Shown here: positions 1 to 64,000 of the stretch, one piece after another
Layout of the letters: each line of letters starts with the position of its first letter
Position numbering within the stretch: the first letter of the stretch is position 1
DNA from: Leucoraja ocellata
Lineage: Eukaryota
Direction: 5' to 3'
Length of the DNA: 64,000 nucleotides
Assembly (NCBI GenBank): GCA_036785375.1
Contig: JAWMAR010000053.1
Location: 6,448,001 to 6,512,000, forward strand
Notes under the pieces: model-generated
Databases searched by the model: none
What the model was told of the DNA's origin: nothing
Seen by the model: the letters and a program-made list of their open reading frames with translations, nothing else
Program-made: the position numbers and the translations under genes

Positions 1-76
1 CATGTTATCGGTACATGCAATTTCTGCTTGGAAATGTCTCATTATATACACAGAGAACCACTTATGAGGTGTTGTT

Positions 77-387
77 CTATAAACTTGTGAGGTCTGTTTG
101 TTGGTCCTTGGAAACAGTTTGTGACTGTTGACTGGAAGCAGAAGAAGAATTGGACGATCTGGTCTTAGTGTTCGGCAATTTGTGATCCTTTTTCCACTTC
201 ATTCTTCGGTTTTGAAACCAAATTTTGATCTGGCGTTCGGAAAGACACAACGTGTGGGCTATTTCAATACGACGTCGTCTTGTCAGATACCTGTTAAAAT
301 GGAACTCCTTCTCCAGTTCTAAGACCTGCTGCCTTGTGTAGGCAGTTCGTGAGCGTTTGGGTTCCCCTCCAGTGTAATTAGGATTCA
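77..387 (-). CDS. HOXD4: HoxD4 exon 2 (homeodomain)
   Basis: Acceptor ttttCAG at 388-390. Encodes [75 protein letters not shown], a group-4 homeodomain. Stop TAG at 77-79. Confidence 0.96.
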
Positions 388-639
388 CTGAAAAACAAAA
401 CAATTCAAAAAAAAGGCATTCAAATCTGCAAATAAACTTTGTCAGCCGCCTCCATTCCGCAGACCTCACGCACATTGCACCCCTCCCGCGCTGGCTCGGT
501 TAAAAAAGTCCAGATATCTATTATTGTCAAGGATCACCTTAAAGTTGTTGGTGAAACGGAGATGTAACATGTCCCTGTTACTCCTAGGCTCGAGTTTTCA
601 CATGCACCCAGCCACATGGCCAGCGGCCTATTTCCTCAG

Positions 640-720
640 CAATAAAAATTTATGATGGGTGTAATTGCCGGTGTTTTTAAAAACCGCTCATAAATCCTCC
701 TTTGAAGGAGTTATTTACGA
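640..720. promoter_or_regulatory. HB-1-like conserved element in the Hox4 intron (clustered TTTAT/TAAT homeodomain sites)
   Basis: caataaaaatttatgatgggtgtaattg at 640-667, followed by ctcataaa and atttacga. Resembles the known Hox4 intronic HB-1 element (from memory). Confidence 0.7.
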
Positions 721-770
721 TAGATCGATACCAATGGTTCACAAATATTTGCTAGGGTGGCGATGGCGGA

Positions 771-817
771 GGGGGTGGGGGTGGTGAGGAGGGTGGGGAG
801 GGGGGGGAGGGCGGGGG
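771..817 (+). repeat. G-rich low-complexity tract in the HoxD4 intron (G-quadruplex potential on + strand)
   Basis: Six runs of 3 or more G, starting about 20 nt inside the intron from the donor. Confidence 0.7.
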
Positions 818-836
818 ACTAAAAAGTGGACCTTAC

Positions 837-1248
837 CCGTGTTAACGTGGATTTTCTTCATCCAAGGATAAACCACCGCTGGCTGTTTGGTTGCTGTGCC
901 GTTTTGATTCTTTGTATTGTGTTGCTGCTGGTTGCAAGGCCGGGCTATGGACACTTGGAGCGGTGCAACGGGCTCCCCCTGGGCTGAGAGGTGGTTCTGA
1001 GGAGCGGGCTGTGCCTGCACATGACCCCTCTGCTGCACCGGAGAGCCCCGAGCGTTGCTGCAGCTGTACGACTGGCCGCTGTAGTTTGACCGTGGATAGA
1101 CTCCTTGGTGCTGAAAATCAATGTCCTGCGGCTGGCTGTAATACTCTGAGCAGTGGTCAGGTATGTAGTTATTTTGCGAGTATTCCTCGCAAGGAGGAAA
1201 TTTGGGATCCACATATTTAGAATTCACCAAAAACGAACTCATGGTCAT
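837..1248 (-). CDS. HOXD4: HoxD4 exon 1
   Basis: [26 protein letters not shown]-terminus and [11 protein letters not shown] hexapeptide. Donor G|GTAAGG at 836; phase 1 joins exon 2 in frame. Confidence 0.96.
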
Positions 1249-1299
1249 TAATTTCTGAAGGTGGAAAATACTAATTTTTCTCGAGTTGTCTTTTTTCCC

Positions 1300-1372
1300 G
1301 TTCCATAAAGCCCTCCTACTTGCTGTCAACTGAATAAAGTTAGTCACCCATGTGACTATACGAGCCAATGAC
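1300..1372 (-). promoter_or_regulatory. HoxD4 proximal promoter/5' leader (E-box + CCAAT)
   Basis: catgtgac 1349-1356 and ccaatgac 1365-1372, plus TTTATGG at about 1303-1309. Typical Hox4 leader ending in AGAAATTAATG. Confidence 0.7.
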
Positions 1373-2624
1373 GGGGCTAGGCCCGATTCCCGGATAAGGA
1401 AACAGCTAATGACAAATTTTACAAACTTCGTCCACAAAATCTTGATTTGAAAAATAAAATAAATTCCGCACCCTCCTTATTGTTTTTGCAGCAACCACTG
1501 AGCATTCGAGATAGTTTCCGGAAAATGCATAGAATAGCGGTTCCCATTAGGAGCGAATAATGATCATTCACTGAGCGCTCGAATATTGCTCAGGTAATTT
1601 GCTCTTTTGTTCAAAGAGAATTTTCGACCATTCCTTGTCGCTTTTCATATAAATCAAGGATAGAACAGGTATTCGGCGTGCACGCATTTCTTCTTGTTGT
1701 TTTCGCCCGAGAGCAGCATAACAATAGCGAGGGCACTTGAAGAAACGGCAGGCAACCCAACGTACGCAGGATGACAAAGGATACATCCAGTTTGCCAAAT
1801 AAGATGAATAACGGAGCTGAGGGGAATAATTACAGCCATTACGGATGCACGACGGTTTTTCTGGTCAAAGTTGTTCAAAGTCAAACACGGTCTACTCCCG
1901 ATAAAGTCAGAACAAGGCATTCAGTATCACGTAGAGCACTTTACACGTGTTGCTTAAAGACATTGTAAGGTCAAAACACTTCGCTCTGAAAGTTCAATGA
2001 TTTGAAGAGTGGAAGATAAGTTTTAACCAGCTTTGTATCTGATGACTTTGCTTCACCAGCAAGCGTTTTTCCTTTAATATCTTGACAATTCGTTTTCTTC
2101 TTCTCCTCACATTTTACTACCTACTGCTTTTATTTAAAACTAACGCAGCAACGCATTTCTAACTATTTTGTTTGCAATGTGCACAGTTCGGGTTGTAAGT
2201 TTTAACCAAAGACGTGATCTGGTTCGATGCAGTTGAGATCTGGTTTAAATTGGTGTAACGCGGTGCAAAATCGAAAGCTCGTCTTTACAGATAAGTTATC
2301 TCCATTGCCATGGAAACGGATAGTATTCAGAAAGAAATACTTAAGTTTCAATAATCATACATTTCCGGAGAGGAAACACAGAAGTTAGAATCGACTGCCT
2401 TCTGGACCATGTTTACTAAATCATCACATTGTGCATCAATTTTATTTTGTATAGGGTAACCGAAATAAGCCATTTAATTCTGAGCGGGGAAATTTAAAAA
2501 CACTGAAGAGTGGGTTTAATTTTATTTAAAGGGTCATTCCAAATCATTGAGTATTACTAAAGATCTAAATCATTCTTAGTCAAAGCCACGAAGTGCAAAT
2601 TGGAGATTTTCGTAGTGTTGGCAT

Positions 2625-2702
2625 CGACCATATACTCCCCTAGAAACGAATCTGTGACTGAAACATCACACAAATTCGGTTCTACAGGGTATATATAGAC
2701 GA
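2625..2702 (-). ncRNA. MIR10B: mir-10b precursor hairpin
   Basis: Mature 5p TACCCTGTAGAACCGAATTTGTG at 2669-2691 matches miR-10b. 3p arm ACAGATTCGTTTCTAGGGGAGT at 2634-2655. Canonical position upstream of Hox4. Confidence 0.97.
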
Positions 2703-4339
2703 CGGGTTACAAACAAATTCGGTGACCAATTACACAATGGTAAAATAGTTTAAAATACTGCAATGGATTGCGATCCCCAAGGAGTTAATGACGTGTAATA
2801 TTAATAAATAAGAAATTAAAATCAGACTCAGCTCTTGTTAAATTACGTATTGGTTTAGCCATTGAAAAAATTCTACAAGCTAATCCCTTAAATTTGGTAA
2901 AAGGAGTGAGGAAATATTTATATTTGCATTGTTTGTCAGTGGCAGCAACGTGAACCAGCGTGTGGAGCCTGTTTCGACATACAGTCTACAGGCATAAGTT
3001 ATTATTTGTTGCTATGTTTTTTGAATCCTTCGTATATCACAGAGATTTTATAGGAAACAGTTTGTAGCGATGCGCTCCAGCTCACATAACTAAGTGCCTC
3101 AGCGTGAATCAATAATTACTCCAGATGCTAATAATTTGAACTCACCACTAACAAACCGCAGGATTTGATAACAAATATAGCCCGGTCTAAACAATCGCTA
3201 AAACTAATCAAATACAATTTAAATAAGATAGCACAAATATTGGTTTATTCCAGAGCGTATTCCACCCATTGCCACTTTAACAAAATGGGAGCATCCCAGG
3301 AAAATGAAGGTTGTTTGTTCTAATTCTTAATCTTTCTCATTTCTTGGAAGCTGGTTCAAAAATGCTGCCGAGAGCATGCTTCAAGATCTGGCTACAACTC
3401 CAGTCAATTGGGAAGCCGCATGCATGGGTAAAATATACAATTTAATCTGCCAGTTCATTAGATTCCATTTGGTTCGAATATATCTAAGGTGTTTTCTAAC
3501 TCTTGTGCATTACAGGTCCCTTCCCTGGCCGGCCCCTCTGAGCCTGTAGTGCCACCACGTTGTGTGTTAAAGGCTGAAGGGCACGAGGTCAGACTGAAAT
3601 CATTGGCAAACACATCGTAAAGTTGCATTATTATTTTCGCTTTAGCTACAGCCCTAATGCATGACCTTTTCAAAGTGCGCGAGTCTTTTCGAATTAACTG
3701 TTCAACTAAGCTGAGAGCAATCCTGTTCTTGCATTTTCAGTTAAAAAGGCTCCACACGCGAGAGACAGACTGAGAACAATTGTAAAAACCACGCTAACGA
3801 AAAAGGATAAGTGCGTTCATCAGTGCAAACGCTGTGTTTAAATGTTCTGAGATGCATTGGTTAACAATGTAGCACTGAAGCTGAACTTTTTAACTGTGAA
3901 CTGTACCTTCACGAGTTTAATCCTTCGTTCTTTCTGTCCACAACAAAGGTTTGGGTTCAGCTGCGATCTGTGGCAGAACAATCTAAACTACTCTTTCATC
4001 AATGCTCCAGTTTTTGTTTAATAACTCAGTATGTTACTGTAATTATTTTACCTTTTGTAACAAAAATCCCAAGCACGTCGCTGATTTATTTACCTGCGAT
4101 TTTTTTTCCATTTAGCCCAGTGATTTAGGAAAGAAAACAGCTAAACACTTTCCGACAACCAATGGCGCCAACGAAAACACCAACAGTGAATTCTGCTTTT
4201 AAAAAGGGCTTTTTGCTCAGAAAATACCAGATATCATTACATCATCCGATAATCCGAAAGCCAAATCTCTTTACTGATCAAATTAACGCACATTGTGAAG
4301 CTGATTGGTGCTACACATTTTAATATTTGTTAGACGCTG

Positions 4340-4356
4340 TGACCTGCATTTCACCT
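4340..4356 (-). promoter_or_regulatory. DR5 retinoic-acid response element upstream of HoxD4
   Basis: AGGTGA-aatgc-AGGTCA on the minus strand, about 3.1 kb upstream of the HoxD4 ATG. Matches the described HOXD4 5' RARE as I recall it. Confidence 0.85.
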
Positions 4357-7300
4357 TACTGCTCGACTCGTTCAGACAGGTCAATGCCAAAGAGTTATTG
4401 ATGAACAAACCCGATTAAAATTCACCTCTTTTTTTAACTGCCCACACAAGTGCTGCGACTTTTGATCTAACAGATTTTGACCTAGAGAATGTCAATGCAA
4501 ACTAAGTGTTTGGGAAGTGAGGCCTATATTTATTCATAGATTCTGTGGTTCAATGAAAGCTATTATTGTCAACAGTCTGCCAAGAGCTTTCCTACGTATA
4601 AGTACACCGATTTTAAAAACAAAATTGAATTTTTCAAAAGTTCAGCTTTCTACTGACACAGAAAGCCATTTTCTTGCAGAAGCTGCTTCAGCATATGTCA
4701 AGACTGTTTTGTTTTTCAGCAGCAATTGTCCTTCATTATTTATCAACGCCTAAAGATTCACATTGTAAAACTAGTGCTGAAACGATGGATCCATGGCGCT
4801 GGGCCATTGCTTTGCGAATACTGCTTAAACATTATGTGGACCCATTTAAAGTGAGTCGCTGCTCAACGTTTATCTAGCGGTAAAAGTATGCTGTTACTTG
4901 AAGAGTGTTTGTGGCGAATATCGCGTGGTGAGATGTTGCCTTCTATAGCAGTTGGACGATATCCTGGCAGAGGTTCTGATTATCTTAGTGAAATAGCAAT
5001 GGTAGACCCAAGGTGAAAAGAAAGATTTACTATTCCTGTTGTAAAGAAGGTAGAATTTGAACATTTGTATTATTGTTTTCTGGTTGCCTGATAATAATGC
5101 AGATTAATATTATACTGGTCATTTGAAATATGGGGACAGAGTCTGTCTAATATATGTAATATTTTGTTTTTTTTATTATACGAATGCTGATACACTTTTT
5201 CTTATGTGTATGATTTTAAAATGATAGTGTCGAATTATTCCCGTGAATCTGTTACTGGGTTTAGAAAGGACAAGAACCGAAGGATCCAGTCTCTATTTTT
5301 AAAAAAACCCAGAAATATTATAAACACTAATTGTTTCATCAATAATGACTCCACCGTCAACCTGGTCAAGTTGTACAAAATGTCGGCGACATTTTATGCA
5401 GGCAAACCTAGCGAAGAGATAATTGAAGAAAAGAAGTACCATTTTCCAGTCAAACAAATGCTTCAGCTAATATTAGAGCAGACGCGAGGCTGAACGTTGG
5501 GCCTGCGTGGTTGTATCTGGGGAGCTTTTGCATTTGATTCCACCTACAACTTTCTATTAGCTCATTACGAGTAAACTTTATACATCTTCTATAATTATTA
5601 CCACCTCATTTGCCAAGTCATTTTTGCAGATGTTGAAACCGGAACGATAACTTTCCTCCGAATGACCTTTTAAAAATGCAGTCTTGCACTGGGAGGCGCT
5701 GTGCCCGCCTTGCCCGCTTCATAGTCACAAGGCAGCTAAATCTGCTTCTCTTCCCTAATGTCAGAGGTAATTAGAGTTCAACATAGTCATGTTTTAATCG
5801 TACTCTGCACCTATAACAAGTCTACCCCTTTCACAGAATGAGAATGTAATTACACGACCAGTTAAATATCGCTATAAAAATAGATCACAAAGAATTCAAA
5901 AGAGTGTCCACAACAATTTTCACTGGAATCATGTCAGTATCCAGTTTACCAGTCACAATGCAACTACATCTTCACCTCACACAAATTTCACATTCAAAAC
6001 AGCCGACCGTTTCTAGCCATTCGCCATGTTAATAAGAAATAATTCATTCAATAATACTTACTTCCGAGCTTCCTCCATTCCGCCAGCTCTGCAATAAAAA
6101 ACACAATGTATGCTGAGTGAATCGCGTTTAATACCATTCAATGCAAAATAAGAGCACAGGTGGATTTTCTAATCCAGATTAATATTAAACTAACGTACAT
6201 GTTGTTATCTACGGAGCACTGTAACATTTTACTTTCCAAGATTAAAAAAAATAATTGTGATCTACAATGTGATTGAAATTGCCAGCCCGCGTTGTTATAA
6301 TGCAGATTTGAAAACAGAAATTCGATCATTTATGCTTTGAGTAGCTAATTGATCTGACCATTATAGTTTCTCCTTTAGGGAAGGCATAAAGTCGTATCCA
6401 TTTCACGTACAACGTTATTTCAACAATTCATTCAGATTATCGTGGGCATTAATATAGCCTGGTGTTATTTTCTACTAATCTCTCTTCAATTAACGAGGCG
6501 ATTCTTTTTTCCCCCGAACAAATGTGAACAAAACATCGATTTATACACGGAACATCATCCTTTCGCCATAATTCGCCCTTAAAAAGTATTTTCGACGTGT
6601 TTCTCGATGTTTTCTCGATGTATTCTAATCATTATTTGGTCAGTGCAAGTGATGTTGAACATTTTCAGCAGAGAAAGCTTTCGCTTGTTTTGATGATACA
6701 GCTCATTAACCTTGAAGAATTCCAAAATCATGATTTCTGTATTTTGTTAAAATATAGCTTCAGAGTTTGCTATTAAACTAAAGGTGGTTAAAACAGTATC
6801 AACGTGCCAGACGTTTTTTTTGTGCAAAATATATTGTGATTATTTACAGCGCGTTGCTCTGTGTAAGCAATTTCCATTTCAGCACTCGAGATGTGCATCT
6901 TTAGTCTGATTGATAATTTTACATTCGTTGGCGCAGGGAATATGAAGGATTTGAATCTGGGTTCATAGAGTTTGTGATTTCGCCCTCTACCCTCTTTCTC
7001 TTTATGGTTTTCTACCTTTACAATTAGTGTCAGTGTAGCGTAAAATTGAGGCAATGGGGTTTGTTTATTGCCGATTGCATTTTAAAGATTGGTGAAGGGA
7101 AATCCGAGTAACATCTCGCCAGTTGTAAGGAAACACTTACAGCACCTTTAAAGATCAGAAAGCTTTCTTTCAGAAGGTAATTGTAGGAAATGAGAACTCA
7201 CTATTTTATACATTAAGCACACCTTGTTCGTCATTGTTCTCTATTTCTTATCCAAATTGCAACGAATGTGATCGATTACAAAACCCTCGGGACAGTGAAT

Positions 7301-9045
7301 AAAACGTTAGCATCTATAACTGAGGGGATAATTTTACAGTTTGATACAATCTCAGCAAATTAATATGGGCACAATAAAGGATTTGAACATTTTATTGCAT
7401 AACGTTGAGAATTGCTTTTAAAATTATTTCCTATCTCTAAATATATTTTTATTTCAGCCTCTCGGTATAAAAGAGGTGTTTGGTTTTCGATTAACAGCAT
7501 AACCCTTCCAAGATCTATTTTTAGGAAGCACTGAGTAATCTTTAAATTATAATGCCATATCAAATACACGTCATTCAATTTAATAAGTAATGCTGCTCAG
7601 ACATATTCACAAGATAAGATCATGTTGATTTTGTGTTTCTATTTTCCTTTAACGGAATGCTTAAACGAACATGACAAACTTAATTCATCGATTTATAATT
7701 GCAATTAAAGTGGAATAACGTGCGTGATAGTTATTTGTCTGGTCCATTGCGATATTAATTTCATACTTATTCATTGTGTGCAGCCGTCACTACAGAGGGC
7801 TGTGGAAAATGAACTCAGGCTGCACTAGATTTTGGGCTAGTCAAGAAACAGTACATGCGCCCAAGAGCCTGGAATGACATCAGGTGTCACGCGTCTACCA
7901 GCCCTGTAAACGACTAGAAATAACTTACTTGCTGCTTTCCCAGCGCAAAGGTACAAGGCACTTGCACATCTCCAATGCATAGCGGCGGATCAGGACAGCT
8001 AGCTTCTTGGTGTCACTTTCCACAGGCCTTCTCGAAAACACTAACCATCTGCACTTGTCTGCTCTTAACCTAATATATGATGTGAATTATATTTCGGCGT
8101 GTCAACTCCCCTAACCATAAAACAAAGTTTAATGGCGTCACGTGCCCCTGTGCAACCAGTCAGGACCTGGCTCTCCGGCGTCCATATAAATAACCCTTAA
8201 AGTTTAAAACTTTTATTCACTAAAGACAGCCTTGTTCATTGAAATGTTCTCTCAGTAATATAAAGCTAAATCTCCGAGTACCCAGATGGACGTTTACCTT
8301 GGATAATAAGTTTTCTTTACTTTAAAACGCAATTTGGGCACCTATTTCCTATGCAACCACGACGATCTATTTACACTTGGTAAGTTTAAATACACTGTGT
8401 ATCCGTGACCGATAGCTTCAGTGATATAAAACTGGGTCGATTAGGAATTCAAGCAAGAATTCCTTTATAACATTTAGAGTTTCCTGTGACATTGTTTTCC
8501 TATTTCAATTGCTTCAATCATCTATTATTTCATCTTGTTTTAGAGTTAAATGCAGAGTTTAAATCCCCATTGGATTTTACCCTCCAAAATGATCCTGCAA
8601 TGGAAACTAACGGAGAGCCCTCTGGTTTCCAATGCTCGTGCATTTCAGTTTCACCACTGGATTCACACATTGTAATAGTACAATATCAATAGACACCAAT
8701 TATATAAAACAAACTGATATGTTCAATCATTAGACGACATATTATCATATGTAAATGAACATGTCTGGAAACTGGATGCTGTACTTCCTGAACGAAGACA
8801 TATTCTCTTTTAACATCAAATATCGAATAGGTGTTAGCTCGGCCAAGAGTTCTTCCCAAGAACAATACCTGGCAGAACATATTGAAAGCCACTACATTTC
8901 TAGGACCTTTTACGAAAATCGAAGAACTCTGGTGTCGAGTGAATCGAAACAAAATGCGAATACAAAATCGCCTCGCTTCTCCCGCAAGTGCACAATTGCC
9001 AGTACTTCTGAACATGCACTGCAGCTAAAAACACTGAGTGAAGTA

Positions 9046-9069
9046 TTTATTGGTAAAACTGTGTTTATT
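9046..9069 (-). terminator. Likely HoxD5 polyadenylation signals (two AATAAA)
   Basis: tttatt at 9046-9051 and 9064-9069, about 560 nt after the stop codon. Confidence 0.5.
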
Positions 9070-9622
9070 TCAACGTTGTAGACAAATCACCACTCATTTC
9101 ATTTATATAGCACAAAGTCAGACATTTAAACATTATGTATGTACAGAATATACATAACAAGATATAGCTGGGAAGACAGAACGAATCTCAGAATTATTCA
9201 AACAAAGGAAAATCACCGTTGATGTAAAAAAAAGATGAAAGTAAAAATATTTATCTAACTTTACAGAACATTATCAAATGATAGTATAAAAGAAGCATTC
9301 ATCCGACCGAAGATTCAGCTACCAGCCACAGACAACAAGTTCATTCTGCTCTCCGATGTGAACTGTTTGCATGGCTACATTACACCGGCTGATCTCTTTA
9401 TTGTTCTCTCTTCTGATCTAAATTTAGGCATAGATATTATAAATATATATATTGAAAGAAAAAAAAAAGATGTTAACATCTGTTGATGATAAGTGATAAA
9501 ATCTACTGATGACAGGGCGTTGAACCCACCAACGTATCTCACACAACATTTTATGTGGCCAAACAAGCTTCCCCATTGCAACGTAAAGGACAATAATATT
9601 ATAGCCAGTTAGGTGTAACCGG

Positions 9623-9865
<243 letters not shown>

Positions 9866-10237
9866 TTAATAAAAAGTTAAAGATGAATTACTACACGCAT
9901 TGGTGTAAATATATTACATTATATCGTTTTAGACATCATTGTTTAATGCGCTTTACTACCCCAACAGAACAAAATAGACAAGTTCTCCGATAGATAAGTT
10001 GAAGTATTTTTAAACATGATTCAGTTTTCAAGATGCATAAAATGCAGTTCCTGACACGATTGCTGTAACCCGCTCAAAGCAACAGCTTATATTCTGATTT
10101 CATTCCAACTGTTATGCTTTTACAAATAGCATGCTTTATTAATTTTGATTAAGTTACTCTGTTTCCAAATCTAAAAAAATCTTCGACCAAAATTACAAAT
10201 GTATATCAAAAGTATATATTGGCGGCATTGAGCGTAC

Positions 10238-10745
10238 CTTGATTAAGGTGAAGCTTTTTCATCCATGGATATATTTGCATCTGCTGTGCTGAATCCTTGT
10301 CTAGTTGCCCACTTTCTGGTTTGGGGCTGTTCGTTCCCACAAGATGTTCATCGGTAACCGGTGATGTATCCTGACCACCGCGGTATGAATGACTTGCCCC
10401 TGTGATTGCAGCCCCAGTTTTAATAGTACTATCTGACGGGCTTATCAAAGGTCCTGAGCTGAAGGTATGATCAGGAGACTTAGTTCTCACACTAGAAGAA
10501 CTGTGAAAGGTGTTACTGGCTGTCTGCATGAAGTCAGTAGACCTTTCACTGTCTCCACGAAGATTTGAGTTAGAACGAGTCATGCTGAGGTCTATCCCAG
10601 TGTAATCATAGCCATACCTGGCCGAAAGCATCGTCGACTCCCTAAAATGCTCCTCCACAGACGAGGCATTCCCATAACTCTGCAACTGATAATCGTGGCC
10701 ATTTTGGTAGCGACCTGGGTAAGAGTTTAGAAAGTAGGAACTCAT
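10238..10745 (-). CDS. HOXD5: HoxD5 exon 1
   Basis: [21 protein letters not shown] is a group-5 N-terminus; also [12 protein letters not shown] and [10 protein letters not shown]. Donor G|GTACGC at 10237. Confidence 0.93.
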
Positions 10746-10819
10746 CTGCCTTTTAGGGGATTGATTTGTGGTTCTTAGACGTTTATTCGCCACCAGAACG
10801 CGCGATATATAATGAAATA

Positions 10820-10925
10820 TGGAAATAAAAGGCACATGTCATTTCTCTGCCTCCTACGTATGCAACCAAATATGGGACACAAGTTTAGATCACGTGCTTT
10901 TGTTGACCAGTCGTAAATTCTTGTG
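10820..10925 (-). promoter_or_regulatory. HoxD5 proximal promoter/leader (Hox5-type conserved block)
   Basis: TTTACGACTGGTCAACAAAAGCACGTGATC at 10888-10917, typical of Hox5 promoters. Perfect CArG box ccaaatatgg at 10866-10875. Confidence 0.75.
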
Positions 10926-12607
10926 CCTGACCCTGGGGGTAATTCATGCAGTGAGAATGCTTACTGTGATTCAGCGAGCCTTGTCCTACAGCGCCTCCTT
11001 CTGACATCCACGGAGAAAACCAGGCTCAGGTCGCCAAAGCAAAATTGAAAGAGACTTTGATGCGTAAAGGGGTTTGTATGTTTTTTTTGTTCCGGAATGG
11101 TTTCATTTTTTTGCATCAAAATTGTTCACGGATTAGGGTAACCCTTAACTATGAACTCTTCTTTCTGTTATCTGAAATCACCAATTATTCAACGGGGACA
11201 TGTATAGGAAAGTGCACGTTCAACGTTTGTATACATAGAAAACAAGAGTATACAATCATTTAAAATCGCAGTTATCGTACGCCGTGATATACTGCACCTT
11301 TATCGCAGCCTCCAAAAATCATGCGATGATTTTAATACCTAAAATTATTCACAAAGAATTCAACACACATCACGTCTTTTCACTTGAGTTGAATTATTTT
11401 TTTTTTACTTTGTATTAACTATTTATTCGACACCAACATTTGAGGTACACTTTGAGTAAATAATTATATTCACGACGAAGAACCTGTTAAAAGATCCTAA
11501 ATATTTCCAATGCATAATATGACTTCAGGATTCATATTGTACTCTGTATTACAACGGGGTGGACCTTTTAGATGTTGTTACTGGTGTTAAAATACGCCAA
11601 GCAAAATATTTTCTTAAGCAAGAACCAAACACGCCATTCAAATCTACAGACAATGCACATTTCATCAAGGCTTTCACAGACTGCAGTATGTTGTTTTCGT
11701 AGAATACTGGATTAGGACTGTTTAGCCACTAATCAAATATCTTTACAGAAAATTTATTTCACATACTTTGCACTTAGTTTATTTTTCTGGTTTACAAATA
11801 GGCGATTCATCTTGCACTGTCTTTTGAGCACAGGATCCCAGATAAGTATTTGCTTTCTATTTTTATCGGGCAATGGTTAAGGAAATAAAAAAGGATTATG
11901 AATCTTTGTTATTTTATATGTTAAATTATTTTCTGATTGATTAAGTTGCGGCTTGTTACGAGAGAACCACTAACCGAAAACGTAAGCAGAAGCGCGCAAT
12001 GCACTTTTTGTTCCATTGTGCGGTTCAACTGCACCGTAGCTTTGACGATATTTTCAACTGCAGTTGTTCAAAAATATATCAACTAGATCTGTTGCAAGAT
12101 CTGATGAATATATATACTGAGGTAATTACAAAACCGATTAGGTATCGAAAACGAACGATACGATTTGAGGGGCCGCACTATCGTTTGTCCTGCTCGGGAG
12201 GGATGTTTCACGGTGTGGAACTTTATTTGAGACACATCAAGTCGAATCCAGTTGGCTACTGATGCAGTAAAACCGCGACGGCAATAAATGTAATATCTGA
12301 ATGCAGTGTTTGCTTTTTCCTCTTTGATTAATAGGCGAATTATAAATGCTTGATTGCGATCCGGAATCGCACATCTAATGAAGGCAACGAAACGATGTCA
12401 AAACACTGACTGCATTAATCTGAGTCTGAAGAATTTGGCAAAGATCCGCCCATTGTCGCGGTGATACTTAACGCACGTGGGCTGTAGTTATCTGTTGCTG
12501 GCTGTTTTTTTAGGGATTTAAAAAGGGTGTTTCCAAACCTCTTGGGTAAGTGAATTATGAAGCATTGAAATAGGATCGGCAGATTATTTGGCACTGCACC
12601 CCACCCC

Positions 12608-12621
12608 CTCTCTCTCTCTCG

Positions 12622-12659
<38 letters not shown>
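12608..12659. repeat. Compound (CT)n(CA)n microsatellite
   Basis: Direct inspection. Confidence 0.95.
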
Positions 12660-12660
<1 letters not shown>

Positions 12661-15600
12661 AGATACACGTACACACGCACGATCTTTAGTTTGAAAGTGT
12701 ATTAACCGTGGTAAAAAAATATTCACTGTTTTACAGTCGTGGAGTGTTGGCAGATCGAGCTCTTTGTACTCTCTTGCCAGTGGGTACTTAAGAGTCTGGA
12801 GTTGAAATATTTCATGACTAGATGTAAGGAGTACACACAATCGGGTACTGGGCCACCGCCCATTGTTCTCTGAAACTGACCAACTCTCCGTATTTGGGGA
12901 ATGTTACAGCATTATTGTTTTTTCGGAAGTCCGGTCGAGGGCCTGGATTGGAAGTGTTCTAAACCTAAATATGACGTTAAATAGATCCAGCAATTTAGAA
13001 CTTGAGATGGATTAAGTGTAAGCAGAAGAGCATGTAACATTCTAACGTATATTTTTCATTAATTGTCATAACATGGGGTCTGGTTTCATTTAGAGTTGGG
13101 GAATTTTGATTGTGTTTTGTCTTACAATTCTGAGCTAAGATCCTAATTGCTATAATCCAATTGACCGTCTAGCCCTCGTAAATCTAATTTTGCAGCAGCC
13201 GTCTTTGACAGTGGATGGAAGAAATTATATTTGCCCCATATTAATCAGTTGCTCTTCAACAATAATGCAATGTATGGTTTCCAGTTCTGAGCTCAACTGA
13301 AGTCAAAATAAACCCAGATTACCACTCCTTACGCCCCCGAAACTTCTGACGCAGAAAGCTTGTAATTAACTTTCCACTGGACACGACAATAAACCCCGTC
13401 CCTACTGTGGAATAAATGAAACAGTCCGCGCACCATATGCTAATGTTTTTGATGTTTCCTTTCTGCAGAGTTCTGGGCCTTGTAATAATTTCGAGAGAAG
13501 ATCACGATCTGGAAATTATTTTATCGGTTCTGTGAAGAAGAGCAATATTCGGGGATCGCAGTAAATTGATTCCCGTTATACACCGCATTAAATATGTGGG
13601 ATTTGTCGTAGTTGTTTATGTTGGCATATATACCTTAAAACTGAAAATGAGCGCTACAAATTAAAAAGCACTCAACATTTGTTGAGAATCGAATTATGTT
13701 TGTCACAGACTTTAATTGAAAATGGTTCCATTAAAAAAAGAAATGTTGTTATTGTTGAATGGAAATCGTATTGGGGGTTTACATATGGGCGTTGTTGATC
13801 CATTATGGAGCAAAAATCCTTCAGAAATATTCTGAGCAATATTCTTTAGATATAACCTTCCATATAAAACTCTGGGTATTCAATAAAAAATATCCAAACC
13901 TCAACAGAACGATGTCCACATTCACCCTTAGCCGTTTTAGGAAGTTTTGCTTGGATAATCTGAAAATAAATTAAATAGTCCCACTTTGAAGTCGTGGAGT
14001 AAATCGTGATTGGGAAAGAGGCACTTACTAATTATTTTCATAATGACAATTTATCTTTGTTTTGCTCCGAGATTTAGTTGTGCCGGATTATGACCCATCC
14101 GGCGGAAAGCGTGGTGCAAACATGAAAATCATCAAGAAGTCTTTCACTGAAATCTAAAAACGAATGGCGTATACTTGATGCAAACACGATTTAGTTTAAC
14201 GAGAAAAATTCAACAAATATTTAACATCTTCACTTTTATAAAATTGAAATAAAAGATCTGAATGAATAACCGCTCCATAAGAATACCAGTCTCAACCACA
14301 GATTGTAGCCAACACAGACGTACTGAAACCTACATGGAAACTGACTGAAGAACAATAATGAAAGCAAATCAATGCTTGAAAACTGTTGAAAATGCATACT
14401 ACTTTCTCCAAGGACCAAAAGATTGTGCACTCCGCTGTCGCCAATCAGATATAAAATTTAAATGCTTCTTCTAAGTATTTTGTAATGAAAGTACACTCAC
14501 AATATCATTAAAGGTTTATTTGGTTCCAATACGTTGTGTGTGCTTTTTTTTGTTTGTCGTGAGTGCTTCATTTCCACAACGTACCTGTCACTCTGTCCAA
14601 ATGGACGCAGGTAGAAATAAGATTTTTAATTATTTATAATTTGCAAATATACCCCAATTGCCACTGGTGAACTAACATCGATGTTATTATATGCTGCATG
14701 GGTCAGGATGATATATTATAGTTATATTTCATTTCTAATATGGGGTCTAAAAGATAAATTAGTTTATAGTCGAATTATATTGATTTTCAACGGCATGGGA
14801 ACAGAAACTTCTTCCTTCAGCTCCGATGCAAAGTGGTGAAATGTTCGAATATTTTACCAGCAGAATTGCAGCTAAGATAAAGAAACAGTTATGGGAATAT
14901 TCACATTACTTTTCCGCTACCGATATCTCAAGTTTCAAGCTTGCACATATTTCCCCATCAGGCTGTTGCAATAAAAAAATAATATTGAGAAATTAGAATA
15001 GAAAAAGATTGCGGTGCTTTTATTTCGTGTTTTGTATTGTGACGTTACCAACATGAATTTGGAACAGTTTACGTCAAATCAGAAACATTGCTCAGAATAT
15101 CCTTATTCTGAGGTCTCAGAACAAGGTTTCAGAATATAGACATTGGAGTTCTTATACACAATCCAAATGAATGAACAAATGCAACTCGGCATAACATCTT
15201 CAGAAAGCAATTGATCAGATGCACAAACCGAAAGTGTTTGCACAATGACAAAATACTAGACAGCTCTATGATCGTCTAACCAACATCAAGGTATTGAAAA
15301 GACCTCTTCATGTTGACCGCGGGAAGATTGTGCTAAGAGTATTGCTCATTTGTGCAGACTGCAGTCACGTGATAAAATATCATTAAAATGTTACGCTGAG
15401 CTTTTCTCCCAAAATCCCAAAGCACTCGATGTTTTCAAAGCCAGAGTTTGCCTCACGGACTTATTAGCATCGTTAACACAAATCCATCACTCACTGCTGC
15501 AACTTTTCATTTGACGAGAGAAAGAGTTCAACCTTCATACCCTCCGCCACAACACGGTAAAAAAGAGCATAGAAAGCCGCAGACCCAAGCCGCCAATCAC

Positions 15601-18600
15601 TGAGGCGGTTCACTAGCGACCCGCCCGAAAACCAACAAGCACTAGAGAGGCACCGGCAATAAAAGTAGCAAATATATATATTTGTATATAAATGTTGTAT
15701 ATATATATAGTCTTAATTGAACTAGGCAAACCGACTAATCTTCACATGAGATGCTGGACACAAATGTCAGTTGTGTTGCAGTAACACTATTATCGCAAAT
15801 ATTGGACCGAATAGCAACTCTGTTTCATTGCGGGAAATAAATATTTAATGAATCTGCCGCACAGCCACCGTTTATACTCAACCGGTCACCTGGACCTGGT
15901 TAGAATGCGCCGTTTGAAAACCAGTCGTGCTGCTTGTTAATGTATCGAGCATTTCCCGACCTGGCAGAACAGCTGCCTAGAACTGAACCAGCGAAGGCAA
16001 CGCCGTTGCCACGCATTACAATACTGCTGTCTGCAACAGCCGAGCAGGCGAGAGCAAAAACACTTACCGGTTTCATGGCGTTTCCCCCGATCGGGAACCA
16101 GGTGGATTTTGTATTCCATTTGTACAGTTTCGATTATCAAAATAACTTAAAAATAGGTAAAGCGAGTTGGAGGGTAAGTTAGAGGTTGTTAGCAGACGTC
16201 AGAGGTCTGAGAGAAAGATCAGATTGCTAAAATCCCAGCATGAGTCGAATCACTTCCTCATAGTTATACAGAAAAGGGTTGAACACCGCGAATAGAGCGG
16301 AAAGTCTCCCCCTTTTTCCCCAAGCAGCTGGCGCCAAATACCAACGACAAAAGCAGGCAAGGGGAGATACTGACAGAAAAGACGGTTTGAGACGAGTTAG
16401 CAGCGGAATGCAGTGAAATATTCACAAGGGAAATCATGAAAAGGCCATGAACGCAGTTACTTGCTTCACATGACCAAAACTAGCCAATGGCAGCGCCGGC
16501 TCCCTCGTAAAAGGTCCATTACAAAGTTGTAAATTTTCTTCAAACAAAAAGGAATTCGCAGCAATTCCTTGCGGATTTCGCAAGTACAGCTCGCAAGCGC
16601 CATGTTTCCTTTAACGAGTTCTTTGCAAGAGCTATTTGTTATATAACATGCATTGTAACCCACACTCTAACCAACTATACAAGGGGAAGTGCACTAACAG
16701 CGTAAACATAAAGGGAAATAACTCTCTCGACAGTGGGCACTTCACACCACTGCAATCAGACCCCTGCAATTTGGTAATATACGGTATTTTACTTCGTGTT
16801 CTCAATACATCTAGTATAAAGATGTGTTTTCCCCAAAGCAACTGCTGCAAATTATGAAGCACGTATGATGCACATTTCCCAATGTTGGCAATTATGAGTC
16901 AGACAGCTTCCGGATTAGCTTTGACATGATTTCCTGAAACCTTTTTAATTTGGTCGGGTTAAGAATAGGAAACAAGGGAAACTGAAGCACGTTGGTCACT
17001 CAGTTAGAAACTGCACCATGGCGGCTGCATTCATTCAAACAAAAACAGTAATGCAGAAAGCGTGACAACTCGCAATAAATGTTCTGTGGTGTATTCTACA
17101 CAGGTGAGAAAGAGGATGTTGGTTCTCAGTCTGTGGAGCTATCTGCTAACATATCGAGCCTCCATTTCTAACTACTATGGATTATTTCATTTATGTACCC
17201 GCCGATTCCAATGAAGAAGAGAAGATAAAATGAAATACACCCCCATCACAGTCACACAATCCACAAGAAATTAAGTTGAATGGACACAACAAATCTTTAT
17301 TTTTTGTATATATATTTAACGCTCATGAAATTGCAGAAATTCTTGAATCAGTTTGATGTGTAATTGTTCTTCTCGTTGCCAGCGAGGGAGGAAATTCATC
17401 AGGAGAGAAGAAGATGCCTGGCAGTTATTTGACATCGCCCTTTCCCCTTGCCTCATGCTTCCCGTGGATTGAGATATGTAGAAGGTAGATCATCTGATAG
17501 GATCTGGACTGAAGCCGTGAAGAAATTTTACTGAGAAAATGCAAAACCGTCCCTTGAGATTAAATGGCTAAGCACCGATTTCTCAAACATAACTCATAAT
17601 GTCCATACGCGCCGTGTTTCCTGTAGCTGGCGACGGGAAATTAAAATGAGGCGCAATGTTATAAAATATTCAAACTTTGAAATTCTATTAACTTTGATTT
17701 CGGAAATTATTTTATTTTCTGGATTTGGATGGGGAGGCTGGAGTATTGGCAGGGCGTAGAGGAGAGTTTTCAGTAAAAGACTGAGTTTATTAAAGAAACG
17801 AACGGATTGCAGAACCTAAATAATCCAGTTGCACTGATTCATGAAAAGCGGTTCTAATGCGTGATTCTAAAGGTTGGAGTTTTTTGGATATATTTGTGTT
17901 ATAAAAAATATGAAATTATGAAATATAACTCCTTTCATAAGCCTCTATAGGTCAATTCTTCTAAAAAAAACTACTTGATATTTGGACCATTCAACCCGCC
18001 AGTGAAACCCTACTAATAAGCTCAGATCTCGTACCATTGTCCACACGAACGCCACGGAGACCAATAATTGATCCACCAATACATAAAAAACAACAAACGC
18101 GACATAGCCCTCTGTTTGATTATTTGGTTTATAAAATAATTATAAAGATGGTTCATTGTTTTAGATAGGGGTTTTTTCTGTAAGAAGGATCAGATCACAA
18201 TTGCGCTTGGGGGAAAGCACCACTGTCCACCCTATTGGCGCGGTGTGATTAGATTGTGAGAATCAGTTTTGAAAAATACTGGCTAAAAAATCGTCCAAAG
18301 AATACTCCTCCGGATTGAGCAGACAATTGCGAAAATGAAATGTTCATATTACTTCACGTAAAATTGATGTAGCTTCTGAAAGAGTTTATCTGCTTGGTTG
18401 ACTATGACCTCTCTGAGAATGTATAAATTCGATCAAATATGTTTGCTTTAACATAAAACGTGAAGCCAGGTTTTTTTTTAATGGCAGATATTGTGTTGTA
18501 GTCTGCAATTTTGTCCCTTCTCGTTTTGAAATAGTTAATTGGTGTTTAATTTGGCAACTGTATCTGGCAGAAGCTGGGCATTGCAGAAGCATGGTCTCAT

Positions 18601-19833
18601 TGTGCAACCTATGACTAAATTCGGTTCCATCTCTGGAAACTGTTTCTGAAATTATCTTAACAACATTGCCTTATCAGAGTGGAGTCTGGACACCGCTACT
18701 AATAATTTTATACTGCCAGCAATTGTGTTTTTAGTTGTTTGCATAACATTGGTGGATGTATGTTTTTCCTCCCCCTCCCCAGAATCGTTTCCTGTTTGCT
18801 CTCATCGTTTTGTTTTGTTCAACCTTACCATGACATTGTAATTTGTGCATAGAAGTGGACATCAAAAATCGTCTATTCCCTTGTTGGGCGTTTATATGGG
18901 GCTTGCGCGCCGGTCCTGCTGAAGTTTAAATGTGGCTTAATCGCCGGTTGTGTAAAATTTAACGGCAAAATGGGAGGCTATTCGACAACTGTAGGCACTG
19001 CTTTAGCCTCCAACCTGTAAAGCGGAAAAGAATAAATTGGAACCTAGAAGTCTTCAGTTTGCCGAGTGATTTGTAGTATTAGAATTTTATTGTCGGTTTT
19101 ACGAGATTTGCTGATATACGTGTACAGTAGACCGCAGCTTTACACAAAACACTAACTTTTACAGCGTCGTTTTAGCCACACATGAGTCAGGCATGTGATC
19201 TGACTGGCCAATGACCACCCGAAGACTATTTAACTTAGGGCATAGATAAACTAATATTCTAATCATCAACTCTGTCATTAACTTTTATAACTGCATGTAA
19301 AAATACACCATCTCCAGTCTTTTTCATCCAACGATCAGATCTGCCGTGTTGTATGGCAGATGGGCACCCCGTGACTGCAGAGGTAAACACAAATAAAGTA
19401 TATTCGATTTAATCTTGCAGAAACGACTGAAAACAGCCACAAAACGCTGGCTAAATAATAATTGCAGCGACCTCATTCTCAATCAACCCATAATGATTCT
19501 CTATCAGAACACACGTTACTTTTATTTTTCTTTGGGACACTGGTCGTAAAATGAAACAAGTACGCAGTTAAATTTAATCAACATTTATTAATTTAATCAC
19601 ATTCGACCATCATAAAAAGTGACTATTGCTGCGGAATACCTTGTATTTTTTATTTTTTTTGCTTATGTTTATTCACTGCATTTCGGAGAATAGGTAATTT
19701 TTGAGAATTTCCAGCCGCAATACACCACCAATTAGTTTACACGCACAGTAATTAAGACACATCGCAAGTGCACAGTTTTTTTTCTATCATTAATTAAGTG
19801 TGTTCGCAATACATTCCAAATAATCCATTCTAT

Positions 19834-19854
19834 TAGGCAGTTCATGTTGTTGGG
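19834..19854 (-). other. miR-196 target site in the HoxD8 3'UTR
   Basis: mRNA sense CCCAACAACATGAACTGCCTA pairs with miR-196a UAGGUAGUUUCAUGUUGUUGGG with one G:U and one 1-nt bulge. Confidence 0.9.
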
Positions 19855-20252
19855 TGTAATCACAAATGCTAAATAAAATCAACAAACTAAATTAATCACG
19901 ATTTCATTTTATATTTCCTCCTATTAAAAAGCAATAAAATCTTTATTCAGAATGGCTATTTCTTCTGGGATATTGCAACCTTCCACTTTTAAAGGGAGTT
20001 GCAGAATTCTATCCGGCGGTTGATACTATATATATATATCTGTCAGGGTGTATTCGAAAAGGTTACAATGATGCACACAGACCTCATTGGAAATAATGTT
20101 GAATTAAGGCTCGAAAGAACTTGAAAAATCTGGTGGACTGTTCACACCAAACTAACCATCAATGTGCGGGAGGATTCAATCTGATCAACACGTATAACAG
20201 TGGAATTGGCACAAACTGAATGACGTTCTTCTCGGAGGCCAAAGGGGTAAAG

Positions 20253-20548
20253 TTACTTGGTCTCTTTCTCTGATGTGTCCTGCTCGGGCTCTTCCTGTTC
20301 TTTCTTGACCTCTTCCCCCTCCTCGTCGTTCCGAGACGTTGGGAATTTGTCCTTGTTGTTTTCCTTTTTCCATTTCATTCTCCTGTTTTGAAACCAGATC
20401 TTCACCTGTCTCTCGGTCAGTCCCAGAGCATGAGAAACCTCGATCCTTCGCTTTCGAGTCAGATACGGATTGAACAGGAATTCTTTTTCCAGCTCCAGAG
20501 TTTGGAATCGGCTGTAAGTTTGTCTCCCTCGGCGTCTACCGGGCGCTG
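20253..20548 (-). CDS. HOXD8: HoxD8 exon 2 (homeodomain)
   Basis: [70 protein letters not shown]. Acceptor TAG|CAG; stop TAA at 20253-20255. Confidence 0.96.
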
Positions 20549-20776
20549 CTAAACGGCACGAGAAACACAAAAAGACAAGAAAAAATTGAGTCAAATTTGC
20601 ACGGTCAAATAACGACAAGACTAGCCAAAAAAAGGCAGCGATTTTCGCTTTGCACGCTAATGCTACATAAAGAAAATGTTCCTATTAAAGCTGACTAGTA
20701 CAGATAGCATTAAACACCTTGGCGGCAGAACTGAGCAGTAAAACGTGAGATGGAAGCTAATTTTAATATATCCAAC

Positions 20777-21203
20777 CTTGAGGTCTCATCCAGGGAAACA
20801 TTTGAGTAGGAGACGAGCCCTGATTTAAGTGCTCTGGTTCTTCGCCAATATTACTGCTGGACGATTTACAGTCAGGATATTGTACCAGATCGGCCTCTTG
20901 CTGTGTCGTAAAAATTTGCTGTCTTTGTAAGTTATCGTATCCGTAAAATTTAGAGGGGTCACCATGACACGTAATTCCACAAGGATTCTGTTGAAAGCCA
21001 GTATTAGGAAGCGCTGATGTCCCATGATGGTAAAATTCTTGAACTTGAGCAGGGTGCTGGAAGCTCGCTCCGCTGCTGGGACCATACACCACAGCGTGTC
21101 TGCTGCTCACGTCCTGTGGAAAGCGGCAGTCGTAGTAAGTGGGACTTAGGGCTTCTCCTGGCTTGTACTTGGAGTAGAATGGATTTACAAAATATGAACT
21201 CAT
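20777..21203 (-). CDS. HOXD8: HoxD8 exon 1
   Basis: [14 protein letters not shown] start, [10 protein letters not shown] and QMFPWMRPQ. Donor G|GTTGGA at 20776. Confidence 0.95.
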
Positions 21204-24200
21204 CTGTGCAGATTCAAGAGTGGCCAATGAATATAAACAAAATAAATGCTTAAGCAGTTCTGGAGTGATATTATTGACTTGCTCGATCTACACACTGTTC
21301 ATGATGGCAATGCAGGTCCAGTGTGCACTGATGCCCCGTGCAACATACTCGCTAATACTGAAGGTGCACCACTGCCTCAGTGCTGTGACTGCTTCACTTT
21401 GAAACCGCAGATCAGTTGTAAGCCGGCTGAAGAGATCTTTAGACTGCCGTTTACAGTTACTGCCTTCGCGGACAACACGTCTGTGCTGAGAAATGATATT
21501 TTTTTAGGAAAGTAGCGGGCACACTGATCGGGGGGGAGAAAAAAAAGATAACATGCGGATTAATATATTCAGCACCCTCTCATTACAATTAGGCGGGCCG
21601 CATCACAGAAAACATGAAATACGTGCGCCACTCAGCTGAAGAGAAATGAAACTGGCCCGGTTACAGCACAGCAATTAGATTTCAGAACACAACAAGGTGA
21701 GACCGGTCTCAAGGTCAAGACACAGTCAAAAAGGGGGAATGGGGGATGGGGGAGGCTCGAGGGCTAAAAGGTTAAAGTTAGAATTAACATTAGGGATTAT
21801 TTGGTTTTGGATCTTTCTGTAAAGCTGGTAAAATCTGCTTGCGCCTGTCACTGTCTGTCTGTCTCTGTAGCTTCACACACACACATGTACACACACATAT
21901 TATATATCTGTATCAATAGCCATCAATATATATAAGTATATAAACGTGTGTCTTATATTTATATAGGTACTTTGGCGCACGGATACCTGCCGTTTACCTA
22001 CAAACTGAAGTGAGTTGGCAATATTATTCCTATTATTAGGTCTAAATAGGAAGCAGATGCACAAAAATCCAACGCCTGTTTAAAATAAACTGTTTTACCT
22101 AATAGCATTAATATATTTTGTGAAACAATAGTCTACTAAGAACGGGGGAAAGAGTTATCCTTGACTCAGATTTAAAAAAAAATATGCTCGCTTGACTGAA
22201 ACTTGGAGGTTAATTACTAGCTAATGAAAATCATGCTTCTGAATACAATTTCCATCATTTCACCCATGGCAGACGTCATTGGCGAGAAAAGCAGCTCGCG
22301 TCTGCAGGGCAGCACGAAGTTTGCAGACTGTGGTTGAAATTGCATCAAGAGCTGCAAAACCCGGGAGAAATACCAAGGCTAGGTTAGAGGCGTCCATTCC
22401 CAGGTTCACGAGTTGCCCAGAATTAAACCCCAATCTCAACTTCTCCCCCCCTCCCCCCCCCCCCCCCCCTGTCCTCTCCCCCAATTCAAGCGACTGCGCT
22501 TAAAGTTTAATGGAAAAGAGTGCTTGATCTGGTGAAACTTGAATTCACCAGTGAACTTTGTTCCTCACGCTCCGATGCTTGTCTCAATCCACAAACTGCT
22601 GCGGGGAAATAAAAACAGCAATGTTTTCAGTAACTGCTAACCAGAAGAATTCAAGTTCTTCCTGGATGCATGCACTGTATGTTCGTTCAAAGTGGGCACA
22701 ACCAAGAATTTAAAGTCCAATATGTAATGGACCACAGCAACTATATTCTGATTTGTTTTCATTTATTTGCATAAAATAAAAACACAGCTGACAATTCACA
22801 GTTTAAAACACGATGTATCCCCTAATCCTAATGTAACACTCCCACGTTTAAAGATTGAAATGGGTATAAACGGGATCATTTGCCCAATTTTAAATGTTTT
22901 CTAGACGGCGGACATCGGTCAGGGCCACAGTCCAAGTATCCAAGAAAACACTTCCCAAAATATGGAATATTTACATTAATTTGCAATACAAAATATTCAG
23001 CATATTAATTTTGTTCCGCACATATATATGTGCGTGCAACTGATTTTCGCCAAGATATTTGGATGACCGCAAGTTTGGTTCGTTTAAGCACATTTATTTG
23101 GAAAGGTAAATTCAATTTAAGATTATTTTTACAACGCTCTTTTTTTTTTACAAACCATTCATTTACAAACTTTAACATTTAAAAAACTAGGCCTGACAGA
23201 CTGGAAAGCCTACGTGTACAATAAGTTTCATTTCAACTGTGTTACCTGTTTTTCTTTTTGCCTTCTGAAAACAAATGCAACCCCATTTTTATCAAAAGAC
23301 GATAAGTCAAAGATCAGAAAAATAGAAATGAATACATATCTGATTTACTGAATAATTCTCTCAAAGATCAGCTGAAAACAAATGGAAAATAGATATAATT
23401 CTTTGCAATTATGCGATGTTGCTGGATACATTTTTAAGATAAAGCACCCAGTATATATTTAAAATGTAATTAGCCGCAAACGTCTCATTGAAAATCTTAT
23501 AAAAAGGACTTACTTTTAATTGAAAAGTCACTTCCAAACGGAGATTGTAATTTAAGATTCACCTGAAGATTTTATTCCCTGTTTTTGCGGCCTCTGCATT
23601 AATTTAATGGAAATTGGTTTATTCCGGGAATCGTTCTAGCTGCAAAACCGTGCCACGAACAACCAGTGAGTGTGATGCGTTTTATTCTATTTTACTTTCA
23701 AAATCTCTATCTGCTTCCGAATGTTTGAAACTGTTTCAGAAAAATCAGGAAAAGACTGCATTTTCTGAAATACGTATTTTATTGAGAGGATTGTAAAATT
23801 TCCCCTCAAGCAAATAGAAAGCAAATATCGTGCTTGGCTCAATTTGTTTTATTCTTTAACGGTCGAAATAAACATTTAAAACTGCAAAAAGAACTACACC
23901 TATTGTTATTTATAATTGTTAGCAAGGTCGCTCGAACGATGTGCTTTTTATTGTACCAATGCAGCACTGGTTTAAACGTTACAATTTTCTTTATTGCTAA
24001 AGTCTTTTATTAACATTGCGAAAGGACAAAAAGCCTGATTTATCCTTTTTCTCGAATCCCACTCCGGTTTATCTATCGAGCCGACCTTGTTTATAGTATA
24101 AGCCTTGACCCATTGCTGAGAGATCACATTTTAGAATTTCGGCAAATGAACATTATTCGAACAAAGGCAAGAGCAGGCACAAATATGGTGTTTTTTGTTA

Positions 24201-24577
24201 GAAAAATGAAATCACGGCGGCTTACAACAGGTGTGCCTAGTTCTGAAAAATCTGGCCATTTTGTTCTTACAAATATTTTTATATAGCAAGCTTCTTCTGT
24301 GTAATTAATTAATAATACGTTTCCATGAAATTAGTTGGACCTTTCAATGTTAAGCGAACGTATGTTTACACGCGTTTAAGTCGCAACTATTTTATAGAGT
24401 TTACATTGTGTGCGATTTTTTTATTTTGAAAATCCTTTCAAAAGTCAGGGTTCGGCTTTTGCTGTATTCTAAATTAAAGAAAATTCTATACAAGAATGAT
24501 CTAGTTGCCTTTTAACCTCCTTTTATATATGTTTCCCGTTGTCACCCCTAGTCTAGAATTTGGTATAATGGAGCGAC

Positions 24578-24594
24578 GGCGCCCCCCGGTGGAC
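24578..24594 (-). promoter_or_regulatory. CTCF motif between HoxD8 and HoxD9 (pointing toward anterior genes)
   Basis: GTCCACCGGGGGGCGCC on the minus strand, one mismatch to CCACCAGGGGGCGC. An upstream-module-like GTAGTTCA lies nearby. Confidence 0.7.
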
Positions 24595-25809
24595 AATCGT
24601 ATGAACTACGACTAAATCGTACGCGGGCTACTTTTGTTCATTTTTAGTCGAATCACAGAATCAATTAAAATGGTCAAGAAAAAATTAAACACAAAAAAAG
24701 GTTCCTATATATACCAACGGATATTACAACACTTCCATGTAAAATAAAGCAAAATTGACACTGAAACTGCTGGTTTCGTCTGCTCTAGTTTAGTTAACGT
24801 CGACTTTCTGGACGTCACAACGAAACTACTGAAGTTCATAAAGTTGGGTGAGTGTTTGCAACTTTAATCGGTTGCTATTAGTCAGAATGTTTTCGTCTGC
24901 TATGTATATTTTACTGATACAGCGGTCCAAAACAAATATATAACTTACGGCTCCCAATCTTCTAGATATCTTATTTTCTAAAGAAAAAAAATATTTATTT
25001 CGGTCCAAGAATTGAAAGTTGGGGCGAAGAAGGGCCAAGAAGGTGGGTGTAGAGCGATCGTGTGTGACTGCACATGTTTGCACAGACAATAAATAAACAG
25101 AGAGGCATAAGGGAGCCGTATTAGGAACAATTACAATCTGAAAAACGTCCAAATATATTATTTTGCAGGCTAAGATAGAACGTCATCTGCTGTGTTCCAT
25201 TTGCTGGTATCAGAGTCTTCGCTGAATATATGAATTGCTGTAAACATTTGTGCGTGGTCAGGAATGTTTAACTTGGAATAAATCATGGAAGGTTAGAGCA
25301 AACTGATGGAACTTAGTTTTATTTAGTTTTGTTTTGATTCGGCGTTTAAACAATTTGCTACTAAAATTCAAATCGAATGTATTTACATTTTGCATAACAA
25401 AACATTTTGCTAGTAGAAATACGTATCTCTGTTTTCCTGGTGTTTTCTCTCACAAGCCCTTCCGTTGTTGAAGCTTGCAGATTCCTCGTTATGTTTATTC
25501 AATTGGACTACCGACGAGCGTTTTGTATGTAAATGTATGTTGCTGCGAATGTACCGCACTGATTTTTGTTTGCATATATGGTTGGGAATAGTTACAAATT
25601 TGTCCAGAATTTGTGAATTAATTGTTTTCGTCTCTTTAAATAGTGTCTGCATTTTATTTGTCGCCGACAGACAAAAACATTGAATTGGTGGATTTCAAAG
25701 AACACCGTAATTACACGAAGAAAACCATAAAGACATTAAGACGTCTAGCCAGCTGTGGGGTTTATCGTATCCCGTTCCTTCCTGTTTTAAAGTACTGTAT
25801 GCAAAATCG

Positions 25810-25826
25810 TGGCAATAGATGGCGTT
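25810..25826 (+). promoter_or_regulatory. Weaker CTCF-like motif in the opposite orientation
   Basis: tggcaatagatggcgtt versus consensus CCACTAGATGGCG. Confidence 0.45.
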
Positions 25827-26083
25827 GCAATTCAACACCTTCAGAAAACACGACATGTTTTCCAGGAGCTTCTGCAAAATGAGAACGGTTCTAATTGAAG
25901 AAATTCACACAATTGTTTATAGTGGGATATCGAACTGCGACAGCGGCGTGAAATTAAACATAGCTGTACATCTGTTTGTGCTTTGTGGTTGATTATTTCA
26001 TCCCTGTTCAGCATCTTTCCACTAATACTTCGCGGTTGGTTGTATTTTTAATTTTCCCATCCTGCTACATGGTTTTGCAGGTG

Positions 26084-26084
<1 letters not shown>

Positions 26085-26126
<42 letters not shown>
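26085..26126. repeat. (TA)n microsatellite
   Basis: About 21 TA units by direct inspection. Confidence 0.95.
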
Positions 26127-26130
<4 letters not shown>

Positions 26131-27664
26131 AACAGTCTACTCAAACATGAAGGGAGAAATTATGGAACACCTATCAACAGTCTATAAATGTCTGCTCAAG
26201 AGTCGATCTCCTACATGAAAGCGGGCACTAGCTCATATACCGAAGGAATATATAAGGTGAATTGGTTAAAAAGGATGAGCAACTTTATCTATTATCTATA
26301 GAAAGTGCATCAGTATGCGGTTGGTTGGTGATATCTAAAAGCCACGTGCAAAATGTCCAAAGTTTCAGAACAGGCTGTATAATTTAATCCAGCAAACAGG
26401 GCATTTCCATAAAATGAGTGCTAGTCAGATAATCGGAAGTAAATCGTATTTATGCCATCTTAATAACACCATCTAATCGACATTACTGGGTGTTTTCAAT
26501 GTAAAACTGAGGCAAGGTATGATGTCAAACTAACGGACTATGTAGGTCCTCCTACAATGTTCCGTTGTTTGCATCGGAAGAGTGTTTATCGACTTATAAA
26601 CGGCGTATTGCCCAGGCAGCCTAACCTAAGATGTTCATAAACATTTTATTGTAATCTTATTAACCAAAAGTAAGGTGGAGAGGAGCGTGCATCAGTGGAA
26701 CATGCCGCTTTTATTTATAGCATTTCGACTTTTGCAAGACAGTATAATTTTTATTGTCACATCTGTCCCAGCCATTAAATACCGTAGAGGATTTTGAGTA
26801 AATCAGAAAGTACGGTAAAACCATATTTTCTTCCATCCTCAGAGTTAATTCATTGCAATGGATTTGACTTATGTAGTGGCCCGAGAAACTGGCTCTTTAT
26901 TAGATTGTTCAAATCGACGACATGAAAGCAGGTCAGATTCTTGTCGCTAAAACCAAACGTGTTTCAGATTGTCCCAAACGCACAAAAAAAGATACCCCTG
27001 TCTCCCAGCCACTGGGAAACTAACAACATTTAAACAATTTCCATTTATTTGTGTTCGATAGCCAAAATGTCTCTTGCTCAATGACACTTTTAAATTACTC
27101 GAGGACTAGATCATTTTCCAGGGTGACCGTGAAGCTTTTGCTAAGGTAACCTGAAATATTATAAATAAATATTACATTGCCTTTATCAGCACAGTGGTGG
27201 TCTCATTACATCGGAAATTAACAACGTTTGCATTACATTCCACGGCGAACTGGCATAAAAACGGCATAAATGGTACTGTATCGTTTCCCTCAAAAGTTAT
27301 CTCTAAACATTTTTTTTCTAGCAATACAGCAGATACACGGCATTTTAAATATTGCACATCCAAACGGGATGTTCAAATGTGCGTGTTTTGTCTGTATAAA
27401 ACAAGTATATCAGTATTATGTCGTCAAAGTTCTAACGTAATACAACTAACGTGCTGACATCAGTTTAAATTTAGTTCAATGTAACCCATAGCAGCAAATC
27501 AGGAACAGCCACTCGATGCAAGGCAGTTGTTGAAACACAGAATTGTTCTGAAACAGTACAACAAAGACCGTGCTTCGATCGACCAATCACCACCAGATAG
27601 ATAGAACAGTTTTTACACAGTCTGTAGAGGTTTTCAGATCTTTCACTGGGAACAAGTTGGCAAA

Positions 27665-27906
27665 TCAAGACCCTTCGTTGTTTTTCACCTTGTTCATCTT
27701 TTTCATTTTCATTCTTCTGTTTTGAAACCAAATTTTTACTTGCCGCTCGGTAAGATTTAAAATTCTAGCAACTTCATAGCGGCGGTCTCTGGTAAGATAC
27801 ATATTAAATAAAAACTCCTTTTCCAATTCAAGCGTTTGGTATTTAGTGTAGGGGCAACGCTTCTTCCTGGTAGAGCGAGCGTGGATCCAGTTGATTGCCG
27901 GATGAT
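27665..27906 (-). CDS. HOXD9: HoxD9 exon 2 (homeodomain); not in the ORF track in the correct frame
   Basis: [80 protein letters not shown]. Acceptor ttacttcCAG at 27907-27909; stop TGA at 27665-27667. Confidence 0.95.
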
Positions 27907-28449
27907 CTGGAAGTAAGGAATAAAGAAGAATTAAAAAGGGGTTAACTTCTCAATATCTTTACGTAAGATTTCAGACTTTCTCAAGGATTCCCACCAACTC
28001 AATAACCAAACCTACAGTACTCTTTTCTCGGTGAATATTTGTCAAGTTCAGGACAGATATATTGAGAAATGGAGCGAGCAATTGCTCTCCGTACTTTTGA
28101 GTATGCCTAGACATGGCTTAATATCAAAACTGAACACAAACGCCTTGATAGGAGTGGTGAAAAAGCACAATTGTTTTAACTTCGATGAGGCAGGATGTTC
28201 GAATTTCGGAAAGCCCCTGTCAAATTCAGTGGGAACCAATGCAGCAACTTTAAAATAAGGTTTTATAGTCTCGCGCAGATTTGTGTGCAAAAATTCTCTG
28301 TAAACAATAAAAAGTTTTTACTGCTAGCTGTGGCTTTTCAGACTTGGGTAGGCGTCTAGACATTTTTATAGGTTTGTAAAACCATCAGCTTTGCACACTC
28401 GGGTCTGCAGGTTCGGGGTTGTAAATCAATCTGCAATTCGTACACTTAC

Positions 28450-29005
28450 TTGGGTCAAGTTGCCGGGGGTTCTCTTCCTTGGGTTCACTGCTGCTCGTAG
28501 TCTCGGAGCTGGTGCATCCAATCTCCTTGGGAAGCTTCTCCCTGCCCTCTCGGTAGGAAGTGCACGTGAATTCGGGAAGGCTGAGAGTTTGCAGCTCATA
28601 GGATGGGCACTCAGTTCTCTTGGCTGCTAGAGTTTCTGGCTTGATTCCGTAATGCCGGCCGGTTGGATGAAATCCGGGGAAAGAGACAGAAGTGGAGAGA
28701 GGTTCTAACCATGAGCGCGGGTATCTGGAATCTGCAGCTCCAAGGTGCGACGGATGCATGAAAGGATGGTATATCCCTGTAACGGCGGCAGAGGATTGTG
28801 GATGGACGGGTGACCAGGGAGTGGAAAACACGGTTGACTTGGGGGTAAAACTGCAGGAGGAAAAATCTGAGCTGTCCGTTACACCTGATGGCCTTGAAGC
28901 TGTGCCGTGGGCTCCTTGTGCACGTCTCGCTGCGTACAAGTCCTCTGTCTCCTGCCCTATCAAAGAATCAACATAATAATTGTGTATGGTGCCACCGGTC
29001 GACAT
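28450..29005 (-). CDS. HOXD9: HoxD9 exon 1
   Basis: MSTGGTIHNYYVDSLIG, FSSCSFTPKS, RSWLEP, GRHYGIKPE and QLDP. Donor A|GTAAGT at 28449. A further in-frame ATG lies at 29026. Confidence 0.95.
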
Positions 29006-29100
29006 TTTAGCCTCTCTCGCTTTCATAGAAAAGGTTACACTGGGAAGTGTATCTGATACCTTCACCCTGAACAATCATAGTATTTTGCCGACTGCAGCCG

Positions 29101-29142
29101 CAGCGATTGGTTGCGCGATTCACGTGACTGTATTTACCAATA
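29101..29142 (-). promoter_or_regulatory. HoxD9 proximal promoter (CCAAT/E-box)
   Basis: gattgg 29105-29110, cacgtgac 29121-29128 and ccaat 29137-29141. Confidence 0.65.
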
Positions 29143-30372
29143 CAGAGAGTAAATCAATCCGCTCATCGGTGTGGCCACATCTGGGCCTAGACCAGCTTTA
29201 GGAGAAATAAAATATTATATTGCCAGTGGAGCAAAAAAAAAAAAAAACTCGCTCGATCAAGAACGTTGGAAACCTTCTTCTGGGGGGTCAGAAGGACTAA
29301 CCCTCCAAGTCCATTCTTGACCCCCAAAAAACAGCTTCTAGAGAAGCAGGGGACTATTTTCTAATTAAAGTCTGTCACTCATTTCATAATCAGCAGCGCG
29401 TAGTCCATGATCTGTGTCAAGAGCAAATATTTGTTAGTGCAATAAAGCGGCAAGAAAACACCTTCGAGGTACGTTGGTGTTTCTATGTTGTACATATACT
29501 CTGTTTGGATGAGAGCTTTCACAGATCATTGAGTTGCGTCTCGCATAAAATAAGTAAAATACATGTCGTGAAATGAAGAATTTAAACCTATCCCTTTAAA
29601 AAAAAACTTGGCTACATTAATTAGTTGCCTTTGGTTTATTTGCCCCCATTTCATTTCTTCGCCGGAGACTTTCATTTGTTTTAAATACCACCACATTTGA
29701 AGTAAATGGCTCTTCCTCTGCCTTGGAGTCTACACTCAGAAGTCACCATAAATGTTTTTATGTCCATCAATAAATTTTTTATGAGGTGTATTTGATTATA
29801 CATTAATGCGCCCTTAATAAAACAGGCCTACTTTGGCACTATAAAGTATGTTTAATCAACAGTGGACGCCCAAATATTCCCACAAAGGGACAATATTCCT
29901 TCCTGTAAATATGCTTCTGGTCCATCGCCTGTTAATCGCAGTTCAGTGCACCATCGGGCAGAGCAGAGGGGAATATATGTTTCAACATAAACGCTCATCA
30001 CCAGCTCCAGTACCTTGTTCCCCGCTCCCGCTGAGTGATACGATGGAGAAGTCGGAATGAGGCGTTGAGCAGAGGTCGGTAAGATTGAAATCAGAGTTTT
30101 AAAACATGACCGACGTTGAACTGGTGTACAGGGAGTGCGTGTTTCTACAGAAATGCCACTCGATGACCGTCCTCCATGACAAAATTAAAATGGACGAAAC
30201 TTCGTTGATGATTTAAAAAAAATGAGTATCTTTCGAATTACGTTTCAGAAGTTCTATTTCCAGTTTAATTATTGGACTTTGTTTTTTATTATATAGCCAA
30301 ATGGTTCAGCAAATTTGGCATTCACCATGATTCGTTTAAAGCCAATAACACGGCCAATCTCAGGAGGTTTCA

Positions 30373-30534
30373 NNNNNNNNNNNNNNNNNNNNNNNNNNNN
30401 NNNNNNNNNNNNNNNNNNNNNNNNNNNNNNNNNNNNNNNNNNNNNNNNNNNNNNNNNNNNNNNNNNNNNNNNNNNNNNNNNNNNNNNNNNNNNNNNNNNN
30501 NNNNNNNNNNNNNNNNNNNNNNNNNNNNNNNNNN
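30373..30534. other. Assembly gap (N run)
   Basis: Run of n. Confidence 1.
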
Positions 30535-33466
30535 AACGCTATTGCTTAATGTTTGTTCTGTATAAGCAAAATAAAAAATTGAATAGATCATTGCGAAAGA
30601 CCACAATCTTCTCCAGTTTGAACCGTTCTGTTACATTACTTCACATTGCGCGACTTTTGCACAGAGACCCTTTGGTCTATTTATGATCATCCTAGAAAAT
30701 ATATCTTTGTTTTTTAGTTTGCTACTCCAGGCTGCTATATGCTGTAATATTCTCAAATAATCATCTTGCCGAATTGAGACAACATATGAATATGTACATT
30801 GTGGCGGCTAACTGATTGAATGGTTTGTTTTCAAAGTGTCACTTGTTTGGTGCGTTGAATGAATACTAATACGTCCAACGCTGCTGCCCCGTGCCATTTG
30901 CAAATTAAAAATGCAAATTTTTACCTTTCTCGCGTGACTGTAAAGAATTACACATAAAATGTTTATATGGATAGATGCAGCGATAGCAGAGCCTGAAGCG
31001 TGGATTGCATTTGTGTGCCTTTTGAGTTATTTTAAATAAACGTTAGATGAAGTTCATTGGTTACTACATTCATGTTTGTACAATTTACTGTCATTCATAA
31101 AATTACTTTAATCGAAGAGCATAATTTTTTCGTTGGCTGCCATTTTGTTGTTCACCAAGTAATTTACTATTATTTACTATTTACAAAAGAGTTAATGTAG
31201 TTAACACAATGCCTTACCACTTAAGTACTCGAATAATAATATATTAGAGATAAATAATCGTGTATTTGTGTTATGTTGTATTATACGGAAGAGAAGCAGG
31301 CTTGTTAAATACTTTATAATCTTTCACCACCGACCGGGATTCGATCAAACCCAACTAAGTATAACACCACCGAAATTCATATTATTAAGGAGGAATATTA
31401 ATTAAATGCGCAAGTTTACCACACTTACCAAAAGAGCATTATTTTATTTATTTTCCCATTTGAATATAGACGACAGTGATTAATAACAAATTAGAAAGAC
31501 TTGTTCCTTATCTAGAACAAACTGGGTGAAAATAATGTATTTAGCATTAGTCAGAATTTATGTCGAAATAAATATTATACTAAACAAACATTGCAAATGT
31601 TCAGGTTTTGGTTCGCATTATGTAAAAACAATATTTTATTTTGCCCTTTGACACGATTAATCCCATTGGTGCGTTTGTTCTAGTTTAATTTCTTACAGTG
31701 TGTCCTTGTGCACGATGCAATGTTAAACGTTTCTGAATCTTGGTATGTTTCAAGTATAATAAAATACGTGCAGCCATGCTATTTTATTTAATTTATCAAT
31801 GTTATAAAGTTTGTAATATCAGCCATTTGTCGAATAGTTATTCTTACTTCGATTTCAAGTTTAAATGTATTTCCCCCTTTTTTTAACGATGCGGCCATTA
31901 GAAGTGAAATTCTATTATTTAAAAATGATACAGCTCGATAAACATACATGGCACTGGCTCTTGAAACCCTTTATTGCTTAGATTCAACCTATTTTTGTCA
32001 AATGGGATGCAACGAATTAATCCTTTATCCCACCGTTTCTTTTTGTTCATTTTTGAATTACAGTTTGATTTATTTTTAAATCTGGTGAGAACTTCTATTT
32101 CACCAGTGCATTTGCATCTTAAACCCATGCATTAGAGTATTAGACATATCAAGATGTCTAATCGTGCCACTAAAACTATTCTTTTGTTTTAGTTGCAGCG
32201 GAGAATATTTACAGGTTGCAACCTCGACTCGTCAGAAGAACGAAAATATTTCATAACATTTGATCCTGACTGCCACCAAATATACTCACTTTATTTCTGA
32301 CGGGATATTAGCACGTGAGCAGCGGAATTGTCATTTACATTGAAACCGTCGGAATATCTCGTCTTGGTTATCCAAGGACTTATTGAAATATGGTTTTCAT
32401 ACCGTGGTTAAACTCAAATAAACAATGCTTAACCGTGAACTTTTTCTTCGTTAATAAAACAGATTATTATTACAATATGTACATATTTCTGTGACATGGC
32501 TTTTTTGTACTGCATAACACAAACATTGATATTTACCAATTTCTATTCTGGGAGATGATTTATACCAATAAATATTATGAATTCCTTATTTATTCAAATT
32601 CATTTATGCCTCGGGAGAAAAGTAAAAACAATATTTGAATGAATTAATCCGCAAATTGACAAATTATGTGCCCGTAATCAAACCGCCACTCTTCGGGATA
32701 ATACTGCTCTTTCCTTTAATTTAAATAGAGGAAACTACCCTCGGATATAATGTTGGCCACTTGATACTCACACATGCACATTCCTTTATGATATTTTAGG
32801 AAATTAGAGAGAATTTATTTCAGAATCGCATGATTACATTTAATTTATTCAACCAGATCAGTATTTGTCGTAGTTAAAACATTTTGATCACATTTTGCCC
32901 CCGAGTAACTTGGTGGATATTAGTGAAGAGTACCCTTCATGTAAAAGAGTTGAAGGTGTTGAAATATAATTCAGGATATATATATGCCCTAAATATATCC
33001 TAAATATATATATATATATATGTCCTAAATTTATAAATCGTGCAACAGTCATGCATATAAATAAAAGAAATGTGCATTACCACTCCACCGCACTCTTTAG
33101 AAAATGGCCAAAATAATTTCGTCTACAGACCTAAATATTGTATTTATGGGACCATGGTTTAAGTGTCACTGTGATTCAAATAATGTTGTGAAAAACGGTA
33201 AACGTTACTCAAATTGCACGAAAACCATTTCGTGTTAACAACTTAAACTTGACCTGCTAAGCAAAGTAAAACGATTGGCCTTATATTCAATAGAACATTC
33301 TTAAATGGAAATATTCTTGCTAAGGTAAACGTGCTATTGTACTTTCAGACAACCTTAACGCTAAAACACTGAAATCGGAATTAACCATAATATCCCAGAG
33401 AGGATACACAAACCCTATTCCACAATCCCCAGTAAGACACTACATTATCGAATCCGTATTTCACGC

Positions 33467-33738
33467 TCACGAGAAGGGCATGTTAGTAGTCAGTCCTCGA
33501 ATTCGGTTTTCTCTGCTCATTTTCTTCAGCTTCATTCTGCGATTTTGAAACCAGATCTTCACTTGTCTGTCGGTCAGATTCACGCCCTTACTTATCTCTA
33601 GACGGCGCTCACGAGTCAGATACATATTAAATAAAAATTCTTTCTCTAATTCCAGAGTTTGATGTTTTGTATAAGGGCATCTCTTTTTCCTTCCACTATG
33701 TGCTGTTAGCCAGTTGCTTATCGGAGTTTTGGTCTCTT
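33467..33738 (-). CDS. HOXD10: HoxD10 exon 2 (homeodomain)
   Basis: [81 protein letters not shown]. Acceptor TAG at 33739-33741. Confidence 0.96.
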
Positions 33739-34798
33739 CTATCAGAAGTAAGAAACAAGAAATGAGATTCTGGTAAATACGCCTCTTACACAGTGCAGTG
33801 CATTTAAGGCTCAACACTTAGGATTAAATACAAAAACAATCACGGCCTCATTAGTTATACCCAACAACAAATTAATAAGTTACTCATTGACAAATGATTT
33901 TTAAAAAATCGATACATATTATTATAATTGGAAAAAGAAATGTGGTTCAATAAAGTTATTGAAAAAATATATTTGCAGTTTGGCAAATAATGCTACAAAA
34001 TATTTCGTTTCATAATTTGAACAATTTAGCAGAGATTTGTTAGTCTACCCAAATATACCCTACTCACACAAACACAATGGGTTTGCAGGTAACGTTACTA
34101 CCTGTGAACTGCTGCTTTCAGATCATAGGTTTTATCCCCCACCAATAGGTCGTTTTTCAAATTCATAACTAAATGTAGTGATTCTATAATACCGACAGTA
34201 CAAATATGCTGATAGTAATTTCAGAAGTAAATCTTCACATTAAACGTATCACGGCTGCCTCTTAGAAAGCGGCTCTATTCAATTTTATGATTATAAACGG
34301 CTAGCAATATTTCAATGTATTTGAAAGGAATTTTTTCCCCACAGGCTATAATAATATGTTATATATTTAATGTAAAGCATTTCAGGCCAATTGACAATGT
34401 TTATACTTCCCCTTCAAACCTTTCAAGTCAGAAATGTTGCAAGTAACTTACATTGCAAGTCACCAAAGTAGCGTCTATAGAATTAATATATGAATATTTA
34501 TTCTTCATAAAGATCGTCTTTGGTACTGGAAGGTTGGTACAATACCGTATCTACCATCTGTGCTGGCCTTTATTGTGCCTTTACCAATTGCATGGTCGTT
34601 ATTAAGCAAAATTACCAACAGTTCACCTTAATAGCCAATGTGATTTTTGTCTTTATTAAAAGGGAAATAATTGAACAAAAGTACATACAACTTGCCAAAT
34701 ATATCACCACCATAGATACCGCATTATAATGGCAATGTAAGGTTTTGTATCCGCGTCACAATACTGCCATGTTCACATTCAATCTTTCCATCGCTCAC

Positions 34799-35537
34799 CT
34801 TCCGCCTCTTTGTCCGTCAGTTCCGAGCCAGACTCGCCGTCTTTGGCGGTTGCTCTGGCCTCCAGTAAACTCGGCTTTGGCTCTGGACTTTCCACATATA
34901 TCCCCTTTATGGATTCCTGGGCGTTTGGTTTCTCGTTTACTTTCGTTTCCGCTGGAGATGGGTCGGACACCTGGAGTTTACTGATAAACCCAGGGTTTGA
35001 ATGCGGCATTACATTGGAACTGAGCTCTCCACTGTGATTATAGTCCAGACCTTTCTCTAGTGGGTAAGCCTGGCAGAGTCTGAAATATCCCGGGATGGGA
35101 ATCTCAGGGTTCTCAATAGAACAGCCTTCGGTTACCAGCCTGGAATAGGTGGGAATTGTGGTGGGGTTTACTTTGACCCGCTTATCAGAATTATACATGC
35201 AGCAAGTGCTTTCTTCCTTTATGCTAGTAGGAAAAGAACACGTGGGCATCTGTGGAGTAACAGGTTGCTCAATTCGACATGGTCTGGAATGGTCAGCCCA
35301 ACCATCTACCTGAGATAAATACGGATGAACGCTCATGCTCATATTTTGATGGGTGATCTCTCCTCGTTTAGTCATGGTCGGGAACAGTCCACAGGTCTGC
35401 ATTCCGTAAGTTCCCATGTCCATACTCGACGGCGTGTACAGGGAGCTGTTTGAATAGAAGCTGTCACCCCTGCAAGCACTGATCAGGGAATCTACTAAAA
35501 ACGAGTTGGTAGCGGGAGAGCTATTGGGACAGGACAT
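34799..35537 (-). CDS. HOXD10: HoxD10 exon 1
   Basis: MSCPNSSPATNSFLVDSLISACR, YGMQTCGL, CRIEQPVT, IKEESTCCMY and IPGYFRL. Donor G|GTGAGC at 34798. Confidence 0.96.
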
Positions 35538-35629
35538 TTTGGAGAGCAATTTGAAGAAAGCAGAGGATGTCCTTTGTAAGCTGACATCTCTAACAAAACA
35601 TTCCCTGTGTAATTGTGGAAGCCTCTGTA

Positions 35630-35735
35630 CAGCCACATGACTACTGAGCCAATGGTATTTGAAAGTGGCCTTGAGGCACTACCTCCCCGAACATCACATG
35701 ATCGCCAGGCAGTTGAATTTGATCTTAACTGTGGA
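35630..35735 (-). promoter_or_regulatory. HoxD10 proximal promoter
   Basis: cacatgac 35634-35641 and ccaatgg 35649-35655, TCAAGGCCA at 35666-35674, a second cacatga at about 35695, and tandem nuclear-receptor-like half sites tgaatt-tgatct-taact. Confidence 0.65.
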
Positions 35736-38700
35736 CAACAGCGACACCTACAAACCCAATTCCAAAGCGGCGCCCGCTCTTGTTCACGTTAATCTGCCCA
35801 GAGCCCGTCTCAAATCCTTTAACGCATGCAGCTTTTACATTGTATAATCTCATCCCTGCCATCAACGGGAAAGTAATCAGCATGCTGGTTGTATTCTGTT
35901 TGCTAAAAGTGCAACAGTATTATATTTACTAGAAATTCTAACAACAAAGACGTCGATCGATAAAAACTAACTGCAGGCATTTCTTATTCCATCGTAAACC
36001 TCTTCGCAATGAAACGAATGCAGAGCAGAGTGCTGATACCAATCGTAATTTTGCAAACCAAAAGGGTGTCCAGTGTGTGCAGGATACCCTATCGCCACCT
36101 AGAACCAATGCGGCCGTTGGGTGTTTTGGCATTGAACATGTTGTGAAATCGATGCGTGGAATCACATCTCCATCCACATTGGTATTTATCGGTAGATTCC
36201 TTGCTGCTGTTTATCCGTTCCAGAATTCATCAGTAGATTTCTTGCTCTCTAAATAATCGTTTCACATCTGCAAATGTTTCGTTACAAGTTAAACCAAATC
36301 TTCGTGAGAAAAAAAATGTCTACTTCACACCCTCACCACGGTGGGCGCCAATGCTTTCTATTATACAAAATATCAATGCTGGGTAAAAGCCAGAAACACC
36401 TCGGGGTGACAATACACACTTCTTAATGCGGTATTTGCGGCCGAAATTTTACACGGACATACAAAATTTAAGACTGTGGGGGAGGAAGCGCCGCGTTTGC
36501 GAAACCTCTCATTAATTTGTTAGGGCAGAGAGTGACCTTTAATGAAGATTATTGGCGCTGGGGGTTTATTACTTTATTCTAAAAACTCTCCCTTAAGGTT
36601 GAGTTCTTACCACGTTCTCCCTGTTCCATCGCCGATGATGATCGGTGGAAATATTCTCCATAATAGGACGAAAAGGTGTCACCCTCTCAAAATCAAACTA
36701 TCGTGTAAGGTAACAGAAAGGCTGCCAGAACGCCCTCCTAGGGTCCACCGCTCGGTGTTTGTTGAATTTAGTATGACGGATGCTCATACTATTTGTGCTC
36801 TTACCCGTAGCAAGCGCTTTCTGACCTCTCTGCGCTTCTCGAGGCAAAATGCCAAATAAGAGCACACATTCACGGCTGACTATCGGAAAAACTAGCTCGA
36901 TGGGGATCAGCTATGGAGGATCAATTTGACATCCACATAAAACGAAAGATATTTCCTACTTCACACCAAGAAGTGTGAAGGGGACAGATTCAGGGTCAAG
37001 GTTGTCACGGCTGCGCCATTTCTTTTATTTTTTTTAATGTAATTACATCACTCGGTAATTGCATAAGAATTTGGTAAATCTTAGTCTTGTGCCAAACATT
37101 CAAAATTATACAAAAATGGCCGTGAACATTGATAATAAGGTGCGTGGATCATGCACATCAGACACAAATGTATACCATTTTTACTAGACAATCTGCATCC
37201 CTACAGTTGAAAACTGGTATTTGTGAAACTATATTTTGTACCACGTTTTATTAACTAATCGAACCTATTTCGCATTACTATTGTAAGTTCAACGTTGTTT
37301 ATTCCAAGTCAGAATATGGCCACTTCGTAGCCCTTGGGTGTTTTGTACCACATTCCACAAGGTATTAAATCCAATAAGTATTTGCAGCGAAGTACAATTA
37401 TCTTAATTCTGGAGAGCGTATATATTGTTTCCAAAATAGCTCGCTGTACCCAGCAACCACACTTGTCTTGGCAAAGGAGTTCCAAAAAGCGTGTTACTAA
37501 CCCTGAGGATCGTTGGGTCATCCTTATTTTCGTGCACAATAAATTGACCAAGTCTTTAACGGCTATGTGAAGGGGCATGTCATGCATCCAGTTGAGGCCA
37601 GGTGCATGCGGTATTCTTGGTGAATTCGTCATTGATAATGTTCAAGCAACTGATTAGTGCTCATGTGCAAACCTTTCCTTCTAACCGAAGGCAAAGCAGG
37701 ATTACACATGTAAATATTCCTTCACTTGTCGTCTTGGACATTGGATGTCAATGCGGGGATTAATAGTAAAATGCAAAGGAAATACAACTTTTAAATATTA
37801 TTTATTATTTTCTCCGTCATCAATTTGTAACGTCCTCAAACCTTAAAGTTGGAACAACCTAAATATGTGTCAGTAAAATGAAACAGACTCTAAATGTTAC
37901 AGATGCCATTCAGTAAACACATGTATAGAGCATGCTATACCTAGAACATGATACCTAAATAACTACTACATGCAATTAGAGAATCTCGGTTGTTTTGAGT
38001 ACATAAGCCACGGTTCGTTGAGAACGCGCCTGACTTCTCTGTAGTCCAATATTATTGTTTAATATCGACGCTATTTAGATTAACATTGACCAAATCAGCC
38101 TGGTGGTGATTGTGGATATGCAGAAGCATATAACCAAGAGAGGTCCTTCGTTAGAAACTAATGCTGCACATTTTCCAGACAAAAACTGCTTCGCTCTGAC
38201 TTGAAAAACCGAGAACTTGGCGTCTTCTGGCCGACATTATATAAAACTGGTTTCCTGTAGAAATTGTGGTGTCCAAATCTTCTGGTCTTTGATGGAAGCG
38301 TTGCCTTGAACTTAATGTAGGCCAGGCATAGTTCGAATGCATTTTCACCACGGACTCATTCCTTTCCACCCACTATAAGGCTCAGTAAATGGCATACCAT
38401 GCTAATCGGAATAACATTTACTCTTGCTCCAAATGTGTTAAAATGAAACACATTAGTAACCGCAAAAGTCTGTGGAAAGGCATAATCATATATTGGTGTA
38501 TGTGTGTGGATATGTATCAGTTATACATTACTAGGAAGAGGATTTATTAAATTTACTAAGCAATTTCAGCAATTGTGTACATGGTTATTACTTATTTATG
38601 TTAATTATTGTAATATGTTTGGTAAAACTAATAATTGTGGGATGTCATGTGCATCAAACAGAAAATCGCATTGTACCAATCACTAAAAATTACAAGTCAA

Positions 38701-41700
38701 CCACAAATTAACTTTTTTTTTAAAGTTCTCAATGACATACGACAACTCGTAATTTCAATGAACTTAAGTAAAATGGTGTCTGCAAACCTGTACCCTAAAG
38801 TCCCTTGTACGAAAAAAACTCATAAAATATAACGACTACAGATGCACTGGAATTAACGGATATGTATTATTTGCAATATAAAGTGGCCTAGTAGGCAGGA
38901 GAGACTATTATAGAATCAAACCACTGTTATCGTCTGGGTATGCTCACTGGAAGACGAGCCAAGTTACAGCAAAGGAATTGTTGTGTTAGTAGTACTTAGA
39001 TAGTAGAATGAGTGATTAGTCTCCGAACGATACTTCCATGTTTAATAACGTAGTTATAAGCTGTTTATGGGGGGAAACCTAAGTACAATCCTCCTTAAAT
39101 TAGTTCTAATGATGGAGCTTAATTAAAACCTCGTAATACTTTAAAGCACCAATGTGGAATGTGTTTTGCTGAAAGGATTTTATACATTGGCAGCTAAATG
39201 GATATTAGAGTTAAGCAGGAACATGGAGGCAACTTTATTAGGTTTGCTGTGATTTGCCATAGAACTGATTCGCCATTCTCCCACACATAGCTTATAATAA
39301 TAAGTTTCCTATCAAATTAATACAAACACTAATTTCTCCAAAAATGATGACCAAGCACTTCAAAATCGTTGCCTCATTTCGTCAGATAAAATTTATTTTG
39401 TTTTCCTTATGGAGTTAATTAGCGTAATATCCCTTCTTTCATTCCACTTGGTTTCCTCATTAGCCTAAACTGCGGTGGTCTTATGACACAGAGACCACCG
39501 TCCACTTATATCCTGCACTTTTAACCTGATATTCGGACGTTCTCCATATTTCTATGTCAAATTTTAAAATTATTAAAATCACGAGCATGCCATCAATTTC
39601 AACGTGGTCTTTCAGCTTAAAGCTCCTCGGATAAACACTGAAAAGGACTGTTCGAAAACCTTCCTTCTTATCTGAATATTCCATAAACATCCGGCCAAAA
39701 TGCACGCTAAGCGTTCGGCAGTACCACCACGGTTGTTCTTTGACAAACTTTGTTTTAAGGTTACCACCTGTAGATACTTCGGAAATATTTTTCTTCATCG
39801 AATGTTTTCAGTTAAATTGTGTCTGAAAGCCAATTTATTGTGTACACGGCTGCTGCTTTCATTACGCTTGACTACAAATTGCAAATTACTAACACAACTC
39901 CTCATATTTAAATCACTTCACTCCTTGTCACATCAAATAAACCTTTGCGATTTTTGCTATCACTAAACGATCGGTGATATAAGTAAGCCCTTATTCTTAC
40001 CAGAGTATTAACTTTCCTCTGTTCAAATAATACATGTCCATGCATTTTCGGCGGGATTTTATCTGAGGAAAAGACACGCACTATTTTTATGGCCTTATAA
40101 AATGAACAGGCAGATAAACAATAAACCCTCCCAGAACAGTTTCTCGTCATTTTAAACTGCAATAAAGGTTATTTTTACGAGGACAGAAGAGTCGAAATTT
40201 TTTCCACAAAAATTGACTAAATAGTGCGATATGAAGCGAGGATAATCTGCTAAGGATGAAATTCCCCGTTGTCGCGAAATAAGGAATTACGGCCAGAATG
40301 TGATCTTAAGCTCGCTAGCATGGGCCGATGTGAAAAGCAAATGTACCCAATTAATGTCAACATGTTATTGGAGATGAAGTTGTAATTTCTGCCATTTACC
40401 ATGATCAACGGTTGTCTATTATGAAATACATTGCTAATGTGGAGATTTGTTTTGAATTGCCAAATTAAGGAGTATTTCTTTGTGTATAATAGAGATAATT
40501 CTTGAAAACTATACCCATTTTGAAAGAAAGATGAACATTTCACAGTTTTAATGTGTCCGGTTGAGTGCACATTTGATCCCACTTGAACAGCTGATAGAAC
40601 ATGATCAGAATTATATAAGTCACTGACAAATATCGTTCGTCTCTATTGTCAGTGATATAAAGCGGTAGCTGCACATTTTTCATTGCTAAAGTACATGTTT
40701 CATCCAATATTTCCACTTTTGCAAAAGAAAGGAGAAATTCAAAGGCAACGATGACGTGAATTGCTTCCTCTTTTTAAGGAAATTAAAATTGTGCTTTAAC
40801 ACTCCTTACTATCGAGGTGGAATGTATAAGCTAAAACGTTAGGCGGTCTTCGTCACTATATAATTTTGTAAAGTACTCTGGAAAGTGGGGAAGATATGAG
40901 GAGAGATCTTGGAGAAGCAGTAATCAGAAAGCGTTGGTTAAAAGAGTGTGTGCTGGCATTTCAAGCGCCCACATCAGCAGGATGAGAACATCATTGTTCA
41001 GCATTTATCTGTTCGGCTTAGCAATGTTCACCTTACTCGGAATTTGAAACTAGAAATATTATGTTCCCTGTAGTTTACTATATACATTTACAATTGTTAT
41101 TTGAAATTGCTAGATAAATAATTCCCCAACCTATTTTTTTTCTACAGCTCGTTACAAAAGCTTTGTTCGGCCCCATGGATGCAAGTCCAACATTTCTACG
41201 TCACACACATCTGATCAACGATTTTAACAAATAAACTAAGTAAAATTAAACGTATCCTTTGGAGAAATATCTTTGGGACATTTTTTAATAAATATGATTT
41301 TGTAGCGTTCCAGCGAATGGCATTCCAGCGAACACATGAAGATTTGTTTTACTTCGAAGCGACTAATAAACCAAACCAATAAAAACAAATCGCAGTTTAC
41401 CATTACAACGAACTCCCTTTCACTTAACTACCTTCCTCGGCCTGCTGCTCCAGATATCTGATGGCAGCTGAACGTTACCGCTTGCAAGGCTTCACATTAT
41501 ATCAGTTAATTTCATGTTCATCTCCGAAAGCCATTGCCACAGACCTCGCTTGCAAGTGCGGTCGTGGTCATGGGCTGGAGTGCGCCTCCATGTGGCTCTT
41601 TACAAAAGCAACCATCTTTGACAATGTTCAGAGTATCACTGTAAAATTCTTTTCGCTGCTCTGCGTTCATTTTTTAAAACCTTAATCTAACTATATTATG

Positions 41701-43905
41701 TGTTATGAGTCATTGAAGGAAGAATTGCACCGGCTCACCTCTACATAGTTAAGAATTGAACATTATAAGAGCACGGAATATGTGGAGGTGTCACACATAC
41801 GTGGAAATCTTCAACCATTGAGTCATAAATTACATTTTCTCCCATTTCCATGGAAACCAAGACCCTCGCGGATGATTGGTGTAGTGTACAGACATACGAT
41901 GAATATTTTGACTAGTTCAGCTCGCATGTGTATAAACTATACGGTGTAAAGCCCAGCGAGGAGCAAATGGATGTTCATAGCAACATTCAAGAGTATTGTT
42001 GAATATAATCTTAACGCTTAGTAATAAGAGTATTGTTTTTACATTTTTACCAGTTGAGTACTTAAGCATGCGCACACAATAGTATATTCTAAACATTGGA
42101 GAATCTGTTTTACTTTGGAGCTGGGGAAGCTACAAGAGCAACCCAACAGCCACCAGGCGCCTATGTCTTTAAAAAGGTTAAAGGTGATGACCTTGACTTT
42201 ATAGAAGTTCAAAGGCAACATTATAAGCATCCTCTTCACGAAATATGCTTTAGTATGCTCAGGAGACGACACCACTTTTTCAGCATCATCCTGGTCTTCA
42301 TTAAGTTTGACAGATTCAATGGACTTAATTTATGCACGATCCAGTTTTTGTTAAACTTTTTTTTTCAAATGTGAAACTTTATTAATGTAATTGATGTTGC
42401 GGCTTCTTCCTTTTTTAAATCATCTGGTCGCCCCTATTTACTTTGATTTCCTTCGGTCCTTTTGTTTGGAATAGAATGCGGAAGCCCATCTTCGTGACTA
42501 GAAGGTGCAATAAGTCGCCATTAAGCTGTTTGGAGCAGTGAACTTTACGATGTTGTCTAGACAGTTCAAGGTTTTGTAAACAGCAAAGCCATGTCATGCG
42601 GCACGGAAATTTGGCAATTCTTTTTCGAAGAGTTTTGCGAAGCTTAACTCGCTCTTCTAATAAGTCTCCGAGGTGAGCTGCAAGTTGTCCGAACTTATGT
42701 ATACATTTAAGTGCCTCCCTTCAGCTGAAATTCAGCTAATTGTTCACATATGTTGCTATTTGTCCTTTGTCTTCACAAGTAATCGAAATAGACCCATCAA
42801 TTGATTTCCAGGTACTGACTGATAATGATATTAAATCAAATATTTATAAAAACAAATTACAGCTTTCTATTATGCCTAAGAAGCAAAACTTCAGTTTAAC
42901 ATATAGCTTTACATCTAAAATAGAGCACATTTGTGTTTCCATTTTTGTATCAAGGCTGTATGCTAAATGGCTGCTCATAGAGACGTGAAACATAAGAACC
43001 TGGGGTCCACATATGCTGAAAATAGTCAAGAGATTAGGCAACTCGGATTATATTTCCGGTTTCCACTATTTTGTAATTAATCCATTAAACTATAAGGTTT
43101 GCTTTTCGTTATGTTGCAGAATTTAAGAATAATTATGTTATTTGACGGTGGTCTTTGGAACCATTTGCACGGAATTTTCTTATACAGACGCAAATGGTCG
43201 TTTTATCGTAAAATGATGTTTTATTTGAAATATTTGGAATAACATATTGAAATTTTAATATTAACATATTGAATGTTTATTTGGAAAGGAAAGACATCCT
43301 ATCACATGCATTTACCGTGAAATGTCATATTAGTGGGTAACCCGGAAACATTATTATTAACATCACATCAGCTTTAAACGTCCCTAGCTACAGTATATTA
43401 CAATTATCTCATGACATAGACTGGAAGGGTAAAGTAATAAATATGCATTTCTTCTTTTCACCGGAATACACAACTTAAACAATTCTGGTTAGTTTGGCTA
43501 ACATCGACTAAAAGAAGAAATCGAGCACATTGTCTTATGTGATTGACCCATCGCTGTGAACTAACAATATTTAATTTTAGCCCTCCCTTACCCCAGTTTG
43601 CTGTTTAAAATGAAAACCGTTTATGGTCCCTGAATATCCCGCAGAATCAAACTTCTTCCTTTGGAACGGAATAACATCTATGCTGAGGTAAGAATGTTTC
43701 CTAATCAACATTACGTCCATGTTATCTGAACCATCGCGTCATCTCAAATTCAATTCTATGTTAATCGTTTAAATTGTTTTCCATACAAGAACAGCAAAAC
43801 CGTTTCCATCAAACTTGCAGTCCCTCCTTGTGTAAATAAATATTGACTAAGGCAATGAAGAGTCGGCCAAAGGGAATCCATCAGGGTATGTATGCTGTAT
43901 CATAG

Positions 43906-44138
43906 TCACAATAAAGGATTGCCAGTAAAAAAGTGCAGGCGGTCTCTGCTAAGTTTCTTCTCCTTCATTCTACGATTCTGGAACCATATTTTGACTTGTC
44001 GGTCGGAGAGGTTCAACATCCTCGACAATTGCAAGCGTTTTTCTTTGTTGATGTAGACATTGAAGAAAAATTCTCGCTCAAGTTCCCGGATCTGATATTT
44101 GGTATAGGGACATCTTTTCTTCCTGGATCGCAGAGCAG
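43906..44138 (-). CDS. HOXD11: HoxD11 exon 2 (homeodomain); not in the ORF track in the correct frame
   Basis: [76 protein letters not shown]. Acceptor cacCAG at 44139-44141; stop TGA at 43906-43908. Confidence 0.95.
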
Positions 44139-44678
44139 CTGGTGGAAAAATGTTTTTAAAAAGTTACAAATTATCTTTAAACCAATAGACGCGATCTTTA
44201 TTTTCTTGTACCTAGTTAAACTTGATGTAAAATGGCGCAAAACATAACGGTCACACACGGCTACCTTTAATTAATCACCATAGAGATATACAATAAATAT
44301 ATGTAATCGCGTCTTTAATTAATTTATTGCATGCTTATACCCATATTGAAAGTTAAGTAGCAGAAACGAATCCTGAATTAAGCTCGGTCTTGTTGGCACG
44401 AACGAAAGGATTCGCGAAGCATAGAACAAATATATCCTCGCCCAAATAATAGTCACATTAAGAAATCAATACAGGAACTTAAACATCGAGTAATCATGAT
44501 TTTGCATATTCCAAAAGCCCACCTAAACTGATTTCCCATCGTAAACAATCTTTACAGCTTTAAAGCAGATCTTATAGGGTATATAAAATCCTGCGTCTGC
44601 TTATAAAATTTCACATAAAATCTGTGAGACAAAATGTGTTGGCCCTATATTCTACCCCTGGGTTACCAGTGCACCTAC

Positions 44679-45336
44679 TGGATACGCTGTCTTTGTCCGC
44701 CACACTGTTACCGGAGGATTCGCCGGTGTTCTTTTCGGTTGCACTTTCTTTCGTCTGATCCACAGAAACTTTATCAGACGTTGTAACACTCTGGCACGTA
44801 GACACGGACTTTTCGGTCAAATGTTCATAATTAGAAGTGTCGGGAATCCCATAGGCTGTCTCAAAAAACTGATCAAAACCTTGCGGGAGTATTCCATTCC
44901 TGCCAACTGTGGTGTAGAAATTGCAAGATGGATTTGAGCTTGCACGCTGACTGTATAGATTATCATTTTTAAACAACATTCCCGTCCTGGCCGGTGGCTG
45001 AATATAGTCTCTGTGCATGATCTCTTCTGCAGGGCAATAAGGAGTATAGTTGCCCCTGTAATGCCACTTGGTCGGAAGTTCTAACCCGTAGTCTCTGAAC
45101 GATACTTCGCGAACAGGTTGGACCTGAGCTAAATTAGAGGAGTAAGGAAATGTCATTTGGCAAGAAGTCGTCTGCGGTAAGAACGTTGACACTGTCGAGA
45201 AATCTTGGCCTGAAACATAGTAGGTGCAGCTGGGTAGATACATGCTGGAGTTGCAGCTACCACGCTCTTCAAACTCAGTCATGTTTTGTTTTCGTGGTTT
45301 CGAGAACAAATTATCAGGATTGATGGCGTTAAGCAT
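44679..45336 (-). CDS. HOXD11: HoxD11 exon 1 (first in-frame ATG 45336; conventional ATG 45282)
   Basis: MYLPSCTYYVS, CQMTFPYSSNLAQVQPVREVSFRDYGLE and VGRNGILPQGFDQFFE. Donor A|GTAGGT at 44678, with an alternative G|GTAACC at 44666. Confidence 0.92.
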
Positions 45337-45399
45337 GCTCCATCTATTCTACTCTAAAGGCGTATGAACGGGTCGGCGAAAGAAAAAAAAAAGATTGGG

Positions 45400-45465
45400 A
45401 ACGTAAGCTGACGTGCAATTCATCTTGATTGATTCTGAGGGTAAACGAGTCATGTGATCCAATGT
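45400..45465 (-). promoter_or_regulatory. HoxD11 proximal promoter
   Basis: tgacgtg 45409-45415, Pbx-type tgattgat 45426-45433, gtcatgtga 45449-45457 and ccaat 45459-45463. Confidence 0.65.
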
Positions 45466-48400
45466 AGAAATTACCATATATCAGTTTTGGTCATTAAGAT
45501 CCATCCTTGGGAACCGGTAGATAATTCGAAATTAGCCTATTGCCTTTCAGTAGTTACATGTTAGCTGCGTTTTTTCCCCATGATCGAGGAGTGAGGAAAA
45601 AACAAACTCTACAATAAATAATGAAGTGTCCGTATCGTAGTCTGTCATATTTGCATTTGGACTTTTGAAAGCATCAAAACCATCAACTGGGGTTCATTAG
45701 CTGGTGAATTCATATTCATAATAACGCGAGACTATTCTATCAGAACGAATATAAATTATTATATTTTACATTTCGGAATAATTTGTTGTTGGCAAATGCA
45801 AATGTTACTTGCAGACTAAACTACGTCATGGTTAAATTATGTATTTATAAATTCTATGAATACAATTTTCAAAATATGTATCATACAGAAACGTGTGGAA
45901 ATGCCAATGATAGTAAAGGATAATGAAATTATTTTGAAATGGCTAGTTTTTAATTATTTTGCTTCTGCTTCAGTATATTAAATAAATTAGGAATGTGCTA
46001 TTGACAGGAATATGCAATTACCTATCTAGCTTTACTACTTTAAATGATAGTGTATAATTTACATTTTGTAAGCCGACTGTCCAGGATGTGTGAATTTAAT
46101 ATTATATTTTAGCACTAACAGGATGTGTATAAATCACGGGATTTTGAAGGTTGGAGTCTCGTGAACTGCTTGAAGTCCAACCCCACAGCATCCACCACCA
46201 TAACGACTAACATCACAATATGGTCGTGCTACAAAAGTTAGAATATTGTCAGGACACGAGAGTCACTCTAGGTACGCTATTATTGCGAAGCTTCCTTTCC
46301 AATTAAAACAATGGAAATGTAATATGAAAGTCTGGAATGTTAAAAAAGATGGGAAATTGCTTTCAGTACGCTTAAGGATGAAAGACCCTGTATTGATGCG
46401 CTTTTCCGTAATTCACTCAATTCCAATAACCTGGATCTTTAAAAAAAATTGTTTGATTTGCACGAGAGCGAAATTTTGATTTGAAAAGTATTTGAATCTC
46501 CACACGTGGGCTACACTGCAGCTCTCTTAATGGAACACCAGTCAAGCGAAAATTAAACCAGAGGAAGGCTGCAAGTAACTATCAAATCTAATTTGATCTA
46601 TAGGATAAATAGCATCACACAGAGAGAGAAAAAAGTTATCCGGTGCAGAAGTAGCCGTTCGTATTAATGTTTATTTTTATGTTATTCTCCCATATTATGC
46701 ATGATCAATGGTTGACGGATTAAAATCCATAGTTGAGCACATTTACAGCTGGCGGTTTAGATCAAAATTCTGTGCCACAAATTCGAGCAATCTGAAAATG
46801 ACACCTAAATAAATCGGGAACTCTCGATTAACAAGAATATGCAAATATATATCTTATACTGACCGAACTGACACGCACTATTGTTGAGCTTTTTATTTTT
46901 GGAAACAAAATATTTTTTTTCTGAAACATATATAGATTACTAGAAACTTCTAAATACAATAATATGCGAATTTGGATTCGTTGAATCCACGGGCACATGG
47001 ATATAAAATGTACCATCCGGTTGATGTCAGCATAAGGCATGTGACACTGTACTGGTTTAATTAGTGAGATCCAGCTTCCAGTGTGCTATTTGTTTGCTGT
47101 AGATATAATAATGATACTACCAGATAAAGAAAGTGTAGTTTGCTAAAAGATCGGAATTTGATTTCACTACCCGTAATGATTAAACCCCGCATACCGAGGA
47201 GGTTAAATCAAAAATGTAAAACCTAATACAACTAAGTGATCCATCTTCTCGTTAACGGTAATAGGGTATAACAAATATACGGCAAATCACAATGAAGGAT
47301 TAAATGCAGGGTGTTCGGCAGCATGCCATGTAAATTATTAGAAATACGACACTTCTAACACAGGCACACTCACACACTACTATACAACATATGAAGGTTT
47401 TAAACGTTCCGTTGGAACCTAATATTTGCCATGTTTCATTAATATGTCTCATCCTTGCGACTACTGTTCACAGGCTCGTGACTTTCACGATTTAATCAGT
47501 TATTCTGTGGTTATAATACTTCTGCTGTTCAATGCAGCTATTTGAAAAAAAGATGAAAGTACTGGCCAAAACCTCAATGTAATTATATTAATTGATCAAA
47601 AACTCAACGGCAAAATAGCATTAGCCAACGTTGTTCAATAACATGGCAATGACTGCGAATAGAACGGGAATTACGCGTGGCCTTTGTTCCCGTCTCGTGT
47701 TCGGAGCTCACTTAATGCTTATAGTCTGCAAGAATCTAACACGCTGCAGACTGTCGATGGGGAATCAACGTTAATACCGCTTTACAAGATATGTTTTTCT
47801 TTGTAGCACAAGTTCAGATATCATTCTCTTACATACAACATTAAGCGATGCACGAATCTAGCATGTAGGGCGTTGCTTCTCTTACGCAATTCATCTAGAC
47901 CACGATCTTTGTTTTCAGTTTGACGATCCAGCAAAATATTCGCCTCGTTATATATTTTTTGTGATGCACTGCACGAAAAAATAATACTTTACAATGTGGA
48001 AAGCAACATTCATTGGTCAGGCAGAGTACACGGCCACTGAGCGGTATGTTAGACTTCTGCGGTCCAAAAAGAAGCACTAACTTGACCTTAACTTTGTTAT
48101 GGCGCCCCCGGTATCTGGAAAACATGTAGAGACACCGTCTGGCAGCTCGACCATAAAAATGAAATGAAAAAGAGATTCTGGGCGATTCGACGGAAAGTCG
48201 ACAATTTCCCAAAGCTTGGGTTAGCACTGCTGCAAATCTGATAACATTGTTGCAATGCATTTAGGTTTTCAAGCATTTTGTGTGAGTTAGGTTTATCCAA
48301 CAGATGAACATAGTTGAAATAAAGGTCTATGTTTAATGCATTGAGAAAGTATTTAGAAATTCAGCATCATTCCCCAAAACACACCAACAGTCGTTGGAAC

Positions 48401-51400
48401 GGCATGAGAACTTTTTAATAAGTTAGTTTATAATTCAATTTATACGTGAATTTGCAACGCTAAACTATTGGAATCCCAGGCATTTTTATTTCCAAGTAAT
48501 GTTTGAACCGGAATGATAATAACATCAACTAATATTTTTTCGAAACGTCAATGTATGGTATCACAGTTTGCATATGTTCGGACTCAGACGAGGCCTACAC
48601 ATTTTGGTGTCTGTGTATATCAATGTGCAGCCAGCCCATGATGGAAGACAAAGAGTCGGCAGAAAGGTTACAGTTATTATCCTGATTGCACTTGGAGTTG
48701 TGGTAGCAAGTGGGCAATGTATTACTTCACGAGTTCGTTTCTAGCACACTTAATAGTGCAATCCACGTAATATTATGCGAATATATACCAATCCTACGAG
48801 AATTGATTTCGGTGGGAGCTTTCAACATTTAATTCGATATTTTATATGCAGTGGCAATGGTGGAAACTTTACTTCCGTGTCTCCTAATCTAAAGTATTTT
48901 CTCTCATAAAACCCGTCTTCCTGAAATGGAAAAGGCCCCAGACAAAGGCAGCACTTCTCTTTTCATTACCCAGTTAACAGGAACACAGGAAAATGTATGT
49001 AACATCTGGGCTACAGGCACCTATTTTTTTATTTTATTTGCTCGCAAGAAACATGAAGCCCAGGAACAAGGGCATAAACAGTCGTTTTACCACCAGGAAA
49101 TATTTCAATATTGCCCTCGAAATATTTTAATGTTGTTAACAATGTCGCTTCGTAGTTTGCAGTGCAATTCTCATTTACATACGTGGTTTGAAACAAAACA
49201 CGATTTGAATTTCATAGGCACAGTGTAACAATCCTGAGAACGGCTCGTTCACCATTTATTATCTCAACATATTTGTCCCGTGAAACATTGTTGATGAATC
49301 CCCCAAAAAAGATGTGCTGTGTCAAATAATTGCATTTAAGCGATTCATATTTATTTTGAAATTGATATGTTTCAATAAACGGTTTTAAAAGATTCATGAA
49401 AATTTCCCGGCGCATGCTTAATTAATGGCAGCCCAAACAAATGGCGGGATTGGAAGAAACTGCCTGTTTTCAGCCCACCCACGCCCTGATTTGCTGGAAA
49501 GAAAATTAAAGAAGCTGCAACTCATTTGCTCTCGTTTACATCGTCTGCTAAATGCTCAGGCACAGGTACAGAGTTTCCCTTAAAGTCCTCATTCATTAAC
49601 AATCATAACTTAATTACATTGCAACATTGAAATTAATTAAAAACTTGAATCCATCTTTTTTAATAAATGAAACCATTCGGACCCGGCTGTGATGTGGTCC
49701 ATAAAAAGTCCATGAAATTATCCCCTTTGGAAGAGGTTGTTACTTCTTTGCTTCATTCTTGAATATCGATTATTATTGCTACATATCTTAGGAAATATTA
49801 ATTTCTAAACTGTTCGGCAATAATTGAATCGCCGCCAAACGGTAGGACAATAAATTAACAAATGAAATAGATCACGTCATAAGCGATCAAATAACTATAG
49901 ACTTACCGAAAGGTTGCTTACTCTTTCTGGCGATATAAGTGAATACTTTGAAATTAGCTGGTAAAACACTTCCGTAGGGGGGGCAGCTAATATTGTTTTT
50001 AATCAAAAAAATGATCCATTGCGCATGAAAATTTGATAATTGAGGAAATACCTCCCAACCGGGAAGTATTAAATGGCTAATAATCAAATCAGAAGCCAAC
50101 AGATTGAAAGTGGGAGAGAAAAACCACGGGGTGTCTTAATGTCATGAAGTATTTCTATTGGGCACAGTTTCCGTTTTAATATGGAGAGAAAATATGTTTC
50201 GTTTAGTCTGGATTCGATGTGCTTATATTCCCATCGTGTCAAAATATCGAAGTGTTCGTCAGACCATTTTAACAATGAAAATTTCAAGTTGATAGGTAAA
50301 CTAAATATACGGATAATAATGAGCTGGCATGTATACTAATGGTGTAATGTTGGTGCAATATTAATGCTTTGTTTGGAAGCCGTTGAGTTTGAAGCTTTGT
50401 ACCTTGCGATTTGGCTGTTTTACACTTGATACTTCCCAGTTCCGCGGCTCGTGTAGCAGGTTAATATTGTACATCCGAATTAAAAAGCTAGTGTATAAAT
50501 ATTGTAACATTTAGAAATGGGTTCTTCAGAAATTACGTTACTGAACTAAAATGACAGCAATAAATCAATTTTATTTTATAAATGCGCATTTCTTTCTTAT
50601 TTTGTTCAGTGCGGGTCTTTAAAAGACCCAGGGAAAATACAAATATGTAATTTTATTGTTTATTGCTCATGTGTTTTATTTCTTTAATTTGTTTGACACC
50701 ATTTGCTTACTTGTTTTATTATACGCACCAGATTCACCTGTAATTTCAGTTGGGTTCAATAGGCAACAGAGTAATGCAGCCGGGGTAAGCGCAGTCTTGA
50801 AAATCAGAGCAGCACACAATATTGAAGCGTGGCCAGAATGTAAATAATTCGCGCACCTACTCCTGACTAAAACCCGCAGCCATAGTTATCGTATATCCCC
50901 AACACGCTCTGCTTTCCAAAGATGAATGATTAAGTCTGCATCTTGATAAGATCCGCATACACCTTACAGTTAATCAGCTTACCGGCTCCACCTTTATAAT
51001 TCAATAAGTAAAGAACATGACATGTATACAAAAGAACATTTGTTTCGACATTCGTTTTATTATTACTCAATTTACATAGGTAGAGTGCATGCATAATATT
51101 TATATATTTAAGATTAAAATACGAATGTTCCATTCTAAATACCTGTTGTACTTACATTCTCAAAATGCAGAATATCTGCTTGTTACTCAAGTGAAGAGTC
51201 ACGGAGCAATTTAAACAAACAAGAAACGAAATAGCTACAAATGTCATTTGAAACTATTCAATGGTGATGAGATGGGGCTGGTATGTCATCCACGGACAGC
51301 AAGATACAGGCTACTGAAAGTCTTTTTTTTTTTTTTGCCCGGCGTTCAATTTCCTGCTACAACAATATTTCACGAGGTATCCATAGTTTGCATCTCAGTC

Positions 51401-51622
51401 CCTTTATGCCGCTGAGGTTAAACTAAACCAACACGCCCTGGACTAGTGGCAGTGGCAATGTAATGGTAGATTGCGGTTTTATATGACAGCACATCAAAGG
51501 AGCACCTTTCCATTAAAACAATGGATATTCTTGATCTACATGCTTTCTGCGAGCAAGCTTAATTACCATTAAAAAAAGTTTAATTCACGACCTTGAAACT
51601 CACATTTAAACTTTACTTTGGT

Positions 51623-51861
51623 CTAAAAGAGTGAGAGCGTTTGTTCGCGCATAACAAGTCTTTTCTTTTTCATGCGCCGGTTTTGAAACCAGATTTTTAC
51701 TTGTTGGTCGCTCAGGTTTAGCCTGTCGGACAATTCCTTTCTCTTCTGTCGGTTGATAAACTCGTTCGCGAGGAATTCATTTTCAAGTTCAGCTATCTGT
51801 TGCTTTGTGTAGGGCTTGCGTTTCCTCCTTGACCTCACTTGGGTCGGGCACCAGGAGAGCC
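51623..51861 (-). CDS. HOXD12: HoxD12 exon 2 (homeodomain)
   Basis: [79 protein letters not shown]. Acceptor tttgCAG at 51862-51864. Confidence 0.96.
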
Positions 51862-52552
51862 CTGCAAATCGAAATTGGAAAAAAACGTTGAAGACATTGT
51901 AGCACTTTTACCCACGTTATCATCGCAAGCTAGTCGATACTTTAATGTGTTTGTTAGTTCGCACGGTAACATTGTCAACATTGCAGGATTCACAATTTGG
52001 TTATTATTCGAGACCATATTATTTACTTTGCTGGCCTTTACTCGTACAACCAACAGCCAACACTGCGAAGCAGTTTAAGTATTCCCCAAGCCAAATAGAA
52101 TAAACACAAATATTTAAACATGGCATCCGATCATCTAAATATTCTGTCATCGTCAACGCACAAAACTAACTCATTTAAATCCTAGCAAAGAGATCTTTTG
52201 ATTTGTTTTGGCTTCCAAATAAAATTCAAAACAAAATCAGATATATGCTGTGTTCTCTTTGTCGTTTAAGTTGACTAACGTTTAAAGTAAAAACAAAAGA
52301 CGTTGTAATTATACGCTTTAGGTACAATAACTAGTTATCACCTATGGTTTGATCTACGTTTTGTATTATCTCGTAATGTAATTACAATAATTATTTCATG
52401 GTGATTTTGAATGCTTTTAGCATATTTGTTCCAAGATCACCGATGTTCAACAAATGAAATTCACGTGAAGATGACAGGTAGCACTTTGAACGAGGACGGA
52501 TACGGCATTTTTGTCAAACGGTTATGGTTTTAATACTGCACTGATACTGTAC

Positions 52553-53132
52553 CATCGGAGGATCTGGTGCACACTGGCGTTACTGATGACTGTAATGACA
52601 TATTGAGGCTCACGCATTGCTTGACGCCTTCATTTACAGAGGGAGAGTTGGAATTCAATTCAAAGCCTTGATTATGTAAGGAGGAGCCATGGAGAGATGT
52701 TTCCACGTTTGGGTACTCGTACTTAGTAGGGTTGATGTTGACTGAAGAAGGGATACTGGTATCACTTGGGTAGGACTGACTGTGTCTGCATCTCTCCTCC
52801 AGTTTTCGGCTGCTGTCTTGGAAGTAGTACTTGGTGGGCTCTTCGCCGGCCGCTGCTTTGTCTGATCCATGCCTATTGATGCTGATGGAGACAGAATTGC
52901 TGAGATAGGACTGAGAGTAGCCGCTGAAGGCGCGGCTCTGCGGCGGCGATGCGCATGGACTCGAAGTCCACGGGAGCGAGCACACCTCCCGGCGGGTGTA
53001 AGAGAGTGCGGGTGACAGACTCGCCAGTTGAGCCGCATTCGGGCGCAGGTTGGGAAAGTAGAAAGGCTCCGGGCTGGCAAAATTTAACAGGGAGCCGACA
53101 TAGCCTGAATTTAGCAGATTGTGCTCGCACAT
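52553..53132 (-). CDS. HOXD12: HoxD12 exon 1
   Basis: [32 protein letters not shown], a group-12 N-terminus. Donor G|GTACAG at 52552; phase 1 joins exon 2 in frame. Confidence 0.95.
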
Positions 53133-55891
53133 TTCCGAGAAGCGCGATCAGATCTTCTCTGTCTCCTATTTAGCTTCCAGACAGAGATAAATGAAAGGCG
53201 CTCGGCGATTGGCTCCTGCAGGGTCACAAGACAAGCGGAAGCAGCTTTTTCTGGCACCGCCTACGTCCCAATACAACTCGCAACTGAAATAGCCAAGTCC
53301 ATGTCCATGTGTACTTGCCGGCTGTGAGGGCGACGCCGCTCGCTGAAGGCAACGGGGTGCAAATGTAGTTCAGAAAAACACTTTAACGCGATCATTCTGA
53401 CATAAAAACACATATACATTTCACAGAATAAATGCTATTCTGGTTACATTCTATATTTGATATACACATATTGCATTTGGTTTAAAACCGAAATAATCCC
53501 ACTTTCTCGAAAGTAATGCAATTTGGCCATTAAAGAAAATAGCATTAAAGAACATTGAAGATATGATGCATTCCTAGAGATAATATATTATTCTACAATA
53601 TTATACAATAGCGATATCTATTTAACTTTTAACATTACAACCGAAAATTTCTGGACAATTTATATTTGACACGATTCTTTTATTCGTGTGTTAGTGAGTA
53701 TTTTTTGGACCGTCCAAATCCCATGATGACCGCATCTAAGTGTAAATCTTGCATACTACATATTTTGTTTTGTTTCCGTGTGCTCGCAAAAGGACGAATA
53801 AACGAAGACTAGGTTCAAAAGTCAGACACGTGAACGACAATCTAAATCTTCTAACGCGATTAGAAAATAAATTCCGTGCCGAATTTAGGGATGAGTTCAA
53901 GAAAACTAATACGCCAGTTTTTTTAAATAAAACTGAATACAATGTGCAAAATCTGGTTTGGGGATTTAGCAAGAATATACACGTTAATCATGAAATTAAA
54001 CAAAACTCTACATCACCGTTGTTTTTGCCGGAAGTCGATCCCTCAACCCCAGCGTTAAATGCAACATATTAAGTAATTTGATTTTTAAAAATCAACCAAT
54101 TTATTAGGTTAAAGTTTACAATGTATTTGCAGGGGGAAGGTAAAATGGCTCTGCTCCCAGTGTGTCCACATTTAAGCAGAAAGGGAGAGTGCAGTTCTCC
54201 TGCGCCTAATATTTACGACTGGGTTTAAATTACGGATCTTAAATTCCATTAGAATTTTGTGTTTACAATGCGTGTATTTAAATAGAATACAGTATATTGA
54301 ATTTAATCTCTCTTTAATTTGAAGGTTTTTAGTAGAGAAAAAAAACACAAATGTGTCTGAAGATTGGTATCGGTAAAATCGAGCACCGTAAACTTTATTT
54401 TAAATCTAAACGAAAGCAAATGGTGCAATACGTCTGCTGTTGCAAATCCCAATGAGTTTGCCGACACTGACATCAAAATACACGTGTCTTGCTGGTTTTG
54501 TTTTTTTAATTTCAAATGTAGCTGATTTTTTTTTACAACATCATGCGATGCATCAAAACTCTATATGATTCTATATAATATTATCATGTCACTTTTTCAT
54601 TTACTAACAATAATGCAAACGTAACAACAGTAATCCAAAGGCGCATATGGTTATCGACACAAACAATTTATTCTGTCGAATATGAGAACAAGATAATCCA
54701 AACTCACTCCTGGTTTCTAAAGTAACACAACTAACGTCTATTGCAGAAACACAATAGTCAGTTTTTGTTTCTACTATCCATGATCGCAAGTCTATAATTT
54801 AACAACGTGTTTTACTCTTTAAGATGAATACTTACCTGCAACTTGACAAAAAATGATCCTTCTCAGCTAAAATCAGGAGCAGTAAAATCAAAGCAGACAC
54901 CGCCACCACATCCTCACCGGAAGGAAAAACGACTGTTTGTCCCTTGTCATTTTATGGTCTCACCATTCCCTACAGAAGTCCAGAAAAGATTTACTTTAGT
55001 AAGACGTCAAAATCTAAAAGGAATTACAAACAAAGGCGCTTGACCGAAGCCGGATCTCTACCGAACCTTCGAAAATCTTCAAATTACCCGAAAATTAAAC
55101 TGTGGCTCAGTTCAAGGTCAATGTCGAATGGAATCAAATCGCTGTTTTGTTTATTGAGAATATACTTACAATGTTTAAGATCAATATGTGTTTTGCCATT
55201 TTGTTTGGTAGCTGGTGTCAGGTTGCACACAATGAAATTTTCATTTGATTTAATGTAACCAAGAAATGCAACTGGGTCACGAATTCTCACTTTGCACTCT
55301 CTTCTACAAAAGCTGCTTTATTGTTAATGACGTTTCTCAAACCGCTTGCACGATCCCGGTTAACCTTTACGTTCTGTTTATTAGATGATATCGCTACGCG
55401 TTGAAAAATACTGAAGAATCACAGAACGGGGACATTTCTATGTTTTACATTTCACAGCAACTATCGGTGCAGAAACTAAGGCAGGTTTACTTACAACATA
55501 ACGCCATGACCGGGATGTGCTTTGTTTTCCGGGCATCAGGGGCATGGCACAAAATTGACCTAGATATAGAAATACCACATTATGCATAACTTCGTGAAAC
55601 GCGCTAAATTTAAATTATGTGAAATATTAGACCTCGGTTATTAACACATTGCGCTCCGCCTTCGAAAATCTCACATATTAGTTTATTCAAAAACTTATTT
55701 TGTCGTATCTATCTTGAAAACAAACCCGTTGCCTTCTGCATTGCACATCATTAAGAGCATGGAAGTAAAACTGAATAGTTGGCCCAATTCTCACAATGGT
55801 CTGCAACATTAAAGTTCGACCGACCGGCCGACCATCTTGAAGCCCGCGCTTCGGTTGCAACAACTGTGCTGCCCCATGTTTTACAGCGGTT

Positions 55892-55992
55892 TAGCCAGCA
55901 GATGGCGAACTAGTTCTGTGATCAGGTCAGACTTTATTATTCATGATGCTAAATAAAGTCAAGGTCAAAGACTATAACCATCGTCAAGGTCA
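55892..55992 (+). promoter_or_regulatory. CTCF motif plus tandem DR0/TCAAGGTCA sites between HoxD12 and HoxD13
   Basis: gccagcagatggcg 55894-55907, aagtcaaggtca 55956-55967 and tcaaggtca 55984-55992. Confidence 0.7.
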
Positions 55993-57135
55993 ATGGTAAA
56001 TAGAAATCTGACGTCAGAGAGCCGAGCAACCCCCCTCCCAAAATTATATTTTAATGTCCCAAAGTTTCAAAAAAAAAGAGGGTGTAAAGTCAACGTATGC
56101 GGACAACCAAAGATGACGGAGTTTTAATTTAACACGAGAAAGCATGAATCTTTTAAATTTGTTCTTACGGTTGACCAACAATACTTATCACAATGCCACA
56201 GGAATATGGTTTGCAATTGTTAGCAGCTGGTAAATAAAGATGGCTGGGTCAACAGCATTATCACCTACTAAGTTCGTGCTCATATAAAAGCAATGAATCT
56301 CACTTAATTCTAAATTTCATCACGTAATATGTCTATTTTCAAAACTAGGAACTCATGTATCGCCCCCCTCCCCACTTCCGTGCCACTATATTATGCTCCC
56401 CTTATTTTTTCCCTTCAAGGGGCGCGGGCATTCCCTGGCAATGTTTTGGCTGCTTTCAACACGTAATTCATATCATCATGTTTTTGTATTATTTATGCAG
56501 GGCAGCTAACAGCAATTGTACAATACATACTTTCCTTGCCCTTTTGGAGGAGGGGTGGGGGGGGAGATAATTTTCTTTCCAAATGTTTCAGTATAAATTC
56601 TGGAGAAATTAAATTAGCTGGATGGTGTCGACATTTAATTACAAATAATAAACGGGGGGGGGGGGATATCATTGCGAATATTTTGGAAAGGTTTATTGTA
56701 ATTGCTTCTGATATCCACATGCCATTTCAATTTATTCACCCACCAAAAACATTTGTGGCGATCTTTACACAATGTTGGATGGCTGATGTGAAATTAATGT
56801 TACTTTGTTTTGAATTAATCGGCAAATGCGAAAATTAGGTGGTGCAATTGATTAAGATATTTTAAGATCTCATTGGATTTCATTCGAGTGCACATACAAT
56901 TACTATTTTGAAATTTACTCGTCATGTTTAGCTATTGCTGTCTAATTATCTTATTTGTTATTTTCTTAAAGCTCAGCAACCTGGATCTACTGCATATTTC
57001 TAGAAGCTCACATTATGTTTACATAAATACCCAGGAAGCAAATATTGGATAGGCTGAAGTGTCTATTTAAAAAACAAAACCATTTCAACAGCAACAGTTC
57101 TAATTCCTTTAAATTTATGAATGCAACAATATGTA

Positions 57136-57152
57136 TTTATTCAATTTTTATT
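57136..57152 (-). terminator. Likely HoxD13 polyadenylation signals
   Basis: Two tttatt at 57136-57141 and 57147-57152, about 1.4 kb after the stop codon. Confidence 0.4.
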
Positions 57153-58526
57153 TGAATGGCGTCGAAAAAAGCGCAACATTGCGGTGAATTCTGAAACGTA
57201 CATCAGAGCATTGTACAGTCTAATATGACACACGCTGATGTGGTTAGAAAAAACGAATTAATTTACATGAAATATAAAACTTGGAGACAGTTGAAGTGCG
57301 ATTTGTTTTAATTTTTTTTACATACCATAGATAAATCCATGTAAGAAAACTACCAAGGTCAATTTTAATTCGTCCCGTTAAAGGACGGAGGGAAATATGA
57401 ACAAGGCTTATTTGAAAAATATACATAAACTACAGGAATGATTTTCACTATTTACTCATATAGTCATCGCGATTACAATAAAGAAGTAATTTAAGTACAC
57501 AGCGTAACAAGTTATTAATTAGAAAACAGCTGAACATGGTTCATTTAAAGACTCCGCATTCAAAACGTCAATGGAGCGTTCAAATATATTAGCTTTTGTT
57601 TTGAAAATAACAGTTCAAAGAACAAAATATTCAAAAGGCAGAACAAAGTATTTCATATTTTAATTAATAACATATAGATACATTAAGACGTTTAAACTGG
57701 ACAAATATTTCACTTGAAACTGAAATTTCTCTACAATGTCGACATCTGCTCCGCGAAATATGTTACTGCAGAATTTTCTGATGTAAATCAACAGAAGGCG
57801 TTTTTTTTTTGGTATATGGGGTAAATAATTTGTTATGTACATGATTGTAAATTCGCTACCACTTAATATAATAAGATAGTACGGTGTTCGCCGCACTTAG
57901 TATGCATGTATCTCTATTGCAAACAACTTCTTACGGCCATAGACTTAAAATGGCATTTTACCACTATATTTTCAATCATTAAATGATTGTTGCTAGCATA
58001 TGCGATTACCATTTGAACCCATTCACAATGCACCCATGGTACATCTTGCAAAACATGACAAAAATTAAAATGTAAATAAATATCGCCGTGCATCAAGAAG
58101 GCTAAGGTCAAACTTTACTTAATGTCAGCTTTTAGGTGTAAATGTGTTATCGCTTGTAGTCGCCATTTTATCTCTAGATTGTGAAACCTTTGAATCCACA
58201 GAATGCTGTTAAATTATTTTGCAACTTTTGCAATGTGGCTCGTGAAAATGATCCAGCACGTTAAAGCAATACAAATATACGAATAACGAAGAGGGCGCGT
58301 TCTCAAGATGAGTGTATTATTTGTTCGCATGTGGTGATGAGTCACATCAAGCATTCTGGCAAAGTTTTTGCAAAACATCTCACAGAACTTGTCACTTCAA
58401 GGTTTTTTATGTTATAAATCCGAAGATGTTGCTTTAAAGTCTCCCACGTTCATGTAGCTTCCGTTTCTAAAAGACCATTATGTATAATTTACAATGCGCC
58501 ATTGTTGGTTAGTGATGTCGGTGCAA

Positions 58527-58777
58527 TCAAGGTATATTTTCTTTGACTTTGGAAACGACTTTTTTCTCCTTGACTCTTCTGTTCTGAAACCAAATGGTGA
58601 CTTGTCTTTCGGTGAGGTTGGTGGCTGTAGATATCCTTCGTCTTTTTTCCTTGGTTATGAATTTGTTGGTGGCATATTCTCGCTCGAGTTCTTTAAGCTG
58701 CGTTTTCGTATAGGGAACCCTTTTCTTCCTCCCTCGCCTGTAAATGTTTATATCTGTCTGATTGTGCATCACATCTC
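58527..58777 (-). CDS. HOXD13: HoxD13 exon 2 (homeodomain)
   Basis: [76 protein letters not shown]. Acceptor ttttccccctCAG at 58778-58780. Confidence 0.96.
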
Positions 58778-59147
58778 CTGAGGGGGAAAAATGCAAATTA
58801 TAAGAACATAAACTTCAAGCGGCTGCAGTTGAAAGGGCCAGGAAAAGAAAAGGGAGGAGACAGAGGGAAGGTTACAAAGAAATAAAAATGACAACTCACA
58901 GACGTTTGTCTGTAGGGTACATTGGATAACTCATTTGAGTCATTTCAGCACTCGGTCAAACATACATTAATTCTGATAAATGAACCCCATGCATTAATAA
59001 TTTTAAATCTTGCAAATGATTTGAATAATAAAACAACACTAGACAATTCCTGAAAAGGTAAAATGAACTAAATGGAAGTTTCGTTTATTTTTCTTTATTT
59101 TACGTTAAAGTCGAATATATTTTCCAGCGCAAAATATTTCATGATAC

Positions 59148-59832
59148 CTGAAAGTGGCGATTTCCAAAAATGTGAAGACTGTGTCTGATCTTTAGGACAG
59201 TACACTTGACCATTCCAGCCATTAGTAAATGTCCAAGGCTGGTAACCCTCCATGGATAGTAAGGCTTCATGCCTTGGCTCTCCGTGGCCACTTATGGTAG
59301 GAACTACAGGAACGTCCAAATAACTAGATACCCGTTGATATGGATTAGGGTAACTCTGATAAAAAGCAAATTCCTTTGCCCGAGTTGATACATCGTCAGT
59401 GGGGACAGGACTGTTGGTCAACCCCGAAACGTCCATGTATTTATCCACTGGGTAGCCGGCTAAGGATGCATGAGCACCAGGTTTCAATCCACTTTGTTGT
59501 ATACCAACATTTCGACAACTGTAATAGCTGCTTCCAAAATGATAGCCGTAACTGAAGGCTGGATTTGGAGGGCTTGTAGGAGCTGGGCATGGGCTACATT
59601 GCTTAGCTGATTCAGAAATGACAGAATGCGTCCGATCTCCGCCTGAGTAAGCAGGTCCCGAAGATAATGAGTTGTGATGTGCTCCAAATGCAGAGGGAGA
59701 TAGAAAATTCCTGCATTGATTTGAAGGAACGTTCCCACCCAGTCCTTCCATCTCCGGCTTATTCGCGTCGTTTCTGCTGTGCAAGTATCTGATAGTATCA
59801 GTCCTCCAAGGGTCTGAAAGAAGAGCTGTCAT
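59148..59832 (-). CDS. HOXD13: HoxD13 exon 1 (first ATG 59832; alternative ATG 59751)
   Basis: [40 protein letters not shown] and [22 protein letters not shown]. Donor G|GTATCA at 59147. Confidence 0.93.
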
Positions 59833-59859
59833 ATCACGTCCCACAGCAAACTAAGTAGT

Positions 59860-59965
59860 GCTTTATAAAAGCAGGCTCGGCAGTGAGAAGAGGTGCTTAT
59901 TTTCACTGATTAGAGTGCACTGCGCAAGTGAAACGCGATAGGTCGATCCCGACCACGTGACGCAA
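59860..59965 (-). promoter_or_regulatory. HoxD13 proximal promoter (TATA + E-box)
   Basis: TATAAA on the minus strand at 59862-59867; cacgtgac at 59954-59961. Confidence 0.6.
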
Positions 59966-62173
59966 CGCAACTGATCTGCCTTCAGTTCCCATTGCACTCC
60001 TCTCCCGATCTTCAAATCATTGTTGCCCCCACCCCCCCCCCCCCCCCCCCAAATAAATCATAGTAAATAACCCAGCACTGTTGACGTGTAGCGCCGTTTA
60101 TTCGTCAATACTTGGACCGATGCGGTAGAGCTGAGATTTAAATGGGAAAATAGTGATACCTTAATAAATGTATTCTACAATTTGAAGAATCAGTTATACA
60201 TATATGTCGAACACATCAGGTGTTTGTTTGACTGAATTATCAGTTAAAATTAAGCATTGAAGACATTTTGGAAAATTGCCATATCCATTTTGGAAATGGA
60301 ATTGTGGTATCATCACGCGTTATTATTAGATTGGCAAATTTTTGTGACCGATTTTGTCTTTTCTTGTATTCTGATGAAGATCTCGGCAGCAACGATTTTT
60401 GCATCATAATATATGGTTCGTGATAGCATATACCAATCCCATCTATACAGCCAGCGTCAAATAGATTTTAAAGATTACATATTCTCTTATTTTTGTAATT
60501 GAGCCTGAAGTCGATCACACTTACACTGGTTTCCATTCAGGTTATAAAAGCATGTTATATGATGGGGATAAAAACTGAGATGAAGTTACTTAAATTTACA
60601 CTTTTATTCACACTCAGAAGTGATATATTTATCTTTTACATTGTGCTATTGATGTTTCGTACAAAAATAAATCGCATGATACAAATGCATGGTAGCATTT
60701 GAGGGCAATGCTTTATATTTTGTATCGAAAAAGCTGTTATTCCAAATTATCCACTCGCCCAGCGCAACATGACCGTGCCACAACTTTAACTTATTTGCGT
60801 CAATTAGACGAAAATATGATTTCAGAATCATAGGTTTTCTCAACAAGCCCCGCTTTAGCAAAGATTCGAAAATACCTTGCTTTTGCTTGAGCAAGCTAGC
60901 ATAATTCGAGTGCCTGGCCCATTTTATTTCATTGTTATGTCAGACCTCAGGGCAGAAACATGTAAGAAGCATGTAAATTATATACCAGATATTATGGAAT
61001 AAAACATCTTTAGATTATAGCAACCCCGACGACAATACGATGTGATGTAAAAGTCTATCTAATTCTCTACCACAATTTACTTACACGACGTATGTATGTT
61101 ACGCCTAATGCAGTACATCAAACCATACCACACCATACACTGTTTAAATATTGTTTGTACGCGCACTAGGTGTTATATTCACATCGAGACTTAAACGAAG
61201 AAAGCGACAGATTTTACAAAAAAGTTATGAATTATATCCAGTTAAAAAAAAACGGTAATGGTATAATTCAACTAATCGGATTGTGGAAGGAAATGAGACT
61301 ATGATCTCGTAGTGAGCGTGGAATATTGTGGCAGACTGAAGGGCTGAGCTGGTCATTAACAGAGAATATGTCCTCCCACCCCCTCCAAAGTTAAATTATG
61401 TGCACCAGCAATTACCTTGATTATGTTGCTACTCTCAGAAACATGGCACTTTTCGAGAAACAATTATTTAGATTAGATATCGCATACAGGAGCAATTCGA
61501 TATCGCATTAAGGAGCAAGATTAGGAATGTGACGAGATTTCTAAAAGTCATTTTGAATGGCGATTCTTGGCGACCCCATCCCCCCGCCCAGGCGGGGAGA
61601 ATAAAATAAATATATAAGCAGTTACTTCAGTGAGACAAAACAGAATCTACCTGGAGGATTCGGTGCTTAGAAAACAAGCGGAATCCACGATTTTGCATTA
61701 ACTCAAATACATTAATTTCTGCGAATCCTTTGTTTTACTTTCTTCATTTAAAAGATGCACATTTTTCCTGATCTGGCGGTACACTCCGCTAATATTTAGA
61801 GACGAATCTACAAAAGTGTTTAAAAGAATCAGAGAGAATTACTTCAGAACAGCGAATTCAATGCTTATCCTTTGCACCCAAGTATAATAGGAAAAGAAAT
61901 GCAGCGCGTTTATTTAAGGCCATCCCTCGTTGTGTATCAAAATATATATGAAGTGAATTGTTCCTACTTTCGCAATGGAGAAAGCATATGCTAACATTTG
62001 CTTTCGGGTAGCTGTTGTTCAGAAATCCGGGAGTGGGGGGAATGCAGGAGAGGATTTTAAAAAACAAGTCGCACTTTCAAGTTGCTCTCATCTCTGGTAT
62101 GCAGACAAAGGGGTTCTTTCCGGAAGTAGATGAAGGCCAAGGTCAAGGTGGAGAGGGGGTGGGGTGGGGTGAA

Positions 62174-62360
62174 NNNNNNNNNNNNNNNNNNNNNNNNNNN
62201 NNNNNNNNNNNNNNNNNNNNNNNNNNNNNNNNNNNNNNNNNNNNNNNNNNNNNNNNNNNNNNNNNNNNNNNNNNNNNNNNNNNNNNNNNNNNNNNNNNNN
62301 NNNNNNNNNNNNNNNNNNNNNNNNNNNNNNNNNNNNNNNNNNNNNNNNNNNNNNNNNNNN
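62174..62360. other. Assembly gap (N run)
   Basis: Run of n, preceded by a G-rich tract. Confidence 1.
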
Positions 62361-64000
62361 AAAAGCAGTTCCACAGCTCCGTGGGAGTTACGTGAGAATT
62401 TGAAAAAATGACGTTTGGTTACAAATTATAACAGATTCTAAAATATATGTTTTATTTCTAATATGTCCAATCATGGGTTGAAGACAAGTATTCGTGTAGA
62501 ACTATGTGAAACGAAGCTCTCATTTACAAACAGGGGATGTGTTACTTTGCTTATTCAATTGGTTGTAAAAGTAAAACGCCATTTTCATTAACAAGTTGAG
62601 TAAGAATTCAAGTAGGATTTCACTAGAAGACCCATGGTCAACATATCATGGCAAAGAACGTGGCCTTGAAGCATCGCCAGTATCTGGATCAAATCAAAAA
62701 TACTGAGGCGATCGAGGCAAATATAAATCTCCATTTTATTCAAGTAGATTGGTCGTATTTCCTTGCAAAATGTTAATGTTATATAGCGAGCAAATGATTT
62801 CCATGAACATTAAAAGCATTTATTGGGTGTTATTTGGGTCCAGGATTATTTTTTCTTTAATTGTTTCCTATTCTTGTGGAAACTTAAACAGAAACATTCT
62901 CTCAGTCACATTGTGGATTGTGTTGAGAATTGTAGTTTGGGTATTTTGCTTCGAACGCACAACATTTGGTTAATTCTACACTATTTTCGTGACGCTGGGG
63001 CTACTGCAAGTAGCATAAGGTAGTTATTGTTTAGCATGTTTGCTGAATGTCATTCCGGATGGCAAGATCCATGGAGCGAATCATAAACCTAACGCATTAA
63101 CAATATTTCGGTTCATAAGTATATCTGGTATATGGGTAATATACGCTCACATATGGACAGCATCCATTATGAAGTTCATGATAGTATGTCAGATATGTTT
63201 CTAATCCTAATCAGAAGGGTTGTTTTTTTTTACAAATTGTGATGTTTTGAAGGTAATGATGGGGCCAATCAGCTCACGCGAAGCAATTCGATGCACTTTA
63301 TGCTGCACCCAAAGTAAATTGATGTTAATATGTAAAAGTATCATCTTTACTTTGTTAACGTTAACATACATCTTCTTAAAAACAGAATCAATTGATAAAA
63401 TATATATCCAGGTATTCATAAGTGAATCTGACTATGTAACAGATTATATAAGCCCCGTTTGACTACACATTGTCGTAAACATGTCTTTTTTGTCAAACGC
63501 GATGGCCGATATTAATACCTGAATGAAACCAGATTACTCACCAGAAATATTTTCTTTCTTTAGCAAATGCAAAGCAAACTCCTATCAAGGCCTGGCTACA
63601 TTTTTTTTCTGACACAATATATGTAATTGAATATAAACTCTTTGCAATCGCTGATATGAAATAGATTTTCTTTGCGACTTTACCGAATTGCATCAATAAT
63701 AACCTTGAAAACATGGCGGTCTTAGAACTAAAATGGATTTAAACTATCAACAATGATCAGGATAACAAAAGATGTCTTTAATCTACCGTCATTAGCAACC
63801 GATTAAACGCTTAAAATGAGCGCCTCCTGCCTCGACCTATATGCGTGTGTTCCAGTTGGAGCAACGGAAGTAATTTACTGCTTTGCAAGCCACAAAACTA
63901 TACCTTCTGCCCCAAGTATCACAAATATTTCTAAGTTTTGTGCCTGCGTATCTGTATAGAATTTGGAAACTAAGGCCATTAACTAAATCAAAAAAGCGGT

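Follow-up and report, generated by a model that had tools for sequence, protein, structure and literature searches.

A probable distal promoter between HoxD8 and HoxD5 in a skate HoxD cluster, with spliced products that skip HoxD5

Between HoxD8 and HoxD5 of the skate Leucoraja ocellata, near 16.5 kb of the window (the whole stretch of 64,000 nucleotides analysed here), lies an inverted CCAAT box followed by an E-box with no Hox gene behind it. We consider it likely that this composite is a shared distal promoter, and that the spliced RNA it produces ends in HoxD3 or HoxD2. The motif, two splice junctions inside the window, the skipping of HoxD5 and, in ray models, a second first exon (7980-7929) joined to the same mini-exon are all established at the level of sequence. 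Distal Hox promoter units are of a known kind, and the skate HoxD element is real and used.

Results

The HoxD cluster and the position of the element

Eight homeoboxes are present in the window, all on the minus strand: HoxD13, D12, D11, D10, D9, D8, D5 and D4. HoxD4 exon 1 shares all 137 residues with the proteins of Leucoraja erinacea and Amblyraja radiata, and 120 to 131 of the 137 with 14 further entries from sharks and rays; a chimaera entry, compared out of register, is ignored. The HoxD cluster in the window is of the rajid-skate type. The coding regions that matter here are those of HoxD8 (20253-21203), HoxD5 (9623-10745, with exon 1 at 10745-10238 and exon 2 from 9864) and HoxD4 (77-1248), all on the minus strand. 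A mir-10 precursor (RF00104, 72.5 bits) is found at 2627-2698, also on the minus strand. The 16.5-kb element sits 3.7 kb past the stop codon of its upstream neighbour, HoxD8, and 5.7 kb ahead of the HoxD5 ATG. Its CpG ratio is not distinctive, since the observed/expected value is 0.86 for the whole window at 38% GC; the HoxD cluster is hardly CpG-depleted.

Some other features of the window were recorded. Runs of N occupy 30373-30534 and 62174-62360. A CAG stands directly 5′ of the HoxD8 and HoxD5 start codons (21204-21206 and 10746-10748, minus strand), a possible acceptor for upstream non-coding exons. At the HoxD9 promoter (29106-29126, plus strand) the CCAAT plus E-box composite occurs in both orientations around a single CACGTG, possibly forming a bidirectional promoter.

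The composite motif

The original prediction gave the letters and coordinates of the CCAAT plus E-box pair, of the adjoining site and of the splice donor, and all were exact. On the minus strand, the composite (16467-16490) consists of CCATTGG at 16490-16484 and the E-box GTCATGTG at 16474-16467; by its likeness to Hox promoters it is likely the core of a distal promoter. The octamer TTTTACGA (16505-16512, minus strand), which we take to be a Cdx/posterior-Hox-type binding site, stands 15 nt ahead of the CCAAT box. It is weak alone. Its counterpart in the HoxD5 promoter, ATTTACGA at 10918-10911, matches it at 7 of 8 letters. Elsewhere, GGACCTTTTACGA at 8908-8915 (plus strand) repeats the 13 letters of 16517-16505 (minus strand).

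The strict pattern ATTGG-N5-14-GTCAYRTG was found four times on the Hox strand (HoxD10 at 35653, HoxD9 at 29141, 16488, and HoxD4 at 1369) and never on the other; 0.04 occurrences per 64-kb strand are expected from 150 Markov simulations, a favourable figure given that the pattern was defined from these same promoters. The chance of one such composite in the 8.5-kb gap between HoxD8 and HoxD5 is about 0.005. A looser form, defined after inspection of the sequence, gave seven sites on the Hox strand and one on the other (simulated mean 0.67, maximum 4, 150 simulations). Four of the seven are at coding starts (HoxD10, D9, D5 and D4), and three are gene-less (19212, 16488 and 8160). Some constituents are weak when taken alone: TTTACGA occurs 10 times on the minus strand for 5.3 expected, and the donor has a rate of about 0.04 per kb. 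When the element was aligned with promoters of the window, the HoxD4 and HoxD5 alignments beat shuffled sequences (0 and 1 of 200 shuffles as good, respectively), and those with the HoxD10, D9 and D8 promoters and with the 19.2-kb site described below were no better than shuffles.

The putative first exon and its donor

The putative first exon (16068-16460, minus strand) has a 3′ end that is shown and a presumed 5′ end, with possible internal acceptors at 16369 and 16206. It ends at 16068, followed by a GTAAGT donor (16062-16067). The E-box to donor distance had been described as like that of a Hox exon 1: the value of about 400 nt is exact (399 nt), and it is shorter than the 512 nt of HoxD4. 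The donor is in phase 1, the phase of the HoxD8, HoxD5 and HoxD4 introns. The exon holds six ATGs, four of them with short ORFs. The fifth, ATG 16119, opens a frame of 17 codons plus 1 nt that runs to the donor (16068-16119). The proposal of a non-coding first exon is thus not plainly right, as this frame is open to the donor and, in two models, reads on into a HoxD2-type exon 2.

Splice junctions inside the window

The evidence for splicing comes from protein records, in which the one long open frame of the exon was sought. A search with the 40-residue frame of the exon returned one candidate, P0147, which represents a cluster of five members (P0147-P0151), all from Logan contigs of 1958-2578 nt. 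In all five, residues 1-17 are exactly those encoded at 16119-16069. The next nine window-encoded residues were scored as carried by four of the five, with two differences in the remaining one; P0147 residues 18-26 correspond to 6089-6063 at 9 of 9 positions, and the mini-exon residues of P0148 and P0149 differ from the window by two and one residues, respectively. When the window slices were joined at canonical GT and AG, residues 1-26 of P0147 were reproduced 26 for 26. The donor predicted at 16068 is therefore used in spliced products. The second exon is a mini-exon of 27 nt in phase 1-1 (6062-6088, minus strand), preceded by a pyrimidine tract and AG and followed by a GTAAGT donor. The acceptors that had been guessed, 9864 and 387, were not seen; the one found is 6088. 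We infer from the exon joins that the Logan contigs derive from RNA. Among sequencing runs, none of RNA was listed as containing the window; 14 presumed-RNA runs share 6-15% of window words, a small share that we did not count as evidence. A representative search with P0147 gave three hits, one of which, the repeat protein P0153, was dropped as a chance match.

Intron 1 of the long transcript (6089-16067, minus strand, 9979 nt) holds the entire HoxD5 gene, which is skipped in all seven records carrying exon 16068. These seven are the proteins, among 153 collected, that start with the exon-16068 peptide; none runs into HoxD5 or HoxD4, a count that does not cover isoforms hidden in other protein clusters. 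A search for HoxD5 exon 1 among longer proteins found none. From residue 28 on, nothing in the window matches P0147 at more than 23 bits, so that the next exon would lie beyond HoxD4 and mir-10. The second intron would then span both, which makes long mir-10b-hosting transcripts towards HoxD3 likely, as had been proposed. HoxD4 is skipped in P0147-, P0125- and P0130-type products.

Downstream targets

The upstream exon leads to two different Hox targets, likely HoxD3 for P0147-P0151 and likely HoxD2 for P0125 and P0130, the two routes coming from different species (skate and manta ray, respectively). For the first, P0147 residues near 28-47 were compared, in a shifted frame, with the exon that follows HoxD4 in RefSeq models. 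They fit two shark models at 19 and 16 of 20 positions and two ray models at 15 of 20, for 9-12 compatible positions in shuffle controls (20 shuffles each). P0152 overlaps P0147 residues 53-155 and then runs past the stop of P0147 at a W. Read in the shifted frame, with one W taken as TGA, it contains no forced stop and allows a Met at P0147 residue 87. Close to its end it is compatible with an FPWMK hexapeptide, as none of 300 shuffles was. Together these fits suggest that the RNA enters, out of frame, a Hox exon 1 downstream of HoxD4. By position and by group-3 signatures, we take this gene to be HoxD3, the likely target of the skate long RNA. P0147, the only skate-identical product, has no Pfam match.

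The second route is seen in XP_072117910.1 and XP_072117907.1, which are predicted RefSeq models of manta ray and the two members, out of 13, of a ray and shark "Hox-D4a" cluster that start with the exon-16068 peptide (14 of 17 residues, scored against manta-ray P0130). The peptide is joined in frame to a homeobox, without the mini-exon in XP_072117910.1 and with it in XP_072117907.1. ATG 16119 is accordingly in frame on the HoxD2 route and out of frame on the HoxD3 route. The manta-ray homeobox is identical to the eight homeoboxes of the window at 26-40 of 60 positions and matches none of them. We presume from its signature that it belongs to group 2, and its position also makes HoxD2 the likely target. 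Comparison with the Atlas (scores under 0.9) and the PDB confirmed the homeodomain in P0130, not its group. HoxD2 exists in catshark, according to the part of PMC3707753 consulted. Between skate and rays, more than half of the residues of the mini-exon peptide differ.

Several transcripts encode one protein in 7 of the 15 chondrichthyan HoxD4 entries listed, which fits alternative untranslated exons. The HoxD4 homeobox itself contains an internal donor, AG/GTATCT, near 290 of the window (minus strand), by which ray and shark RefSeq models (P0121, P0124, P0126, P0128 and others) leave HoxD4; some of them are HoxD4-HoxD2 fusions with half a homeodomain and a whole one.

A second, putative gene-less promoter at 8.1 kb

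Another gene-less composite (ACTGG...CACGTG, 8139-8160, minus strand) lies just 3′ of HoxD5. It is followed by an alternative first-exon end (7929-7980, minus strand), again an ATG with 17 codons plus 1 nt and a GTAAGT donor, which joins the same mini-exon in the ray RefSeq models P0127 and P0132. This site likely corresponds to P2 of mouse Hoxd4 and to splv2 of zebrafish hoxb3a. As at 16119, the ATG is exactly 52 nt before a phase-1 donor, perhaps by chance.

A gene-less site at 19.2 kb

The third gene-less composite (19214-19192, minus strand) belongs to a separate candidate HoxD7 relic at 19040-19214, with a TCGTAAAA site, ACAAATCA at 19074 and, near 19056, a decayed start-like context without ATG, 136 nt past the E-box. 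ACAAATCA has four copies on the minus strand, including one that precedes the HoxD5 ATG by 24 nt. With the HoxD5 start region as query, picked after the motif had been seen and hence post hoc, the 19.2-kb site came top of 280 windows (score 62; mean 34.8, sd 6.4; next separate site 57). The HoxD8, D4, D9 and D10 start queries do not single it out. Its layout is, we assume, that of group-7 leaders. On this post hoc test and that presumed layout, it is a better candidate for a HoxD7 relic than the 16.5-kb element. Scans of sequence collections for the 19.2-kb pattern gave 0 and 0 hits. A strong acceptor-like tract lies near 19016, past the site.

Copies outside the window

Scans with the 16.5-kb motif gave three hits in metagenomes, none in viral sequences and two chance hits in prokaryote genomes, and a plasmid scan gave no match. 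Four of these five hits are bacterial chance matches, two of the metagenomic contigs (L001 and L003) being bacterial-looking. The fifth, L002 (3417-2885, minus strand), is a fish-like contig whose Hox cluster could not be assigned. The motif triple recurs in it together with an GTCATAAA site further upstream; about 460 nt past the motif comes a short exon that contains an ATG and ends at a phase-1 GT. No Hox coding sequence was found in it. Its flanks align no better than shuffles (91 and 340 of 1000), the body of its exon is at chance when compared with the window exon (157 of 200 shuffles), and its donor region is matched by 5 of 200. L002 is only a lead. No placeable HoxA, HoxB or HoxC DNA came out of the collection scans. 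Copies of the 16.5-kb element presumably exist in the A, B and C clusters. Annotated human transcription starts appear to lie between Hox7 and Hox6 in all four clusters.

Discussion

A distal promoter feeding HoxD3 or HoxD2

The most likely explanation of these data is a distal promoter shared by downstream genes. NF-Y and USF-type factors would bind the composite, and Cdx or posterior Hox proteins would bind TTTTACGA. Transcription would start just after the E-box. The RNA would then be spliced from exon 16068 over HoxD5 to the mini-exon 6088-6062, and from there past mir-10b and HoxD4 to HoxD3 or HoxD2; mir-10b, placed within the second intron, would be released from the primary RNA. A start beside HoxD8 may give these RNAs a more posterior expression domain, as was originally proposed, which is plausible by analogy with zebrafish hoxb3a splv2 and mouse Hoxd4 P2. 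On the HoxD3 route, ATG 16119 would open a 155-codon upstream ORF that overlaps the presumed HoxD3 start by 68 codons, out of frame; that RNA would then be expected to be translated poorly or to decay. On the HoxD2 route, a homeodomain protein lacking exon 1 and its hexapeptide would be made. The element was probably retained after the loss of HoxD6 as it serves downstream genes too.

A bolder form of this model, which we hold to be rather doubtful, makes the ATG a splice-dependent switch that silences HoxD3 and frees mir-10b on one route and yields a hexapeptide-less HoxD2 on the other, and adds a HoxD7 relic, made up of promoter, leader and decayed start, kept 1 kb past HoxD8. If it were true, a posterior promoter would tune anterior Hox output, and traces of HoxD7 would have survived a loss that predates the split of sharks and bony fish.

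Other readings of the element

In the original prediction, the motif and donor are what is left of a lost HoxD6 or HoxD7: its proximal promoter and the donor of its exon 1, later co-opted. The element does sit where these two genes are missing, its composite is that of coding Hox promoters, its donor is in phase 1 like Hox introns, and the 430 coding bp of skate HoxA6 exon 1 (PMC2746220, in the part consulted) are of the right order of size. Against this, the ATG is 97, 101 and 116 nt past the E-box at HoxD10, D4 and D9, and nothing start-like was found about 100 nt past the E-box at 16.5 kb. No decayed exon 1, hexapeptide or homeobox was detected at the element by tblastn, or by PWM ahead of donor 16068. 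Over 19900-10900, tblastn used 11 queries taken from the window, all from outside groups 6 and 7, and found no Hox coding remnant (best E 0.4); such missing coding traces weigh little after so old a loss. No gene-start query ranks the 16.5-kb site clearly; it is the top window of the HoxD10 query, at only about 3 sd. Moreover, 399 nt are too short for a 100-nt leader plus an exon 1 of 410-510 nt, the 8.1-kb composite with its spliced first exon shows that a promoter of this sort can exist without a lost gene, and the 19.2-kb site is the better fit to a relic. An origin of the 16.5-kb element from a lost HoxD6 or HoxD7 is thus unsupported, and we regard it as unlikely. A milder form agrees with the preferred reading: the element may at one time have supplied HoxD6 as its distal promoter.

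The main gap in the promoter reading is that exon 16068 could be internal: its acceptor-like sites at 16369 and 16206 are plausible, and no sequence ahead of ATG 16119 appears in the protein records. It would then belong to RNAs starting at HoxD8 or at the 19.2-kb site, and the motif would be an enhancer or the driver of an antisense RNA such as human HOXD-AS2, which an excerpt of PMC10670380 links to a HOXD3/HOXD4/miR-10b promoter. The strand and layout of the composite are nevertheless those found at four coding starts, eight poly(A)-type hexamers lie between the HoxD8 stop and 19.4 kb, and contigs of 2.0-2.6 kb fit, short of proof, a start near the motif; we find an internal exon very unlikely. 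A mainly coding exon, placing a 17-residue N-terminus on Hox exon 2s and producing Hox proteins that lack the hexapeptide and bind DNA independently of Pbx, seems to us highly improbable. Its phase is that of the three Hox introns checked, it is in frame in the two manta-ray models, 14 of its 17 residues are kept between skate and manta ray, and the mini-exon keeps the frame. Yet phase 1 would arise by chance for one ATG in three, ATG 16119 is the fifth of the exon, the one product identical to the skate sequence does not share the frame of its Hox gene and lacks a Pfam match, and the mini-exon peptide is poorly kept between skate and rays. The distal promoter remains our preferred explanation.

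Relation to known Hox units

The HoxC4/C5/C6 promoter is likewise situated a few kb 3′ of Hox8. Polycistronic Hox units are defined in PMC1831499, which in the portion consulted lists C6-5-4 and D4-3 with mir-10b; such a unit has an upstream exon spliced to at least two Hox genes, and introns holding other Hox or mir genes. Both are found here, with HoxD5 in the 9979-nt intron and the next exon past mir-10 and HoxD4. The HoxC4/C5/C6 unit (NM_014620; Table 1 of PMC1831499) resembles the skate one in that a single upstream exon leads to different Hox genes, with Hox genes in its introns. Compared with it, the skate unit is in the D cluster, skips group 5, likely reaches groups 3 and 2, and has an ATG whose frame continues into exon 2 of a group-2 gene.

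The mammalian HoxD4-D3/miR-10b unit with mouse Hoxd4 P2 has a long RNA to HoxD3, intronic miR-10b and HoxD4, small non-coding exons and a posterior expression limit, all of which resemble what is predicted for the skate (PMC1831499; PMC3185001, which describes long Hoxd3 RNA from P2). P2, at 5.2 kb upstream of Hoxd4, has its match in the skate 8.1-kb site (6.9 kb upstream). The zebrafish hoxb3a splv2 transcript is expressed according to the position of its start (PMC2148072, in part). It also has a far-upstream start and miR-10 in its primary RNA and ends in a group-3 gene, but it starts 3′ of hoxb5a, whereas the skate unit would start 5′ of HoxD5. Mammals are without HoxD5 and HoxD2. The 16.5-kb site, 15 kb upstream, more likely matches the human start near HOXD-AS2.

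The position 3′ of Hox8/7 and 5′ of Hox6/5 is also that of an element which we believe to be shared by all four clusters between groups 7/8 and 6, under the name H8/7-6 FCS. That name did not come up in our literature search, which left most subscription journals outside its coverage and turned up no paper on the skate 16.5-kb element; the word HoxD7 was absent among the matches listed, a weak check. Three non-coding elements conserved in all four clusters are reported, without placement, in the part of PMC3595034 consulted, and the consulted parts of PMC2080641, PMC4470032 and PMC7139118 contain nothing on the 16.5-kb element.

Two points may surprise specialists: that the proposed role of ATG 16119 depends on the frame, and that the 19.2-kb site, should it be confirmed, would preserve in sequence a remnant of HoxD7. 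With its junctions known exactly, the skate element places a long, gene-skipping Hox unit in a cartilaginous fish. This suggests an origin of such units in the jawed-vertebrate ancestor and a part for them in holding Hox clusters together after gene loss.

What the first reader, a model, noticed from the sequence alone, without database searches (positions are those of the whole stretch)
45283..45343. HoxD11 has an upstream in-frame ATG giving a HOXC11-like N-terminus
Seen: ATG at 45336 (A at -3) opens MLNAINPDNLFSKPRKQN-MTEFEERGSC. Recalled human HOXC11 start: [28 protein letters not shown]. The two align without gaps (M.N..N..N..S..RK), while tetrapod HOXD11 and HOXA11 start at the second Met. 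A tiny out-of-frame uORF (ATG 45343, MEHA*) overlaps the first ATG. Inference: the ancestral group-11 gene had two start sites; C11 kept the first, tetrapod D11 the second, and this lineage keeps both, giving two isoforms by leaky scanning.
Basis: partly seen in the sequence, partly recalled or inferred. Interest (0 to 1): 0.7.

Follow-up and report, generated by a model that had tools for sequence, protein, structure and literature searches.

The report
Ancient extra start in skate HoxD11
The skate HoxD11 gene, like those of sharks, rays and a chimaera, keeps an old upstream start codon that adds 18 amino acids matching the front end of its sister protein HoxC11, a start that ray-finned fish have lost, which hints at how Hox genes trade start codons for regulatory mini reading frames.

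Summary
Observation confirmed (minus strand). The gene is a skate HoxD11. ATG 45336 opens 18 stop-free codons before the usual Met (45282); a 4-codon uORF (45343) overlaps it. All 7 named chondrichthyan HoxD11 records retrieved, chimaera included, carry the same 18 residues. Database models already start there, so the ORF is not new. The stretch aligns gaplessly with 35 of 36 HoxC11 N-termini (6-9 of 18 identical; 0 of 10,000 shuffles as good). HoxC11 lacks the second Met. Ray-finned HoxD11 keeps a relic with the ATG lost and, by cross-species inference, the uORF. The first start therefore predates the C/D split. Dating it to the group-11 ancestor rests on HoxA11: the chimaera model has a 13-codon in-frame extension, apparently at the position of the known Hoxa11 uORF, but with no significant similarity. 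Most likely the long form dominates, and a short form arises by leaky scanning or re-initiation after the uORF. No transcript, ribosome, dN/dS or lamprey data were available, and part of the conservation is probably non-coding. New variant of a known kind; interest moderate.

The parts
45451..45463 (-). Reverse CCAAT (ATTGG, 45463-45459) next to an E-box-like CACATG (45456-45451): probable promoter module, 120-127 nt upstream of ATG 45336
   Evidence: The same pair lies 100-121 nt before the first in-frame ATG of D4, D9 and D10 in this window. Promoter role inferred from mouse Hoxa9/Hoxa11 (PMC9456764, passages).
45410..45415 (-). Second E-box-like hexamer; the TSS is inferred to lie between about here and 45350
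   Evidence: for the motif. TSS position is inference only.
45349..45351 (-). In-frame TAG that closes the HoxD11 frame upstream; it also ends short in-frame ORFs from ATGs 45477, 45453 and 45423, probably in the promoter
45329..45343 (-). 4-codon out-of-frame uORF (MEHA*), T at -3 and G at +4; overlaps the first ATG and ends 46 nt before the second
   Evidence: Start and TAA stop inferred to be kept in ray-finned fishes (cross-species intersection).
45283..45336 (-). First in-frame ATG (A at -3, C at +4) and 18-codon N-terminal extension homologous to the HoxC11 N-terminus
45280..45282 (-). Second in-frame ATG (A at -3, A at +4): the start used by most bony-vertebrate D11 and A11 models
   Evidence: Met19 and a purine at -3 in 7 of 7 chondrichthyans.
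45241..45243 (-). Third in-frame ATG (Met32, before the YLPSCTYY motif)
   Evidence: Met32 in 7 of 7 chondrichthyan D11, 0 of 35 C11.
44679..45336 (-). HoxD11 coding exon 1, long form; includes DUF3528 (PF12045) at about 45204-44842
   Evidence: Splice test; Pfam residues 45-165
43906..44138 (-). HoxD11 coding exon 2 with the homeodomain (about 44124-43954) and stop
   Evidence: The spliced product is 296 aa, 293 of 296 identical to Amblyraja radiata HoxD11.

Best explanation
ATG 45336 is an inherited start codon, shared with HoxC11 since before the HoxC/HoxD duplication and kept under coding constraint in cartilaginous fishes. A short capped leader from the CCAAT/E-box promoter is scanned past three starts in turn. 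Most ribosomes start at ATG 45336 (purine at -3) and make the 296-aa protein with the C11-type N-terminus. Those that skip it (no G at +4), or that first translate the overlapping 4-codon uORF and re-initiate 46 nt later, start at ATG 45282 and make a 278-aa form. The ratio would follow start-codon stringency. Shown: sequence anatomy, homology, protein-level conservation, loss in ray-finned fish. Inferred: TSS, use of each start, re-initiation, any functional difference between the forms.
For: First Met sits exactly 32 residues before YLP in 7 of 7 named chondrichthyan D11 and 35 of 36 named C11. Similarity is register-specific and above all shuffles. The extension is 72% identical on average among the seven, against 81-88% for residues 19-160 and 53-67% for the coding linker. 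C11 has no other Met before residue 102 in 35 of 36 models, so its homologous ATG must be transcribed and used. Its promoter block lies 43 codons upstream in 3 of 3 read-through models, against 45 in the skate. Where the ATG is lost the spacing drifts: 46-91 nt in 14 measured bony-fish models, against 54 in all seven chondrichthyans. Met19 and its -3 purine are kept in 7 of 7. The Hoxa11 uAUG has the same context class (A at -3, no G at +4), is translated and is leaky: removing it raises the main ORF more than 2-fold (PMC8892498) or 4.4-fold (bioRxiv 2025.07.28.667205). The leader has no unusual structure (z -0.33).
Against: No transcript-end, ribosome or protein data for any chondrichthyan. 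No DNA of other species, so no dN/dS. The seven records are cluster representatives whose start was probably set by automatic annotation; the 27 member sequences could not be inspected. Teleost leaders keep an FNTV.L-like relic without a start codon, and C11 and D11 share non-coding promoter sequence, so part of the conservation is not coding. Of the 14 spacing values, 11 could not equal 54 by how the models were ascertained, the lungfish value is 55, and 3 come from low-quality models. With A at -3 the first ATG may leave few ribosomes for the second. Met19 could be kept as an ordinary residue. uORF conservation in other chondrichthyans is untested.
Confidence: 0.5

Rival explanations
1. ATG 45336 is in practice the only start. 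Chondrichthyan HoxD11 simply has the C11-type N-terminus, Met19 is an internal residue, and the uORF only lowers output.
For: Purine at -3; all 7 named records use it; no direct sign of a short form.
Against: Met19 and its -3 purine are invariant in 7 of 7, while C11 has Thr, Ser, Asn, Gly or Ala there. A11 and bony D11 start at this Met, which is easiest to explain if it was already in use. The comparable Hoxa11 uAUG is leaky.
Confidence: 0.22
2. The ATG is not a productive start. The DNA is conserved as promoter or leader sequence, or the TSS lies downstream, and the long models are annotation artefacts.
For: The non-coding teleost relic still resembles C11 (0, 1 and 14 of 5000 shuffles as good). 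C11 and D11 share non-coding upstream sequence. Database models often over-extend here. One unnamed 278-aa cluster 100% identical to the skate exists (listing only).
Against: ATG, exact length and open frame in 7 of 7 across the chimaera-elasmobranch split. The distal S-x-x-R-K similarity to C11 persists in most elasmobranch records but is not evident in the teleost relics. Promoter spacing fits ATG 45336 (120-127 nt) better than 45282 (174-181 nt), against 100-121 nt in D4, D9 and D10; D12 (140-179 nt) is an exception.
Confidence: 0.12
3. Both forms are made, but from different transcripts: a broad TSS cluster straddles ATG 45336.
For: Mouse Hoxa11 leaders range from 53 to 91 nt (PMC8892498); the first ATG is only 54 nt from the second.
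Against: The promoter module lies 120-127 nt upstream; for Hoxa9 the CAAT box and E-box lie about 60 nt before the TSS (PMC9456764), which would put starts near 45400.
Confidence: 0.11
4. The extension is not ancestral to HoxD11 but was copied from HoxC11 by gene conversion in the chondrichthyan stem.
For: No named bony-vertebrate D11 model begins with the extension (0 of 29).
Against: Teleost D11 leaders keep the relic and score higher against C11 (15.7-18.7) than against chondrichthyan D11 (5.6-8.4). The protein body groups with D11 at 98/97 support.
Confidence: 0.05

Closest known systems
HoxC11 N-terminus (36 named bony-vertebrate records)
   Same: Met at the same distance from the YLPSC motif; M-F/L-N, N6, N9 and R15-K16 shared with most records; A at -3 (3 of 3 read-through models) and no G at +4.
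   Different: C11 has no Met19 or Met32, so it has one obligatory start; 3 of 3 read-through models cannot hold the ATG at -7; its 18 residues are more conserved (95% against 72%).
Conserved Hox uORFs with suboptimal uAUG (Hoxa11 12-codon uORF; Hoxd11 uORF of tetrapods), PMC8892498
   Same: Short leader; upstream AUG with A at -3 and no G at +4; expected sensitivity to start-codon stringency.
   Different: Here that AUG is in frame and productive, not inhibitory. The passages read list the Hoxd11 uORF only to tetrapods and do not mention sharks or Hoxc11. Its SI appendix could not be read, so which AUG starts the tetrapod Hoxd11 uORF is unknown.
Conserved alternative in-frame AUGs within the first 30 codons, PMC3025576
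   Same: Two in-frame AUGs 18 codons apart, the second in good context; homeobox genes are enriched in that class.
   Different: The signal there is strongest after a first AUG lacking the -3 purine; this one has it.
C/EBPalpha and C/EBPbeta uORF-controlled isoform switch (recalled, no call)
   Same: A tiny out-of-frame uORF near the first start steers ribosomes between N-terminal isoforms of a transcription factor.
   Different: There whole activation domains are lost and the switch is proven; here 18 residues differ and nothing is tested.
NCBI/UniRef gene models of chondrichthyan HoxD11 (296 aa)
   Same: They already start at this ATG.
   Different: They are annotations with no statement on homology, history or isoforms.

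Membership tests
HoxD11 (paralog group 11, D cluster) | DUF3528 plus Abd-B-type homeodomain | tested here: met
   PF12045 at residues 45-165 of the window ORF; PF00046 in the 99% identical P0001; homeobox exon at 44138-43906
HoxD11 (paralog group 11, D cluster) | Groups with D11, not A11 or C11; lies between group 10 and group 12 genes | tested here: met
   Tree of 31 rows with extensions removed: D11 clade 98/97; gene order. Names of the neighbouring genes rest on recalled motifs, with Pfam support for groups 9 and 13 only.
Homolog of the HoxC11 N-terminus | Same register and above-chance similarity | tested here: met
   6-9 of 18 identities, 0 of 10,000 shuffles for each of 7 species, single register
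Conserved alternative-start (dual AUG) gene | Both AUGs and the frame conserved across species | tested here: met
   7 of 7 named chondrichthyan proteins; protein level only
Conserved alternative-start (dual AUG) gene | Purifying selection on the codons of the extension | not testable with these tools
   No vertebrate DNA collection; indirect signs only
Conserved alternative-start (dual AUG) gene | First AUG in suboptimal context that allows leak | tested here: inconclusive
   A at -3 (optimal by PMC3025576) but no G at +4 (suboptimal by PMC8892498)
Conserved alternative-start (dual AUG) gene | Both AUGs on one mRNA and both used | not testable with these tools
   No CAGE, ribosome profiling or proteomics
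Conserved Hox uORF (PMC8892498 criteria) | uAUG inside a mapped leader, conserved and translated | tested here: inconclusive
   ATG 45343 and its TAA are forced by intersecting 9 of 10 frame+1 with 3 frame-0 ray-finned models, but across different species; leader and translation untested
Homolog of the Hoxa11 uORF start | Sequence similarity of an A11 extension to the D11/C11 extension | tested here: not met
   Chimaera A11 13-residue extension against 6 D11: 999 of 5000 shuffles as good; single pairs 126-1350 of 2000
Homolog of the Hoxa11 uORF start | Positional correspondence | tested here: inconclusive
   Chimaera in-frame ATG is 39 nt before the double Met; the uORF start is inferred at 40 nt from frog and reptile models; D11 spacing is 54 nt

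The most novel reading that the evidence does not exclude
One ancestral group-11 start codon met four fates: sole start in HoxC11; in-frame upstream start in chondrichthyan HoxD11 and chimaera HoxA11; start of the inhibitory uORF in bony-vertebrate HoxA11 (after a stop and a 1-nt shift) and perhaps in lobe-finned and tetrapod HoxD11; lost in ray-finned HoxD11. The well-studied Hoxa11 uORF would then be the cut-off old N-terminus of the protein, and cartilaginous fishes would preserve the state before the switch from productive to repressive initiation.
Probability: 0.4. Interest if true: 0.7.

Novelty: new variant of a known kind. Interest (0 to 1): 0.47.

Why it matters
It fixes the true N-terminus and ancestral state of a limb and fin patterning factor. 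It offers a dated natural series in which one AUG moves between main start, alternative start, uORF start and loss after the genome duplications, which bears on where conserved Hox uORFs came from. Little skate and catshark are reported to lack HoxC genes (PMC3707753), so long HoxD11 may be their only protein with the C11-type N-terminus; the chimaera keeps both a HoxC cluster and the extension, so compensation is not needed to explain it. In practice, constructs started at the second Met would omit 18 conserved residues. The functional effect may be small.

Tried and rejected
1) Similarity of the chimaera A11 extension to D11/C11: not significant. 2) RNA structure as a cause of start choice: 45395-45230 folds no better than shuffles (67 of 200 as good). 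3) Wrong paralog or whole-gene conversion: rejected by tree; a three-group unrooted tree cannot order the duplications, so the A/B versus C/D pairing comes from PMC10972751, and PMC7269912 notes that pairing was ambiguous. 4) ATGs at 45477, 45453 and 45423 as starts: blocked by the in-frame TAG at 45351. 5) N-termini of cluster members: could not be looked up, so 27 member sequences behind 7 representatives stay unchecked. 6) Lamprey, hagfish, chondrichthyan C11 and mammalian C11: none among the named hits listed (15 of 15, 120 of 410 and 120 of 167 hits); unnamed hits were not examined. 7) Leader DNA from paper supplements: none usable; the PMC8892498 SI appendix (Tables S1-S2, Figs S3-S5) was too large to read, and the preprints' supplements were not seen; they bear directly on the Hoxd11 uORF and TSS. 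8) Rows dropped: Geotrypetes C11 (one extra residue) from the gapless test; Diretmus and Lampris (no anchor motif) and Perca (no second-Met motif) from the spacing count. 9) Structure prediction, complex prediction, bacterial, phage and plasmid collections were not used; they do not bear on the question.

Full report
Verdict. The skate HoxD11 has an 18-codon in-frame extension that is homologous to the HoxC11 N-terminus and conserved in every named chondrichthyan record retrieved. The two-isoform mechanism and the dating to the group-11 ancestor remain inferences.

Observation. The window holds a Hox cluster on the minus strand, with eight homeobox exons. ATG 45336 (A at -3, C at +4) opens 18 stop-free codons before ATG 45282 (A at -3, A at +4); a third in-frame ATG is at 45243. 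ATG 45343 (T at -3, G at +4) gives MEHA*, overlapping the first ATG and ending 46 nt before the second. A TAG at 45351-45349 closes the frame upstream. Splicing 44679 to 44138 gives 296 aa, 293 identical to Amblyraja radiata HoxD11, so the source is a skate. With extensions removed, the gene falls in the D11 clade at 98/97 support (31 rows).

Conservation. Three protein searches listed 15 of 15, 120 of 410 and 120 of 167 hits; only named non-human records were used. All 7 named chondrichthyan D11 records (Amblyraja, Hemitrygon, Mobula, Pristiophorus, Cetorhinus, Hemiscyllium, Callorhinchus) begin with an 18-residue extension of the same length; six start MFN, the skate MLN. So the long ORF is already in database models. 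Mean pairwise identity is 72% in the extension, 81-88% in residues 19-160 and 53-67% in the linker. One unnamed 278-aa cluster identical to the skate was seen in the listing only. The 27 member sequences behind the 7 representatives were not inspected.

Homology to HoxC11. In 35 of 36 named C11 records the Met lies 32 residues before YLP, as in all seven D11; Geotrypetes has one extra residue and was dropped. The D11 extensions share 6-9 of 18 residues with the C11 starts. Each beat 10,000 of 10,000 shuffles with Met1 excluded, and only 1 of 9 registers scored high. The window's stretch was the best of 914 ATG-started stretches in the window. C11 has no Met at position 19 or 32 (0 of 35); residue 19 is mostly Thr (30 of 36), and the next Met is at residue 102 or later in 35 of 36. 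All C11 records were from bony vertebrates other than mammals.

Fate in bony fishes. None of 29 named bony-vertebrate D11 models begins with the extension. Some models start far upstream and so translate the leader. Three teleost models read it in the ancestral frame as W-T-K-F-N-T, with Lys where Met1 is; this relic scores higher against C11 than against chondrichthyan D11 (0, 1 and 14 of 5000 shuffles against C11; 104-271 against D11). Ten ray-finned models read it in the +1 frame and none can encode Met there; the lungfish Protopterus model can, but 55 nt from the second Met, out of frame. Spacing is 46-91 nt in 14 measured of 16 models, though 11 could not be 54 by ascertainment and 3 are low-quality. 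Intersecting the two frame sets (9 of 10 compatible) forces ATG at the uORF start, TAA at its stop and AAG at the first-ATG site. This mixes species and is inference. It suggests that the C11-like sequence was in D11 before cartilaginous and bony fishes split, and that the tiny uORF outlived the in-frame ATG. It also shows non-coding constraint on the first codons, which weakens a purely coding reading.

HoxA11. Of 39 named models, 20 start at the Met19 equivalent, 17 have an 8-9 residue extension, 1 starts at the third Met, and the chimaera has a 13-residue in-frame extension. That extension is not significantly like D11 or C11 (999 of 5000). Its ATG is 39 nt before the double Met. The published Hoxa11 uORF has 12 codons, a TAG stop, A at -3 and no G at +4 (PMC8892498; bioRxiv 2025.07.28.667205). 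In 4 of 8 distinct frog, reptile and caecilian extension types the shifted frame can hold its last three residues and stop 4 nt before the double Met, and a fifth (Ambystoma) 7 nt before; the other three cannot. This would place the uAUG at about 40 nt. The chimaera extension has Pro10 and Lys11 where the uORF has Pro10 and Arg11 (by eye). So the chimaera may read through what is a uORF in bony vertebrates. This is a lead, not a result.

Dating. HoxC and HoxD are sister clusters, apart from A and B (PMC10972751, legend passage; PMC7269912 found the pairing ambiguous). The first ATG is then at least as old as the C/D ancestor. Met19, shared by A11 and D11, is older still. Two starts in the C/D ancestor follows by parsimony; two starts in the group-11 ancestor needs the A11 link or a cyclostome sequence, and none was retrieved.

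TSS. No transcript data. A reverse CCAAT next to an E-box lies 120-127 nt before ATG 45336; the pair lies 100-121 nt before the first in-frame ATG in D4, D9 and D10, but 140-179 nt in D12, and is not found as a pair in D5, D8 or D13. In mouse Hoxa9 this pair is about 60 nt before the TSS (PMC9456764). The block is 43 codons before the obligatory C11 start in 3 of 3 read-through models and 45 before the skate ATG. A TSS upstream of 45343 is therefore likely but inferred.

Mechanism. Scanning of a short, unstructured leader (z -0.33) meets the weak uAUG, then ATG 45336, then ATG 45282. By analogy with the Hoxa11 uAUG, whose removal raises downstream output 2- to 4.4-fold, the first ATG would capture roughly half to three quarters of ribosomes and give the long form; leak and re-initiation after the uORF would give the short form. 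From recalled general rules, Met-Leu/Phe and Met-Thr starts are processed by different N-acetyltransferases, so stability is a plausible point of difference; no call tested this. I give this full model 0.5; use of the first ATG alone about 0.8.

Literature. Seen: PMC8892498 (abstract, introduction, section 6, passages, Dataset S4 and searches of S1-S4; SI appendix unreadable); bioRxiv 2025.07.28.667205, PMC8172242, PMC9456764, PMC3025576, PMC3509897, PMC10972751, PMC7269912, PMC3707753 and bioRxiv 2022.03.21.485123 (passages; two supplement searches for PMC9456764, file list only for PMC8172242). Searches returned no listing that describes the D11 extension, its homology to C11 or a link to the Hoxa11 uORF; most listings were not opened, and the library lacks most subscription papers, including the primary chondrichthyan Hox cluster papers.

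Score. New variant of a known kind: conserved alternative starts and Hox uORFs are known, and the ORF is annotated. The paralog homology and history appear unreported in what could be searched. Interest 0.47; 0.7 if the Hoxa11 uORF proves to be the cut-off ancestral N-terminus (probability 0.4).

Noticed in passing
window 59832-59751, minus strand: The group-13 gene also has two in-frame ATGs, 27 codons apart; Pfam HoxA13_N starts at residue 26. Possibly a parallel retained N-terminus; resemblance to A13/C13 starts is recalled, not tested.
   Followed up: partly
window 29026-29005, minus strand: The group-9 gene has an in-frame ATG with T at -3, seven codons before the Met where Pfam Hox9_act begins, and an out-of-frame 23-codon uORF 52 nt upstream.
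   Followed up: no
window 44744-44743, minus strand: An alternative GT donor would give a 274-aa protein, the same length and apparent junction as the Hemitrygon isoform X2 model.
   Followed up: partly
database models P0034, P0038, P0064, P0069, P0107, P0168, P0191, P0201 and others: Many fish D11 and some C11 models start inside the CCAAT/E-box block and add 37-82 residues in varying frames; probably annotation artefacts.
   Followed up: partly
A11 models of amphibians, a turtle and lizards (e.g. P0141, P0151, P0202): 17 of 39 named A11 models carry an 8-9 residue in-frame extension from an ATG that would lie inside the uORF region.
   Followed up: partly
window: 100-127 nt upstream of ATGs 1248, 29026, 35537 and 45336, minus strand: A reverse CCAAT plus E-box-like pair recurs at similar spacing before D4, D9, D10 and D11.
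   Followed up: partly
window 21203 and 10745, minus strand: The D8 and D5 start codons have C at -3 and A at +4; Hoxd8 is among the conserved poor-context starts in PMC8892498, so that feature appears to reach the skate.
   Followed up: no
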